Origin: an uncultured Acidimicrobiia bacterium
GTDB taxonomy: Bacteria > Actinomycetota > Acidimicrobiia > Acidimicrobiales > AC-14
Length of the DNA: 64,000 nt
Direction: 5' to 3'
Assembly: GCA_963836205.1 (NCBI GenBank)
Contig: CAWIIV010000006.1
Location: forward strand, 1-64,000
A model generated the notes under the pieces. The model did not search any database. It was not told the origin of the DNA and worked only from the letters and a program-made list of their open reading frames with translations. The position numbers were made by a program, and so were the translations under genes. Below, one piece after another: positions 1 through 64,000 of the stretch (the first letter of the stretch is position 1; each line of letters starts with the position of its first letter).

Positions 1-273
1 GGTGTGTCCCCGGGCGGCATCGCCGCGAGGCCGCTCCGACTACGAGGTCGACCGCTCATTTGCCTGGGCAACGAGGCCGATCAACCCCTCCGCATCAAGT
101 ACAAGCGGATATCCGGCCGCTGGCCACCGACCGGCACCCTCGACGATCTCCGCTTGAGCGTCGACCAAGCATGTCGCCCGAGGTGGCCAAGGGGCTCCAG
201 GGCGGCCCTGACCGAACTGGAGTCCCTAGTGACGCAGCCGCCCCCGGGCGAAGGACCGACCTCGGCGCTGAGC

Positions 274-2580
274 TCAGTCCCCCAAGTGTGCTCGCAGCCG
301 ATCGGAGAGCTCAACTACAGCAGAGGCGAGCAGGTCGACCTTCTGGCGCAACACTGGCCCGTCGGCGACGCTCCTTTGACGCGCAATCGTCGCCAGGAGC
401 CCAGGTACCCCGTCTGCGGCCACGCCGTCGTTTCCCCCGTCGAGATAGCCCTTTGTATAGCGCTTGACGATTGCCAGCACGGGTTCCGCTTGTGACTGCG
501 CGTTCTTGGCCTCTCGCAGCTCCTCTTGGCTCGCGCTCTTGGGCAAGTCGCGGGCCGCTACTAACCTGCGGTCCAAACCTTCGAGGATCCAGTTGGCGCA
601 CCACAACTCCGCCAGAACGAGACCAGGAAAACCTATTAGCGGCCACTTGTTGACGTCCCAGAGCAGGGAAGCAAAATGCGACCCTTCCGTCTCGGCGTCC
701 CATTGGAACAGCTCGCCGCCGGCCTTCCAGAGGTCTCGGTCTCGGTCGCGTTCGCTTGGGCATCCCCGCCAGAGGCGTCCCAGCATGCGCTGCCTGCCGA
801 TGCCCGCCCGCGTCAGCGCAACGCTGTTGGGAACATTGGTCACGACCGGTTCGGACACGCTCCGGAGATCATCCGGCCACCACGTCTGGCACTCTAGGGC
901 ATCATTCGCTCGATATTTCATTCGCATGAATGTGCTCGTCTGCGGCGTGCGGCCGAACCCAATGTAGTGCTGCTCGAACTCAGTCCTTACGTCATAGTCC
1001 CTCGTTCGATTGATCGGGATTCGGGAGTTCGCCACGACCGGAAGCTGATCTCGGTACCACGCGAAGCTCTCCCACATTTTCTCGGCGGGCAATGCCAATT
1101 GAATGGCGACGAAATTCAGAATGCATTCAGCCGAGTAATGCAGGTTCTCACCGGAAAGCAATTCCAGTAGCACGCGAAAATGAAATGGATGTTCAACAGT
1201 AAACACAAATTCAGTTGGATCAGCGGCGGTCTTCGCTGGCGTTGGCGGTGACACTAAAGTCGATAGGCCATTTCGATAGAGAGTGACGGAATCCGTATCC
1301 CGCGGTTGCTGGCCACCTCCAGTGATACGGAACAATTCGACGGCGTCGAGCGTGAACGGGGATTCAAGGTCACGAAGAACTCCGATGTGATAGTCAAGGA
1401 ACAGTGCGCCACCTAGCGTTGACACAGAGGTAAGGCGTTCATCAGGCTCCGGTGGATTGTCCCCTGAGATGAACCGCGTTGTTTGAAGTGCCGTTGGCGC
1501 CACTGAGATAGCTTGGAGTCGATCGAACCGGTCTATGGCGGCTAGGCCCTCCTTCATCAACGGCGGCCATGTGGACCCCTGGGTAGTCGCGCTCAGGGCG
1601 ATCTTCCGAAGGGTGGACGACAGGACCTCGATCTCGACCGATGTTCGCTTCGCTGCGTCGCGCCCCAGAGCGCGGACGAAGGCGAGGCGCAACGCCGTCT
1701 GCCTGAACGATGCGGCGTCACGGGCCTCGACAATGCCGGCTTCTGCGACGCGCCTGTCAGCTTCACCCAGCACTTCGGAGAGCTGGGTCAGAACTCGAGA
1801 CATGGATCTCGTAGAAACACCTTCGAGATGTAGCTTCGGCTTCCAGCTAATGATCCTTGCGGGTCTGAGGCCAGAACCCCGTTGGCCAAGCCACTCGTCC
1901 GGTACACGTGGAAACCCTGCCGATGCCTGGAGTGCGTCAGCCTCCCCACCGAAGAACTGAAGATAGCGGGTCGCAAGCAACGCAACCGCCGGGTCTGGGA
2001 GGACGTCGGTTATCGGAACCGGCAGCTTAGCGAGCAACTGTCCGGCATCGTGCGTAGGTCGCCGAGCAGCAGTGCCGGCTTCAAGGTCGATCTGCCTCGC
2101 ACTTTCTAATGTGACTAGACCTCGGGCAGCCTGCCCACTGTGGCAATTTCGGACGGCACGAACGATAGAGCTAGCCACTCTCTTCGGATCACCGGCATCC
2201 AGGTTGTACTTGGCTATTCGCATCCGTCGGACATCGAATGGCAGCCGTTCCGAGGCCTTCCTGTCGCAGATCAATCCGACCCGCTTGTTGGCATCGGCGA
2301 GAGCGACGCCAAGTTCAATATAGACGTTCACATTCCAGTTTGTGATGTCCACGAGCACGAACTCGGCGTCGCGTATAAACGACCAAATGTGAGCATCGTG
2401 CAGAGGTCTTCCGAGATTGCCTACGACATGGTCAGCCTTCACAGGGAAGTAGTCGGAGTCGATCTCTTCGATCGCAGTTGCGACGATGTCGAAGAAGTTC
2501 CACGGTTCGGTGACGAACTGCATCACGACGAACGCGATCTTCTTGTCAGCAGGGATGCGTTCGTATTTTTCTTCGGGCAT
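274..2580 (-). CDS. Large protein (~768 aa) with an N-terminal nucleoside 2-deoxyribosyltransferase-like (NDT/TIR-like Rossmannoid) domain and an unrecognised C-terminal region
   Basis: ATG at 2580 preceded by GGAGG. N-terminal motifs AFVVMQF ... IRDAEFVLVDITNWNVNVYIELGVALA ... LPFDV match NDT-like domains. The region is visibly AT-richer than the rest of the window. Confidence 0.7.
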   Translation of the reverse strand: MPEEKYERIPADKKIAFVVMQFVTEPWNFFDIVATAIEEIDSDYFPVKADHVVGNLGRPLHDAHIWSFIRDAEFVLVDITNWNVNVYIELGVALADANKRVGLICDRKASERLPFDVRRMRIAKYNLDAGDPKRVASSIVRAVRNCHSGQAARGLVTLESARQIDLEAGTAARRPTHDAGQLLAKLPVPITDVLPDPAVALLATRYLQFFGGEADALQASAGFPRVPDEWLGQRGSGLRPARIISWKPKLHLEGVSTRSMSRVLTQLSEVLGEADRRVAEAGIVEARDAASFRQTALRLAFVRALGRDAAKRTSVEIEVLSSTLRKIALSATTQGSTWPPLMKEGLAAIDRFDRLQAISVAPTALQTTRFISGDNPPEPDERLTSVSTLGGALFLDYHIGVLRDLESPFTLDAVELFRITGGGQQPRDTDSVTLYRNGLSTLVSPPTPAKTAADPTEFVFTVEHPFHFRVLLELLSGENLHYSAECILNFVAIQLALPAEKMWESFAWYRDQLPVVANSRIPINRTRDYDVRTEFEQHYIGFGRTPQTSTFMRMKYRANDALECQTWWPDDLRSVSEPVVTNVPNSVALTRAGIGRQRMLGRLWRGCPSERDRDRDLWKAGGELFQWDAETEGSHFASLLWDVNKWPLIGFPGLVLAELWCANWILEGLDRRLVAARDLPKSASQEELREAKNAQSQAEPVLAIVKRYTKGYLDGGNDGVAADGVPGLLATIARQRSVADGPVLRQKVDLLASAVVELSDRLRAHLGD

Positions 2581-2609
2581 GGGATCCTCCGCCGTAGGGA
2601 CCGAAGCTG

Positions 2610-3620
2610 TTAGCCAACATCTAGTCGAGCGAGGGCAGCGAGTAAAGGGCCCTCGACCTCGTGGCGGATCGCGGCGTTCGCGTAGCCGATCCAACTGCAG
2701 TTCGTTCGGTTGTCGAGCGGCTGGTCGAGGGGCCCGCCGCGGACGTTCGTGAGCTCGACTCCCAACTCGGTGGCGATCAGGCCGGCGGCGAGGTCGTAGG
2801 GATGGGCACACAGGCCGACCGTTCCTTCGCCTCTCGCCGCCAATGCACGGTCGACGTCGGCCCGGATGTCGGCAACGAAGCGGTAACGGCCTGAGGCCAG
2901 GAGGTACATCTGGCCACCGCTGGAGATGTACTGGTCGTTGAAGACCGCCGCCTTCCCCGCCTCCGGTGAACCCAGGATCGACGTGAACACCTCGTCGGCG
3001 ATGGCCAACGTATCCCGCCGGTTCCCCGGGAAGAAGTCGACGAAGACGGCGAACCCGTTCCGAATCGTCCTCGCAGTCGAGGGCCGCAACTCGCCGGGGG
3101 GTCCGGTCACGACGGTGCCCGCGGCCACGTCCCACCAGCGCCGCGTCGCCCCCCCTCCCGCGATCGCGGTGAGCATGGCCGACAACGCCTGCGTGCTTGG
3201 TGGGATCTCGACCTGGACGGCTCCGACGATGTCGGACAAGGTTGCGGTAGCCCCGGCATTCGGCGCAACACCGGCCAGGAACCACGCGCTGCGTTTGTCG
3301 TAGATGAGTTCCCGGGTTCCGTCGATCGGGTCGATGATCACTCGCCACGCGGCAGTTTCGGGATCAGCCGCCGACGGCACGACAGAGCTGCCCTCATCCT
3401 CCGTGACCACCACAATGGGATGAAGGTGGGTCGAGGCGGCGATGAAGTCCCGGACGAGGGCCTCCGCCTTGACGTCGACGGCATAGGCCACATCGCCGGC
3501 CTCGGGACGAATCGCCATCGGCGACGTGTCCTCGCGCAACTGACGTGACTCCAGCACTCGATCCCGGACCTGGCCGCCGAGGACCAGGAGCTCGTCGACC
3601 AACGCCGGCAGTTCGACCAA
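2610..3620 (-). CDS. Inositol monophosphatase/FIG-superfamily phosphatase
   Basis: Metal-binding motif TEDEG...IIDPIDGT and C-terminal CAHPYDLA; TTG start with GAGGAG upstream. Confidence 0.8.
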   Translation of the reverse strand: MVELPALVDELLVLGGQVRDRVLESRQLREDTSPMAIRPEAGDVAYAVDVKAEALVRDFIAASTHLHPIVVVTEDEGSSVVPSAADPETAAWRVIIDPIDGTRELIYDKRSAWFLAGVAPNAGATATLSDIVGAVQVEIPPSTQALSAMLTAIAGGGATRRWWDVAAGTVVTGPPGELRPSTARTIRNGFAVFVDFFPGNRRDTLAIADEVFTSILGSPEAGKAAVFNDQYISSGGQMYLLASGRYRFVADIRADVDRALAARGEGTVGLCAHPYDLAAGLIATELGVELTNVRGGPLDQPLDNRTNCSWIGYANAAIRHEVEGPLLAALARLDVG

Positions 3621-3648
3621 GACCTACGCTCCTCGCTCGGCGTCCCCG

Positions 3649-4038
3649 TCAAGCAGAAGGACTGGCGTGCCAGTCCTCGATGCACAGTCGCTTGAAGTCA
3701 TCGGCGGTCAGCTGTGGCTGCCGGGCGAACTTCACGGTGAGGAGCAGAGCCTCTTCATCGGCTCGGTTCTCGAGGGTGTGATAGGGGCCCGGGTCGAAGA
3801 CGACGAGGTCCCCCGCCCGCAAGACTGCCGTCTGACGCCCGGATGCCGTTTCTTCGATCGCGACGACCTCTCCCTGCATGACATAGGTGGAGTCGTAGAG
3901 AACATCGTGTCGGTGAATACTCTGGTTGTAGCGCGCAGGAATTCTGGTGACGACGACGCGTAGCTGCTCACCCTGATAGATCTCCCGCTCATCACCCTTC
4001 TCGCGCCGCTCCGCGGACTCCTTCGGGATCAGCTTCAT
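3649..4038 (-). CDS. Cupin-domain protein
   Basis: Two-motif cupin pattern HRH...YVMQGE ... GDLVVFDPGPYHTLEN; overlaps the upstream gene by 4 nt. Confidence 0.8.
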   Translation of the reverse strand: MKLIPKESAERREKGDEREIYQGEQLRVVVTRIPARYNQSIHRHDVLYDSTYVMQGEVVAIEETASGRQTAVLRAGDLVVFDPGPYHTLENRADEEALLLTVKFARQPQLTADDFKRLCIEDWHASPSA

Positions 4039-4784
4039 GCCAGCTCGGGCGTCAGGCGGCTAGCAGTTCTCTCCATCAGATTCCGAGCCTCTGCCGGGTC
4101 GTGCCAGCTGACGGAATCGGCCCCCAGCCTGATCGCGGTGTCGATGCAGGCTGGGTGCCAACCATCGACGAAGGTCACCGCCACGCCGGCGGCATGGGCG
4201 ATTTCGATGTCGGACGGCCGGCAGAGATCCCACCGCATGGTGACGAAGTCCGGGAAAACCGTGCTCAGCAGTCCTTCGAGGTCGGTCAGGCGCGCTCCGA
4301 GCGCGGCTCTGGTGAGGAGGTCGGGATTCGACTTCTTGGCATCCCTGATCTCGTGGTGGTCGCGGTTCGACACCACGACCCGGTCCTCGGCCTCGGTCTG
4401 TCGAAGCGCGCTTCCAACCGCCGCATGTACCGATCCCGGCGCACGAAAGCCGCTCTTGACATCCAGGACGAGGAACACGTCGCAGTCTCCGGCCAACAGC
4501 AACAGCTCGTCCAACCGAAAAAGGGGTTGCCCGTCGACGGTCCGAAATGCTCGAAGCTCTGACCACGGAAGCGTGTGCGTCCAGCGGCCGTCAGGAAGGA
4601 CGTAATCGTGGAAGGCGAACGGAACTCCGTCCTCACTGGTTTGGACATCGATCTCGATGAGATCGGCTCCAACGGCAACACCAGCCCGAAGGGCGTCGGC
4701 CAGATTTGCTCCCCCATCTCTGGCTCCTGCGTGCCACTCGACAAGGACTCGACCGGTCCGCGAGCGGAGAAACGACCGCATCAA
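4035..4784 (-). CDS. Glycerophosphodiester phosphodiesterase family protein
   Basis: H(A)G...GADLIEIDVQTSEDGVPFAFHD and LDVK motifs typical of GDPD. Confidence 0.8.
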   Translation of the reverse strand: MMRSFLRSRTGRVLVEWHAGARDGGANLADALRAGVAVGADLIEIDVQTSEDGVPFAFHDYVLPDGRWTHTLPWSELRAFRTVDGQPLFRLDELLLLAGDCDVFLVLDVKSGFRAPGSVHAAVGSALRQTEAEDRVVVSNRDHHEIRDAKKSNPDLLTRAALGARLTDLEGLLSTVFPDFVTMRWDLCRPSDIEIAHAAGVAVTFVDGWHPACIDTAIRLGADSVSWHDPAEARNLMERTASRLTPELA

Positions 4785-4891
4785 TCGAGGCTACCAGCAT
4801 GGTCGCGTCCGCCCGCTCGAGCCGACGGCGCCCGCGTGATCGAGGTGGTCCCCGTTCTCCGACATGTGCCGTGGGGGCCGCCTGCCGGTCG

Positions 4892-5218
4892 TCACAGGAC
4901 CAGGTCGTCGTCCTCGAAGGGGTCGCCCGAGCGGCCGTAGGGGGCGAAGACGTCGAGGCCGGCCACGGCCAGGGCGTCCTCCAGAACGGCCCGGGTCGTT
5001 GGTGGCAGGGGAAGGTCTGGCGGCACCGGCAGATCGAGCATGCCCGCGGCGACAACCAGCAGCTGGTCGTAGCGGAGCTGCTCCGAGTGGTGGACGTGGC
5101 CCTTGCCGGGCCAGTCGGGGGCGTTGGCGAAGGCGTCCAGCCGCCGCCGGCGGACCCGCAGCTCGAACGCCAGCCGCCGGAGCCGCACCGGACCCCGTCT
5201 CGCCTCGTCGCCAGCCAT
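4892..5218 (-). CDS. Hypothetical protein (~108 aa)
   Basis: ATG directly after the DUF445 gene, GC3-biased frame, acidic C-terminus. Confidence 0.55.
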   Translation of the reverse strand: MAGDEARRGPVRLRRLAFELRVRRRRLDAFANAPDWPGKGHVHHSEQLRYDQLLVVAAGMLDLPVPPDLPLPPTTRAVLEDALAVAGLDVFAPYGRSGDPFEDDDLVL

Positions 5219-5226
5219 GGCGAACG

Positions 5227-6555
5227 CTAACCGAGGAGATCGGCCAGCGCGTGGAGCAACAGGCCGGCCCCCGCGCCGACGACGGTTCCGTTGATGCGGA
5301 CGTACTGGAGGTCGGGGCCCAGGAGCAGCTCCAGCCGCGACGCCGTCTCCTCCGCGTCCCAGCGGGCGATGGTGGTACCCACCAGCCCCGCGATCTCGCC
5401 CCGGAAGTGCTCGACCACGTAGGACACGAGGGTCTCCAGGATCGCCTCGGCCCGGGCGGCCAGCGTGGGGTCGGCCTGCAACGTGCGGCCGGCGCCGACG
5501 ATGCCCTCGGCCAGGCGCAACCTGAGCCTCGAATCCGGATCGGCCGCCTCCGCCCGCAGCTGGTCCTTGGCGTCGGCCCACAGATCGGCCACCCACCGTT
5601 GCAGCTCCGGCTGGTCGAGGAGGTCACGCTTGATCCGCTCCCCCCGTTCCCGCAGCTCGGGCGACGTCTCCAGGGCCTTGGCCAGCTTCGCCAGCCGCAG
5701 GTCGAGCTCCCGGCGCAGCTCGTGGTGGGGGTTGCCCTCCATCTCGGCCAACATCCCGCAGAACCCGTCCAGGACCCGTTCGAACAGCTTGTTGTCGACC
5801 GCGCCCGGGATCCACCAGCGCGACGACTTGCCCAGCTGGGCCCGCAGGTCGTTGCGGTGGTCCTCGATGTAGCGCCGGAGGGCGCCCAGGGCCCGGTCGA
5901 GCACCTGGTCGTGACGGCCCTGGCGGGTGGCGAAGCGCAGGGCGTGGCCGGCGAGGGGCGCCAGCGGCACCTGCTCCACCCGGTTGCGGACCACGCCCTC
6001 GATGGCCTGGTGGACGTCGTCGTCGCGCAGCATGTCGGCCACCGCCACCACTGCGTCGGCCGCGTCGGCCGCCAACCGGGCCGCGTTGGCCGGCTCCGAC
6101 AACCAGTCCGCCAGCCGCCCGACCACGCCTGCCCCCCGCAACCGGGCAACGATGGCGTCGGCGGTGAGGAAGCTCTCCTGGATGAACTCGCCCAGGGTGG
6201 CCGCGAACTGGTCCTTGCGCTCCACCACGATCGCGGTGTGGGGGATGGGCAACCCCAGCGGCCGCCGGAACAGGGCGGTGACCGCGAACCAGTCGGCGAG
6301 GCCACCGACCATCGATGCCGCCGCGGTGGCCTGGAGGTAGTCGGCCCACGTGGAGTCGCCGCCCCACACGCCGACCACCACGAACACGACGCTGACCGCG
6401 GCCAGCAGCGATGTCGCCCGCCGCTTCGACACCGTCAGCTGCCGGCGCCGCTCCTCCTCCGACCGCAGCGCGGGCCGAGGCAACGATGACGGCGGCGGCG
6501 GCGGCGGCGGCGGCGGCGACGGCGGCGACGGCGGCGGCTGGTCGGTCACGGCCAC
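5227..6555 (-). CDS. DUF445 family membrane protein
   Basis: MVGGLADWFAVTALFRRPLGLPIPHTAI and DLQYVRINGTVVG signatures. Confidence 0.9.
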   Translation of the reverse strand: MAVTDQPPPSPPSPPPPPPPPPSSLPRPALRSEEERRRQLTVSKRRATSLLAAVSVVFVVVGVWGGDSTWADYLQATAAASMVGGLADWFAVTALFRRPLGLPIPHTAIVVERKDQFAATLGEFIQESFLTADAIVARLRGAGVVGRLADWLSEPANAARLAADAADAVVAVADMLRDDDVHQAIEGVVRNRVEQVPLAPLAGHALRFATRQGRHDQVLDRALGALRRYIEDHRNDLRAQLGKSSRWWIPGAVDNKLFERVLDGFCGMLAEMEGNPHHELRRELDLRLAKLAKALETSPELRERGERIKRDLLDQPELQRWVADLWADAKDQLRAEAADPDSRLRLRLAEGIVGAGRTLQADPTLAARAEAILETLVSYVVEHFRGEIAGLVGTTIARWDAEETASRLELLLGPDLQYVRINGTVVGAGAGLLLHALADLLG

Positions 6556-6596
6556 GTTCTACCCCGCCCCCCGTTCTACGCGAAGCTTCGGCGGGC

Positions 6597-8195
6597 ATGG
6601 ACATCGTCCAGGGGTTCGGGCTGGTGGCGGTGGTGCTCACCGTGTCCGCCCTGCTGGCGGGAGTGGTGGAACGGGCGCCCCTGACGTTCCCGATGCTCTT
6701 TCTCGGCCTCGGCTTCATCCTGGCCGACGCCGACCTCCTCCGGGTCGACCCCCACTCCGAGGTGCTCGAGGGCGTCGCCATCTTCACCCTGGCCCTCGTC
6801 CTGTTCCTCGACGCGGTGAACCTGGAGATCGAGGAGGTCCGGGGCGACTGGCTGGTGCCGGCGTTGGCGCTCGGCCCGGGCACGCTCCTCACCATCGGCG
6901 GCATCGCCCTGGCCGCGTCGTGGCTGGTCGGCCTGGAGCTGGTGCCGGCCCTCCTGGTGGGGGCGGTGCTGTCGTCGACCGACCCGGTGGTGCTGCGCGA
7001 CGTCATCCGCGACCGGCGCCTGCCCCGCTCCGTCCGGCGGGCCCTCGGTGTCGAGGCCGGCACCAACGATCTCGTCGTCCTGCCGATCATCCTCGTGCTC
7101 ATCGCGGTCGCCAACCACGAGGCGGGCAGCGCCGCCGGATGGGCCGGTTTCGCGGTCAAGCTCGCCCTCATCGGGCCGGTGGCGGGCGGCGTGGTGGGCG
7201 CCCTCGGCGCGTGGCTGATGACCCGAGCCGACGAGCGCTACGGCATCCGCCGGGAGTACCAGTCCCTCTACGGCATCGGGCTGGTGCTGGCCGCCTTCGC
7301 GGTGGGCGACGCCGTCGGCGGCGACGGGTTCCTCGCCGCCTTCGCCGCCGGGGCCGCCATCACCTTCTTCAACCACCAGCTGTGCAGCTGCTTCCTCGAG
7401 TTCGGCGAGGTGGTGGCCGAGATGGCGATGCTGCTGGCGTTCGTCCTCTTCGGCGCCGTCCTCTGGGACGTGATCGGGCTGGCGCCGAGGCCGGAGGCGC
7501 TCGTGCTGGCCGCCATCGCCGTCCTCCTGGTACGGCCGTTGGTCATGACCGCCCTCCTGCGAATCGAGCACGCCCGCCTCAGCCGGGAGGCCCGCCTGTT
7601 CATCGCCTGGTTCGGGCCTCGGGGGCTCAACTCGCTGCTGTTCGGGCTGCTGGCGTTCGACGCCGGGGTGGGCGACGAGACCACCTTCGCCGTCATCGGG
7701 ACGGTCGTGCTGGTGTCGGTGGTGGTCCACGGGGCCTCGGCCACGCCCGCGGCGTCGTGGTATGCCCGGCGGATGGCGGCCGCCACCCTGGAGGAGGAGC
7801 GGTCGTCCACCGCCAGCGGCCTGTTCACCGACGACGAGGACGACGTGCCCCGGGTGACGGCCGACGAGCTGGCGGCGCGGTTGGCGGACGAGGGCGACGA
7901 GGCCCGCCCGGTCGTGCTCGACGTGCGGTCACGGGCGGGATACCTGCACGACCCGGTCAAGGTGCCGGGGGCGGTCCGGGTGCCGCCCGACCAGGTGGTG
8001 GAGTGGGCCACGGGCGAGAAGCCTCATCACCCGATCGTCCTCTACTGCAATTGACCGAACGAGGCCACGAGCGCCCGTGCGGCGCTCCAGCTGAAGGCCA
8101 AGGGCTTCGACGCCGGCGTCCTCGAGGGGGGCATGGACGGATGGCGGACCGACCACGAGGTGGAGCCGATCGGGCCGATCGACGAGGTCGCCTGA
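6597..8195 (+). CDS. CPA1 (NhaP-like) cation/H+ antiporter fused to a C-terminal rhodanese domain; probable selenoprotein (UGA at 8052-8054 read as Sec)
   Basis: Antiporter motifs LFLDA, STDPV, EAGTND, WFGPRGL. Rhodanese VLDVRS...YCN[UGA]PNEATSARAALQLKAKGFDAGVLEGGMDGW continues in frame past the UGA to TGA at 8193-8195, 3 bp from the convergent cobT stop. Confidence 0.85.
8069..8087 (+). promoter_or_regulatory. Candidate bacterial SECIS hairpin
   Basis: GAGCGCC-CGTGC-GGCGCTC: 7-bp perfect stem with GU in the apical loop; 21 nt separate the in-frame UGA from the loop. Confidence 0.65.
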
Positions 8196-8198
8196 GCG

Positions 8199-9260
8199 CT
8201 ACTTCTCGCTGACCCCGGCGGAGTCGAAGGTGGCCATCTCCCGGAGGACTCGGGCCGCGGCCTCGACCACCGGCAGGGCGAGGCAGGCCCCGCTCCCCTC
8301 GCCCAGGCGCAGGCCGAGGTCGAGGAGCGGTTCGAGGCCGAGGTGATCGAGGACGGCGGACGCCCCCGGTTCCGACGAAAGGTGGCCGGCGATGCAGAAG
8401 GGGAGCACCCCCGGGGTCAGGCGGACCGCCACCAGGAGGGCGGCGTCGGCGATGACCCCGTCGATCACCACCGGGACCCGGGCCGCGGCCCCACCCACGA
8501 CGAACCCGGCCAGGGCCGCGATCTCCATCCCGCCGAGGGCGGCCAGGGTGGCCAGCGGACCGGCGGCGACGGCCTCTCCGTGGCGGGCGAGGGCGGCGTC
8601 GACCACCGCCACCTTGTGGGCGAGGGTGACGTCGTCGATCCCCGTCCCCCGGCCGGTGACCTCGCTCGGCGCCCTCCCGGTGAGCGCGGCGATGAGGGCA
8701 GCCGCGGGGGTGGTGTTGCCGATGCCCATCTCCCCCGTGACCAGGCACTTCGCACCCCCCGCCACCAGGTCGGCCGCCACCTCGGCGCCCACGTCGAGGG
8801 CGGCCCGGGCCTCGTCGACGGACATGGCCGACTCGACGGTGAAGTCGGCCGTGCCCGGGCGCACCTTGCGCCGCAGCAGTCCCGGGGACTCGTCGAGGAC
8901 GCTCGCCACCCCGACGTCGACGACAACCACCTGGGCGCCCGTCTGGCGGGCGATGACGTTGATGGCGGCCCCCCCGGCGCAGAAGTTGGCCACCATCTGG
9001 GCCGTCACCTCCTGCGGCCACGGCGACACGCCCTGGGCCAACACCCCGTGGTCGCCGGCGAACACCGCCACTGCGGCCGGGGAGGGCAGGGGCGGAGGGC
9101 AGACGCCGGCGATGCCCGCCAGCCGGATGCCGAGGTCCTCCAACCGCCCGAGTGCGCCCCGGGGCTTGGTCAGCCGGTCGTGGAGGACGGTGGCCTCCAC
9201 CAGGGCCTCGGTGGCGAGGGGTCCGATATTGGCCACCGCCGCGTCGAACAGGCTGGTCAC
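8199..9260 (-). CDS. cobT: Nicotinate-nucleotide--dimethylbenzimidazole phosphoribosyltransferase
   Basis: LTKPRGALGRLE, FAGDHGV, GEMGIGNTT, LRLGEGSGA, EMATF motifs. Confidence 0.95.
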   Translation of the reverse strand: MTSLFDAAVANIGPLATEALVEATVLHDRLTKPRGALGRLEDLGIRLAGIAGVCPPPLPSPAAVAVFAGDHGVLAQGVSPWPQEVTAQMVANFCAGGAAINVIARQTGAQVVVVDVGVASVLDESPGLLRRKVRPGTADFTVESAMSVDEARAALDVGAEVAADLVAGGAKCLVTGEMGIGNTTPAAALIAALTGRAPSEVTGRGTGIDDVTLAHKVAVVDAALARHGEAVAAGPLATLAALGGMEIAALAGFVVGGAAARVPVVIDGVIADAALLVAVRLTPGVLPFCIAGHLSSEPGASAVLDHLGLEPLLDLGLRLGEGSGACLALPVVEAAARVLREMATFDSAGVSEK

Positions 9261-9274
9261 CCGCTCACCCTCTC

Positions 9275-9490
9275 ACGGCGCACAGGCGGCCACGAAGTCG
9301 GCCACGAAGTCGGCCACGATAGACCAGTCCGCCGCGTCTGCTCCCGGGCCCCGGCCCGGGCGGCGGCCGAGGCGGCCACGTTGCCCACGATCGAACGGGT
9401 CCGCCGCGCCTGCTCACCCACACCCGGCCCCTGCCCGGGCGGCGGCGCAGGCGGCCACGAAGTTGGCCACGATCGACGGGTCGCCGCCCG
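9275..9490. repeat. Degenerate tandem triplication (~70-75 bp unit) of the 3' end of cbiA
   Basis: The motif aggcggccacg...ccacgat..a....gt(c)cgccgc occurs near 9283, 9370 and 9449. Confidence 0.65.
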
Positions 9491-10770
9491 GGTGGTGGTG
9501 GAGGTAGGTCGCCATGAGCGAAGGGGTCGCGTGGCCGTCGTCGTGGCGGGCGAAGCGGCCCCGCAGCTCGAGGGCGTCGCCGGCCGGGTCGACGGTGGAG
9601 TAGTGGAACTCGTGGCCCCGCAGCTCGGTGAGGGCCGGTCCCATGGGGCTGACGACGGTGGTCCGGGCGGTCCGGTAGCCGAGGCGGAGGCGATCGGTCA
9701 TGGTGGCGGCGGCGTCAACCACGCCTGCCATGGGGTGGCCGTCGAGCTCGCGGCACAGCCAGGCCAGGCCCCCGCATTCGGCCCACGTGGGCAGGCCGGC
9801 GACGACCCGGCGGTGGACGTCGGCCAGGAGGGCCTGGTTGTCGGCCAGCTCGGCGGCGTAGGTCTCGGGGAACCCCCCGCCCACCAGCAGTCCGTCGACA
9901 TCGGTCGGCAGGGCCTGGTCACGGAGGGGGTCGAAGGCGACGGCCTCGGCCCCGGCCGCAGCCAGGGCGTCGAGGGTGTCGGTGTAGGTGAACGTGAACG
10001 CCTGCCCGCCGGCGACCGCGACCCGGGTCGGCCGGGCCGCGGCCTCGGGCAACGCGACCGGCCCGCCCCCGGCCAGGGGCGGCGCCGACCGGGCCAGGGC
10101 CACCACCGCGGCCAGGTCCACCCGGTCGGCCACCGCCGCCGCCAGGGCCGCCAGCGAGGCCGCCACCTCGTCCGGACGCTCGGCCACCGGCACCAGACCC
10201 AGGTGGCGGTCGCGCCACACCAGGCGGTCGTCCCGTCCGAAGGGCGCCCAGCACCGGGACGCCGAGCGGCTCCAACGCCTCCCGGAGGAGCACCTCGTGG
10301 CCGTCGGACGCCACCCGGTTGAGCACCACGCCCCCGATGCCGACGGTCGGGTCGAGGGTGGCGAAGCCGTGCACCACCGCCGCCACCGACGACGACTGCG
10401 CCGCGGCGTCGACCACCAGCACCACCGGGGCGTCGAGGACCCGGGCGATGTCGGCTGTCGAGGACGGCGAGCCGTCGGCCGCCCCGTCGAACAGTCCCAT
10501 CACCCCCTCGACCACGAGCAGGTCGGCGCCGGCCGCGGCCCGGGCGGCCAGGGGCCGGATGGCGTCGAGCCCGCAGAGCCAGGCGTCGAGGTTGCGGGGC
10601 GGGCGCCCGCAGGCGAGGGCGTGATAGCCGGGATCGATGAAGTCGGGGCCGACCTTGGCCGCCGCCGGCCGGTGGCCCGCAGCCCGGAGGGCGGCCAGCA
10701 GGCCGGTGGCCACGGTGGTCTTCCCGGCCCCCGAATGGGTGCCGGCCACCACCAGTCGGGGACCGATCAC
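9414..10770 (-). CDS. cbiA: Cobyrinate a,c-diamide synthase (CbiA/CobB), one frameshift near 10235
   Basis: N-half GTHSGAGKTT, KVGPDFIDP, VEGVMGLFDG; C-half GGGFPE, AECGG, RGHEFHYS in a second frame. Confidence 0.9.
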
Positions 10771-10777
10771 GGGTGTA

Positions 10778-10878
10778 GTGTCGCGCCGTCATCCACGGGA
10801 ACCCGGTGCGAGTCCGGGGCGGTCCCGCCACTGTGAGCAGCCCCACGCGGGCTGTGAGTCAGGAACCGCGGCTGGCAC
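10778..10878 (+). ncRNA. Cobalamin riboswitch
   Basis: GGGAAcccGGTGcgAgTCCggggCgGtcCCGCCACTGTGA ... GAGTCAGGA consensus elements upstream of cbtB; the ends can form the closing stem. Confidence 0.9.
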
Positions 10879-10930
10879 GTTGCACCTGTGGACCCGAGCC
10901 CGGGCCCGCTCCACGAGGATGGAGGTAGCC

Positions 10931-11134
10931 ATGAGCACGACGACCGCACCGGCTGAGCAGGTCGCGCTCCCGATCCCCCGTTGGGCCCTGCCCACGCTGA
11001 TGCTCGCCACCGTGCTGTTCTGGCTGGTCACCATGGAGGGCGGCATGGTGTCGCACGCCCTCGGCCAGACCGGGGCGTTCCTCCACGAACTGTTCCACGA
11101 CGGGCGCCATCTGCTCGGCGTGCCCTGCCACTAA
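10931..11134 (+). CDS. cbtB: Cobalt transporter subunit CbtB
   Basis: GGAGG RBS, single TM helix, C-terminal HELFHDGRHLLGVPCH. Confidence 0.9.
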   Translation: MSTTTAPAEQVALPIPRWALPTLMLATVLFWLVTMEGGMVSHALGQTGAFLHELFHDGRHLLGVPCH

Positions 11135-11153
11135 GCCCCCGGCCCGTCCTCCC

Positions 11154-11908
11154 GTGAACGGTCGAATCGACCCGTCGCGCCCGCGTTCGGTCGCGCTCGG
11201 AGCGGCCCTGGTCGGCATCGTCGGCGGTCTCCTGGCCGCCCTCCTCCTCACCTTCGTGGGCGAACCCCGGATCCAGCAGGCGATCAACATCGAGGTCGCC
11301 CAGGCGGGGGCGTCGGAGGCGGGGGAGCCCGAGATCGTGTCCCGGACGGTCCAGAAGGGCGTCGGCCTGTTCGCCGCCTACGCGGTGTCGGGCGCCGCCT
11401 TCGGACTTCTCTTCGCAGTGGTGTTCTGGATGCTGCGGCGGTCGAGGCCCGACCCTTCCGGCGGGCGCTGGTGGCGGGGGCGGTGCTGGCGGGGGCGCTG
11501 ACGGTGGCGCCGTGGCTCAAGTACCCGCCCAACCCGCCGGCGGTCGGCGATCCCGATACGCTGGCCCAGCGTCAACTGCTCTACGTGATGGTGATCGTGC
11601 TGGCGGCCTCGTGGGGGTTGGCGGCGGCGGCGTTGTCCACCGGACTGCGGCGTGTGGGGTGGTCGGAGCCCCGGCGCACCGTCGCGGTGGTGGCGGTGGT
11701 GGTCGTGCCCGTCGCCCTCGCCTTCGCCCTGCTCCCGGGAGCGCCCGACCCGATCACAGTCCCGGCCAAGCTGCTGTGGAGCTTCCGCCTGGCCTCGCTC
11801 GGAGGGAACCTCCTGCTCTGGGCCGTGATCACCCTCGGCTTCGGCCTGCTCGCATCCGAACGCCCGGCCGTGCCCGACGCCGGACCTGTCAGTACTCGAT
11901 CCCTTTGA
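11154..11908 (+). CDS. cbtA: Cobalt transporter subunit CbtA, frameshift near 11460
   Basis: GEPRIQQAI..VSRTVQ in frame 1; KYPPNPPAVGDPDT and LLWSFRLASLG in frame 2; follows cbtB. Confidence 0.85.
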
Positions 11909-12413
11909 GCGCCCCGATACCGGCGTCGTAGGCGTGCTTCACCTTGCGCATCTCGGTGACCGTGTCGGCCACGTCGACGATCTCCTGGGGGGCGTCGCGG
12001 CCGGTGACCACCACGCTGGTCCGGGGCGCCCGCTGCGCGATGGCGGTGGCGACCTCCTCCGCCGGCACCCAGCCGTACTTCACCACGTAGGTGAGCTCGT
12101 CGAGGATGAGCAGGTCGTAGTCGCCGCCGGCCAGCTTGGCCGCCGCCTGCCGCCACGCCTCCCGGCCCAGCTCGGCGGTGCGCTCGAGGTCGGTCGACTC
12201 CCAGGTGAACCCGTCGCCCAGGGTGTGCCACTCGATGGCGAGGTGGTCGGCCAGCTTGCGCTCGCCCGTCTTCCACTTCCCGCCCTTGACGAACTGCACC
12301 ACGGCCACGTTCCACCCCCGGGCCCACCCCCTGGCCATCACGCCGAAGGCGGCCGACGACTTGCCCTTGCCGTGGCCGGTGTTGACGAGGACGATCGACT
12401 TGGCTCGGGTCAC
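11889..12413 (-). CDS. cobO: Cob(I)yrinic acid a,c-diamide adenosyltransferase (CobO/BtuR)
   Basis: NTGHGKGKSSAAFG, VVQFVKG, LILDE, TGRDAP, ADTVTEM, GIEY. Confidence 0.95.
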   Translation of the reverse strand: MTRAKSIVLVNTGHGKGKSSAAFGVMARGWARGWNVAVVQFVKGGKWKTGERKLADHLAIEWHTLGDGFTWESTDLERTAELGREAWRQAAAKLAGGDYDLLILDELTYVVKYGWVPAEEVATAIAQRAPRTSVVVTGRDAPQEIVDVADTVTEMRKVKHAYDAGIGALKGIEY

Positions 12414-12433
12414 GGGGCCGACTGTACGACCGG

Positions 12434-14630
12434 GTGGTGCTCGTGAGGGGCGGGCTGGTCGTCTGTGGCGCGACCAGCGAGGCAGGCAAGTCGTGGGTCG
12501 TCACCGGGCTGTGCCGGCTGCTGGCCCGCCGGGGGGTACGGGTGGCGCCGTTCAAGGGGCAGAACATGGCCCTCAACGCCGCGGTCGTGGCCGGGGGCGG
12601 CGGCGAGATCGGCCACGCCCAGTGGGTGCAGGCGCGGGCCGCGGGGGCTCCGGCCGAGGTGGCCATGAACCCGGTGCTGCTCAAGCCCACCGGCGAGCGG
12701 ACGAGCCAGGTTGTCGTGATGGGGCAGGCGGTAGGCGAGCAGTCGGCGGCCGAGTACCACGCGGGGAAGCCGGCACTGCGGCCGGTGGTGCTGGCGGCGC
12801 TGGCCGACCTGCGTCTTCGCTACGACGTGGTGGTGTGCGAGGGGGCGGGCGGGGCGGCCGAGATCAACCTCCTGGCCGGCGACTTCGCCAACGTGCCCCT
12901 GGCCGCGGCGGCAGGGTTGCCGGCGATCGTGGTGGGCGACATCGAGCGGGGCGGGGTCTTCGCCTCGATGTACGGGACGTGGGCGCTGCTGCCCGACGAC
13001 CTCCAGGCCTGCGTGCGGGGCTTCGTGATCAACCGCTTCCGGGGCGATCCGGCGCTCCTCGGGGACGCCTGCGGGGAGTTGGAGCGGCGGACGGGCGTGC
13101 CGGTGCTGGGCGTGGTCCCGAAGGTGGAGGGCACCGACATCGACGCCGAGGACTCCCTGGCCCTCGACGGGTGGGACACGGACGGCGCCGTGCTCGACGT
13201 GGCCGTGGTCCGGTTCCCCCGGATCGCCAACTTCGGCGACCTCGACCCCCTGCGGCTGGAGCCGGGCGTGGCCGTGCGGTGGGTGCGGTCGGCGCGATCC
13301 CTGGGCCGGCCCGACCTGGTCGTGCTCCCCGGTTCGAAGAACACCCGCGGCGACCTGGACTGGTTCCGGACGTCGGGCCTGGCCGCCGCGGTCGAGGGGT
13401 GCGGCGCGGCGGTGGTGGCCGTCTGCGCGGGGGCCCAGATGGTCGGCGCGTCGATCTCCGATCCCCTTGGCGCCGAGGGCCCGCCCGGGTCGGTCGACGG
13501 CCTCGGCTGGCTTCCCCTGCGGACGGTCTTCGACCGCGACAAGGTCCTCGACCGCCCGGCCGGGACCGCCGACGGCGAGCGGGTGGACGGCTACCGCATC
13601 CACCACGGCCGGATCGAGGCGATCGGCGATGTCGAGCCGTGGATCGTGGACGACGACGGGTCCGTCCTCGGCTGGCGGGCGGGCCGGTTCCGGGCCACCA
13701 CCCTCCACGGCCTGTTCGAGGCCGACGGCTTCCGGTCGGCGGTGCTCCGGTGGGCGTCTCCCGGGTGGGTCCCGTCGGGGCTCAACTTCGCCGCCGCCCG
13801 CACTCGCCCGCTTCGACCGCATCGCCGACGCCCTGGAGTCGTCCCTCGACCTCGACCGGCTCTTCGACCTCATCGGTTCAGAGAGTGGCCCCAGGGGGGC
13901 GGTCGAGCGGCCTCTACCTGAAGCTTTTGGAGCAAAAGCGACATCTGGTGTCGCTTTTGCTCCAGAAGCGGCCCTTGGTGCGGTCACCGGCCTCGTCCCC
14001 CACCTCCGATGGCGCATCGGGACGCCGGGCGACGGCGACCTGGTCGGCGCCGAGCTGGCCGCCGACCCGGATCGGCTGGCCGCGGAGGTCGCGGCGTCGG
14101 CGGCCGGGCGAGGGAGCGAAGACGCCCAGGTCCTGGCGTCCCTCTGGTGGCAGGCCTACGCCTACCGGGTGGCGGGGACGACCCTGGCCTCGTGGGTCGT
14201 GGCGGGGGCCGCCCCCGACCCGTCGGCGCCCGGCACCGGCGTCGGACTGGCCCGCAGCCGGCCGTCGTCCCTCCTCGTCGACCCCGAGGCCGAGCTCGTC
14301 CACGACCTCGACGACCTGGTCAAACGGCTCTTCGCCGGCCACCTCGACCCGATGATGGCCGCCCTCCGGGCCCGCCACGCCACCGGCCTCCGCCTCCTCC
14401 ACGGCAACCTGGCCGCGGGCGTGGCCTCGGCCCTGGGCGCCGTCGGCACCGCCGAGGGCGCGCCCCCGCTCCAGGCCCGGCGGGACGCGGCCACCGCCGC
14501 CATCGCCCATCCCGACGAGCCCGACGTCGGCGCCTGGAGCGGCTGGGACTACCGCCGCACCACCTGCTGCCTGTGGTGGAAGACGTCGGCCGCCGACGGC
14601 TCGTTGTGCGAGGACTGCTCCCTCCGGTGA
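12434..14630 (+). CDS. cobQ: Cobyric acid synthase (CobQ/CbiP), apparently fused to a C-terminal FhuF-like 2Fe-2S domain; 1-nt frameshift near 13802
   Basis: GATSEAGKS, PFKGQNMALN, MNPVLLKP, EGAG, LPGSK. The normal CobQ tail (RFDRIADALESSLDLDRL) lies in the frame that runs on to RRTTCCLWWK...CEDCSL. Confidence 0.8.
13923..13969. repeat. AT-rich 21-bp inverted repeat (5-nt loop) inside the CobQ/FhuF linker
   Basis: GCTTTTGGAGCAAAAGCGACA-TCTGG-TGTCGCTTTTGCTCCAGAAGC, one mismatch (a G-U pair in RNA). Confidence 0.9.
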
Positions 14631-14640
14631 TCCCAACCTC

Positions 14641-17600
14641 GTGATCGTCGTCATCGCCAACAACGACCTCGACCTCCTCGCCCTGCGGGCGGCGGTGGAG
14701 GACCTCCCTGACGGGTTCCCGCCGGTGCGGGCCCACGGCGGCGTCGGCCTCACCCCCGACACGCCCGTCCCCGACCTCGACCGCGCCAGGGCCGTCCTCG
14801 TCCGGCTGCTCAAGGGCCGGGCCGCGTGGGAACAGCCCCTCGACGAGCTCCGGCAACGGTGCCTGGCCACCGGCATCGCCCTCCTCGTCTTCGGCGGCGA
14901 GGCGACGGTCGACGCCGAGCTCACCGCCCTCTCCACCGTCCCCGCCGGCATCGTGACCGAGGCCTTCGCCTACCTGGCCCGAGGGGGTCCGGGCAACCTG
15001 GCCAACCTCCTCCGGTTCGTGGCCGACACCGTCCTCCTGGAGGGCTTCGGCTTCGAGCCGCCGGCCGACATGCCGATGTCGGGACGCCTCCACCATCGGG
15101 AGGAGGACCCCGACCGGCCCACCATCGCCGTCGTCACCTACCGGGCCAACGTCCTCGCCGGCAACACCCTGCCCGTCGAGCAGCTGTGCGACGCCATCGA
15201 GCGGCGAGGGCGCCAACGCCCGCCCGGTCTACGCCTACTCCCTGCGCAACGACCCCGCCGCCATCGACCTGCTGCGGGGGGCCGACGTGGTCGTCACCAC
15301 CACGTGGGCCGCCGGCGGCTCCATCCCCACGGCCGACGAGGCGTGGTCGTCGCCCCTCGACGTGCTCGACGTCCCCGTCCTCCAGGCGGTCGCCTCCACC
15401 ACCGACACCGCCACGTGGGCCGACAGCTCAGGCGGCCTGTCCCCCCTCGACGTGGCCCTGGGCGTGGCCATCCCCGAGTTCGACGGGCGCATCATCGGCC
15501 CCCCGCTCTCGTTCAAGGAGGTCGTCGACGACGGCGACCAGTTGGGCGTGGCCCTGGCGGCCCACCGGGCCGTGCCCGACCGGGTCGAGCGCATCGCCGG
15601 CATCGCCACCCGCCTGGCCCGCCTCCGCCACCTCGACAACGCCGACAAGCGGGTCGGCATCGTCCTCACCGCCTACCCCACCAAGCGCAGCCGCATCGGC
15701 AACGCCGTCGCCCTCGACACCCCGGCCAGCCTGCTCCGGGTCCTGGAGGCCTTGGCGACGGCCGGCTACAAGGTCCACGAGGTGCCCGACGACTCCGACG
15801 CCTTCATGGCCCGCCTGGCCGACGGCCTCACCTACGACCGCCCGTCGCTGTCGGCCGAGCAGTTGCGACTGAGCGTGGGCCGCCTGCCGATGAACGAGTA
15901 TTGCGAGTGGTTCGCGACCCTTCCCGCCGCCCTCCGCACCCAGATCGAATCCTCATGGGGACCGGCCCCGGGCACGGTGTGCGTCCACGGCCACGACCTC
16001 GTCTTCGCCGGCCTCGACCTGGGCCACGTGGTGGTGGCCGTCCAGCCGCCCCGCGGCTTCGGCGAGGACCCCATCGGCACCTACCACGCCCCCGACCTCC
16101 CCCCTCCCCACCACTACCTCGCCTTCTACCGGTGGCTTGCCCTGGAGAACAGCAGAGGCGGCTTCGGCGCCGACGCCCTCGTCCACATGGGCAAGCACGG
16201 CACCCTCGAGTGGTTGCCGGGCAAGGGCGTGGGCCCGTCGGCGGCGTGCATCCCCGACGCCTGCCTCGGCGACCTGCCCCTCCTCTACCCGTTCGTGGTC
16301 AACGACCCGGGGGAGGGGACCCAGGCCAAACGGCGGACCCACGCCGTCGTCATCGACCACCTGCCTCCTCCCATGACCAGGGCCGAGACCTACGACGAGC
16401 TGGCCCGGGTGGAGCGGCTGCTCGACGAGCACGCCAAGATCGAGTCGCTCGACCCGTCCAAGCTGCCCGCCATCCGGGGCCAGCTGTGGGACCTGCTGGT
16501 CACCTCGGAGCTGGCCCGCGACCTGGGCGTGGCCGAGATGCCCGACCCCGACGACTTCGCGGGCATGATCAACCACGTCGACGGCTACCTGTGCTCGCTC
16601 AAGGACGCCCAGATCCGGGGCGGCCTGCATGTGCTCGGCTCGCCGCCGGTGGACGAAGCGCTGGTCGACACCATCCTCGCCATCACCCGCCAGCCTCAGG
16701 GGACGGTGCCCTCGTTGCGGGCGACGGTGGCCGCCGAGCTCGGCCTCGACCTCGACCGCGACGTCGACCGGCTGGAGGACGAATGCCGGCGCCGGCTGGA
16801 GAGCGGCGACACCGCCGGCGACCCGACCCTCGAGTGGGTCGCGTCGACGCTGGTCCCCGCCCTGGCCCGGACGCCCGATGAGCTCGGCAACCTTCTGTCC
16901 GGCCTCGACGGCCGCCATGTGCCGGCCGGACCCAGTGGCGCCCCGACCAGGGGGGCGCGCACGTCCTTCCCACCGGGCGCAACTTCTATTCCGTCGATCC
17001 CAAAGCCATCCCGTCCGCCCTCGCCTGGGACGTGGGCCGGGCACTGGCCGAACGCCTGATCGAGCGGCACGTGGCCGAGACGGGGTCGTGTCCCCGCGTC
17101 GTGGGACTGGTCGTGTGGGGCACGGCCAACATGCGCACCCAGGGCGACGACGTGGCCGAGGCCCTCGCCCTCCTCGGCGTGCGCCCGGTGTGGCACCCCC
17201 ACTCGGGACGGGTCGAGGGGCTGGAGGTGATGGCGCTGGCCGAGCTGGGCCGGCCCCGGGTCGACGTCACCATCCGCATCTCCGGCTTCTTCCGGGACGC
17301 CTTCCCCGGCGTGGTCGCCCTCCTCGACGACGCCGTCGGGCTGGTCGCAGCCCTGGCCGACGAGTCCGCCCTCGACAACCCGGTGGCCGCGGCCGGTGTG
17401 GACGACGCCCGGGTCTTCGGGCCGGGCCCGGGCGCGTACGGGTCGGGCATCTGGCAGGCGATCGAGACGCGGTCGTGGCGCACCCGGTCCGACCTGGCCG
17501 ACGTCTACCTGGCGTGGAGCGGCTACGCCTACCGGCGGGCGGAGTTCGGCGTGGCCGCCCCCGAACAGGTCCGCCGCCGGTTCGCGGCCATCGACGTCGC

Positions 17601-18126
17601 GGTCAAGAACCAGGACAACCGCGAGCACGACATCTTCGACGGCGACGACTACTTCCAGGACCACGGGGGGATGATCGCGACCGCGGCCGAGCTGTCGGGC
17701 CGGGAGCCGCGGGCGTGGTTCGGCGACTCGGCCGACCCGTCCCGGCCGGTGGTGCGCTCGCTGGCCGAGGAGGCGGCCCGGGTCGTGCGCACGAGGGTGC
17801 TCAACCCCAAGTGGCTGGCCGCCATGCGCCGCCACGGGTACAAGGGGGCGTTCGAGGTGGCCGCCACCGTCGACTACCTCTTCGGCTACGACGCCACCGC
17901 CGGCGTGGTCGAGGATTGGATGTACGAGCGGGTCACCCAGGCCTACGTCGCCGACCCGGTGATGCGGGAGTTCTACGAGAAGTCCAACCCGTGGGCGCTG
18001 CGCAGCATCTGCGAACGCCTGCTGGAAGCCGACGAGCGAGACCTTTGGTCGGCGTCCGAGTCCGCCCGGGACACGTTGCGCGCCGGCCTGCTCGCCGCCG
18101 AAGGCCTCGAGGAGCGTCGCACATGA
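14641..18126 (+). CDS. cobN: Cobaltochelatase subunit CobN, frameshifts near 15210 and 16955
   Basis: [74 protein letters not shown] across three frames. Confidence 0.92.
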
Positions 18127-20000
18127 CCGCCCCGCACCAGCCTCGGCGAACCGGTGACGGATCCGGGGGCCAGGACCCCGAAAAACGTCACCAGTTCGCA
18201 GGCGCCGTCCCAACTGGTGACGGATCCGGGGGCCAGGACCCCGAAAAACGTCACCGGTTCCCGCTGGCGGCGGTGGTCGGGGCGGAGGAGGCCAAGCTGG
18301 CCCTGGTCCTGGCCGCGGCCGACCGGAACATCGGAGGCGTGCTCCTCCGGGGCCACAAGGGGTCGGCCAAGTCGACGTTGGCCCGGGGACTGGCCGCGCT
18401 CCTCGACGGGGGTCCGTTCGTCGAGCTGCCCCTCGGCGCCACCGAGGAGCGGGTGGTGGGCTCGCTCGACCTGGCTGCCGCGCTCACCGGCGGCGAGGTC
18501 CGGTTCCGTCCCGGACTGCTGGCCGCGGCCGACGGCGGCGTCCTCTACGTGGACGAGGTCAACCTGCTGGCCGACCACCTGGTCGACGCCCTCCTCGACG
18601 CGGCTGCGTCCGGCGTCAACCGGGTGGAGCGGGACGGCGTGTCCCACAGCCACCCGGCCAGGTTCCTCCTGGTGGGCTCCATGAACCCGGAGGAGGGCGA
18701 CCTCCGCCCCCAGCTCCTCGACCGTTTCGGCCTGGCGGTCGACGTGCGCAACCCGACCGATCCCGCCACCAGGGCCGAGGTCGTCCGCCGCCGCCAGGCC
18801 TTCGACACCGACCCGGCCGCCTTCGTCGACTCGTGGACGAAGGCCGAGGACGAGCTGCTCAACCGGCTGGCCGCCACCCGCCCCGCCACCGTCGACGACG
18901 ACCTGCTGGAGGCGACATGCGCCACGTGCGTGGCCGCGGGAGCGGAGAGCATGCGGGCCGACATCGTCCTGGCCCGGGCGGCGGCCGCCCACGCCGGATG
19001 GCACGGTCGCCCCACCACCTCCGCCGACGACGTCCGGGCCGTCGCCCACCTCGTCCTGTCCCACCGCCAGCGGCGCCAGCCCCTCGACGACCCCGCGGCG
19101 GCCGCGTCCGCCGTCGACGACGCCCTCGACGACGCCCTCGGCCCGCCGCCGGCCCCCGACGAGCACGACCAGGTCGCCGCCCCCGACGCGCCGGCGCCGG
19201 TCGTGGCCATCGCCGCCCCCAACGCGGAGCACGCCGGGCGGATGGGCCGCCGTTCCCCCGTCGGCGGGACAGAGCGGGGCCGCACCGTGGGTAGCCGGAC
19301 ACCGGCGGGAGCGGTCGGCGCGGTGGCGGTGGTTCCGACGATCCAGGCCGCCGCCGTCCGCCGGGCCGCCACGGAGACCGACGTCGCCGCCACCATGCCG
19401 GCCGTGCTGGCCGCCGACCTGCGGGAGCCGGTCAAGGACGCCCTCACCGGCAACCTCCTCGTCCTGGCCGTCGACGCCTCGGGCTCCATGGGCACCGACG
19501 ACCGCATGGCGGCGGTGAAGGGCGCCCTCCTGGGCCTGCTCGTCGACGCCTACCAGCGCCGCGATCGGGTGGCCCTGGTCACCTTCGGCGGCCAGGGCGC
19601 CGAGGTCGTGCTCCGGCCGACGGGGAGCGTGGAGGTGGCCCGCACCCGGCTCGAGTCCCTCGCCACCGGCGGCGAGACCCCCCTGGCCGAGGGCATCCGG
19701 GCGGCAACCGTCCTCGCCCACCGCTCGGCCACACCCAACCTCCGACCGCTCCTCGTCGTCGTCACCGACGGCCGGGCCACCAGCGGCGCGGGCGCCCACC
19801 CCGACCCCGTCACCGCAGCCCTGGCCGAAGCCGCCGTCGTCGCCCGCCACCGGCTGCCGGCCGTCGTGATCGACGTCGAGCCCCCCACCGGCCCCCGCCT
19901 GGGCCTGGCCGTCGACCTGGCCACAGCCATGGCCGCCCGCCACATCACCCTCCCCGAGCTCACCGCCGGCCGCCTGGAGTCGGCCCTGCGCAGTCTGTAG
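18123..20000 (+). CDS. Chelatase AAA+/VWA subunit (ChlI-ChlD-like), the usual actinobacterial partner of CobN
   Basis: [35 protein letters not shown]; VWA DASGSM, GGETPL, VTDG. Confidence 0.9.
18149..18259. repeat. Two tandem copies (18149-18196, 18212-18259) of a 48-bp palindromic element, 63-bp period, inside the CDS 5' end
   Basis: AAC(C/T)GGTGACGGATCCGGGGGCCAGGACCCCGAAAAACGTCACC(A/G)GTT twice; translated as [14 protein letters not shown] twice. Confidence 0.9.
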
Positions 20001-20479
20001 AGCGGAAGAGGAGAACGAGGAGACCGCGATCTCGCTCGGTGCCGACCGGGGGCGGGCCGGCGACGACCGTCGATTTCGCCCGCCCACGCGACGAAGCCGC
20101 GACCCGGATGGCGTAGCGCCTCGTCGACTCGGCGAGCTTGGCCGATTGAGATGCCGGTCGAGTCGTGGGCCGACCGGACTCCCGCTCCCTTAGGCCGGAA
20201 GTCCGAGGAGCGGAGGAATGCGAGCAACTGGGGGGCGATGCCGTTGATGGCGCCGTCGATGATGCCGACGATGGAGACCACGAGGCCACCGGGAATGTTG
20301 GGCATTTGGGAAATCACGTCCCTTCCGGGGGAGCGCCGACGAGAGTTCGTGGCGGCCCGCCCGAACTACCTACCCGTCAGCCGGAGAGTCGCAAATAACT
20401 TCTAGAATTCCAGTTCGCCGACGGGGGACGCGGCCAACTCTCTGGGCGGGATGTCACCGCCGCCCCACAGTCCCGTGGG

Positions 20480-21076
20480 GTGGCCCGGGGTAAGAAATCC
20501 CGGGAGCCGGACATCGAGGAGGTAACGGGACGGGAGGCGATTGGCGCGGACCACCCCCACGATTTCGCATCGTTCTTCGAGACGCACCGGCGACGGCTCC
20601 ATGCCTTCGCCCTGCGGCGCACGCACGACCCCGGTGCCGCCGACGACCTCGTCGCCCGGGCCATGGCCATCGCCTGGCGGAAGTACGAACGCATCCCCAC
20701 CGATTCCTCCTTCGGGTGGCTCTGTGGAGTCGTCGTCAGGCTGGCGGCCAACGACGACCGCGGCCGGCGCCGGCGGGAGGCCCTGGTCGACCGGCTCACG
20801 GCGGAGGCCGAGGCCCGCCCCCCGCTGACCCTTCTCGAGAACGAGCAGTTGCTCCCCGAGCAGAGCCGTGCCATCGGCGACGCCTTCGCCCACCTCGACC
20901 CCGACGACCAGGAGATCCTGCGCCTGGTGACGTGGGACGGGCTCGACGACCGGGAGCTGGCCGCCGTCTTCGAGGTGTCGCCACCGGCGGCCCGCCAGCG
21001 GCTCTCCCGCGCCCGCCGTCGGTTCCGGCGCCTGTACCGGGCCGCCACGTGGGGCGACGAGGCCAGCGCCGGCTGA
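20480..21076 (+). CDS. ECF RNA polymerase sigma factor (start uncertain)
   Basis: Region 2 AADDLVARAMAIAWRK..FGWL; region 4 LDPDDQEILRLVTWDGL..ELAAVF..AARQRLSRARRR. Confidence 0.85.
   Translation: MARGKKSREPDIEEVTGREAIGADHPHDFASFFETHRRRLHAFALRRTHDPGAADDLVARAMAIAWRKYERIPTDSSFGWLCGVVVRLAANDDRGRRRREALVDRLTAEAEARPPLTLLENEQLLPEQSRAIGDAFAHLDPDDQEILRLVTWDGLDDRELAAVFEVSPPAARQRLSRARRRFRRLYRAATWGDEASAG
20490..20515 (+). promoter_or_regulatory. Putative ECF promoter GTAAGA-N13-GGACATC
   Basis: Same motif and spacing as at 21093-21118. Confidence 0.45.
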
Positions 21077-21092
21077 CCTGAGCACACGACCG

Positions 21093-21118
21093 GTCACAAC
21101 GGTCGATTTCCGGACATC
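21093..21118 (+). promoter_or_regulatory. Putative ECF promoter GTCACA-N13-GGACATC upstream of the nuclease gene
   Basis: Matches the motif at the 5' end of the adjacent sigma gene. Confidence 0.45.
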
Positions 21119-21189
21119 ACTCCTTTGAGGGGGTCGTCCGTCGAGCCGACGGCGGCAGCAAGCACGGTCACTCGTCACAGGAGAACGAC

Positions 21190-23481
21190 ATGCCCAAACC
21201 CCTCCGGATCGCACTGCTGGCGATCGCCGCTCTCGTCCTCGCCGGCACCTCGCCAGTCGTGGCCCAGACGGTTCCGGACCCGCCCGACCGCGGCGAGGAG
21301 CTTCTTCCCGACACGGTGGCCGCGGCCGGCTACGACTACTACACGTTCGACTCCTGCCGGAACGATTTCGGCGGGGGTGAGGAGCCCAAGTACCGGAACC
21401 ACTTCGCCTCGTGCCTGGTGGTCGACGGCACCTATCCCCATCTCGAATGTGGTCAATCGGGATGCGTCCCGACCGGCCTCTACCGGTTTCGCTTCACCCA
21501 GATCGGCTTCGGGTCACGCACCTCCCAGACGATGCGCTTCCAGGCGGCCCTGGACGATTGGAGCAGCGAGGGATCCGTCGACGCGGGCGACGATTTCACC
21601 CTCAGGTTCACGTGCACCGACTTCAAGGACGACGACGTGTGCGTCAACAGCCACCCGGATCCGCAGACCAGGACGATCGGGCAGTGGATGGCCGACGGCG
21701 TGCTACCCGAGGTGGTCCTCGACACGTCCGGCTCGGTCGGCGGCGGCGACCTCGTCCACCGCGACGCGGACAAGGTCAACTACCACCAGCTCCACACCTT
21801 CAGCTGGGGCGAGGGCCCCGGTCGGGGCGAGCTGATCGCCCCCTTCCGGTGCGACGCCGCCCCCTACCTGGGCGGCGGGGCCTGCCTGTTCCACAACGTG
21901 GATGCCGTCCACCACGTCAGCCTCCTCCCCGAGGACGGAGTCCAGGACGAGGCGCTGCACATCCTGCTGGCCCAGACCGTTCCCGAGGCGACCAAGCCCG
22001 GCACCCCCGGCAAGAGCATCCCCGGGAGCATCGAGAGCGGGGCGCCCCTGACCCGCCTCTACCCCGGCTACGACGACAACGGCCAGTACAACCGGAACCA
22101 CGACGTGGCCGTCGCCACCTGCAGGCAGTTCTGGGGGGCCGACTACGCCCGGGGCCCGGACGGCCCCCGCGATTGCGACGAATACCCGTACCGGAGCACG
22201 TTCGAGGGCGCCTACCGCAGCGTTCTGTTCCCGGACGCGCCGTGGTCGTACTCGGCCTGGCCCATCGCCAGCGCCCAGAACCAGAAGGCGGGCCGGGAGC
22301 TCGGCGCCTGGTACCTCTCCGACCACATCCTCCACGGCGACAAGTTCTTCGTGAAGGTCACCGGCTGCGACGGTTGCGGCGGTGAGCCGCCGCCACCCCC
22401 TCCGCCGGGCAACACCCCGCCGACGGTCGACGCCGGCCCCGACGCCACCGGGGACGAGGGCGGCGCCGTCACACTGAGCGGCACGGTGACCGATCCTGAC
22501 GACACGCCGAGCGTCGCCTGGTCGTACCAACCGGGGCCCGACGTCGACCCCGGCACCGTCTGCCAGTTCGGCAACGCCGGCCAGGTGTCGACCACGATCA
22601 CCTGCACCGACGACGGCACCGTCACCGTCACCCTCACCGCCGACGACAGCCACGGGCCGCCGTCCCCGGTCTCCGACACGGCAACGGTGCAGGTGAGCAA
22701 CGTGGCGCCCGAGATGGCCCTGTCCGGGCCCCAGCCGTGGCAGGTGTTCCGCGCCGGCGACCCGGTGGAGGTGGGGGCGACGTTCACGGACCCCGGCAGC
22801 AACGACACCCACACGTGCGCCGTCGACTGGGACGACGGCCAGCCGGCCACCAGCGCGCCGGCCGAGAACCATGGTTGCCTCGTCACCCGCACGTTCGACG
22901 ACGCCGGGATGTACACGATCGGCCTGACGGTCACCGACGACGACGGGGCATCCGACACCGCCGAGGTGATGGTGGTCGTGTACGACCCCTCGGCCGGGCT
23001 CGTCACCTCGACGGGCTTCCTCCCGTCACCGCCGGGGGCGCTCACCTCCGACCCGGATGCGACCGGGCTGGCTCCGTTCGTCTTCGCGGCCAAGTACCTG
23101 TTCCAGGACGACACCAGGCCGTTGGGGACGGCCCTCGACGTCGTCCTGCCCCTGACCACCTTCTCGTTCGTCTCCCTCGACCTGGAGTGGCTGGTGATCA
23201 CCCCCGACGCCAAGGTGGCGATCAAGGGCACCGGTGCGGTCGACGGCGAGGGCGGCTACGGGTTCGTCCTCTACGCCGAGGCCACCAAGCTGCGGCTGGT
23301 GGTCTGGCCCCTCGACCAGGGCCCCATCCCGACGGGCCAGCCGCTGTACGACAACCGGCCGACCGCCGGCTACGACGTCGACGTCGCCGAACCCCAGCAA
23401 ATCATCCTCGGGGTGACCATCATCGACACCGGCTTCATCCCGGGACTGCCCGCCCTGCCGCTGCTGTCGCCGGAGTCGTAG
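21190..23481 (+). CDS. Secreted protein with a NucA/NucB-type deoxyribonuclease domain and C-terminal PKD/Ig-like domains
   Basis: Signal peptide; RDCDEYPYRSTFEG...ASAQNQKAG...GDKFFV nuclease motif; Pro linker; VDWDDG...YTIGLTVTDDDG PKD motif. Confidence 0.8.
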   Translation: MPKPLRIALLAIAALVLAGTSPVVAQTVPDPPDRGEELLPDTVAAAGYDYYTFDSCRNDFGGGEEPKYRNHFASCLVVDGTYPHLECGQSGCVPTGLYRFRFTQIGFGSRTSQTMRFQAALDDWSSEGSVDAGDDFTLRFTCTDFKDDDVCVNSHPDPQTRTIGQWMADGVLPEVVLDTSGSVGGGDLVHRDADKVNYHQLHTFSWGEGPGRGELIAPFRCDAAPYLGGGACLFHNVDAVHHVSLLPEDGVQDEALHILLAQTVPEATKPGTPGKSIPGSIESGAPLTRLYPGYDDNGQYNRNHDVAVATCRQFWGADYARGPDGPRDCDEYPYRSTFEGAYRSVLFPDAPWSYSAWPIASAQNQKAGRELGAWYLSDHILHGDKFFVKVTGCDGCGGEPPPPPPPGNTPPTVDAGPDATGDEGGAVTLSGTVTDPDDTPSVAWSYQPGPDVDPGTVCQFGNAGQVSTTITCTDDGTVTVTLTADDSHGPPSPVSDTATVQVSNVAPEMALSGPQPWQVFRAGDPVEVGATFTDPGSNDTHTCAVDWDDGQPATSAPAENHGCLVTRTFDDAGMYTIGLTVTDDDGASDTAEVMVVVYDPSAGLVTSTGFLPSPPGALTSDPDATGLAPFVFAAKYLFQDDTRPLGTALDVVLPLTTFSFVSLDLEWLVITPDAKVAIKGTGAVDGEGGYGFVLYAEATKLRLVVWPLDQGPIPTGQPLYDNRPTAGYDVDVAEPQQIILGVTIIDTGFIPGLPALPLLSPES

Positions 23482-23516
23482 GGCGACGACCGGTGCCGGT
23501 GAGGGCGGCCGCGGTC

Positions 23517-24032
23517 ATGGCGGTGCTCGACGACGAGGTCCTCGTCGAGCACCGGTCGTTCTCGCTCGTCGACGCCGACCGGGAGTGGTGGGCCGCGGCG
23601 GACGCGTCAGATGCCGGCAGCGACATCGTCGGATGCGTGGCGTCGCGGGCCTGGTTCCGGAGCCGTGCCAACGACCACTACGCCGCGGTGCGGGTGGAGC
23701 TGTGGTCGTCGGCGCCCGCGCCCCCGGCCGCTGGGCAATGGGACACGTCGGGAAAAGGCGTCCTCGACGTCCGGGGGCGACGGCTGTGCCTCGCGACCAC
23801 CGTCAACGGGCCCGTGCTCCACGCCGCGCCCTCGGCCGACACGACGGGCGGGCTGCAACCCCGCTACCTGGAGCTACCCGGTCCCGGCTCGTACGAGCTT
23901 CGAGCCCACGTCCGCCGGAGCGCGGAAGCGAGCGACCTCCCGGAGGCGACGTACCGCCACGACGTCGAAGCCTGGCTCGTCCGGCTCTGGCCCGTGTCGC
24001 CGCCCGAGGGCGGGCCATCGAGGGCCGGGTGA
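23517..24032 (+). CDS. Hypothetical protein, candidate immunity/partner of the upstream nuclease
   Basis: 171 aa, starts 36 bp after the nuclease stop, no signal peptide. VRVELW..., GSYELRAHVR, WLVRLWP resemble small proteins I recall next to actinobacterial toxins (not verified). Confidence 0.55.
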   Translation: MAVLDDEVLVEHRSFSLVDADREWWAAADASDAGSDIVGCVASRAWFRSRANDHYAAVRVELWSSAPAPPAAGQWDTSGKGVLDVRGRRLCLATTVNGPVLHAAPSADTTGGLQPRYLELPGPGSYELRAHVRRSAEASDLPEATYRHDVEAWLVRLWPVSPPEGGPSRAG

Positions 24033-24233
24033 ACGCAGGGGCCACGGGCCTTGCCTCCGCGTTCCAGGGACGAGCGCAGGAGTCGGAGCGCCACCCGTGA
24101 CCCTCTCCTCGCCGGCGCGGAAGACGCCATCGGCCGATGATCGAGGTCCGGATTTCTGCCGGTTTCCTCCGTTGGCGCCGCCGACGACCCGGGGGTAGTC
24201 TCCGGCCTTCGAGCGGACGGCGAGAGGACCAGG

Positions 24234-27200
24234 ATGGCGGAGCGCTTCTCCCCCGCGAGCGGGCGTGGCGCGTCCCGCCCCCTCCCCCGCCATCGCCGGC
24301 ACGGCATCGCCGGCCGGGGCCTCGCCGCCCTCCTCCTGGCCGTCTCCGGGCTCTCGCTCGTGTCCTCGCCGGCGCAGGCCGCCACCCTGAGCACGACCGT
24401 CGAGGTCATCGCCGACGGCACCTCCACGATCGACTGGTCGCCGGGCAACCTCCTCACGCCCACCCCGAACACCATCCACGAGCCGGGCGACGACATCGGT
24501 CCGAACAGCGGGCCCCTCCGCAACGGGATCGTGCGCACGCTGGACACCACCACGGTGGAGGTCACCTACAAGGTGAACCAGCCTCCGAGCAACGGGAATG
24601 TCGTCTTGACGGTGACCGTCGACCCGACCGGCACCAGCCCCGCGGGCACGGCCCGGATCGCCGACAACTGGGGTCCGCCCGCCTGTCCGGCCGACTCGGT
24701 GGGCCCGGCGACCGGCCCGGCGGCGCGGACCGTCTACACGTGCGACTTCGGCGCCGTCGCCGCCAGCGACCCGTCCGTCGGCGGCACCTTCACCATCGAC
24801 ATCGTGGCGCCCATGTCGACCCCGAACGGCTCGACGTTCAGGGTGACCTCGACCATCGCCGACGGCGACAGCACGGTCACCGACGACAGCGACGTCGTCG
24901 AGGTCTCGGCCGCACCCCGCTTCGACCTGTTCAAGGAGGCCCTCGGCACGCCGCAGACCCGGAACCGCCCGAACACTGTGGTGTCGACCGGCACGACGGG
25001 CATCGAGCAGCGCTGGGCGATCGGCTTCCGGGGCGCGGCGGCCACCGACGGCTTCGGCCTCTCCGAGCTCGTCCCGTCGCTCTTCACCCTCGACGACCTG
25101 GTGTCGGCCAGCCCGGCCGTTCCGGTGCATCTGGTCGCGCCCTCCTGCAGTACCAGCCTGTCCGACACCAACTGGCCGGCCCAGGTGCCGCCCATCACCG
25201 CCGATCCGTCCCGGCAGCTCGGCAAGCCGACCACGTTGAGCTGCTCGCAGGGGATCGCCACGGCCAACGCTCCCTTCCCGCCGATCACCGTCACCCTCGG
25301 GGGACTCGACTGGGCCCGCGCGGCCACTCCGCCCGACAAGGACCAGTACGGCAACGCCCTGACCGCCGGCCACCAGGCGATGGTCGGCTTCTTCACGTTC
25401 TCCACCTGGACGAGCCACGACGACATCGACCTCGCCGACGGGACCGACGACGACACCGGCTCGGTGTTGGTGTGCAACGCGGTGGAGGCCGGGGGCCCGG
25501 GTGCCGCGTCGGGCACGAGTGGCGGGTGGCTCCCCGACACCGGCGCGGTGTCGACGTGGGATCCCGACGACATCGCCGGCGTCTCGAACTTCCCCACCGG
25601 AGCCCAGGCGAACCAGCTCGAACCGGTGGGCAACAACGGGGTCTGCCAGCCCGAGGTCAACTTCTCGCCGACGGTCTCCGGGACCTATTTCAAGAGCCCG
25701 TTGGTGCCGGTCCTCAACGGAGCCGGCGTGCAGGCGACGGCCACCACCGTCAGCGACATCCCGTTCCTCAACATCGGGAACGTCCCCTACCCCCAGAGCC
25801 CCCCGCAGACGCAGTCCGACAAGGTGGTGCTCTGCGACAAGTGGGACAACTCCCGCTTCCTGCCCGCTTCGGCCGTCAGCTCGACCGTGTCGACGTCGTT
25901 CGGTGCGTTCCCCGTCACCGTCGAATACGGCGCCGGCCAGTGGGGCAGCGCGGTCGGCGGCTCGGACCCGGCCAAGTGGTACACCCAGGCCCACTCGGAT
26001 TGCTCCGACACGGCCGACACTGTCACCGCGTGGACCCCCGAGAGCCAGGTCACGTTCGGGACGACAGGAAACATCGCCCCGTTCAACATGGTGCGGGTGT
26101 TCTTCGACGCCCAGGTGCCGGTTGGCAACGCGCCCCAAGCCTCGAGCGTCCGCATCCGTCCGCAGTGGACGATGATCCAGCCGGCCCCGGTCGGTGACGA
26201 GTTCCGGAACTACTCGGCGGCCTACCTGCCCGCGTCGAGCCAGTGGTTGACGTCGAACTGCACCGACGAGACGCTCAACAACTGTCCTGACGGACTGGTG
26301 CTCGGCGAGTCAGCCGGCCAGGCGAGCCACTGGTGGACGGTGATCGGGGGGACCGTCGACGTGGTCAAGGACGTCGTCGGGTCGCACGACCGGGACCCGG
26401 GCGACCCCGTCACCTGGCGGGTGCGGGCCCGGGGCGTGCCCTCGGCCGACTTGAACCAGCCCAATCCGTTCCCGGCCGGCGGGGGGCCGACCCATGCCGT
26501 GGTGATCAGGGACGTGCTGCCCCCGGGAGTCACCTACGTCGGCCCCACGGTAGGCCTGCCGCCCCCCGACGCGATCCTGGCCGACACGCGCATCGCGCCG
26601 TCGAGCCCCGGCTTCCCGGTGACGCTGATCGCCGACCCCGGCTTCACGACCCTCGAGTGGGACGTCGGCGATCTCCCCTGGAGCACCACCTACGACATCG
26701 ACTTCACGTTCGACACCGTGATCGACCCGTTCGCCGATCCGATCCGGTACACCAACGTCGCCTTGGGCTCCACCCCCGACGACCCCTCCGACTATCAGGC
26801 GCTCAACATCGACATCCGCGGCGACGACGACTTCGTCGACGTCCGTCAGGGCACCCGGGCCGTCATCGACAAGCTGGTGGCCCCAATCCAGCCCAGCCCG
26901 GGGAGCACGCTCACCTTCACCCTGCGCTACGGGAACACGTCGGCGGCCACCTTCAACACCATGGACGGCATCGACATCCTCCCCTTCGACGGCGACCCCC
27001 GGGGGACGGTCATCACGCCCGGCTCCCTGACCCTCACCGGGGTCAACGTCTCCGGGCACGGCGAGGTGGCATGGGTGTCGTTCGTCCCCGCGGGCACGCT
27101 CGACGCCTTCAACTCCGACCCGGTCGACGGCTACCTCGATCCCGTCGTGGCCGACCCCGTCTCGTCCCCCCAATGGCCGTGCACGCTCGCCGACGTCACC

Positions 27201-28019
27201 GGGGGCCTGTGTTCCGGGCGGACCCTGGCCGACGCGACCGCGGTCCGATTCGTCGGCACCAACCCCTCGCCGTTCCTCCAGGCCAACGAGGGTCCGTTCC
27301 CGATCACCCTGACCTTCGCCGTCGGTCTCGACGCGGCCTCCGGCGACACCTACGTGAACTCGTGGGCCAACCTCTTCGAAGGCCTGGAGACGCTCAACTA
27401 CCAGGCCCAGGCGGCCACCCTCACCGGCACCGGCCCGGCCCTGACGGTCAAGAAGGAAGCGCGCTCGGGGCAGGGGCCGTGGGTGGAGGCGGTGACGGTC
27501 GCTCCCGGCGGGAGCGTCGAGTGGCGGATCACCGTCACCAACACCGGTGGCACCCCTCTCACCGGATTCACCTTCGCCGATCCGGCCTTCGCCGGATGCG
27601 AGGCGGCAGGGGCGGCGGCCGCCCCCGCACAGCTCGATCCGGGGGAGTCGTTCGCGTTCACGTGCACCGACCCGTCGGTGGCCGCCGGCTACACCAACAC
27701 GGTCACCGTCGGCGGCGTCGACCCTGGTGGTCACCAGGTCGAGGACAGCGACGACGCCCAGGTCGATGTGGGCGCAGCCCCGCCCAAGCCCAAGCCGCCG
27801 ACGCTGCCGCGGACGGGCTCCGACATCGACCGTCTGGTGTCGCAGGCGGTGGTCGCGCTCGCCATCGGGTTGGTGGCGGTGGCCGTCGCCGACAAGCGGC
27901 GGCACGAGCGCCGGGTCGCGTTCGCCCACTGGGTGGCGCACGCCGACATCGACGACATCCTGCGCTTCGCCCGCGACGTGCCCCGACCACCGGCCGGGTG
28001 GTTCCGCCCGGGTCGGTAA
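24234..28019 (+). CDS. Large secreted beta-rich surface protein with DUF11-like repeats and an LPXTG sorting signal
   Basis: Signal peptide ending AQA; repeated K...PG..VTW/FTL..N, DVLPPGVTYV; PKPKPPTLPRTG + hydrophobic helix + KRRHERR. Confidence 0.8.
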   Translation: MAERFSPASGRGASRPLPRHRRHGIAGRGLAALLLAVSGLSLVSSPAQAATLSTTVEVIADGTSTIDWSPGNLLTPTPNTIHEPGDDIGPNSGPLRNGIVRTLDTTTVEVTYKVNQPPSNGNVVLTVTVDPTGTSPAGTARIADNWGPPACPADSVGPATGPAARTVYTCDFGAVAASDPSVGGTFTIDIVAPMSTPNGSTFRVTSTIADGDSTVTDDSDVVEVSAAPRFDLFKEALGTPQTRNRPNTVVSTGTTGIEQRWAIGFRGAAATDGFGLSELVPSLFTLDDLVSASPAVPVHLVAPSCSTSLSDTNWPAQVPPITADPSRQLGKPTTLSCSQGIATANAPFPPITVTLGGLDWARAATPPDKDQYGNALTAGHQAMVGFFTFSTWTSHDDIDLADGTDDDTGSVLVCNAVEAGGPGAASGTSGGWLPDTGAVSTWDPDDIAGVSNFPTGAQANQLEPVGNNGVCQPEVNFSPTVSGTYFKSPLVPVLNGAGVQATATTVSDIPFLNIGNVPYPQSPPQTQSDKVVLCDKWDNSRFLPASAVSSTVSTSFGAFPVTVEYGAGQWGSAVGGSDPAKWYTQAHSDCSDTADTVTAWTPESQVTFGTTGNIAPFNMVRVFFDAQVPVGNAPQASSVRIRPQWTMIQPAPVGDEFRNYSAAYLPASSQWLTSNCTDETLNNCPDGLVLGESAGQASHWWTVIGGTVDVVKDVVGSHDRDPGDPVTWRVRARGVPSADLNQPNPFPAGGGPTHAVVIRDVLPPGVTYVGPTVGLPPPDAILADTRIAPSSPGFPVTLIADPGFTTLEWDVGDLPWSTTYDIDFTFDTVIDPFADPIRYTNVALGSTPDDPSDYQALNIDIRGDDDFVDVRQGTRAVIDKLVAPIQPSPGSTLTFTLRYGNTSAATFNTMDGIDILPFDGDPRGTVITPGSLTLTGVNVSGHGEVAWVSFVPAGTLDAFNSDPVDGYLDPVVADPVSSPQWPCTLADVTGGLCSGRTLADATAVRFVGTNPSPFLQANEGPFPITLTFAVGLDAASGDTYVNSWANLFEGLETLNYQAQAATLTGTGPALTVKKEARSGQGPWVEAVTVAPGGSVEWRITVTNTGGTPLTGFTFADPAFAGCEAAGAAAAPAQLDPGESFAFTCTDPSVAAGYTNTVTVGGVDPGGHQVEDSDDAQVDVGAAPPKPKPPTLPRTGSDIDRLVSQAVVALAIGLVAVAVADKRRHERRVAFAHWVAHADIDDILRFARDVPRPPAGWFRPGR

Positions 28020-28075
28020 CGGTCAGACCGGGGGTCTGTAAACCGCCCGGCGGGCGGCGGGCCGGGCCTGGAGGC

Positions 28076-29008
28076 CTAGGACAGGCCCTTCTTCTGGAGC
28101 CACTCGGCGGCGACGTCGTCGGACTCGCGGAACTTGATGTCGGTCTCCACGTTCCACGCCACCAGGTCGTCGGTGGTGATGGCGTCGCTGAGGGTGTCGA
28201 GGTCGGTTTCCAGGGCGTCGTACTCGTCGAGCACCGCCGTGGCCACGATGGGAGCGATGTTCTGGGCCGGGAACAGCCGCTTGTCGTCGTCCAGGACCTT
28301 GAAGCCGCTCTCCTTTATCTGGGGGGCGGTGGTGTTCCACACGACGGCATCCACTTCCTTGGCCGACAGGGCCGCGCCCAGCTGGGGTCCGAAGTCGATC
28401 TTCTTGTACTCCTTGAACGTGATCCCGTAGACGGCGGGGTCGGTGAAGCCGATGTAGCACTGGGGCCGGGTCTCGCATTGGGGCGACGCGCCGAGCACGT
28501 AGTCGAGGTTCTTGACGTCGGAGACCTTGACCGCCGGAGAATCGCCCCGGACCACGAAGGCGTCGCCGTCGGTGGCCTCGGAGTAGTCGAGCACGGTCAT
28601 GCCGATGGCGGCGAAGGCGGGCTTGATGATCCCGAGCACCTGGTCGGGCTCGGCCGTGACCTTGGTGTCGGGGGCGAGGGCGGTGGCGTCGCCGCCGATG
28701 TAGTCGACGATGAGGTTGACGTCGCCGCTCTTGAGGGCGGCGATGGCCTCGTCACGGAAGCCGGCCGGCGTGAGGATGTCGACGTTGTAGCCCTTGGCCT
28801 TGAGGTACTGGCCGTAGACCTGGGCGATGGTGGCCGACTCGCTGAAGTCCTGGCCCCGGACCTTGAGCTGGGGCCCGGCGACGGTGGTGACGGTGGTCGA
28901 ACCACCGGCGTCGTCGTCGTCGCTGCTACCGCAGGCGGTCAGCAAGCTGCAGGCTGCCAGCAGGATCAGCAGCCCCCTGCCCCAGCGTCCGGACACTCGC
29001 TTGTTCAT
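28076..29008 (-). CDS. Osmoprotectant (glycine betaine/choline) ABC transporter substrate-binding lipoprotein
   Basis: Lipobox LTAC; GQDFSES; LDDDKRLFPAQNIAP. Confidence 0.85.
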   Translation of the reverse strand: MNKRVSGRWGRGLLILLAACSLLTACGSSDDDDAGGSTTVTTVAGPQLKVRGQDFSESATIAQVYGQYLKAKGYNVDILTPAGFRDEAIAALKSGDVNLIVDYIGGDATALAPDTKVTAEPDQVLGIIKPAFAAIGMTVLDYSEATDGDAFVVRGDSPAVKVSDVKNLDYVLGASPQCETRPQCYIGFTDPAVYGITFKEYKKIDFGPQLGAALSAKEVDAVVWNTTAPQIKESGFKVLDDDKRLFPAQNIAPIVATAVLDEYDALETDLDTLSDAITTDDLVAWNVETDIKFRESDDVAAEWLQKKGLS

Positions 29009-29741
29009 GGTCCTCCCCGTGGTGAGATGAGCCTGCACGTCGCAAGCGCCTGACGCCCTTCGGCACGATGATGCGCTCGACGATCCCGAAGGCGCCCCCG
29101 GTGACCGCGGCCAGCGCCGCCACCAGGATCGCACCGCCGAGCACGAGCGTGTCGTTGTTCTGCCCCAGGCCGTCCCGAAGGTACCCCCCCAGGCCGCCGC
29201 CGCCGAGGAACGCCCGGATGGGCTCGGTGGCCACCACCTGCACCGCGGCCACCCGCACGCCCGACAGGATCACGCTCACGGCCAAGGCCAGCTCGACCCG
29301 GAGCAGCACCCGGCGGTCCTCGAAGCCCATCCCCCGGGCCGCGTCGACCACCACCGGGTCGACCTGCGACACCGCGGTGAACGTGGTCAGGAAGATCGGC
29401 GGCACCGACAGCAGGGTGAGGGCGATGAAGACGGGCCACGGCTCGAAACCCAACCCCCACCGCAGGGAGATGGGGACGAGGAGGCCGGCCAGGGCGAAGG
29501 TGGGGATGGCCCGGCCCACGTTGACGACCCACGTGGCCACCAGCTCGCCCCGGCGGACGTGGGCCAGGAGGGCGCCCAGCGGCACCGCGATCAGGGCCGA
29601 GGCGACCACGACGGCCGCACACAGGCGGATGGAGTCGCCGGCGGCGGCCAGGATGCCGCCGCCGCCGGTCCAGGTGTCGACCGCGAAAAGCCACTCGAAC
29701 AGGCCGATGTCGCGGGGGACGCCCTGGGCCGCCCCCAGCAT
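28926..29741 (-). CDS. Osmoprotectant ABC permease
   Basis: RAIPTFAL, DAARGMG (EAA loop), GGGLG; the 3' end overlaps the next gene. Confidence 0.85.
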   Translation of the reverse strand: MLGAAQGVPRDIGLFEWLFAVDTWTGGGGILAAAGDSIRLCAAVVVASALIAVPLGALLAHVRRGELVATWVVNVGRAIPTFALAGLLVPISLRWGLGFEPWPVFIALTLLSVPPIFLTTFTAVSQVDPVVVDAARGMGFEDRRVLLRVELALAVSVILSGVRVAAVQVVATEPIRAFLGGGGLGGYLRDGLGQNNDTLVLGGAILVAALAAVTGGAFGIVERIIVPKGVRRLRRAGSSHHGEDHEQASVRTLGQGAADPAGSLQLADRLR

Positions 29742-30427
29742 CAGGCCGCCCGTCCCCGCGGCGTCCGCCCTCGCCGGCGGGCCCACGGGGTGAGGGCCCG
29801 GCCCAGGCCCCACAGGGAGAGATCGAGGACCAGGGCGAGGAGGATCGACAGGGAGGCGCCGACGGTCATCGGCGTCCAGAAGGTCCGCCGCAGGCCGTCG
29901 AGGATGAGCCGGCCCAGGCCGCCCTCGCCGATGATGGCGGCCACGGTCACCAGTCCCACGGTGGTGACGGTGGCCACCCGGATGCCGGTGATGATGTAGG
30001 GCACGGCCAGGGGGAGCTCCACCGTGAGCACCCGGCGGGCGGGCGAGAGGCCCATCCCCTCGGCCGCGTCGCGCACCGAGGCCGGCACCGACCGGAAGCC
30101 GGTGAGGATGCTCGTGACCAGGACGAGCAGGGTGTAGCCCACGAGGGGGATGACGGCCGTCCTGGTGGTCACGCCCGTGTAGGGGACGAGCAGGCCGAAG
30201 AGGGCCACCGACGGGATGGTGTACACGAAGGCGGTGAAGGTGGTGATGGGACTGGCCGTCCACCGGTAGCGGAGGGCGACCGCGGCCAGGGCCGAGGCCA
30301 CCACCAGGCCTATGCCCACCGCCAGCACGGTGAGCTTGACGTGCTGGACGAGGGCGGGCTGGATCTGGTCCCACTCGTCCCGGAGGTACTCCCACCGGAT
30401 GATGGGGTTGGTGGCCTGGGCGATCAT
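29741..30427 (-). CDS. Osmoprotectant ABC permease
   Basis: YTIPSVALFGLL, DAAEGMG, VELPLA, GEGGLG. Confidence 0.88.
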   Translation of the reverse strand: MIAQATNPIIRWEYLRDEWDQIQPALVQHVKLTVLAVGIGLVVASALAAVALRYRWTASPITTFTAFVYTIPSVALFGLLVPYTGVTTRTAVIPLVGYTLLVLVTSILTGFRSVPASVRDAAEGMGLSPARRVLTVELPLAVPYIITGIRVATVTTVGLVTVAAIIGEGGLGRLILDGLRRTFWTPMTVGASLSILLALVLDLSLWGLGRALTPWARRRGRTPRGRAA

Positions 30428-31584
30428 GCGCCCGCCAGGGCGGCCCGGATCCGTTCGAGGGTGACCACGCCGCCGAACCGGCCGCCGTCGTCGACCACCG
30501 CCACCGACGTGTCCGACGTCATGATGATCTCCATCGCCGCCCGCAGGGTGCTGGCCGCCGCCACCTGGGCCGCCGGCACCGACCGGGGGAGGTCGGCCAG
30601 CGGGCGTGACCCGTCGCCGTCGCCGTCGCCGTCGAGGGCCGTCCCCGGGACCCAGCCGAGGAAGACGCCGGCGCCGGTGAGGCCGAACCAGCTCGAGCGG
30701 TGGGCGGCCATGGCGGCCCGGGCGTCGTCGGTGGTGGCGGTGGCCACGTCGACCACCGGTCCCTGGGCGAACGGCAGGTCGGCCACCGTGGCCAGGGTGA
30801 GACGGCGGATGCTGCGGTCGCCGCCGACGAAGCGCTCCACGAACTCGTTGGCCGGCGCCCGCAGCAGGTCGTCGGGCGACGCGTACTGCTCCAGGATCCC
30901 GCCCACGTTGAGCAGGGCGACGCGGTCGGCCAGCTTGATGGCCTCGTCGAGGTCGTGGGTGACGAGCACGATCGTCTTGTGGACCCGGGACTGGAGCCCG
31001 AGCAACTCGTCCTGCAGGCGACCCCGGACCACCGGGTCGACCGCGCCGAAGGGCTCGTCCATCAGGAGCACGGGCGGGTCGGCGGCGAGGGCCCGGGCCA
31101 CACCCACCCGTTGCTGCTGGCCGCCGGAGAGCTCGTCCGGGTAACGGTCGAGCATCGAGGGTTCGAGGCCCACCAGGTCGGCCAGCTCCCGGACGCGGGC
31201 GGCGGTGCGGTCCTTGTCCCACCGGAGGGCGTTGGGGACGGCGGCGATGTTGCGGGCCACGGTGTGGTGGGGGAAGAGGCCCACCTGCTGGATCACGTAG
31301 CCGATCCCCCGCCGAAGCTCACCCACCGGCGAATGGGTGACGTCGTGGCCTTCGATCTCGATGCGGCCGGAGGTGGGCTCGATCATGCGGTTGATCATCC
31401 GCAGGGTGGTGGTCTTGCCGCAGCCCGACGGCCCGATGAGGGCGACGATCGACCCCTTGGGGATGTCGATGGTGAGGCCGCCGCTGCGGCCGACGGCGTC
31501 GGTGGCGGCCCCGGGAAAGCGCTTGGTGACCTCGCGCAGCCTGATCGCGGGGGTGCCGTTCGGGGTGCTGGCCAAGCGGGCCAT
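30424..31584 (-). CDS. Osmoprotectant ABC ATPase (OpuBA/ProV-like) with C-terminal CBS region
   Basis: GPSGCGKTT, LSGGQQQR, LLMDEPF. Confidence 0.92.
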   Translation of the reverse strand: MARLASTPNGTPAIRLREVTKRFPGAATDAVGRSGGLTIDIPKGSIVALIGPSGCGKTTTLRMINRMIEPTSGRIEIEGHDVTHSPVGELRRGIGYVIQQVGLFPHHTVARNIAAVPNALRWDKDRTAARVRELADLVGLEPSMLDRYPDELSGGQQQRVGVARALAADPPVLLMDEPFGAVDPVVRGRLQDELLGLQSRVHKTIVLVTHDLDEAIKLADRVALLNVGGILEQYASPDDLLRAPANEFVERFVGGDRSIRRLTLATVADLPFAQGPVVDVATATTDDARAAMAAHRSSWFGLTGAGVFLGWVPGTALDGDGDGDGSRPLADLPRSVPAAQVAAASTLRAAMEIIMTSDTSVAVVDDGGRFGGVVTLERIRAALAGA

Positions 31585-31613
31585 TTTGTCATGCCCGCCC
31601 TACGCTCGGCCGC

Positions 31614-32222
31614 GTGACCGATCTCCTCGTCGTCAGCGGGGAGCCGGTGTGGCCGGGGGCGGGCGGCGGGCGCCGCACCTGGGGGCTGGTGGAGGCGCTG
31701 GCCGCGGCCGGGTTGTCGGTGCGGGTGCTGGCGCCGGCGGCGCCGATGGACGGGGTGCCGCCGGCGGCCGTGATGGTCGGCATCGACGAGCTGCCCGACG
31801 AGGAGCCGGTGGCTCGGCTGGTGGCGTTCCTCAGCCCGCAGCCCCGGTTGGGACGGGCCCTCCTCGGTCCCCGGCGCAGCCGGGCCCTGCTGGCGGCGGT
31901 CGCCGACCATCGGCCGCGGGCGGTGCTGTTCGCCGGAGGCCACCTGGCCGCGGTCTCCCCGACGATCGGGCTGCCGGTCTTCGTCGACCTCCCGACGCTG
32001 GCGGTGCGGGGGACGGGCGTGGAGGGGCTGAAGGCCCGCTGGTGGGAGGCGGTGGAGGCCCGCCGGGCGGTGGCGGTGTCGGCCGCGTCGGCGGACGACG
32101 TCGACCTCCTGGCGTCGTGGGGGGCTCGGGCCGTCCTCGTGGCCGACGGGTCGTCGCCGGCGGCGTGGGCGTCCCTGGTAGACGCGGTGAAGCACGTGAC
32201 GCGGGCGGCGCGCCCGTCGTGA
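31614..32222 (+). CDS. Short glycosyltransferase family 4-like protein (N-terminal-type fold only)
   Basis: LLVVSGEPVWPGAGGGRRTWGLVEAL resembles GT4 N-termini; only 202 aa. Confidence 0.45.
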   Translation: MTDLLVVSGEPVWPGAGGGRRTWGLVEALAAAGLSVRVLAPAAPMDGVPPAAVMVGIDELPDEEPVARLVAFLSPQPRLGRALLGPRRSRALLAAVADHRPRAVLFAGGHLAAVSPTIGLPVFVDLPTLAVRGTGVEGLKARWWEAVEARRAVAVSAASADDVDLLASWGARAVLVADGSSPAAWASLVDAVKHVTRAARPS

Positions 32223-33292
32223 GCCGGCCGCGGTTGACCGGCACGGGCGCCCGGCGAGCCCGGATGCGGGGGCAGTTGCTGTCGGGTCGGGCGGCCGGGC
32301 GGTCGGTGGACGACGTGGTCGGCACCCTCGTCGGCGTGCAGGCCCAGGACGCCACCGCCGCCGCCCTCGCCGTCCGGGCCCGGAGCCGGGGCCTGGTGGC
32401 GGCCGACGTCGACGCGGCCCGGGAGGACGGGCGGGTCGTGCTCACGTGGAGCCTCCGGGGCACGCGGCACCTCCACCGGGCCGACGACGTGCGCTGGCTG
32501 GTGGCCCTCGTCGGGCCGACGTTCCTCCGGCCCAGTCGCCGGGCGGAGCAGCTCGGCATCGCGGGCGAGGTCGGGGACCGGGCGGTGGGTGTCCTCCGGG
32601 ACGCGCTGGCCGCCGAGGGACCCCTCACCCGCGATCAGGTCAAGGGGCTCCTCGCTCCCCACGGGATCGACCCCACGGGGCAGGCGGCCATCCACGTCAT
32701 CGCCCGGGCCGCCCTCGAAGGCGTGCTGTGCGTGCTCCCGGGAGAGCGCTACGTCCTCCTCGACGACTGGCTGGGTGCGGCGACGGCCTCGGCCTCGGGC
32801 GGCCCCCCGGGCGGCCCCCCGGCCGGCGAGCTGGCCCGCCGCTACCTGGCCGCCTTCGGTCCCGCCTCACCGGCCGACTTCGCCGCCTGGTCGGGGCTGG
32901 GATCGCCCGCCGCCCGCCGGGAGTGGGCCGCCGTCGAGTGCGAGCTGGTGGAGGTGGGTCCGGCGGGGTGGATGTCGGCCACCGACCTCGACCGGGCGGT
33001 GGCCGCCGCCCGCCGTCCCGCGCCGTCGCGCCTGCTGGGAGCGTTCGACTCCCTCCTCCTGGCCTACGCCGACCGCCGGCTCCACCTGTCCCCCGACCAC
33101 GCCCCCCTCGTCAACCCCGGCGGCGGGATCGTGAAGCCGCTGGTGGTGGTCGACGGCGAGGTCGTCGGCACGTGGTCGCGGCCTCGCGGCCAGGTCGAGC
33201 TCCGCTCGTTCCGGGCACTTGCTCCCGAGGAGACGCGCCGGCTCGATGGCGAGGTCGGTGCCGTGGCCCGGTTCCTCCATCCGTCGCCGTAG
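32219..33292 (+). CDS. AlkZ/YcaQ-like (HTH_42) DNA glycosylase family protein
   Basis: VGVQAQD, WSLRGTRH, RYLAAFGPASPADFAAWSG, LLGAFDSLLLAY, DGEVVGTW. Confidence 0.85.
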   Translation: MSRPRLTGTGARRARMRGQLLSGRAAGRSVDDVVGTLVGVQAQDATAAALAVRARSRGLVAADVDAAREDGRVVLTWSLRGTRHLHRADDVRWLVALVGPTFLRPSRRAEQLGIAGEVGDRAVGVLRDALAAEGPLTRDQVKGLLAPHGIDPTGQAAIHVIARAALEGVLCVLPGERYVLLDDWLGAATASASGGPPGGPPAGELARRYLAAFGPASPADFAAWSGLGSPAARREWAAVECELVEVGPAGWMSATDLDRAVAAARRPAPSRLLGAFDSLLLAYADRRLHLSPDHAPLVNPGGGIVKPLVVVDGEVVGTWSRPRGQVELRSFRALAPEETRRLDGEVGAVARFLHPSP

Positions 33293-33299
33293 CCACCTG

Positions 33300-33328
33300 G
33301 CAACCTTCTGGACAAGCGGTGGCGTCTA
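33300..33328 (+). promoter_or_regulatory. Putative ECF autoregulatory promoter GCAAC-N18-CGTCTA
   Basis: Classic AAC/CGT ECF boxes about 20 bp upstream of the sigma gene. Confidence 0.55.
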
Positions 33329-33349
33329 GAGGGTGTGAGAGGAGCGGCG

Positions 33350-33859
33350 GTGGCTGAGGTCGAGGCGCCGACGACCTACGAGCCGTCCGCCGGCCTGGAG
33401 GACCTCTACCGCCGGCACGCGCCCGAGGCCCGGCGGCTGGCGTACCTGCTCACCGGCGACCACTCCGCGGCCGACGACATCGCCCACGACGCCTTCGTCA
33501 AGGTCGCGGGCCGGCTCGTCGGGCTCCGATCGCCCGAGGCGAGCGGCGCCTACCTGCGCAAGGCGGTGGTCTCCGCCGCCGTCTCCCGGGCCCGGTCGCG
33601 GCAGCGGGACGACGCCAGGGTCGACGCCTACGCCCGCCGCCAGTCCCCGTTCGAGCCCGAGCGGGACGAGCCCGACGGCGAGCTGTGGGCGGCCTTGCTG
33701 CGGCTGCCGCCCCGCCAGCGGGCGGCCATCGTCCTGCGCCACTGGCTCGACCTGTCCGAGCCGCGCTCGGCCGAGCTGATGGGGTGCGGGGTCGGCACGG
33801 TGAAGTCGCTCGTCTCCCGGGGCCTGGCCACGCTGCGAGAGGAGGCGGGAGATGTCTGA
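33350..33859 (+). CDS. ECF sigma factor (SigE-like family)
   Basis: RLAYLLTGD..AADDIAHDAF; LPPRQRAAIVLRHWLDLSE..GTVKSLVSRGL. Confidence 0.9.
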   Translation: MAEVEAPTTYEPSAGLEDLYRRHAPEARRLAYLLTGDHSAADDIAHDAFVKVAGRLVGLRSPEASGAYLRKAVVSAAVSRARSRQRDDARVDAYARRQSPFEPERDEPDGELWAALLRLPPRQRAAIVLRHWLDLSEPRSAELMGCGVGTVKSLVSRGLATLREEAGDV

Positions 33860-34979
33860 CCTCGAGCCGAGCCTGCGCCGCCTCCTCGAGGGCCGCGCCG
33901 CCTCGGTGCCTTCCGAGGACGGCCCGCCGCCGGCGGTGCTCCGGCGGGCCCGCCGGCGCCGGCTGCGCAACCAGATGGGCGTGGGCGTCGTCGCCGTCCT
34001 GGCCATGGTGGGGATCGGCGCCCAGTTCCGGCCCGCCGAGCGCCCGGCCGACGTCGTGAGCGTCCCCAACCCCACGGCCCCCACCTGCGCCGACCCGGCC
34101 ACCAGCAGCCGATCCGACTTCGACCCGGAGGGCGGCCAGTACGCGGTGTACCTCTACGGGGTCAACGCCAGCCTGCGCACCGTCTCCTTCGACGTGATCC
34201 AGTTCCTCCGGGGCGACGACGCGGTGGAGGCCTACCGGCGGGACAACCCCGCGCCGGCGGGTGCGGACCCGGACGCTGGTGGACCGCCGGGGGGCGCCTA
34301 CGTCGTCAACGCCTTCGTGCACACCGACCAGGCCGCGGTGGCCACCGAAGTGGCCGTCCGCGTCGTCGACCCGTCCCAGCCGACCGTGCTCGTCACCACG
34401 ACGCTGGACCGGATCCCGGCCGGCCCCAGGGGCCTGCCCGGGCTCGGCCTCTACTGGCTGTCGTTCCGGGACGGCGTCGTCACCCAGGTGTGCCAGCAGG
34501 ACTCGACGGCGCGGGTGGGCGGCTCGACCCCGGAGGTCGGCTCTGGGGGCGTGCTCGGCACCGGCTGCGCCGACCTCGGCACCAGCAGCCGGAGCGACTT
34601 CGATCCCCGCCGCGGGCAGTACGCGGTGTACCTCTACGGGGTCAACAGCGGCCTGCGCACGGTGGCCTTCGACGTGGTCCAGTTCCTCGTCGGCGACGAC
34701 GCCGCGCAGGCCTACCACCGCGACAACCCGACCGATCCGGGCGGTCCGCCCGGCGCGTACTACCTGGTCAACGCCTACGAGAACACCGACGAGGCGGCGG
34801 TCGACGGTGGCGCCCGCGTCCGGCTCGTCGACCCGTCGCGGCCGGCGGCGCTCGTCTCCGGCGAGCTGGCCGACGTGCTCTCCCAGGTCACGGTCGGCAG
34901 CCATCCCGCCTACGGCCTGTACTGGCTGACCCTCGACGACGGCCACGTCACCGACATCTGCCAGCAGGCGACGCCGTAG
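33852..34979 (+). CDS. Putative anti-sigma factor with a tandemly duplicated extracytoplasmic domain
   Basis: Overlaps the sigma gene; RRARRRR + TM helix; two CAD..TSSRSDFDP..QYAVYLYGVN..LYWL..CQQ units. Confidence 0.75.
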   Translation: MSDLEPSLRRLLEGRAASVPSEDGPPPAVLRRARRRRLRNQMGVGVVAVLAMVGIGAQFRPAERPADVVSVPNPTAPTCADPATSSRSDFDPEGGQYAVYLYGVNASLRTVSFDVIQFLRGDDAVEAYRRDNPAPAGADPDAGGPPGGAYVVNAFVHTDQAAVATEVAVRVVDPSQPTVLVTTTLDRIPAGPRGLPGLGLYWLSFRDGVVTQVCQQDSTARVGGSTPEVGSGGVLGTGCADLGTSSRSDFDPRRGQYAVYLYGVNSGLRTVAFDVVQFLVGDDAAQAYHRDNPTDPGGPPGAYYLVNAYENTDEAAVDGGARVRLVDPSRPAALVSGELADVLSQVTVGSHPAYGLYWLTLDDGHVTDICQQATP

Positions 34980-34999
34980 CCGCGCAGCCGGTCAGCCGC

Positions 35000-35843
35000 T
35001 CAGGCGGGTCCCCGCTCGCCGCACTGGACCGCCGCGTTCAGGCAGGCGGTGACGAGCCGGGCCTGGGCCGCGGGGTCCCAGGCGTTGAAGAAGTCGGCGT
35101 GGGCGGTCGCCGGCCCGCCGGAGCTGAGCGTGAGGTCGGCGCCGCCGACGCCGGCCGGGTAGTGGACGCCCAGGCGCAGGTGGGGCACGGCCACCGGGTG
35201 GGTGGCGGGGCAGGCGCCGCGAGCCGCGTAGGCCATGTGGCTGCGGTGGTCGGAGCTGTCGAGGCGCTGTCCGTCCCAACAGTCGGGGAAGTGGACCCGC
35301 ATGACCCGGTGGAGGCCGGACGGGCAGTCGGGCGGGGTCGTGGCCTCGGGGGTCTGGCGGCCGCCGCCGATGCAGGCGAAACGAACCACGTGGGCGGCGG
35401 CGTCGGTGACCACCCGCAGTCCGAGGGGGAAGGGCTGGATGGAGGCGGGGTCGCGCCCGGCCACCAGGTAGTAGGCGAGGACGTTGGTGGGTTTCACTGG
35501 GTCGCCGCCGTCGGCCGCTGACGGGACCCAATAGGCGGCGTGGTCGCCGTCGCGGCGGCAGAGGTCGGGCCCGGCCTGGAGCGACTCGGTGGTCGAGAAG
35601 GCGTCGGTCGACGTGTTGCCGAAGAAGTCGTGGCCGTGGGACGCACCCGGGCTGGCCGGGATGGACGATGGGGTCGTCGGGCGCGGAGTGGCTGTACCGG
35701 CACACGCTGACGAAATTGCCGGCGGGACGGGGCTTGGGCGCCGCCGCCGCCGCGGCCGGGCCGGCGACGGCGAGGGCGGCGACGGCGAGGGAGAGGGCGG
35801 CGAGGGCGGCGGCCGCGGCCAGGGCGGTGCGGGCGGGTCTCAT
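35000..35843 (-). CDS. Secreted DUF1996-domain protein, two frameshifts (~35640, ~35500)
   Basis: C.YSH..PDDPIVHPG; HDFFGN; FPDCWDG..LDSSDHRSH; CPATHPV; HADFFNAW. Confidence 0.8.
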
Positions 35844-35962
35844 GGCGGTGATGGTCCGACCTGGATGTGAGGAGGCTGTGAGGAGTCGGTGAGGATGCTG
35901 CGGTGCGGCGGGGCCGGTGGTTGCCGCCCGAGTGCCCTATCTCTTACCCTATGTAGGTGCAG

Positions 35963-36120
35963 ATGCGGAAGACGAGCGTCTACCTGCCCGACGGGTTGAA
36001 GGTCCGGCTGGCCGACGTGGCCCGGCGGACGGGACGGTCGGAGGCCCAGCTGGTGCGACTGGCCGTCGAGCGGCTGGTGGCGTCGGAGCCGGCCGCGTCC
36101 CCTCGGCCTCGGCCTCGGTG
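35963..36120 (+). CDS. Ribbon-helix-helix (CopG-like) DNA-binding domain, probably the N-terminus of the following methyltransferase
   Basis: MRKTSVYLPDGLKVRLADVARRTGRSEAQLVRLAVERLV; no stop codon before cobI. Confidence 0.7.
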
Positions 36121-36164
36121 CCCGGGAGGACCCGGTCGTCGCCCGCAACCGCCCCGGCCCGGCG

Positions 36165-36863
36165 TTGGTGGGGGTGGGGATGGGTCCCGGCGACCCGGGG
36201 CTCGTCACGACCCGCGCCCTGGCCGCCCTGCGGGCGGCCGACCGGGTGTTGGCGCCGACCACGTCGGCCTCGGCGGTGGGGCGGGCGGAGGCCATCGTCC
36301 GGGAAGCCGTCCCGGAGGTGGTGGTGGAGCGGGTGGTGTTCGTGATGGCGACCGACGGTGCGGCCCGGGCCGGGGCCCTCGCCGCCGTCGCCGACCGGGT
36401 GGTGGCGCTGCTCGACGTGGGCGAGCGGGTGGTGTTCGTCACCCTTGGTGACCCCAACGTGTACAGCACGTTCTCCTCGGTGGCGGCATCGGTGCGGGAG
36501 CGACGCCCGTCGGTGCCGATCGAGTCCATCCCCGGGATCATGGCCTTCCAGGACCTGGCCGCCCGCTCGGGGACCGTCCTGGTCGACGGCGACGAGCGCC
36601 TGGTGCTGGTGCCCGCCCACCGGGGCGACGGGGCGGAGGCGGTAGCCGCGGCCGCGGCCGATTCGCGATCGGCGGTGGTGGTCTACAAGGGCGGCTCCCG
36701 CCTGCCCGAGCTGGCGGCCGCCCTGGCCGCCGCCGGTCGGCTCGAGGGGGCCGTGGTCGGTGAGCTCCTCGGGCTGCCCGGGGGGCGGGTGGCGGCAGTG
36801 GCCGACGTGGCCGACCGTCCCGCGACCTACCTGGCCACCCTCGTGGTGCCGCCGGTCCGATGA
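36165..36863 (+). CDS. cobI: Precorrin-2 C20-methyltransferase (CobI/CbiL)
   Basis: GVGMGPGDP, FVTLGDPNVYSTF, IPGI, YLAT. Confidence 0.88.
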   Translation: MVGVGMGPGDPGLVTTRALAALRAADRVLAPTTSASAVGRAEAIVREAVPEVVVERVVFVMATDGAARAGALAAVADRVVALLDVGERVVFVTLGDPNVYSTFSSVAASVRERRPSVPIESIPGIMAFQDLAARSGTVLVDGDERLVLVPAHRGDGAEAVAAAAADSRSAVVVYKGGSRLPELAAALAAAGRLEGAVVGELLGLPGGRVAAVADVADRPATYLATLVVPPVR

Positions 36864-37663
36864 TCTCGTTCGTGGGCGCCGGCCCCGGTGCGCCCGACCT
36901 GCTGACCCTGCGGGGCGCCGACCGTTTGTCACGGGCCGACATCGTGGTGTGGGCGTCGTCGCTGGTGCCGGAGGAGATGCTCGTGCACGTGGCCGCCGAC
37001 GCGGTGATCCACGACTCGGCCGGGATGACCTTCGAGGACGTGGTGGCGGTGTACTCGTCGGTGCCCGACTCGGCCCGGGTGGTGCGCCTGCACTCGGGCG
37101 ACGTGGCCCTGTACTCGGCGGTGCAGGAGCAGGTCGACTGGTGCGTCGCCGCGGGCCGGGAGCTCGAGATCGTCCCCGGGGTGGGTTCGCTGGCCGCGGC
37201 GGCGGCGTTGCTGGGACGGGAGCTCACCGTCCCCGGCGTGGCCCAGTCGGTGGTGTCCACCCGCCTGCCAGGGCGGACGGCGGCGTCGATGCCGCAGGGG
37301 GAGACGGTGGCCGCCTTCGCCTCCCACCGCACGACGATGGCCGTGTTCCTGTCGGCCGCCCGCCCGGCGCAGTTGGTCGACGAGCTGCTCGACGGCGGCC
37401 GGGGCTACCCGCCGGACACGCCGGCCGCGTTCGTCGTGCGGGCGTCGTGGCCCGACGAGCGGGTGGTGCTCACCACCGTCGGCGGGTTGGCCGACGCCAT
37501 GGCCGCCGACGGCGCCCGCACCGCCGCCCTCGTCCTGGTCGGACCCGCCCTGGCCGGTGCCGCCCCCCGCTGCCACCTCTACGACCCCGCCTACGCCCAC
37601 GGCTACCGCCGCCGCTCGCTCCCCGGCACCACGACCGGCCGCCCCACCGGCGCCACCCCGTGA
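36860..37663 (+). CDS. cobM: Precorrin-4 C11-methyltransferase (CobM/CbiF)
   Basis: FVGAGPGAPDLLT, RLHSGD, ELTVPGVAQSV, RASWPDE, LYDP.Y.HGYR. Confidence 0.92.
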   Translation: MISFVGAGPGAPDLLTLRGADRLSRADIVVWASSLVPEEMLVHVAADAVIHDSAGMTFEDVVAVYSSVPDSARVVRLHSGDVALYSAVQEQVDWCVAAGRELEIVPGVGSLAAAAALLGRELTVPGVAQSVVSTRLPGRTAASMPQGETVAAFASHRTTMAVFLSAARPAQLVDELLDGGRGYPPDTPAAFVVRASWPDERVVLTTVGGLADAMAADGARTAALVLVGPALAGAAPRCHLYDPAYAHGYRRRSLPGTTTGRPTGATP

Positions 37664-38302
37664 ACCGCTCCCGGCCCGGCGAACTGGTGACACAAACGGG
37701 GTCCCCGGCCACCGAAAACGTCACCGGTTCGGGATCGGGGGACGGTTCGATCAGCCTTGTCGGGGGTGGGCCGGGGGACCCCGACCTGCTCACCCTGCGG
37801 GCGGAGCTGCTCCTGGCGGGGGCGACGACGGTCGTGGTCGACGTCGGCGTCGGCCACCTGGCCGCCGCCTTCGCCCCCGGCGCCGCCATCGTGGCCGTGC
37901 CCGACCGGCAGGCCGGCCGTCGACGCCCTCCTCGCCGCCACCGCCCACCCGCCCGTGGTGCGTCTCTACCCGGGCGACCCGTGGCTGCACCCGGCCCACG
38001 GTTCCGAGGCGGCGGCTCTCGACGCCGCCGGCATCCGGTTCGAGGCGGTGCCCGGGGTGGCCACCGAGCTGGCGCTGCCGGCGATGGCGGGCATCGCCGT
38101 CCACGTCCGCCACCTGGCCGTCGTCTGCACCATCGCCGACTTCGACGACGCCCCGCCCACCACCGACCCCGCCCGCACGCTCGTCCTCGTGGCCGACGAC
38201 CTCGCCGCGGCGACCGCCGCCAGTGACCCGGCCGCCCGCACCCTGCCGTGCGTCGCGGGCACCGGCGGCGGACTCGTCGTGTCCGGGGCGGTCGTGCCGT
38301 GA
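37660..38302 (+). CDS. Degenerate tetrapyrrole methyltransferase (CobA-like), frameshift near 37910
   Basis: LVGGGPGDPDLLTLRA, then VVRLYPGDP..EAVPGV in the next frame; shorter than canonical CobA. Confidence 0.65.
37682..37729. repeat. 48-bp palindromic element of the same family as 18149/18212, inside the CDS 5' end
   Basis: AACTGGTGACACAAACGGGGTCCCCGGCCACCGAAAACGTCACCGGTT; same terminal inverted repeat and inner GGCC..GGACCCCG core in reverse orientation. Confidence 0.85.
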
Positions 38303-39404
38303 ACGGCACCGTCGACCCCCCCTCGCGCCCGAGGTGGCCGACGCCAAGGGCGGCCTCCGCACCGGGTGGACGACGGGGACGTGCGCCGGCGCGGCGGCCA
38401 AGGCGGCCCTCGTCGGGTTGGTCACCGGCTCCGCTCCCACCGAGGTCGACGTCGGCCTTCCCGACGGGCGGCGGGTCACGTTCCCGGTCGAGTCGGACGG
38501 CGCGGCCAACCGGTGCGTCGTGGTCAAGGACGCCGGCGACGACCCCGACTGCACCCACGGCGCCCGCATGACCGCCACCGTCGAATGGGCGGACCCAACG
38601 GCCACGACGACACCCGCCGAGCTCCGGGCCGGACCGGGCGTCGGCACCGTCACCCGTCCCGGCCTGGGCATTCCCGTCGGCCGGCCGTCGATCACCGACG
38701 TCCCCCGCCGCATGATCCGCCGGGCCCTGGCCGAGGTCGACCCCCGGTCGGTCGTGGTCACGTTCGAGGTCCCGGGGGGCGAGGACATGGCGGCCAGGAC
38801 GTCGAACGGACGACTCGGCATCGTCGGCGGCATCTCCATCCTGGGCACCACCGGCGTGGTGAAGCCGTTCTCCACCGCCGCCTACCGGGCGTCGGTCGTC
38901 CAGCAGATCGACGTGGCCGCGGCCCAGGGGGCGGACACCATCGTCCTCGCCACCGGTACCCGCTCCGACGCCTACGCCCAGCTCGCCCTCCCCCACCTGC
39001 CCGAGGTGTGCTTCGTCGAGGTGGGCGACTTCACCGGCATCGCCCTCCGGCGGGCGGCGGCGGCCGGCATCGGCCACGTGACGTGGGTGGGCATGGTGGG
39101 CAAGATCACCAAGCTGGCCGCGGGCGTGATGATGACCCACTTCCGCCGGACCAAGGTCGACACCGGGCTGCTGGCCGAGGTGGCGGTCGAGGCCGGGGCG
39201 CCCCCCGAGGTGGCCGACGCCGCCACCCACACCAACACCGCCCGCCACTTCTACGAGGTGTGCGTCGAGCACGGCGCGGTCGAACCGTTGCGCCTGCTGT
39301 GCCGGCGAGCGGCGGTCAACTGCCGGGCCCACGTCGACGGCGCCCTCTCGGTCGACGTGGTGTGCGTGGACTTCGACGGCACCCGGGAGGTCGCCCGTGG
39401 CTGA
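38299..39404 (+). CDS. cbiD: Cobalt-precorrin-5B C1-methyltransferase; probable homopolymer indel near the start (~38320)
   Basis: LRTGWTTGTCA, KDAGDDPDCTHGA, GVGTVTRPGL, RLGIVGGISILGTTG. Confidence 0.93.
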
Positions 39405-41643
39405 CGACGCCCCGGTCGTGGTGGTCGGACTCCTCGGCGGACGTCCGGTCGGCGACGCCGCCGCCGCCGCCCTCCGCGCCGCCACTCTTGTCGCCGGGGG
39501 ACGGGACCAGCTCGCGGCGGTGGCCGACCTCCTCGCTCCCGGCGCCCGCACCGTCGTGGTCGGGGCGGGACTGGGCGCCCTCGACGACGTGGCCGCCGAC
39601 CCCGGCCCCGCGTGCGTCCTGGCCTCGGGCGACCCCGGCTTCTTCGGCGTGGTCCGTGCCCTCAACGCCCGAATCGGCGACCGCCTCGTCGTCCACCCCG
39701 CGCCCTCGTCGGTCGCCCTCGCCTTCGCCCGCCTGGGCCTGCCGTGGGACACCGCCGTCGTCCGCTCGTGCCACACCGGCGACGCGGCCCGCGTGGCGGC
39801 CGAGGTCGCCCGGGCCGAGGTGGCCGCGGTCCTCACCGGCCCCGACGCCCCCCCGGAGGCGGTCGGCGCCGCCCTCGTCGCCCTCGGCGCCCACCACCGG
39901 TTGGTCGTGGTGGCCACCCGCCTGGGCGAGCCGGGGGAGCTGGTCACCCGCTGTACCGACCTGGCCGACCTGGCCGCCGGCCGCTTCGACCACCGATCGG
40001 TGGTGGTGCTCGGCCACCCGAGCACGCCGAAGTCGGCGGCCCTCGGCGGACGCCCGGCGGCCGCCTTCGCCCACCGGGCGTCGATGATCACCAAGCCCGA
40101 GGTGCGGTCGGTGGTGCTGGGCAAGCTCGACCTGCCCGCCCATGGCGTGTTGTGGGACGTCGGCGCCGGCAGCGGGAGCGTCGCCATCGAGGCCGCCCTG
40201 GCCGCCCCCGGGTTGCGAGTGGTGGCGGTGGAACGGAATCACGACGACGCCGAGCGGGTGCTGGCCAACGCGGCTGTCCTCGGCGCCCTGGTGGACGTGT
40301 TCGAAGGCGCCGCCCCTGCCGTCCTCGAGCGGCTGCCCCCGCCCGACCGGGTCTTCGTCGGGGGAGGCGGGCTCGACGTGCTCGACGCGTGCCTGGCCGC
40401 CCTCCGCCCGGGCGGCCGGCTGGTGGCCACCTTCGCGGCCGTCGACCGGGCCGCGGCCGCCCACCGCCGGCTCGGCAACCTGGTGCAGGTGGGCGTCGAC
40501 CGGGCCGAAGTCCTCCCTGACGGCGGAATTCGCTTCGTGGCCGACAACCCGGTGTTCGTGGCCTGGGGCGACGCGCCCGCGGCGGCGATCGCGGCTGTCG
40601 TTCGGCGGGTCGTCGTCGGGATCGGCTGCTCGTCCGGCGCCACTGCCGACGAGGTGTCGATCGTGGTCCGCGAGGCCCTGGCCGCGGCCGGCGAGCACGC
40701 GGCCGACGCCTACGCCACCATCGACGTCCGGGCCGGCCACCCCGCCCTGCCGACTTCGACCCAGCCGTTCCCGCCCTCGCTCCTGGGACTGGTCGACGTC
40801 CCCAACCCGAGCGCGGCGGTCGATGACGCGGTCGGCACGCCCAGCGTGGCCGAGGCGGCCGCCCTCCTCGCCGCCGGGCCCGGCGCCCGCCTCACCGTCG
40901 CCAAGCGCAAGGGCGCCACCGCCACCGCCGCGGTGGCCGTGGGGACGGGCGGGACGGGCGGGACGGGCTCCGTCCACGTGGTCGGACTCGGACCGGGCGG
41001 TGCCGTCCACCGCACCCCGGCCGCCATCGCCGCCGTCCGCCACGCCGACGCGGTGGTCGGTTACCGGCCGTACGTCGATGCCGTCGACAGCCTCCTCCGT
41101 CCCGACCAGCTCGTCCTCCGGGGGACGATGGGAGCGGAGGACGAGCGGGCCCGGGCCGCCCTCACCCTGGCCCGGTGCGGGTGGCGGGTGGCCCTGGTGT
41201 CGTCGGGCGACGCCGGGGTGTTCGCCATGGGCGCCCGCACCCTGGCCCTGGCCGCCGGGGGCGCAGATGTCGAGGTCCACCTGGTCCCGGGGGTGACTGC
41301 GGCCCACGCCGCGGCCGCCGCGGCCGGCACTCCCCTCGGCACCGCCCACGCCCTCGTCACCCTGTCCGACCTGCACCTTCCGTGGGCGACGATCGAGGCT
41401 CAGCTACGGGCGGCGGCCTCGTCGGGGATGGCCCTGGCCCTCTACAACCCCCGGTCCGCCGGCCGTCCCGACAACCTGGCCCGGGCACGGGAGGTCCTCC
41501 TCGACGTGCTCTTCCCGTCGACGCCGGTGGTGGTCGTCACCGACGCCACCGGTCCCGACGAGTCGGTCGTCCACACCACCCTCGCTACCCTCGACCCCAC
41601 CGACGCCGGCATGCGTTCGATGGTCCTGGTCGCCGGCCGGTGA
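39397..41643 (+). CDS. Multidomain fusion CbiE-CbiT (CobL) + CbiG C-terminal (CobE-like) + CbiH (CobJ)
   Basis: LASGDPGFFG; MITKPEVR..WDVGAGSGSV; VVGIGC..PSVAEAAAL; VVGLGPG..VSSGDAGVFAM..LYNPRS. Confidence 0.88.
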   Translation: MADDAPVVVVGLLGGRPVGDAAAAALRAATLVAGGRDQLAAVADLLAPGARTVVVGAGLGALDDVAADPGPACVLASGDPGFFGVVRALNARIGDRLVVHPAPSSVALAFARLGLPWDTAVVRSCHTGDAARVAAEVARAEVAAVLTGPDAPPEAVGAALVALGAHHRLVVVATRLGEPGELVTRCTDLADLAAGRFDHRSVVVLGHPSTPKSAALGGRPAAAFAHRASMITKPEVRSVVLGKLDLPAHGVLWDVGAGSGSVAIEAALAAPGLRVVAVERNHDDAERVLANAAVLGALVDVFEGAAPAVLERLPPPDRVFVGGGGLDVLDACLAALRPGGRLVATFAAVDRAAAAHRRLGNLVQVGVDRAEVLPDGGIRFVADNPVFVAWGDAPAAAIAAVVRRVVVGIGCSSGATADEVSIVVREALAAAGEHAADAYATIDVRAGHPALPTSTQPFPPSLLGLVDVPNPSAAVDDAVGTPSVAEAAALLAAGPGARLTVAKRKGATATAAVAVGTGGTGGTGSVHVVGLGPGGAVHRTPAAIAAVRHADAVVGYRPYVDAVDSLLRPDQLVLRGTMGAEDERARAALTLARCGWRVALVSSGDAGVFAMGARTLALAAGGADVEVHLVPGVTAAHAAAAAAGTPLGTAHALVTLSDLHLPWATIEAQLRAAASSGMALALYNPRSAGRPDNLARAREVLLDVLFPSTPVVVVTDATGPDESVVHTTLATLDPTDAGMRSMVLVAGR

Positions 41644-41822
41644 TCGACACCGTCCGCATCACCGACGCCTGCACCGCCTGCGGGGCGTGCCTGGCGACGT
41701 GCCCGGAGCGGGCCCTGCGGCGGGCGCCCCGCAAGCCGGCCGTGGTCGACGACCTGTGCACCGCCTGTTGGGACTGCGTCGGCATCTGCCCCGCGGGCGC
41801 CATCGTGGAGGCAGCCCGGTGA
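41640..41822 (+). CDS. Dicluster 4Fe-4S ferredoxin
   Basis: CTACGACLATCP and CTACWDCVGICP; translationally coupled on both sides. Confidence 0.9.
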   Translation: MIDTVRITDACTACGACLATCPERALRRAPRKPAVVDDLCTACWDCVGICPAGAIVEAAR

Positions 41823-42427
41823 CCGTCCACCCCATCGAGGCCGAGTCGTACCGGATCCTCGCCGAGCGGGTCGACCTCACCCGCTGGCCGCCGGCGGCGG
41901 CGGCGGTGGTGGCGCGGGTGATCCACGCCGCGGCCGACGTCACCTACGCCGACACCCTCGTGGTCGACGAGGACGCCTGCCTGGCGGGCATCGCCGCCCT
42001 CCGGGCGGGGTCGCCGGTGGTCGCCGACGTGGAGATGGTGCGGGTCGCCACCCGCCGGGCCGGTACCCGTTGCCTCCTCGACGATGGTCGGGCCTTCGCC
42101 GCGGCCCATCCCGAAGCCGGCCTCACCGCTTCGGCCGCGGCCATGCGGGTGGCGGCCGAGCGGTGGCCGGAGGGGGCGGTCGTGGTCGTCGGCAACGCGC
42201 CCACCGTCCTCTTGGAGGTCGTACGCCTGGCCCAGGCGGGGGACTTCCGGCCCGCGCTGGTGATCGGCCTCCCGGTCGGGTTCGTGGGCGCGGCCGACGC
42301 CAAAGCTGCCCTGCGGGCCTCGGGACTCCTGTCGGTGAGCAACGTGGGCGAGCGGGGCGGGAGCGCGGTGGCGGCCGCCGCTCTCAACGCCCTGTGGCGG
42401 CTGGCCACGGCGGAGGCCGACCGATGA
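41819..42427 (+). CDS. cobH: Precorrin-8X methylmutase (CobH/CbiC)
   Basis: HPIEAESYRI, RVIHA, GNAPT, GLPVGFVGAA, GGSAVAAAALNAL. Confidence 0.93.
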   Translation: MTVHPIEAESYRILAERVDLTRWPPAAAAVVARVIHAAADVTYADTLVVDEDACLAGIAALRAGSPVVADVEMVRVATRRAGTRCLLDDGRAFAAAHPEAGLTASAAAMRVAAERWPEGAVVVVGNAPTVLLEVVRLAQAGDFRPALVIGLPVGFVGAADAKAALRASGLLSVSNVGERGGSAVAAAALNALWRLATAEADR

Positions 42428-43122
42428 GTCCGCCCACCGTCCACCTGGTGGGCGGCGGCCCCGGCGACCCCTTGCTCCTCACCCGGCGGGCCGCCCGCCT
42501 CCTGTCTGAGGCCGACGTGGTCGTGGTCGATCGCCGCTCGCTCGACGCCATCGTCGCCCTCGCCCCACCGGCCGCCGAGCGCGTCTTCGTCGGTCGGGCC
42601 GACGGGCATCCCGCCTGGGACACCGACGCCGTCGCCGACCTCCTCGCCCACCGGGCCCGCACCCACCCGACCGGCACCGTCGTCCGCCTCAAGAGCGGCG
42701 ACCCCTTCGTGTGCTCCCGGGGAGGCGAGGAGATGGCCGCCCTGGTCGAGCGGGGCATCCATGTCGAGGTCACGCCGGGCGTCTCGGCCGCCACCGCCGC
42801 CCCCCTGGCCGCCGGCATGCGCCGCGGCCGCACCGTCACCATCCTCGCCGGCAACTCCGACCCCGTGTACCCCGACGTCGACCTCGGCGCCCTCGCCGAC
42901 CCCGACGCATCCCTCGTCGTCCTCGTCGGGCGGTCACGGCAGCAGCACCTGGCCGACGCCCTGATGGCGGCCGGGCTCGACCGCACCACCCCCGCGGCCG
43001 TCGTCCACGCCGCCACTCGCCCCGGTGCTCGCGTTGTCCACACCACTCTCGAACGCCTTGGCGACCACCGCCTCCCCCCGCCCGCCACCGTCGTGATCGG
43101 CCCCGCCCGTGCACATCCCTGA
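42424..43122 (+). CDS. cobA: Uroporphyrinogen-III C-methyltransferase
   Basis: LVGGGPGDPLLLT, VRLKSGDPFV..RGGEE, PGVSA, PPATVVIG. Confidence 0.85.
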   Translation: MSPPTVHLVGGGPGDPLLLTRRAARLLSEADVVVVDRRSLDAIVALAPPAAERVFVGRADGHPAWDTDAVADLLAHRARTHPTGTVVRLKSGDPFVCSRGGEEMAALVERGIHVEVTPGVSAATAAPLAAGMRRGRTVTILAGNSDPVYPDVDLGALADPDASLVVLVGRSRQQHLADALMAAGLDRTTPAAVVHAATRPGARVVHTTLERLGDHRLPPPATVVIGPARAHP

Positions 43123-43732
43123 CGGCTGGATCGACCTGCCCACGTCGGCCGCAGCCGCTGCCATAGCGGCCGCGGCCGTCACCGTCTCCGCCCGCCGGGC
43201 CAAGGTCGGCCTCCAGCAGAAGGCCACCACCACGCCCGCCGTGGTGGCCGCCTACCTGCTGGTGGCCGAGCTCCTCGTCGTCCCCCTCGGGGTCGGCACG
43301 GGCGCCCACCTCGTCGGCACCGGCCTGGCCGCGGTCCTGGTCGGACCCGAGCTGGCCATCGTGTGCGTCACCGTCGTGGTCCTCGTCCAGGCCCTGGTGC
43401 TGGCCGACGGGGGGGTCACCGCCATCGGCCTCAACGTGGTCAACAACGGCGTGGTGCCCGCCCTCGTGGCGTGGACGCTCTTCCGGGCCCTGACGACCGC
43501 CCGCGCCTCCCGGCCCATGGCCGCGGGGATCGCCGCCGGCCTGGCCACTCTCGCCGCCGGGGCCGCGGCGGCCGTCGAGTTCACCATCGGCGGCACCGAC
43601 GTGATCCCGGCCCGGGCCGTCGCCGCTGCCCTGGGCGCGGGGCACCTGGTCGTGGCCGTCGTCGAAGGGGTCCTCACCGCCCTCGTGGTCCGGGTGGTCT
43701 ACCGGCTCAGGCCAGACCTGGTGAAGGTATGA
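43109..43732 (+). CDS. cbiM: ECF-type cobalt transporter substrate component CbiM
   Basis: N-terminal MHIPDG, QALVLADGG, H..VEGVLT. Confidence 0.9.
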   Translation: MHIPDGWIDLPTSAAAAAIAAAAVTVSARRAKVGLQQKATTTPAVVAAYLLVAELLVVPLGVGTGAHLVGTGLAAVLVGPELAIVCVTVVVLVQALVLADGGVTAIGLNVVNNGVVPALVAWTLFRALTTARASRPMAAGIAAGLATLAAGAAAAVEFTIGGTDVIPARAVAAALGAGHLVVAVVEGVLTALVVRVVYRLRPDLVKV

Positions 43733-44670
43733 GCCGAACCCACGGCACCACGCTGCCGGCCACACCGACACGCACCCCGCTCACCGCCCTCGCCCCCGAG
43801 GCCAAGCTGGTGGGACTGGTCGCCTTCCTGGGGGCGGTGGCGACCACTCCCCCGTCCCGCCCGTGGGCCCTCGCCGGGCAGGCTGGGATCGCGGTGGCGG
43901 TGGCCGTCGCCGCGCTCGTGCGGCCCCGGGCTGTCGTCCGCCGGCTGGTGATCGACCTGCCCCTGGCGGTGCTGGCCGTCACCGTCGCCGTCGCCGCCTC
44001 GGGACCGAGAGTCCACGTGGCCGGCATCAGCCTCTCCCGGGCCGGTCTCCAGGTCGGCCTGGCCCTGCTGGCCAAGGCCACCGTCGGCATCGTCGCCGTC
44101 TCGGCGGTGGCGGCCGCCACCACTGCGTCCGAGACCGTCGCCGGACTCCGCCGCCTGCGCCTGCCCGCCTGGATCTGCGACCTGGTGGCCCTCACCGCCC
44201 GCCAGCTCCAGGTCCTCGGCGACGAGCTGGCCCGGCTCCGGCTGGCGGGGTCGGTCCGGGCCGGAAACCGGGGCCGGCGGGGCGAGTGGTCGGCCGTGGC
44301 CCGGTCGCTGGGCGTCCTCTTCGTCCGCAGCGTCGAGCGGGCCGACCGCCTCGAAATCGCCCTCGCCGCCCGCGGCGGCCCCCCGTCGGCCGCGGTCAAC
44401 CACTCCACCCCGTCGTCGACGACGGCGGGTGGGGCCCCTCACGCCGCCGCCGTGGCCCCGGACACCCGCGCCACCGCCACGCCCGACCACCCGGCCACGG
44501 GCGCCTCCCACCGCGTCACCGCGAACGGCGCAACCACCTGGGGCGACGCCGCCCCGACCGACGACCCCGCTTCCACGGCCACGGCCACCCCGTCGACGAC
44601 GACGGCCGGCGGGTGGATCCCCGCGCTTCTCCCCGCGGCGGCCGCCCTCGTCCTCCGGATCGCGGCATGA
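43729..44670 (+). CDS. cbiQ: ECF-type cobalt transporter T component CbiQ with a low-complexity C-terminal insert
   Basis: APEAKL, LFVRSVERADR..ARG; lies between cbiM and cbiO. Confidence 0.85.
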   Translation: MSRTHGTTLPATPTRTPLTALAPEAKLVGLVAFLGAVATTPPSRPWALAGQAGIAVAVAVAALVRPRAVVRRLVIDLPLAVLAVTVAVAASGPRVHVAGISLSRAGLQVGLALLAKATVGIVAVSAVAAATTASETVAGLRRLRLPAWICDLVALTARQLQVLGDELARLRLAGSVRAGNRGRRGEWSAVARSLGVLFVRSVERADRLEIALAARGGPPSAAVNHSTPSSTTAGGAPHAAAVAPDTRATATPDHPATGASHRVTANGATTWGDAAPTDDPASTATATPSTTTAGGWIPALLPAAAALVLRIAA

Positions 44671-46395
44671 CCGACCTCCTCCTCGTCGGCCATGGCAGCC
44701 GCGATCCCGCGGCGGCGGAGGAGTTCACGACACTCACGGCCCTCGTCCGGGCCGCGGCCCCGCCCGACATCCGGGTCGGTGCCGGCTTCCTCGAGCTGGC
44801 CGAGCCGCATGTCGACGTCGCCCTCGACCGCCTCGTCGCCGACGGCGCCACCGACATCGCCGCGGTCCCGTACGTCCTCTTCGGCGCCGGCCATCTCAAG
44901 GACGACGGCCCCGCCATCCTCGCCCGGGCCCGCCGCCGCCACCCCGCCGTCCGCTTCCACCTCGCCCGCGACCTCGGCATCCACCCCGCCGTCCTCGACG
45001 TAACCGAGGACCGGGCCCGTTCCGCCCGCAAGCGGCTGCCGTCCACCGAGCGCACCGCCGTCGTCCTCGTCGGGCGGGGCTCCACCGACCCCGACGCCGG
45101 CGCCGACTTCGTGAAGTTCGCCCGGCTCCTCGAGGACGGACGAGGCCTCGGCCCGGTCCACCCCGCCTTCGCGGCCATGAGCCGGCCCCACCTCCACGAC
45201 GCCCTCGACCGGGCTCACAGCCTCGGCGCGGAAGCCGTCACCGTCGTCCCCCTCCTCCTGTTCCAGGGCGTCCTCGTCGAGCGGATCGTGGTCGACGCCG
45301 CCGCCTGGGCCACCGCCCACCCCGACGTGGCCGTCACCACCGCCGCCCCCCTCGGCCCCGATCCCCGCCTGGCCGACCTGGTCGTCGAGCGCCATCGGGA
45401 GGCCGTCCAGGGCGACGTCCGCATGAACTGCGACGTCTGCGCCTACCGGGTGCGGCTCCCCGGCTACGAGGAGAAGGTGGGAACGCCCCTGGTCGTCTCC
45501 CCGCCGGAGGACGAGCCCCGCGGCTGGCGGGCCCGCCGGGCCGCCAATCAGGCCGCGGCCGACGCCGCCACCCGCCGCCAGCGGCCCCGACGGGGACTCG
45601 GCCGTCGCACCGGCATCCCCCCCGCCCCCGACCGCGACGACCACCCCGCGATCCACATCGTCGGCCTGCGCCACACCTGGCCCGACGGCACCGACGCCCT
45701 CTCCGGGGTCGACCTCGACGTGGCCCAGGGCGAGCGCATCGCCGTCCTCGGCCCCAACGGGTCGGGCAAGACCACCCTCGCCCTCCACCTCATCGGCGCC
45801 CTCGGGCGGCCGACCGCGGGCGCCGTCCATGTGACCGGCCTCACCGTGGCCGACACCAACCTGGCCGAGGTCCGCCGGCGGGTCGGGCTCGTCTTCCAGG
45901 ACCCCGACGACCAGCTCCTCCTGCCCACGGTGGCCGACGACGTCGCCCTCGGCCCGGCCAACCTCGGCCTCACCGGCGACGCCCTCGCCCAGCGGGTGGC
46001 CACCGCCCTCGACGTGGTCGGCCTCACCGACGCCGCCGACCGGGCGCCGCAGCACCTCGAGCATGGGCGAGCGCCGCCGGGCCGCCCTCGCGGGAGTGCT
46101 CGCCGTCCACCCCGAGATCCTCGTCCTCGACGAACCCAGCGCCAACCTCGACCCGTCCGCCCGTCGCGACGCGGTCGAGATCGTCAAGGGCCTGAGGGGC
46201 GTGACCACCGTGGTCATCACCCACGACCTCCCCCTCGCCCTCGAGCTGTGCCCCCGCGCGGTCGTCCTCGACGGGGGACGCATCGTGGCCGACGGCCCCA
46301 CCGCCGCCCTCCTGGCCAACCCCGCCCTCATGGCCGCCCACCGCCTCGAGCTCCCCTACGGGTTCCCATTGCCGGTTAGCGGACCCGCCCGGTGA
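44667..46395 (+). CDS. cbiX: CbiX cobaltochelatase fused to a CbiO ABC ATPase; frameshift near 46060 inside the ATPase
   Basis: VGHGSR, GFLEL, GHLKDD, VGRGS, MNCDVC, then in frame GPNGSGKTT, VFQDPDDQL; LDEPS and ITHD in the next frame. Confidence 0.88.
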
Positions 46396-47306
46396 CCCAA
46401 GCCCCGATCGTCGACGTCGCCCCCCCGCCCGCGGCCCATGGCGGGGACGGCGCCCGGCTGGCGGCCGCCCTCGGCGTCGACGCCGACGACGTCCTCGACC
46501 TGTCCGCCTCCCTCAACCCGTACGCCCCCGACGTGTCCGCCCTGGCCGCCCGCCGCCTCGGCAGCCTCCGCCGGTACCCCGACCCCACCGACGCCACCGC
46601 CGCCCTCGCCCGGGCCATCGGCGTCGACACCGACCGCCTCGTCCTCACCGCCGGTGGCTCGGAGGCCATCGCCCTCGTCGCCCGCCACGTGCGAACGGGC
46701 CACGTCGAGGGACCCGAGTTCTCCCTGTACGAACGCCACCTGACCCCCGGCGAAGGCCGGTGGCGATCCAACCCGAACAACCCCCTGGGGACCCTGGCCG
46801 CCCCCGCCGACCGGGCCGCCGTCTGGGACGAAGCCTTCTGGCCCCTCGCCACCGGCACCTGGACCCGGGGCGACGCCGACCGGGGTGCCGTCGTGGTCGG
46901 CTCGCTCACCAAGGTGTTCGCCTGCCCCGGCCTCCGGGTGGGCTACGTCGTCGCCCCCATACCCAACGTGGCCGAACGCCTCCGCCGCCGGCTACCCCTC
47001 TGGAGCGTCGGCAGCCTGGCCTGTGCCCTCGTCCCCGACCTGCTCGACCGGGCCGACCTCCCCGCGTGGCACGCCGCCGTCACCGCACACCGGTCAGAGC
47101 TCGCCACCCTCATCCGCCACCACGGCTACACCGTCGCCACCGCCGATGCCCCGTGGGTCCTCGTCTCCCCCGCCGGCGACCTCCGCCCCCGCCTCGCCCG
47201 CCACGGCATCCTCCTCCGTGACTGCGCCAGCTTCGGCCTGGTCGACACCGTCCGCATCGCCCTCCCCGATGCCGCCGGCCTCGACCGCCTCGCGTCCGCC
47301 CTGTGA
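46392..47306 (+). CDS. Threonine-phosphate decarboxylase-like PLP enzyme (CobD/CobC type)
   Basis: HGGD, DLSASLNP, NPNNPLG, DEAF, SLTK..PGLRVG, RDCASF. Confidence 0.85.
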   Translation: MTQAPIVDVAPPPAAHGGDGARLAAALGVDADDVLDLSASLNPYAPDVSALAARRLGSLRRYPDPTDATAALARAIGVDTDRLVLTAGGSEAIALVARHVRTGHVEGPEFSLYERHLTPGEGRWRSNPNNPLGTLAAPADRAAVWDEAFWPLATGTWTRGDADRGAVVVGSLTKVFACPGLRVGYVVAPIPNVAERLRRRLPLWSVGSLACALVPDLLDRADLPAWHAAVTAHRSELATLIRHHGYTVATADAPWVLVSPAGDLRPRLARHGILLRDCASFGLVDTVRIALPDAAGLDRLASAL

Positions 47307-48049
47307 TCGTCTTGGACGGGGTCACCCTGCGGGCGGAGATGATCGCCGCCATCCGGGCCGAGGCCCACGCCGCCTGCCTGGCCACGGTGGTCGTGGGCGA
47401 CAACCCCCGGTGCCACGCCTTCGCCCGCGACAAGCGGTCGGCGGCCATCGAGGCCGGCCTGGCCACGGCCCAGGTCGACCTGACCGGCACCGCCAGCCGA
47501 CACGAGGTGCAGGCCGCCGTCGGCCAGCTGGCCACCAACCCTGCGATCAACGGGATCTTCGTCCAGCTCCCCCTTCCGGAACACATCGACCTCGACCCCA
47601 TCGTCGAGCTCCTCCCGCCGGCCAAGGACGTCGACGGCATGCGCCCCGGGGCCCTCTACGCGCCGACCACGGCCCAGGCCGTCGTCCGCCTGCTCGATCG
47701 CTACGGGATCGCAATCGCCAGCCGGAAGGTCGTCGTGGTGGGAAACTCACCCCGCGTCGCCCACGCGATCGCCCTGCTCCTCACCCTCCGGGGCGCCGAG
47801 GTCACCACGCTCGACGACCCCCTGCCCGACGTCTGCCGCCAGGCCGACATCCTCGTCGCCGCCACCGGCCACCCCCGGACGATCACCGCCGACCACCTCC
47901 GACCGGGGGCGGCCGTGGTCGACGTCACCGGCGACGTCGACCTCGCATCAGCCAGCCGCGTCGCGGGCGCCCTTGCCCCCTACCCCACCGCCGTGGGACC
48001 GGTCGCCGTCGCCTGCCTCCTCCGCAACACCGCCGACGCCGCCCGGTAG
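47303..48049 (+). CDS. folD: FolD-like methylenetetrahydrofolate dehydrogenase/cyclohydrolase, divergent
   Basis: GIFVQLPLP, KDVDG, ADILVAATG; several consensus positions altered. Confidence 0.75.
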   Translation: MIVLDGVTLRAEMIAAIRAEAHAACLATVVVGDNPRCHAFARDKRSAAIEAGLATAQVDLTGTASRHEVQAAVGQLATNPAINGIFVQLPLPEHIDLDPIVELLPPAKDVDGMRPGALYAPTTAQAVVRLLDRYGIAIASRKVVVVGNSPRVAHAIALLLTLRGAEVTTLDDPLPDVCRQADILVAATGHPRTITADHLRPGAAVVDVTGDVDLASASRVAGALAPYPTAVGPVAVACLLRNTADAAR

Positions 48050-48451
48050 CCGCGTCCACAGCGCGGCCAGGCGGGGACCGGCCCGCGACAACTCCTCCAG
48101 GTGCGCCTCGGCCAACCCGCCGAGGCGGCGCTCGCCCTCCTCGGTGAGCGCCACCCGCACCACCCGCTGGTCGCCCTCGCCGTGGAGCCGCCGCACGAGG
48201 CCCGCCTGTTCGGCCCGGTCGACGAGCTCGACCACGCTGTGGTGGCGCAGGAGGAGGTGCCCGGCCAGCTCGCTCATGCTGGGCGGCGTGGGCGGCGACA
48301 TGTGGCCGTGGCCACGCACCGCCAGCAGCAGCTGGTGGCGGGCCGGCGTCATCCCCGCGGCCCGGGCCCGGTCCTCGCTCCAGCGCAGGAAGCGCCGCAG
48401 CCCGTCCCTGAACTCCAGGAGCCGCCGGAAGTCGTCGTCGCTCAAGTCCAT
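47948..48451 (-). CDS. MarR-family transcriptional regulator (3' end uncertain; overlaps folD)
   Basis: LRRFLRWSE, HQLLLAVRG, ELAGHLLLRHHSVVELVDR, DQRVVRVALT. Confidence 0.85.
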   Translation of the reverse strand: MDLSDDDFRRLLEFRDGLRRFLRWSEDRARAAGMTPARHQLLLAVRGHGHMSPPTPPSMSELAGHLLLRHHSVVELVDRAEQAGLVRRLHGEGDQRVVRVALTEEGERRLGGLAEAHLEELSRAGPRLAALWTRLPGGVGGVAEEAGDGDRSHGGGVGGKGARDAAG

Positions 48452-48468
48452 CCCTCGCCTCAAATCCA

Positions 48469-48499
48469 TATCGTAAGACGAGACTATCGTGAGACGATA
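48469..48499. promoter_or_regulatory. Tandem palindromic operator (TATCGT-N3-ACGAtA x2), likely MarR site
   Basis: TATCGTAAGACGAGA-C-TATCGTGAGACGATA between the divergent marR and clc genes. Confidence 0.75.
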
Positions 48500-50245
48500 A
48501 TGATTTCGACGACCCCGCCCCGCCGCCTCGCCTTCCTCACCGTGTTGGCCGCCGTCCTCGGGCTGGCCGGCGGGGCGGCGGCGTGGATCCTCCTGCACCT
48601 CATCGCCCTCATCACCAGCGTGGCCGTCTTCGGCCAGGTCGGCTTCCACCCGCCGGCCTACGCCGACCTCCACCTCGGCCCCCGGATCGTGATCGTCGCC
48701 GTCGTCGGCGCCCTTGCCGTCAGCCTGCTGGCCAAGTGGTCACCCGTGATCCGGGGCCACGGCATCCCCGAGGCCATGGAGGCCGTCCTCACCCGCCAGA
48801 GCCGCATCGCCCCCCGCACGGCCGTGGCCAAGCCCCTGTCGGCCGCCCTCGCCATCGGCACCGCGGCGCCGTTCGGGGCCGAGGGACCGATCATCGTCAC
48901 CGGCGGCGCCCTCGGGTCGCTCCTCGGCCAGGTCGTCCGGGTGTCGCCGTCGGAGCGCAAGATCCTCCTCGCCTGCGGGGCGGCGGCAGGCATGTCGGCC
49001 ACCTTCGGCGCGCCCCTCGCCTCGGTGATCCTGGCCGTCGAACTGCTCCTCTTCGAGTTCTCGGCCCGGGCGCTGGTCCCCCTGGTGGTGGCGACGAGCG
49101 TGGCCGCGGGCATGCACGACGCCCTGTTCGGGTCGGGTCCGCTGTTCGACGTCGCCGTCCACGACTTCGCCGGGCTCCGGGGCCTGCCCGCCTTCGTCAT
49201 CCTCGGCTTGGCGTGCGGCCTCCTCGCGGTGGTCGTCGTCCGGGGCCTGTTCCTGGTCGAAGGCCTCTACCGGCGCCTGCCGTTGAAGGACTTCTGGCAC
49301 CCGGTGCTCGGCGCCGTCGCCTTCGCCACCGTCGGCACGGCCGCGCCCCGCGCCCTGGGGGTCGGCTACGACGCCATCGCCGACGTCCTCCACAGCCGCC
49401 TCGCGCTGGGGACGGTGGCCGCCCTCGGCCTGGTCAAGCTGGCGGCCTGGTGGCTGGCCCTCGGCTCGGGGACGTCGGGCGGCACCCTGGCCCCCATCCT
49501 GCTGATCAGCGCCTCCTTCGGCACCGTCCTCGGCACCGGACTCGACCGGGTCCTCCCCGGTCCCGACATCGCCCCCGGCGCGTTCGCGGTCGTGGCCATG
49601 GCCGCCACGTTCGGCGCGTCCACCGGGGCCACCTTGGCCGCCATCGTCTTCGTCTTCGAGCTCACCCGCGACTACGAGGTGGTCATCCCGCTCATGCTCG
49701 CCACCGTGCTCGCCGACCTCGTCTTCGGCGCCCTCAGCGAGCACACGATCATGACCGAGAAGCTCAGCCGCCGGGGCCTGCGCGTCGGCCGCCACTACGG
49801 CGTCGACCCTTTCACCACCGCGACGGTGGACCGGATCATGACCTCGCCGGTGGCGACCCTGCCCGCCTCCGCCACCGTGGCCGCCGCCCGCCGCCGGTTC
49901 GTCGAGCCCGGTGGGCACGGTGCCTACCCCATCGTCGACGACGAGGGACGGGTGCTCGGCATCGTCGCCCGGGGCGACGTCCTGGCCGAGGGCACCGGGC
50001 CCGACTCCTCCGTCCTCGACCTCGCCAGCCGGGAGGTCGTGGCGGTGACGCCCGACGACACCGCCCAGACCGCCTGGCAGGTGATGGTCGACGAAGCCGT
50101 CGATCACGTCCCCGTCGTCGACGGCACCCGGTTGGTCGGCATCTGCACCCGTACCGACCTGCTCAAGCTGCGCCGGGCCCAATCCGACCACGAGATCCGC
50201 CAGGACGGGCTGAGACGGCGCCCATCGGCCAAGCTGGACCTGTGA
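48500..50245 (+). CDS. CLC-family chloride channel/transporter with a CBS pair
   Basis: GHGIPE, GAEGP, FGAPLA, GTSGG, two CBS domains. Confidence 0.92.
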   Translation: MISTTPPRRLAFLTVLAAVLGLAGGAAAWILLHLIALITSVAVFGQVGFHPPAYADLHLGPRIVIVAVVGALAVSLLAKWSPVIRGHGIPEAMEAVLTRQSRIAPRTAVAKPLSAALAIGTAAPFGAEGPIIVTGGALGSLLGQVVRVSPSERKILLACGAAAGMSATFGAPLASVILAVELLLFEFSARALVPLVVATSVAAGMHDALFGSGPLFDVAVHDFAGLRGLPAFVILGLACGLLAVVVVRGLFLVEGLYRRLPLKDFWHPVLGAVAFATVGTAAPRALGVGYDAIADVLHSRLALGTVAALGLVKLAAWWLALGSGTSGGTLAPILLISASFGTVLGTGLDRVLPGPDIAPGAFAVVAMAATFGASTGATLAAIVFVFELTRDYEVVIPLMLATVLADLVFGALSEHTIMTEKLSRRGLRVGRHYGVDPFTTATVDRIMTSPVATLPASATVAAARRRFVEPGGHGAYPIVDDEGRVLGIVARGDVLAEGTGPDSSVLDLASREVVAVTPDDTAQTAWQVMVDEAVDHVPVVDGTRLVGICTRTDLLKLRRAQSDHEIRQDGLRRRPSAKLDL

Positions 50246-51057
50246 CCTCCGGGCCCGGCGCCGACCAGCTGCTCATCCACCGCCACGTCGGCGGACGCCT
50301 GCGCCGGGTGCCCGACGAGGTGGCGGTGGAGGAGCCGCTCGAGATCCGCCTCGACGGCCACCTCGTCGCCACCACCCTGCGCACGCCCGGGAACGACCAC
50401 GAGCTGGCCGTGGGCCTCCTCCACGCCGAGGGCCTCGTCGACGGACTCGCCATCACCCGCGTCCACCACTGCTTCGACGCCAAGCACACGTCCGGCGGCT
50501 CGCCGACGGTCGAGCTCAACGTCATCACCGTCGACACCGGCGGTCGGGCGCCCGTCCCTACGCCCCGCCTCCAGACAGCCACCGCCGCCTGCGGCCTGTG
50601 CGGCTCGACCACCATCGACCAGCTCACCGCCCGCCTCCCGCCGCTGCCGCCCGCCCCCCTCCTCCCCGACGACGTGGTCCTGGCCGTCGGCGACCGGGTG
50701 CGCAGCCGCCAGGGCCTGTTCGGGGCCACCGGCGGGGTGCACGCGGCCGCCGTCTTCGACGCGACCGGCGACCCCCTCCTCATCCGGGAGGACGTCGGCC
50801 GCCACAACGCAGTCGACAAGCTGGTGGGCCGCCTCCGCCTCGACGGCCGCCTGCCCGCCACCGGCCTGGGACTGTTCGTCTCCGGGCGGGCCGGCTTCGA
50901 GCTGGTGCAGAAGGCATGGGCCGCCGGCTTCGCCTGGATGGTGGCCGTGGGCGCCCCCACCTCTCTCGCCGTCCGCACCGCCCGCACCGCCGGCCTGGTC
51001 CTGGTCGGCTTCGCCTCCGACGACCGCTTCAACCTCTACGCGCCGCAGGAACCGTGA
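50242..51057 (+). CDS. fdhD: Formate dehydrogenase accessory sulfurtransferase FdhD
   Basis: EEPLEI, RTPG, ACGLCG, TGGVHAAA, REDVGRHNAVDK, APTSLAV. Confidence 0.93.
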   Translation: MTSGPGADQLLIHRHVGGRLRRVPDEVAVEEPLEIRLDGHLVATTLRTPGNDHELAVGLLHAEGLVDGLAITRVHHCFDAKHTSGGSPTVELNVITVDTGGRAPVPTPRLQTATAACGLCGSTTIDQLTARLPPLPPAPLLPDDVVLAVGDRVRSRQGLFGATGGVHAAAVFDATGDPLLIREDVGRHNAVDKLVGRLRLDGRLPATGLGLFVSGRAGFELVQKAWAAGFAWMVAVGAPTSLAVRTARTAGLVLVGFASDDRFNLYAPQEP

Positions 51058-51545
51058 TCACCCTCGTCCTCGGCGGGGCCCGGTCGGGGAAGTCGGAGGT
51101 CGGTGAGCGGCTGGCCGCCGCCCTCGGGCCCGACGTCACGTACCTGGCCACCGCGGCCTTCGACCCGGCCGACGACGATTGGGCCCGCCGCATCGAGAAG
51201 CACCGGGCCCGCCGCCCGCCCTCGTGGACGACGGTCGAGGCCGGCCCCGACCTGCCGACCATCGTCGCCGCCCTGGCCGGGCCCGTCCTCGTCGACTCCC
51301 TCGGGACATGGGTGGCGGGATGTTCCGCCCCCCCCGACGCCGACGCCCTCTGCCACGCCCTCGCCCACCGTGACGGGTCCACCGTCGTCGTCTCCGAGGA
51401 AGTCGGCCTCGGCGTCCACCCGTCCACCGAGGTCGGGCGGGCCTTCCGCGACGTCCTGGGCACGCTGAACCAGGCCGTGGCCGACGTCGCGGACGACGTG
51501 CTCCTCGTCGTCGCCGGTCGGGTCCTCCCCCTCGCCCGCCCGTGA
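51054..51545 (+). CDS. cobU: Adenosylcobinamide kinase/cobinamide-phosphate guanylyltransferase (CobU/CobP)
   Basis: GGARSGKS, RIEKHRARRP, EVGLG, FRDVLG. Confidence 0.93.
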   Translation: MITLVLGGARSGKSEVGERLAAALGPDVTYLATAAFDPADDDWARRIEKHRARRPPSWTTVEAGPDLPTIVAALAGPVLVDSLGTWVAGCSAPPDADALCHALAHRDGSTVVVSEEVGLGVHPSTEVGRAFRDVLGTLNQAVADVADDVLLVVAGRVLPLARP

Positions 51546-51578
51546 CCCCGCCGGCCCCGGCCCCGGCCCCCCGACCGA

Positions 51579-51636
51579 CGTTCGGTGCACCCGTAGATCC
51601 GAGCCCGAACCACGTCCCCCCCGGTGCACGAAACGG
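51579..51636. repeat. Imperfect intergenic palindrome
   Basis: CGTTCGGTGCACC ... GGTGCACGAAACG between cobU and cobS. Confidence 0.55.
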
Positions 51637-51648
51637 GCCCGTGACCCA

Positions 51649-52362
51649 GTGATCGCGGCCCTCGCCTTCCTCACCCCCCTGGGCGGTGCCCGGGACCCTG
51701 ACCGCACCACCTTCGAATGGTTCCCCCTCGTGGGAGCACTGCTCGGAGCCGCCGTCGGGCTCGTCTGGTGGGGGGCGAACGAGCTGTGGTCGCCTCTGGT
51801 GGCCGCCACCCTGGCCGTGGCCGCCGACATCGCCCTCACCGGCGCCCTCCACGTCGACGGCCTGGCCGACACCGCCGACGGCGTCCTCCCCCACCTCGAC
51901 CGCGAGCGCCGGCTGGCGGTGATGGCCGAGCCTGACATCGGGGCCTTCGGCGTGACCGCGGTCGTGCTCACCCTCGGCCTCCGGGTGGCGGTGCTGGCGT
52001 CCCTCGAGCCCGACGTGGCCCTGCTCGCGGCCCTGTGGTGCGCGTCCCGCACGATGATGGCGGTCGTCGCCCGATCGGTGCCCTACGCCCGGCCCGACGG
52101 GGGCCTGGCCGCCGCCTTCCTCGGCCGCCCACCGGCGACGGTGGCCCTCGAGGGCACGGTCCTGGCCGTCGCCATCGGTGTCTCGCTCACCGTCGTCGGC
52201 GCCGTCCCCGCCGTGGCTGCCCTCGCCGCCCTGGCCGCCGCCGGCGCCGCCACCGTCGCCCTCGCCCGCCGCCGGCTCGGAGGCTTCACCGGCGACGTCC
52301 TGGGCGCGGCCGGCATCATCGGTGAGACGGTCGGCCTCCTCGTCGCCGCCGCCCGCTGGTGA
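51649..52362 (+). CDS. cobS: Adenosylcobinamide-GDP ribazoletransferase
   Basis: TGALHVDGLADTADG, GAFG, GGFTGDVLGA. Confidence 0.93.
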   Translation: MIAALAFLTPLGGARDPDRTTFEWFPLVGALLGAAVGLVWWGANELWSPLVAATLAVAADIALTGALHVDGLADTADGVLPHLDRERRLAVMAEPDIGAFGVTAVVLTLGLRVAVLASLEPDVALLAALWCASRTMMAVVARSVPYARPDGGLAAAFLGRPPATVALEGTVLAVAIGVSLTVVGAVPAVAALAALAAAGAATVALARRRLGGFTGDVLGAAGIIGETVGLLVAAARW

Positions 52363-53258
52363 CGAGCCGTCCCCTGGGCGCGGCCGCCGGCATCCTCCTC
52401 GACCTGGCCCTGGGCGAGCCTCCCGCCGCCGTCCCCCACCCGGTGGCCGCCTTCGGTTCGTTCATGCTCGCGGTCGAGGACTCCCTGTGGCGTGACGACC
52501 GGGCCGCGGGCGTGGCCCACGCCGCCGTCGGCCTGGCAGTGGGCACCCTCGCCGGGGCCGGGGCCCACTCGACGACGGCCACCACCTATGTGGCGGTGGC
52601 CGGACGCCTCCTCCACGACACCGCCCTGGCGGTGGCCGCCGCCCTCGCCGCCGGCGACCTCGACCAGGCCCGATCCCTGCTCCCCGCCCTCGCCGGCCGC
52701 GACCCCTCCGGCCTCGACGAGCCCGAACTGGCCCGGGCGGTGGTGGAGTCGATCGCCGAGAACACCGTCGACGCCGTCGTCGCCCCCGCCCTGTGGGCCG
52801 CGGTCCTCGGCGGCGCCGGCGCCTTCGGCTACCGGGCGGTCAACACCCTCGACTCGATGGTGGGGCACCGTTCCGACCGCTACCAGCGTTACGGCTGGGC
52901 CAGCGCCCGCCTCGACGACGCCGCCAACTGGGTCCCGGCCCGGGTCACCGCCGCCCTCGTGGCGGCCGTCCGGCCGGGCCAGGCCGTCGAGGTGTGGCGC
53001 ACCGTCCGCCGCGACGCCCCCGGCCACCCGTCCCCCAACGCGGGCGTGGCCGAGGCCGCCTTCGCCGCCGCCCTCGGTCTCCGGCTGGGCGGCGTCAACC
53101 GCTACGGCGACCGGATCGAGCACCGGGCCCACCTCGGAAGCGGCCGTCCACCGGGTCGCGACGACATCCGCGCCGCCGTCAGCCTGTCCCGCGCCGTGAG
53201 CCTGACCCTCGCCGGCGCCCTCACCGTGATCTCCTGGGACCCCAAAACGGACTGTTAA
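52359..53258 (+). CDS. cbiB: Adenosylcobinamide-phosphate synthase (CbiB/CobD)
   Basis: HPV, ESIAENTVD, YRAVNTLDSMVG, ARLDD, HPSPNAG. Confidence 0.93.
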   Translation: MTSRPLGAAAGILLDLALGEPPAAVPHPVAAFGSFMLAVEDSLWRDDRAAGVAHAAVGLAVGTLAGAGAHSTTATTYVAVAGRLLHDTALAVAAALAAGDLDQARSLLPALAGRDPSGLDEPELARAVVESIAENTVDAVVAPALWAAVLGGAGAFGYRAVNTLDSMVGHRSDRYQRYGWASARLDDAANWVPARVTAALVAAVRPGQAVEVWRTVRRDAPGHPSPNAGVAEAAFAAALGLRLGGVNRYGDRIEHRAHLGSGRPPGRDDIRAAVSLSRAVSLTLAGALTVISWDPKTDC

Positions 53259-53269
53259 CCTCGGGGATC

Positions 53270-53875
53270 ATGGGGATGGCGGAACAGCCGGCCACCCGGG
53301 TACGCGACGACGCTCGGGAACGCATCCTGTCCACCGCCTACGACCTTTTCTGCCGGCACGGCACCCGGGCCGTGGGCATCGACCGGGTCATCGCCGAGGC
53401 GGGCGTGGCCAAGATGAGCATGTACCGCCACTTCCGGTCCAAGAACGAGCTCATCGTGGCCGTCCTCGAACGCCGGCGGAACCTGTGGACCGAGGGCTGG
53501 GTCCAGGCCGAGACCGCCCGCCGGGCCACCGACCCCGCCGATCGGCTGCTCGCCATCTTCGACATCTTCGACGGTTGGTTCCGGGAGCAGTCGTTCGAGG
53601 GGTGCACGTTCATCAACATGCTCCTCGAGGTCACCGACCGCGACAGCCCGGTGCACCAGGCCAGCCGCGAGCACCTGCTCGTGATCCGGGAGTTCGTGCG
53701 AGGACTGGCCGAGGAGGCCGGCGTGCGCGACCCGGAGATGCTCGCCCGCCAGTGGCACATCCTCATGAAGGGCTCGATCGTGGCCGCCGGCGAGGGCGAC
53801 GTGGAAGCGGCCCAGGGCGCCCGCCAGGTGGGTGCCCTCCTGCTCGACCACGAGCTGGCCCTCGCCCGGGCCTGA
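53270..53875 (+). CDS. TetR-family regulator
   Basis: RERIL..GIDRVIAEAGVAKMSMYRHFRSK; GCTFIN. Confidence 0.92.
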   Translation: MGMAEQPATRVRDDARERILSTAYDLFCRHGTRAVGIDRVIAEAGVAKMSMYRHFRSKNELIVAVLERRRNLWTEGWVQAETARRATDPADRLLAIFDIFDGWFREQSFEGCTFINMLLEVTDRDSPVHQASREHLLVIREFVRGLAEEAGVRDPEMLARQWHILMKGSIVAAGEGDVEAAQGARQVGALLLDHELALARA

Positions 53876-53878
53876 GCG

Positions 53879-54370
53879 CTACCCGCCGAGCACCACCAGC
53901 CGGGCGATCAGGCTTCCCGGCGCCCCCGGCTGTCCAGTCACCTCCACCGTCGCGCCCTCGTCGACGTCCTGCAACGTCGCCGCCGACCCGCCGGCCGTCC
54001 GATACTCCGTCTCCTCGGTGAGGGCGACCCTCGAGTAGCCGTCGACCGGCGGGTCGATCTGGAGCACCCGGGCGCTGGCGAAGACGGTCAGCACGGTGCC
54101 CCGCACGGTGACCTCACCGGGGGCGACGGTCGAGCCGGCCGTCGGCACGGTGGACGACGGGGTGGACGTGGCCGACGTGGGCGGGCCCGTCGTCGCAGTC
54201 GTGGCCGGCCCGGTCGACGCCGGCCCGGTCGACGCCGGCGTCGGCGTCGACGTCGACGTCGACGTGGTGGACGGCGGCCGGTCGGCGGTGTCGGAGTCGC
54301 CGTCGGAGCACGCCCCGGCCACGACCAGGACGGCAACCACCGCCACCGTTCTCAGCCGCCCGTCGAGCAC
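53879..54370 (-). CDS. Lipoprotein with a Thr/Ser linker and a small beta domain
   Basis: AGAC lipobox followed by a PST-rich linker. Confidence 0.7.
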   Translation of the reverse strand: MLDGRLRTVAVVAVLVVAGACSDGDSDTADRPPSTTSTSTSTPTPASTGPASTGPATTATTGPPTSATSTPSSTVPTAGSTVAPGEVTVRGTVLTVFASARVLQIDPPVDGYSRVALTEETEYRTAGGSAATLQDVDEGATVEVTGQPGAPGSLIARLVVLGG

Positions 54371-54379
54371 CGCCCCACT

Positions 54380-55777
54380 CTACGGCTGGCAGTCCTCGAT
54401 GAAGCCGGCCGCCTTCCGCAGCGTGGCCGGTGTCGGCTCGTCGACGATCAGCTCCTCGTCGGTGAGCCCGAGGACGAGCGCCGACCCGAAGCAGCGAGCC
54501 TCCTCCCGGCTGGCGCCCTCGTCGAGCGCGTCCACCGCCACGTAGGTGCGGGTGACGGCCAGCTCCAGGGCCAGGGCCGACCCGCCGGTGCCCCCCGCCG
54601 CATCCGGGCCCGGGTCGCAGGACTCCAGGTGGACGATGTCGCCGTCGCGCGACGTGGTCGAGTTGTCCGGCGACGCTTCCACCCAGGCGGCGAGGGCGTC
54701 GGCCAGCTCGTCCGTCTCCGCCTCGTCGTCGCCCGTGACGTCGAGCCGGATGCACGTGCGGTCGTCGCGGGGAAACACGACGTAGGCGTCGCCGCCCCAC
54801 CCGGTGGCCGCGGCCAGGGCCAGGCGGGGGTCGATGCGCTCGGCCAGCACGACCATCAGTGAGACGGCACCGAAGTCGCCGTCGTCGAACGCATCCTCCC
54901 CGCCTGTGTCGGGCACGTCCACGAACGTGGGATCGTCGCCGTCGAAGTAGGCGAACGGGTCGAACACCTGCTCCTCGCTGATCGGCGGATCGTCGAAAGC
55001 GGAGTCCACCGACTCCCCCGCGACCTCGTCGAGGACGGCGATGAACGAGTCCCCCAGGCCGTAGATGGCCCCGAACAGGGTGCTCAAGGCGGCCGGGACT
55101 TCGCCGGTGGCGGCCTGGAAGTCCTCGAAGCCGGCCGCGTTCTCCTCCTCGATGGCGTCCTGGGTGGCCTGGTCGAGGCTCTCGACGTACCGCTGCTCGA
55201 TGCGGTCGGCGTCACCCTCCACCAGGGAGTCGAAGGCGAAGGTCTCCCCGCTCAACGGCTCCTCGTCGGCCTCGCGGTAGCGGTCGAGGGCGAAGACCTG
55301 GTCCTGGAGGACGTGGGTGAGCTCGTGGACCAGGGTGACGGCCAGCCCGGGCGTGACCTCGGTGCCCCGCACGACGACCTGCTCCTCGAAGCTGTCGTAG
55401 TAGGCCAGGGTCCCGGTGTCGGTGAGGTCGTTGGTGGCGTCGATGAGGCTGGTGTCGCCGGAGAGGATGCCCAAGGCCCGCATCTCCCCCTCGAACTGCT
55501 CGATCTCGGCCGCCTCCTCCTCGCTGAGCGACCCTTCGTCGGTACGGGTCCGCTCCGAGTACTCGTCCGCGGTGAGGAAGTCGACCGGGACCGGATGGTC
55601 GAACAGGGCCCCCCGCTCCCGCTCCACGAACTGGGCCAGGTCGAGCACCCGGGCGTCCCACTCCGACGGATACTCGTCCTCGGTGGTGCGAACGATCACG
55701 GCGGTGACGCCGGCGGCAAAGACCACGGCCACCGCCACGGCCGTGACCCACTCGAACAGGCGCGAACGACTGACCAC
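54380..55777 (-). CDS. Membrane-anchored putative zinc metallopeptidase
   Basis: N-terminal TM; HELTHVLQDQ..EGDA motif; GWGGD. Confidence 0.75.
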   Translation of the reverse strand: MVSRSRLFEWVTAVAVAVVFAAGVTAVIVRTTEDEYPSEWDARVLDLAQFVERERGALFDHPVPVDFLTADEYSERTRTDEGSLSEEEAAEIEQFEGEMRALGILSGDTSLIDATNDLTDTGTLAYYDSFEEQVVVRGTEVTPGLAVTLVHELTHVLQDQVFALDRYREADEEPLSGETFAFDSLVEGDADRIEQRYVESLDQATQDAIEEENAAGFEDFQAATGEVPAALSTLFGAIYGLGDSFIAVLDEVAGESVDSAFDDPPISEEQVFDPFAYFDGDDPTFVDVPDTGGEDAFDDGDFGAVSLMVVLAERIDPRLALAAATGWGGDAYVVFPRDDRTCIRLDVTGDDEAETDELADALAAWVEASPDNSTTSRDGDIVHLESCDPGPDAAGGTGGSALALELAVTRTYVAVDALDEGASREEARCFGSALVLGLTDEELIVDEPTPATLRKAAGFIEDCQP

Positions 55778-55873
55778 CCTGACCTCCGATTTTCGCCGTC
55801 CTCCAAGTATCGACGGTGCCGGGGCCTTCCTTGAACGGCGGCCGGCGGGCCGGTGCGCCGGTAGCCTTCCCCC

Positions 55874-56733
55874 GTGACCAAGATCGCCGACCTGCTCGCC
55901 GCCGGGCGGTGCTTCTCGTTCGAGTTCTTCCCGCCCCGCACCGAGGCCGCGGAGGCGACGCTGCGCCAAACCCTCGTCGAGCTCGAGCCGCTTCGCCCGT
56001 CGTTCGTGTCCTTCACCTACGGCGCGGGGGGAACCACCCGGGAGAAGACCTACGAGATCGTCATCGACGTGCTGCGGAACACGTCGATGACCCCCATGGC
56101 CCACCTGTGCTGCGCCGGGCACACGGCTGACGAGCTGCGGTCGCTGCTCGAGGCCTACCGGGCCGACGGGGTGGAGAACATCCTCGCCCTCCGGGGCGAC
56201 CCGCCCGCCGACCTCGGCCTGCCCCCCGGCGACATCCTCCACGCGGCCGAGCTGGTCGAGCTGGTGCGGGAGACGGGCCCGTTCTCGGTGGGCGTGGCCG
56301 CCCATCCCGAGGGCCACCCCGCCTGCGGCGACCGCACCCTCGACCGCCAACGGCAGGCGGCCAAGCTGGCCAAGGCCGACTTCGCGGTGACGCAGTTCTT
56401 CTTCAACCTCGACGACTACCTCGGCCTCGTCGACGACCTGGCCGCCCTCGGCGTCGACAAGCCGGTGCTGCCCGGGATCATGCCCGTCACCAACGTGGCC
56501 CAGATCGAGCGCTTCGCCAAGATGTCCGGCGCCGCCTTCCCCGGTTGGCTGGCCGAGCGCCTTCGGGCGGTGGAGGACGATCCCGAGAAGGTCCGCCGGG
56601 TGGGCGTCGAAGTGGCCACCGAGCTGAGCCAGGCCCTGCTCGACGCCGGCGCGCCGGGGCTGCACTTCTACACCCTGAACCGCTCCCAGGCCACGACCGA
56701 GATCTGGACGGCCCTGGGCCTGGGCCTGGGTAG
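55874..56733 (+). CDS. metF: 5,10-methylenetetrahydrofolate reductase; true stop probably TAG at 56731 after a G-run indel
   Basis: SFEFFPP, TYGAGG, ALRGD, TQFFF, HFYTLNR. Confidence 0.9.
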
Positions 56734-56760
56734 GACCCCGGCCGTCTGGCCGGTGGGGGC

Positions 56761-56776
56761 GGTATGCTGGCATACC
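56761..56776. promoter_or_regulatory. Palindromic operator directly before the antitoxin ATG
   Basis: GGTATGC-TG-GCATACC immediately followed by ATG. Confidence 0.7.
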
Positions 56777-57016
56777 ATGCGCCGAACCACAGTGAAGCTG
56801 CCCGATGACCTCGACGCCCGGCTCCGTCACGAGGCGGAGCGGCGGGGCACGACGGTGTCCGCCCTGACGCGAGAAGCGATCGAAGCCCATCTCGGTGGTA
56901 GGGGCAGTGGTGGCCGTCGCTCGCTTCTCGCTGCCGGTGCCGGCGCCAGCGGCCACACCGACATCTCCGAACGCATCGAGGACATCCTCGCGGCCGAGGT
57001 TCCGGGATCGCGCTGA
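56777..57016 (+). CDS. vapB: RHH antitoxin (VapB-like)
   Basis: MRRTTVKLPDDLDARLRHEA...SALTREAIE; upstream of a PIN gene. Confidence 0.85.
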   Translation: MRRTTVKLPDDLDARLRHEAERRGTTVSALTREAIEAHLGGRGSGGRRSLLAAGAGASGHTDISERIEDILAAEVPGSR

Positions 57017-57418
57017 TCGTCGACGCCGGTCCGCTGTACGCCTACGTCGACCGCGACGATGCCCACCACACCGCCTGCCTCCACCTCCTCGAGACCCACA
57101 TCGGACCGCTGATCGTCCCTGAGCTCGTCATCACCGAGGTCGTCTACCTGCTCGGCACCCGCATCGGCGTCGACGCCGAGGTGCGATTCCTCGGCGACTC
57201 TGGCGGCCGGGAATCTCATCCCCGAGCCGGTCGCGCCCGCCGACTGGCTACGCATCGCCGACCTGGTCGGCAGGTACCGCGACCTTCCGCTTGGGACAGT
57301 GGATGCTTCGGTCGTGGTCGCCGGCGAACGCCTGGGGATCGCCGAGATCGCCACCCTCGATCGCCGCCACTTCTCCGTCGTCAGACCGGCCGGCCGAACC
57401 TTCGACCTCCTGCCGTGA
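57007..57418 (+). CDS. vapC: PIN-domain toxin (VapC-like); start unclear, frameshift near 57198
   Basis: LIVDAGPL, VITEV, LGTVDASVV, IATLDRRHF. Confidence 0.85.
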
Positions 57419-57592
57419 ACAGGGCTGCGTCGGCCGACTGGTCCACCGGCCTTCCGGCGGACATTGAGCCGGCGGCTGCTCGCTCCGCGTCCCGCTCGGA
57501 AGGTGTCGCGTTCGGCGGCCACCGTGGCCCTTTCAGCAACCGCACACCGGCTCGAAGCTGGCGACCAGACCGACCCCGACCGACTCGCGGCC

Positions 57593-58321
<729 letters not shown>

Positions 58322-58329
58322 GGCGAGCC

Positions 58330-60342
58330 TCAGCCGGCCTGGGGCTCGGGTTCGCCCAGATAGGCCTCGATCACCCTCGGGTCGCGCTGCACGTCGGCGG
58401 GCCGGCCCTCGGCGATCTTCTCGCCGAAGTCGAGCACGCACACCCGGTCGGACGCCCCCATCACCAGGCTCATGTCGTGGTCGATGAGGACGATGGTGAG
58501 GCCCTCGTCCCGCAGCCGGCGGATCAGCGCCATCACCGCCTGCTTCTCCGCCGCCCCCATGCCCGCCGCGGGTTCGTCGAGGAGGAGGACCTGGGGCCGG
58601 GTGGCCACCGCCCGGGCGATCTCCAGCCGCCGCTGGTCGCCGTAGGGCAGGTTGCGGGCCAGGTCGCCGGCCCGGTGCCCGATGCCGACCAGCGCCAGCA
58701 GGGTGCGGGCCTCGTCCCGGCTCTCCCGCTCCTCCCGCCGGTGGCGGCGCAGGCCGAACAGCGCCCCCGGCACGCTCGTGCGGTGGCGGGAGTCGGCGCC
58801 GATCATCACGTTCTCCAGGGCCGTCATGTTGGGGAACAGGCGGATGTTCTGGAACGTGCGGGCGACGCCGGCCTGGGTGACCTCGTGGGGCCGGTCGCCG
58901 CAGATGGTCGTCCCGTCGAGGCGGATATCGCCCCCGGTGGGACGGAACACGCCCGTGACGCAGTTGAACACGGTCGTCTTGCCCGCCCCGTTGGGACCGA
59001 TGAGCCCGAGGATCTCGCCCCGGTTCACGACCACGTCGACCCCCCGGAGGGCGACCACGCCCCCGAACTCCATCCGCACCCCGTCCAGCTCGAGCACGTT
59101 CGACCCCTTGGCCCCCGAGGCCAGGTCGACCGAAACCGGTGCCGCCATCGGGCCGGGGACCGGGATCGGCGCCCCACCCACCTCGGCCTCCGCCTCCACG
59201 TCGACCGCCACCGGCGCCTCGACCGTTCCACCCATGCCCCCCTCGGGCGGGGCCTCGGCCAGCTCCGCCGCCCGCTGCCGGCTGGGGATCAGGCCCTGGG
59301 GCCGGAAGATCATCATCACCACCAGGGCCAGCCCGAACAGCAGCACCCGGTACTCGGTGATGTTGGTGGCGTGGCCGCCGAGGATGGTGTTGAGCCAACG
59401 GGTCAGCGTCTCCCCCGCGGCCGCGTCCCGGAGATACTCGGGGAGGAACGCCACCGCGAACGCGCCCACCACCACGCCCGGGATCGAGCCCATCCCGCCC
59501 AGCACCACCGCCGACAGCAGGATCACGGAGAGGAAGAACGGGAAGTTGTCGGGGTTGATGAAGCTCACCCGGCTGGCGTAGATCCATCCTCCCAACCCGC
59601 CGGTCGACGCCCCGATGGCGAACGCCCACAGCTTCATCTTGAACGTCGGGACACCCATGGCCTCGGCCGCGTCCTCGTCCTCCCGGATGGCAGCCCACGC
59701 CCGACCCACGCGCGACCGCTTCAGGCGCACGATCATCGTCACCGCCAGCGCGATGGCGACAAGGGTGAGGTAGTAGTACGGCAGCGGGTCGAGCCCGAAC
59801 TTCACCCCCAGCACCGGCGTGGGGTGGGGGATGGCCGAGATGCCGCGGGACGCCCCCAGCGACTCCGAGTTCTGGGCCACGATGCGGGCGATCTCGCCGA
59901 AGCCGAGGGTGACGATGGCCAGGTAGTCGCCCCGTAACCGCAGGGTGGGGGCGCCCAGGATCACACCCGCCACCGACGCCAGCAGCACGGCCACCACCAG
60001 CGCCTCCCACGCGGTCCAGCCGGCCGACGTCGTCAGCTTGGCCGTGGTGTAGGCGCCGACCGCGTAGAAGGCCACGTAGCCGAGGTCGAGGAGGCCGGCC
60101 TGGCCCACCACCACGTTGAGTCCCAAGGCCAGGAGGACGAACACCGCCACCGGGTAGAACAGCACGCTCTGCCACACGGTGGAGATCCCGAGCGGGGCGA
60201 GGATCGCCCCCAGGACGGCGAGGCCGATCACCGCCGCCCGCATCCAGCGGCCCTGCCGGTCCCACCACCGGGCCACCGGCGCCACCACTGACGGCAGCCA
60301 CGACCGCCGTCCCGCCATGCGCCCAGCCCGCAGCCGTCTCAC
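58330..60342 (-). CDS. Branched-chain amino acid ABC permease-ATPase fusion (LivM-LivG)
   Basis: GLLDLGY, LRGDYLAIVTLGFGEI, then GPNGAGKTT, RTFQNIRLF, EAYLG in one frame. Confidence 0.88.
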   Translation of the reverse strand: MRRLRAGRMAGRRSWLPSVVAPVARWWDRQGRWMRAAVIGLAVLGAILAPLGISTVWQSVLFYPVAVFVLLALGLNVVVGQAGLLDLGYVAFYAVGAYTTAKLTTSAGWTAWEALVVAVLLASVAGVILGAPTLRLRGDYLAIVTLGFGEIARIVAQNSESLGASRGISAIPHPTPVLGVKFGLDPLPYYYLTLVAIALAVTMIVRLKRSRVGRAWAAIREDEDAAEAMGVPTFKMKLWAFAIGASTGGLGGWIYASRVSFINPDNFPFFLSVILLSAVVLGGMGSIPGVVVGAFAVAFLPEYLRDAAAGETLTRWLNTILGGHATNITEYRVLLFGLALVVMMIFRPQGLIPSRQRAAELAEAPPEGGMGGTVEAPVAVDVEAEAEVGGAPIPVPGPMAAPVSVDLASGAKGSNVLELDGVRMEFGGVVALRGVDVVVNRGEILGLIGPNGAGKTTVFNCVTGVFRPTGGDIRLDGTTICGDRPHEVTQAGVARTFQNIRLFPNMTALENVMIGADSRHRTSVPGALFGLRRHRREERESRDEARTLLALVGIGHRAGDLARNLPYGDQRRLEIARAVATRPQVLLLDEPAAGMGAAEKQAVMALIRRLRDEGLTIVLIDHDMSLVMGASDRVCVLDFGEKIAEGRPADVQRDPRVIEAYLGEPEPQAG

Positions 60343-61295
60343 GCCCGGGCCCTCCCCAGGCTCTCGCCCAGCAGGCCGGTGGGACGGAACAGCAGCACCA
60401 GGACCAGGACGGCGAACGCGAACACGTCCTTCCACTCGCCGCCGAGCACGGTCGACCCCCAGTTCTCCAGGAGCCCGAGCAGGAGGCCGCCCAGGAGCGC
60501 GCCGCGGATGTTGCCGATGCCCCCCAGCACGGCCGCGGTGAAGGCCTTGATGCCGGGCAGGAACCCGATGTCGAAGCGGGCGGCCTCGAAGAAGATCCCG
60601 AACAGGGTCCCGGCGGCCCCGGCCAGCATGCCTCCGAGCAGGAACGTGAGCACGACCACCCGGTTGATGTCGACGCCCATCATCGACGCCGTCTCCGGGT
60701 CCTGGGCCGCGGCCCGGATGCCCCGTCCGAGGCGGGACTTGGCCACGAAGCGCTCCAGCGCCACCATCAGCACCACCGCGAAGACGAGCACCAGCACCTT
60801 GTCGGCGCGGATGTCGGCCCCTCCGATGGACGCCAGCTGCCGCTTCTCCAGAACCCGGGGGAACCCGAGGATCTCCCGCCCGTACCGCACCGCGAACAGC
60901 TCCTGTAGGAAGAGCGACATCCCGATGGCGGTGATGAGGGCGGCCAGGCGGGGGGCGTTGCGGCGGCGCAGGGGGCGGTAGGCGATGCGCTCCATGGCCA
61001 CGGCCGTCAGCCCCGACACGGTCATGGCCACCAGCATCACGACCACGACCGTGACGACAAGCGCGACCCCCGTCTTGGCCGGGTCGCCCGTCTCGATCCC
61101 CAGCCCGTGCATGGCGAAGAGGCTGGCGAACACCCCGATCATGAACACTTCGGAATGGGCGAAGTTGATCAGGCGCAGGACGCCGTAGACGAGGGTGTAG
61201 CCGAGGGCGATGAGAGCGTAGATCGAACCCAGGGTGAGACCGTCGACCGTCTGCGGCCAGAACTGGTCGCGGAGGCACTGGAAACAGGTTTCGAT
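60339..61295 (-). CDS. livH: Branched-chain amino acid ABC permease (no clear canonical start)
   Basis: GSIYALIALGYTLVYG..INFAH, KAFTAAVLGGIG, RPTGLLG. Confidence 0.88.
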   Translation of the reverse strand: METCFQCLRDQFWPQTVDGLTLGSIYALIALGYTLVYGVLRLINFAHSEVFMIGVFASLFAMHGLGIETGDPAKTGVALVVTVVVVMLVAMTVSGLTAVAMERIAYRPLRRRNAPRLAALITAIGMSLFLQELFAVRYGREILGFPRVLEKRQLASIGGADIRADKVLVLVFAVVLMVALERFVAKSRLGRGIRAAAQDPETASMMGVDINRVVVLTFLLGGMLAGAAGTLFGIFFEAARFDIGFLPGIKAFTAAVLGGIGNIRGALLGGLLLGLLENWGSTVLGGEWKDVFAFAVLVLVLLFRPTGLLGESLGRARA

Positions 61296-61340
61296 AGCGG
61301 GCCCTGAGTCCGCTCGTTACCGTTGGGAGCCGGGCCGGCG

Positions 61341-62537
61341 CTAGTTCAGGAGCTCTTGGGTGGTGCCGAGGACGGTGGGCTTGCCGGCCCGGAACTCGTA
61401 GACGAAGACGTCGCCGGCCTTGATGTTGCCGTTGGCCTCGAACTCGATGGTCTTGCCCGCACCCTCGTAGACACCCAGGTTCTCGACGTGGTCGAGCAGG
61501 GCCTCCCGGCTGGTCTTGCCGGCCTTGATGCCCGAGATGAGGATGTTGGCCGCGTCGTAGCCCTCGGTGGAGTAGGTGGCGGGGGCCGTGTTCCACTTGT
61601 CCTGGTAGGCCTTGGCGAACGCACCGAGCGCGCCCGGCGCGTCCTCGGTGGCCAGCTTGCAGGCGCAGGTGACCTGGACACCCTCGGCCGCCGGCGCGCC
61701 GGCCGAGGCCACGAAGCCGACGTCGAGCGAACCGTCGCCGCTCAGGAAGCGGACGTTGACCTGACCGTCGGTGAGCTGCTTCTTGAGCCGGCCCGCCTCC
61801 GAGTAGTAACCGCCGTAGAAGATCATGTCGGGCGGGGGCGTGAGGGCCCGGATCTGGTTGACGACGGCCGAGAAGTCCTGCGACTTGGGGTCGATGACCT
61901 CGTTCAGAACGGTGGCGACGCCCGCCTTCTCCAACGACGCCCGGGTGCCGTCGGCCAGGGCCTTGCCGTAGTCGGCGTTGTCGTTGACGTAGGCCGCGGT
62001 CTTGACCGTGAGCTTCTTGGTCACGTAGTCGGTGACGCCCAGGCCCTGGAGGTCGTCATCGGGGACCAGGCGGTGGAACACGGTCTGCCCGGCGAGCTCG
62101 TTGGGCAGGGCGGTGGCCGTGGCGGACGCGCTCACCATGACCAGGCCCGCCTCCTGCAGCGACGGGATCACGGCCCGGGTCTCGCCCGAGAAGGTGGGAC
62201 CGACCACACCCCGGATGGACGCGTCGTTGATGAACCGGTCCTTCGCGGTGGTGGCCTGGTCGGGGCTGCCCTGGGTGTCGAACGGGACCAGGTCGAATTT
62301 CACGTCGCCGCCGGCGTCGTTGGCCTCATCGACGGCGATCTGTGCGCCCTGGCGGATGTTGATACCGAGGTTGGCGTTGGGTCCGGTGAGGGGACCGACG
62401 AAGGCCAGCTTGTACGTCGTCTGGCCCGACGTCTCCCCTCCCTCGTCGTCGGAGTCACCGCATGCCGCCAGCATCAGGGCGGCCATCGAGACGATGGCTA
62501 CGACCCTCCAGGTCCCAGCCCGGGTCACACGTGACAT
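61341..62537 (-). CDS. Branched-chain amino acid ABC substrate-binding lipoprotein (LivJ/LivK-like)
   Basis: LAAC lipobox, GPLTG, GPTFSGET, YGGYY. Confidence 0.9.
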   Translation of the reverse strand: MSRVTRAGTWRVVAIVSMAALMLAACGDSDDEGGETSGQTTYKLAFVGPLTGPNANLGINIRQGAQIAVDEANDAGGDVKFDLVPFDTQGSPDQATTAKDRFINDASIRGVVGPTFSGETRAVIPSLQEAGLVMVSASATATALPNELAGQTVFHRLVPDDDLQGLGVTDYVTKKLTVKTAAYVNDNADYGKALADGTRASLEKAGVATVLNEVIDPKSQDFSAVVNQIRALTPPPDMIFYGGYYSEAGRLKKQLTDGQVNVRFLSGDGSLDVGFVASAGAPAAEGVQVTCACKLATEDAPGALGAFAKAYQDKWNTAPATYSTEGYDAANILISGIKAGKTSREALLDHVENLGVYEGAGKTIEFEANGNIKAGDVFVYEFRAGKPTVLGTTQELLN

Positions 62538-62807
62538 GACTCACACTCCTTTGGAGGATGCGAAGGTGTCGCGGACATTACCCCCGCGGCGTCTCGCGTA
62601 CCCGGGTGCGGCAAATCTGACCCGAGGAGCGAAGAGGATCTCGAGGAGTTGGCGGAGAACATCTGCATCCTCGTCCGGGAGGAGCTCGAGACCCAACACC
62701 GGCTCGAAGGCCACGCGGAGGCGGTGCCGGACTGCGCGGTGCGCGAATCGCGCCGGGTGACGTAGGCAGCCCGCGTTCCCCCGGGCCGCGGTAGGTAGGC
62801 TCCGAGC

Positions 62808-63275
62808 ATGCCCGAGGCACCCGCTGTCGACCCCATGCTCCAGCTGTTCGTCCGCCTGATGAACAACCTCGACGTGCAGCTCGGCGTGACGGTCCTGGTC
62901 GGCGGGTCGTGGGTGACGGGCATCCTCATCCCGCCTCGCACGTTCACCGAGGAGTCGGGGGCGGAGTTGGTGGAGAAGGCGGGCGCCGAGGCGGAGGGAC
63001 TGCAAGTCTTCTTCCGGGAGCTCGGTCGGCACTGGTTCCCGAGCGACGAGGAGCTGGAGGCGGAGACCGCCGCCGGCACCGGCCCCCGTCGCGACGACCG
63101 CCCGTTCCACCTCCACCTCCGCAAGGCGAGGCTGGTGACGACCACGGGGACGATCCCGATGGACGGCGCCTACATGCGCATCCGCCTGGCCGACATCGCC
63201 GGCTGGGTGATCGGAGACTTCTCCGCCACCCATCCCTTCCGCCCGCCAACCCCACCTCAACACACCGACTCGTAA
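62808..63275 (+). CDS. Hypothetical protein, possibly GvpU-like
   Basis: LGVTVLVGGSWVTGILI ... HLHLRKAR ... RIRLADIAGW resembles GvpU-like proteins as I recall them; not verified. Confidence 0.45.
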   Translation: MPEAPAVDPMLQLFVRLMNNLDVQLGVTVLVGGSWVTGILIPPRTFTEESGAELVEKAGAEAEGLQVFFRELGRHWFPSDEELEAETAAGTGPRRDDRPFHLHLRKARLVTTTGTIPMDGAYMRIRLADIAGWVIGDFSATHPFRPPTPPQHTDS

Positions 63276-63393
63276 CGGGGGGGGCCGAGGGGGGCCGGGG
63301 GCCGAGTGCGGGGCCGGCCGGGCACAGGGAACCCGGCGGTACAAGGGCGGGCTGGGTCGCCCTCATCGCCAGGGCGGGACGGAAGACGTGGCT

Positions 63394-63474
63394 GACCACG
63401 ACCCGGGCCCGACCACGACCCGGGCCCGACCACGACCCGGGCCCGACCACGACCCGGGCCCGACCACGACCCGG
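63394..63474. repeat. 17-bp tandem repeat, 4 full copies plus a partial copy
   Basis: (GACCACGACCCGGGCCC)x4 + GACCACGACCCGG. Confidence 0.92.
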
Positions 63475-63537
63475 CCAAAGCGGCTCGAACCCACGCCGAT
63501 GCCCACGACCGGCCAGACTTCGCCACACGCCAGCACC

Positions 63538-64000
63538 TCACGGTGGCAGCTCCGGTGGTGGGTCCCATGTCCATGCTCCCGGGCGGCCGGCCAGGACCCA
63601 GCCCTGATGGGTCTTGAGGGCGTGGTGGCGGTGGCAGAGCCGGGCCAGGTTCTCCAGCGTGGTGGGACCACCCTCGGCGAAGGAGACGAGGTGGTCGATC
63701 TCCAGGCGCTGGCGTACGTCGCAGCCGGGGACGACGCACTTGGGGTCTCTCGTCTCCAGCGCCGAGCGCACGTGGGCGGGGACGGTCCGTCCCCCGTGGG
63801 CCACCGCCACCACGTCGACGCCCCTGGTCACCAGCACCTTCAACACGCCGTCGGTGGCCAGGGCCCGGGCGGTGGCCACCGGGATGGGGCCCAGCCCCGG
63901 GATGTCGCACACCTCACCCTCCTCCACGTGGCCCCGGACCAGCGCTGCGTGGTCGACGCGGACGTGCACCACCGGTACCGGTCCCCTTCCTCCGCCTCCA
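63538..64000 (-). CDS. HNH endonuclease-domain protein (DUF222/13E12-like), 5' part outside the window
   Basis: RDPKCVVPGC..EIDH..GGPTTLENLARLCHRHH..KT. Confidence 0.85.
   Translation of the reverse strand, partial: GGGGRGPVPVVHVRVDHAALVRGHVEEGEVCDIPGLGPIPVATARALATDGVLKVLVTRGVDVVAVAHGGRTVPAHVRSALETRDPKCVVPGCDVRQRLEIDHLVSFAEGGPTTLENLARLCHRHHALKTHQGWVLAGRPGAWTWDPPPELPP

Follow-up and report, generated by a model that had tools for sequence, protein, structure and literature searches.

Positions 6597–8195 of the window, the whole 64,000-nucleotide stretch of DNA that was analysed, very probably constitute a single gene encoding a 532-residue selenoprotein, in which an NhaP/CPA1-type antiporter is followed by a C-terminal rhodanese domain with the motif C484-N-U486, as judged by sequence comparison. 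The ribosome would decode the in-frame UGA at 8052–8054 as selenocysteine (Sec), and a hairpin within the coding region, whose apical loop CGUGC starts 21 nt past the UGA, would recruit SelB with Sec-tRNA(Sec). A Sec-containing CPA1 antiporter had been proposed in a first-pass annotation of this DNA, and this predicted reading is supported by the codons found at the UGA column, the hairpin, the sel genes and the domain make-up.

The ATG at 6597 was chosen as the start from an alignment with homologues, whose N-termini coincide with it. From this codon, the frame reads to ...IVLYCN, where it meets the in-frame TGA, and then continues through 46 sense codons (8055–8192; PNEATSARAALQLKAKGFDAGVLEGGMDGW...) to a terminal TGA. 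Both the early stop and the 46 further codons had been described in the first-pass annotation and are present in the sequence, as is the 3-bp gap to a convergent gene named there as cobT: the open reading frame at 8199–9260 on the reverse strand was assigned by Pfam to PF02277 (DBI_PRT, CobT type). An all-against-all comparison of flanking open reading frames at 68 loci, which set aside the gene itself and frames overlapping it, yielded no neighbour family in more than five loci and no operon partner. A look-up of RNA data containing the stretch listed none. The features of the gene are collected in Table 1.

Table 1. Features of the antiporter–rhodanese gene, in positions of the window.
Feature	Position	Strand	Description and basis
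Full coding sequence of the probable selenoprotein	6597–8195	+	532 residues plus terminal TGA; homologue comparison
Predicted CPA1 / Na_H_Exchanger membrane domain	6642–7757	+	Residues 16–387; PF00999, E 2.6e-36
S127-T128-D129-P130	6975–6986	+	Broken helix; aligned to ATDP of PaNhaP
N157-D158	7065–7070	+	Aligned with N-D of PaNhaP
C263-S-C265	7383–7391	+	Family-specific; start of helix 264–295
R342 of the invariant G-P-R-G	7620–7622	+	Break of the helix pair 330–338 / 344–355
Rhodanese domain	7857–8147	+	Residues 421–517, spans the UGA; PF00581, E 7.3e-11
Active-site loop C484-N485-U486	8046–8054	+	TGA at 8052–8054, probably read as selenocysteine
SECIS-type hairpin	8069–8087	+	7-bp stem, loop CGUGC at 8076–8080; comparison and folding
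Terminal stop, TGA	8193–8195	+	Separated by 3 bp from the convergent cobT-type gene

Long open frames are frequent at this G+C content and, taken alone, are no more than chance would give; that recoding goes beyond chance follows from the comparative evidence, which settles the question, and not from features of the single sequence. Among 85 related sources, the codon at the U column is TGA in 60, TGC in nine, TGT in three and TGG in two (relatives L102 and L103), with TAA or TAG in none and 11 uncallable, which amounts to 12 Cys codons versus 60 TGA in the 74 sources called. Cys is also found at this column in six full-length database proteins. At their true ends, the 74 genes called have mixed stops (31 TGA, 29 TAG and 14 TAA). 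Downstream of the column, all 60 TGA forms, which come from different phyla, keep an open frame with a conserved protein sequence. An alignment of 54 full-length sequences, drawn from several phyla, shows L509, G512 and W516 to be invariant, and S492, R494, A496, L499, G503, A506 and G511 are kept in at least 90%. The homologues accordingly display what had been anticipated, namely conservation on both flanks of a column occupied by TGA or Cys, and the gene combines two marks of a selenoprotein: an in-frame UGA within a coding frame conserved on either side, and Cys homologues at the same position forming a Sec/Cys pair. The codon itself was recovered as TGA, with no difference listed, in assembled contigs (not reads) of two other public runs that cover 8052–8054, one of which may be the window's own source sample. 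Two further origins of the interrupted frame were rejected: a sequencing error, because the identical TGA was found in 58 distinct sequences, and a separate gene downstream, because the Pfam Rhodanese domain crosses the UGA.

The first-pass annotation had also described a 7-bp hairpin with loop CGUGC, separated by 21 nt from the UGA, and had taken it for a bacterial SECIS element. All these elements are present in the sequence (arms GAGCGCC at 8069–8075 and GGCGCUC at 8081–8087), and the hairpin belongs to the minimum-free-energy fold of the region. Its folding energy is ordinary for G+C-rich sequence (z = −0.97, with 29 of 200 shuffles folding as well), and the case was built on comparison between sequences because single-sequence folding is not significant. 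The conserved core comprises 5 bp (8071–8075 with 8081–8085; GCGCC-CGUGY-GGCGC), and all five pairs form in 52 of the 58 distinct TGA forms versus three of the 14 non-TGA forms; they are still formed in the Cys forms L047, L049 and L074. Paired cells make up 82.5% in the hairpin, compared with 23–54% when the partner is slid. Synonymous sites within the hairpin are nearly frozen, with third-position entropies of 0.30, 0, 0.83, 0 and 0.37 bits at codons +6 to +10 and 1.8–1.9 bits at other four-fold sites nearby. Covariation support is thin because most pairs never vary: RNAalifold retains only four of them, with a covariation term of −0.12, while pair 21–33 shows two C-G to U-A double changes and pair 18–36 is composed of CG (20), GC (10), UG (4) and GU (2). 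Loop position 2 is G in 58 of 58 sequences and is followed by U or G. The bacterial SECIS consensus, as given in section 5 of PMC13188914, comprises a small apical loop, G in the first two positions and a distance of 16–37 nt from the UGA, and the present loop and spacing conform to it. Conserved, compatible with that section's consensus and specific to TGA forms, the hairpin is thus probably the SECIS element originally suggested. An Rfam scan of 7900–8300 at E values up to 10 returned no match, which is uninformative because Rfam contains no model for this hairpin. A nearly identical core, with one pair altered, is found in the stand-alone C-x-U rhodanese L131.

Profile and tRNA searches detected all four genes selA, selB, selC and selD in the genome, a check that the first-pass annotation had proposed: tRNA-Sec (selC) scored 66.3 bits and was called by ARAGORN as tRNA-SeC with anticodon tca, and selA, selB and selD exceeded their respective cut-offs with 390, 264 and 334 bits. 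A gene resembling formate dehydrogenase and containing a single in-frame TGA is present in the genome as well. In a co-occurrence count that took in 50 of the 69 usable loci, selA exceeded its cut-off in 32 of the 36 TGA-form genomes versus 6 of the 12 Cys-form genomes; the remaining four TGA-form genomes are assemblies of 1.8–3.4 Mb that may be incomplete. The full machinery and the tracking of selA by the TGA form both speak against a UGA that is read through without selenocysteine, whether by near-cognate insertion of Trp or Cys or by genome-wide reassignment. Such a reading would accommodate the TGG codons of L102 and L103 and has a precedent in the SelB-independent read-through that occurs at low levels in bacteria. 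It would, however, leave aside the conserved hairpin, which matches the SelB-type consensus, and the occurrence at this column of Cys, the usual partner of Sec. Reassignment in particular is contradicted because this gene itself terminates with UGA, as do 30 of the 73 other related genes examined, and we regard decoding without Sec as very improbable overall. Scarcely credible is the reading of the UGA as an ordinary stop, which would yield a 485-residue antiporter with half a rhodanese and a decaying remnant of 46 codons: it agrees with public annotation, where 58 of 64 matched antiporters end exactly at the Sec column with [YF]C[TN], and with the long chance frames of G+C-rich DNA, but it is at odds with the protein-level conservation of the downstream frame in every TGA form, with an internal stop that is always TGA while the true stops are mixed, with the constraint on the synonymous sites of the hairpin, and with a modelled rhodanese that would be cut before its last helices and strand.

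For the N-terminal part of the protein, the prediction is a Na+(K+)/H+ antiporter of the NhaP/CPA1 type with 13 helices and an intact set of predicted ion-binding residues. The match to PF00999 passed the gathering score (125.7 versus 26.2 bits), the AlphaFold model of the membrane domain has a pLDDT of 92, and its best fold matches are PaNhaP, SOS1, SLC9C1 and MjNhaP1. In the alignment with PaNhaP, the S/T-D-P, N-D and G-P-R-G stretches have counterparts, and 53–54 of the 54 full-length sequences conserve them (S127, D129 and D158 in all, N157 in 53); model, fold match and alignment thus concur on an NhaP-like fold with ion-site residues. We take the T-D of the broken helix, the N-D and the arginine of G-P-R-G to be these ion-site residues, N157-D158 presumably representing the ion-binding pair of electroneutral CPA1 antiporters. 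The NCBIfam K+/H+ antiporter equivalogs NF003714–NF003716 missed their cut-off (best score 135.6 versus 355 bits). PaNhaP (4CZ8/4CZ9) and MjNhaP1 (4CZB) have a similar membrane fold, with target-normalised TM-scores of 0.69–0.73, and their T-D, N-D and G-P-R-G stretches can be aligned with those found here. In contrast, the archaeal NhaPs share only ~20% sequence identity with the present antiporter and have neither a rhodanese tail nor selenocysteine nor a C-x-C at the start of the helix corresponding to 264–295.

That the codons past the UGA complete a rhodanese fold, as had been claimed, is consistent with the PF00581 match, which passed its gathering score (42.9 versus 22.2 bits) and extends across residue 486. 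In the model, the active-site loop lies between a strand (480–483) and a helix starting at 487, with Cys/Sec at the strand-to-helix turn; sequence alignments disagree as to whether C484 or U486 corresponds to the canonical catalytic cysteine. A rhodanese fold with C-x-U at the same loop also characterises family NF041203 (rhodanese_LYCAU), the C-x-U rhodanese-like selenoprotein "form 3" already listed in PMC13188914 and PMC9312934. The motif of this family is present here, but the scores fall short of its cut-off of 115 bits (protein, 77.6; genome, 74.1), and its members are stand-alone proteins (model length ~126 residues), whereas the domain described here forms the tail of a 13-helix antiporter and sits behind 400 residues of it. 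At that cut-off, NF041203 was detected in none of 301 genomes sampled in the phylum. DedA–rhodanese fusions (PF09335 plus PF00581) carry the same rhodanese subtype C-terminally on a membrane protein, at 38–47% identity; they differ in the membrane partner and, in all cases among the matches listed, in having Cys rather than TGA. Thirty of the matches listed are DedA–rhodanese proteins that read LYCNCPNE, in line with the Cys motif that the first-pass annotation had ascribed to this type. The predicted Sec transport proteins named in PMC13188914 (E1-E2 ATPase with UxxC, SO_0444 Cu/Zn efflux protein with UxC, YeeE/YedE and mercuric transport protein) likewise place Sec in a membrane transporter, but, as presented in that source, belong to other superfamilies and include no CPA antiporter and no Sec within a rhodanese domain. 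The C-x-U rhodanese selenoprotein is of a known kind, and the literature searched yielded no example in which it is fused to an antiporter. That search retrieved no paper on a Sec-containing cation/proton antiporter, although supplementary tables, including those of the large-scale screens cited, may list one; the words "antiporter" and "exchanger" have no occurrence in the main texts of PMC13188914, PMC9312934, PMC12013277 and PMC13326102.

The CSC motif that had been pointed out in the membrane domain is present as residues 263–265. This C-x-C was found in 64 of 64 database proteins of the fused family versus 0 of 14 non-fused relatives, a distribution that indirectly favours the role of possible redox partner given to it in the first-pass annotation. 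C265 is missing in only two of 54 rows, one a Cys form and the other a Trp form. The family-specific pair hints that transport may be under the control of a redox or chalcogen switch. The rhodanese domain is presumably cytoplasmic, and helix counting, taken alone, would place C263-S-C265 on the same side of the membrane. As a tentative proposal, C-x-U would act as a selenenylsulfide/selenol switch, reactive with oxidants or sulfane sulfur/selenium species, which would communicate with C263-x-C265 at the start of helix 264–295 and so tune cation/proton exchange, in a manner resembling other CPA transporters ruled by cytoplasmic C-terminal domains. SOS1 and SLC9C1 similarly have a CPA membrane domain followed by such a domain, and the titles of their fold-match entries name auto-inhibited and cyclic-nucleotide-bound states; KefC, also a CPA transporter with a cytoplasmic regulatory tail, is gated by glutathione adducts. 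The regulatory domains of these three proteins nevertheless have unrelated folds, none of them rhodanese and none with Sec. No neighbour gene hinting at a gating pathway is conserved across the 68 loci.

Two other roles were weighed against a redox switch. The C-x-U loop, together with the conserved acidic E489, and the membrane C-x-C might instead bind thiophilic metals or metalloids (such as Cu(I), Hg, Cd or As) and either sense them or hand them over, in which case the protein would serve metal resistance and not redox sensing. The basic residues seen in anion-binding rhodaneses are missing from the loop, position 489 is occupied by E/D in 54 of 54 rows, and the domain weakly matches the model of the chromate-resistance rhodanese ChrE (33.6 bits versus a cut-off of 120). 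As the ion site is of the ordinary Na+/H+ antiporter type and metal-resistance genes do not recur among the neighbours, with no family in more than five of 68 loci, we consider metal binding possible but rather unlikely. Less probable still is a rhodanese that works as a sulfur or selenium transferase, to which the antiporter would give no more than a membrane anchor or a local pH or ion flux to exploit, with no regulation involved. Rhodanese domains are typically sulfurtransferases (Pfam PF00581), L131 provides a stand-alone form, and a membrane-proximal task is suggested because DedA membrane proteins carry the same C-x-C/U rhodanese. Yet the membrane C-x-C pair is found only with the fusion, no partner enzymes recur nearby at the 68 loci, and linker residues E400, E401 and R402 argue for coupling between the two domains because they are invariant in alignment A1 and conserved in at least 90% of the 54-sequence alignment (A3).

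If the UGA encodes selenocysteine, as is very probable, public records are too short in dozens of soil bacteria because the Sec codon normally means stop. The truncation by standard annotation that had been foreseen is borne out by the 58 of 64 matched antiporters that stop at this column, so functional or structural inference from those records would be wrong. A whole transporter family would thus be on record with a regulatory domain that lacks its final third, in which the reactive residue lies. A redox switch between the Sec C-x-U tail and the membrane C-x-C that exchange with each other and gate Na+(K+)/H+ exchange, in what would be the first selenoprotein of the CPA superfamily and one widespread in soil, is somewhat doubtful as a complete picture. 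If true, the gating cues would be oxidants, persulfides/selenides or thiophilic metals, and the system would occur widely in the Chloroflexota, Actinomycetota and Acidobacteriota of soils, unseen by present-day annotation. The family would link the redox chemistry of selenoproteins with the regulation of ion and pH homeostasis by CPA antiporters, two fields so far separate. With two Cys/Sec motifs in a single gene, and with Cys and Trp forms that occur naturally, it would offer a compact, testable system. These three soil phyla would thereby gain a membrane selenoprotein.

Recoding of the UGA codon at 8052–8054 by SelB together with a SECIS hairpin was judged highly probable. The first-pass annotation had extended the antiporter–rhodanese gene past this codon for 46 sense codons, up to 3 bp from a convergent cobT gene; the extended frame was present in the sequence, and the gap between its terminal stop and the 3' end of a CobT-type gene was 3 bp. 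Pfam analysis of the read-through protein placed Na_H_Exchanger (PF00999) at residues 16–387 (E 2.6e-36) and Rhodanese (PF00581) at residues 421–517, so that the UGA (residue 486) lies inside the latter domain and read-through completes the rhodanese fold, as had been proposed. A longer antiporter ORF starting at ATG 6411 passes through a run rich in GGC/GCG triplets upstream of the gene (6470–6545); this start was not supported by homologues. On the minus strand, this run corresponds to the proline-rich N-terminus of a divergent DUF445 protein (5230–6555). The cobyrinate a,c-diamide synthase-like gene at 9417–10770 (minus strand) comprised two overlapping ORFs in different frames; the gene may be broken or frameshifted, or the assembly may contain an indel.

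Coordinates of the features analysed (window positions unless a contig is given)
Feature	Position	Strand	Basis or remark
Antiporter–rhodanese ORF	start ATG 6597	+	reads ...IVLYCN, then TGA 8052–8054
C-S-C (residues 263–265)	7383–7391	+	translation
Open frame after internal TGA	46 sense codons, to second TGA 8193–8195	+	frame translation
Hairpin	GAGCGCC 8069–8075, loop CGUGC 8076–8080, GGCGCUC 8081–8087	+	7-bp stem
Convergent gene, CobT type	8199–9260	−	PF02277 DBI_PRT (Pfam)
Cobyrinate a,c-diamide synthase-like gene, GATase_3 part	9417–10220	−	Pfam-type domain call
Cobyrinate a,c-diamide synthase-like gene, CbiA/AAA_26 part	9922–10770	−	Pfam-type domain call
L127, formate-dehydrogenase-alpha-like frame with TGA	contig C7:161387–162733 of the window's own genome (G000)	−	

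A database search using the C-terminal part yielded 120 proteins, 64 of which were antiporters of the fused family. Of these antiporters, 58 had [YF]C[TN] as their very last residues and so stopped just one position short of the alignment column of the UGA (U column), which bears out the expectation that annotation truncates the gene, and six were full length with Cys in that column. The codon was surveyed at the DNA level in 85 sources, comprising the window, four loci from relatives and 80 loci from species-representative genomes. The search for homologues with Cys or UGA at this position gave TGA in 60, TGC in nine, TGT in three and TGG in two, with no TAA or TAG among the 74 callable sources. 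No codon was called in the other 11 because the contig was cut or the frame broken; one of these, locus L113, showed TGA under a looser search pattern. As two records were present twice, the TGA forms represent 58 distinct sequences. At their true ends, these 74 genes stop with TGA (31), TAG (29) or TAA (14). The frame 3' of the UGA stayed open and the protein was conserved across phyla, with L509, G512 and W516 invariant in 54 full-length sequences (alignment A3) and seven further columns at 90% or above. Contigs from two other public runs, one of which may be the source of the window, spanned 8052–8054 with no difference listed. Two Dehalococcoidia assemblies (L102 and L103) encoded Trp (TGG) at this column within a diverged loop, YCSWHRE; both genomes contained selA.

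The hairpin described at first pass was present, its loop separated from the UGA by 21 nt, and belonged to the minimum-free-energy fold. Its folding energy as a single sequence in G+C-rich DNA was ordinary (z = −0.97; 29 of 200 shuffles as good), and the case was therefore built on comparison with related sequences. Across the 58 TGA forms, the nucleotide sequence AGCGCC-CGUGY-GGCGC hardly varied and always lay equally far from the UGA, and all five core pairs were formed in 52 of them, compared with three of 14 non-TGA forms. Paired cells amounted to 82.5%, against 23–54% when the partner was slid by 1–3 columns. Third-codon-position entropy was 0.30, 0, 0.83, 0 and 0.37 bits at codons +6 to +10 and 1.8–1.9 bits at four-fold sites just outside the hairpin; such low synonymous-site entropy is a signature of RNA constraint over coding constraint. 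Covariation was limited because the stem hardly varies: pair 21–33 showed two C-G to U-A double changes, the outer pair 18–36 was CG in 20, GC in 10, UG in four, GU in two and unpaired in 22, and RNAalifold retained four pairs. Loop position 2 was G in all 58 TGA forms, followed by U or G, and the loop began 21 nt past the UGA. According to section 5 of PMC13188914, the bSECIS consensus has a small apical loop, with G in the first two positions, 16–37 nt from the UGA, which the family hairpin fits in position and loop, in agreement with the SECIS-like character first ascribed to it. Among 301 sampled genomes of the phylum, the same core followed TGA in 14 more fused genes and in one gene cut by a contig end, and a stand-alone C-x-U rhodanese (L131) had a near-identical core after its TGA, with one pair altered. 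At the hairpin position, the Cys forms L047 and L049 had five pairs of different sequence, and the Cys form L074 retained the Sec-type hairpin sequence almost intact, as if recently converted from Sec.

A check for selA, selB, selC and selD in the window's genome, a 4.05-Mb assembly of 25 contigs with 88.6% completeness, recovered all four. The tRNA-Sec scored 66.3 bits with Rfam (cut-off 47) and was identified by ARAGORN as tRNA-SeC, anticodon tca; selA (390 bits) adjoined selB (264 bits), and selD scored 334 bits. The contig that carries selC, selA and selB also holds the formate-dehydrogenase-like frame L127, which is at least 896 codons long, is interrupted by one TGA (context ARIUHSS) and probably encodes a second selenoprotein. 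This context probably resembles the one that surrounds Sec in known formate dehydrogenases. Over 50 of 69 usable loci, selA exceeded the cut-off in 32 of 36 TGA-form, six of 12 Cys-form and both TGG-form genomes, the four TGA-form genomes without it being assemblies of 1.8–3.4 Mb of unestablished completeness.

The rhodanese tail resembles the selenoprotein family NF041203 (rhodanese_LYCAU) and shares its C-x-U motif. That family is stand-alone, whereas here the domain is fused and scored 77.6 bits, below the curated cut-off of 115. The stand-alone L131 (G276:C94:4359–4694, minus strand; 79 codons open upstream) scored 108.4 bits, slightly below the cut-off. Record 8 of run X2, a 163-nt contig of depth 20 from a groundwater metagenome, matched the window at 8051–8093, the hairpin stretch only; upstream of the hairpin it reads Leu-Tyr-Cys-Ala-TGA, the LYCAU type, and it looks like a stand-alone relative with a shared hairpin. 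The YCxCPNE motif stated at first pass for DedA-type rhodaneses was recovered as LYCNCPNE in 30 DedA (PF09335) membrane proteins (among P0042–P0121), which carry the same rhodanese subtype C-terminally. Given both DedA and antiporter fusions, membrane proteins seem to have the C-x-C/U rhodanese as a recurrent tail. PMC13188914 lists Sec-containing transport proteins of other superfamilies; neither "antiporter" nor "exchanger" occurs in the main texts of four recent selenoproteome papers (PMC13188914, PMC9312934, PMC12013277 and PMC13326102). The C-x-U rhodanese selenoprotein is already known; no published description of a Sec-containing cation/proton antiporter, or of this fusion, was found in the literature searched.

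The AlphaFold model, computed from the 54-row alignment, had a pLDDT of 92.0 and a pTM of 0.89, and its membrane part matched PaNhaP, MjNhaP1, SOS1 and SLC9C1. The stretches S127-T-D129-P, N157-D158 and G-P-R342-G, which we take to be exchanger functional residues, align with PaNhaP and are conserved in 53–54 of 54 rows, so the antiporter part looks functional as an exchanger. In the rhodanese model, strand 480–483 is followed by C484-N-U486 and a helix from 487, which places both C484 and U486 in the active-site turn. Which of the two occupies the canonical catalytic Cys position depends on the sequence alignment: the ungapped 3IWH alignment assigns it to U486, and in the 3O3W/3NHV alignment C484 falls on the first Cys of that protein.

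The membrane C-S-C noted at first pass was likewise present. C263 occurs in 54 and C265 in 52 of the 54 rows, and C-x-C was found at this site in all 64 fused-family database proteins and in none of the 14 non-fused CPA1 relatives examined from related genomes; by this comparison, the pair tracks the antiporter–rhodanese fusion. The rows without C265 are L074 (Cys form) and L102 (Trp form), a weak hint that its loss is coupled to loss of Sec. Since the helix count in the model gives four membrane passes between C-x-C and the rhodanese domain, C-x-C and C-x-U should face the same side of the membrane.

Going by the titles of records and the labels in the tree, members of the family are found in Actinomycetota (Acidimicrobiia, Rubrobacter, Thermoleophilaceae and Nitriliruptorales), many classes of Chloroflexota, Thermomicrobiales, Acidobacteriota, Binatia and one Syntrophobacteraceae assembly. 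For the genus of the window itself there is L045, from an assembly titled "uncultured Acidimicrobiia bacterium", which coincides in contig and position with the same-genus match L023. In a quick tree search, each major clade contained Sec forms, between which the Cys forms were nested, and well-supported branches required at least six state changes; given the quick search and midpoint root, the tree gives no direction for these. Six rows belong to genomes marked as unpublished. Four of them come from three genomes with the TGA form, L026 and L044 sharing one genome and L055 and L151 having one each; the other two, L028 and L032, are non-fused relatives. These rows entered the codon, hairpin, C-x-C-relative, 301-genome-core and terminal-stop counts and are absent from A3; dropping them lowered tallies by at most three and left the conclusions unchanged.

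As to function, a regulatory switch, a metal site and a transferase were considered, and no conserved neighbour gene that would choose among them was found around the family loci. A C-x-U/C-x-C site for a thiophilic metal or metalloid is rather unlikely, and a membrane-anchored sulfur/selenium transferase devoid of a regulatory role is improbable. KefC carries a C-terminal regulatory domain to which the proposed switch would be comparable in logic. The same would hold, to judge by the entry titles, for SOS1 and SLC9C1, which have regulatory domains at the C-terminus. The role that we tentatively prefer is that of a selenenylsulfide/selenol switch, in which C-x-U, within a regulatory tail, would communicate with the membrane C-x-C, and the signal between them would tune cation/proton exchange.
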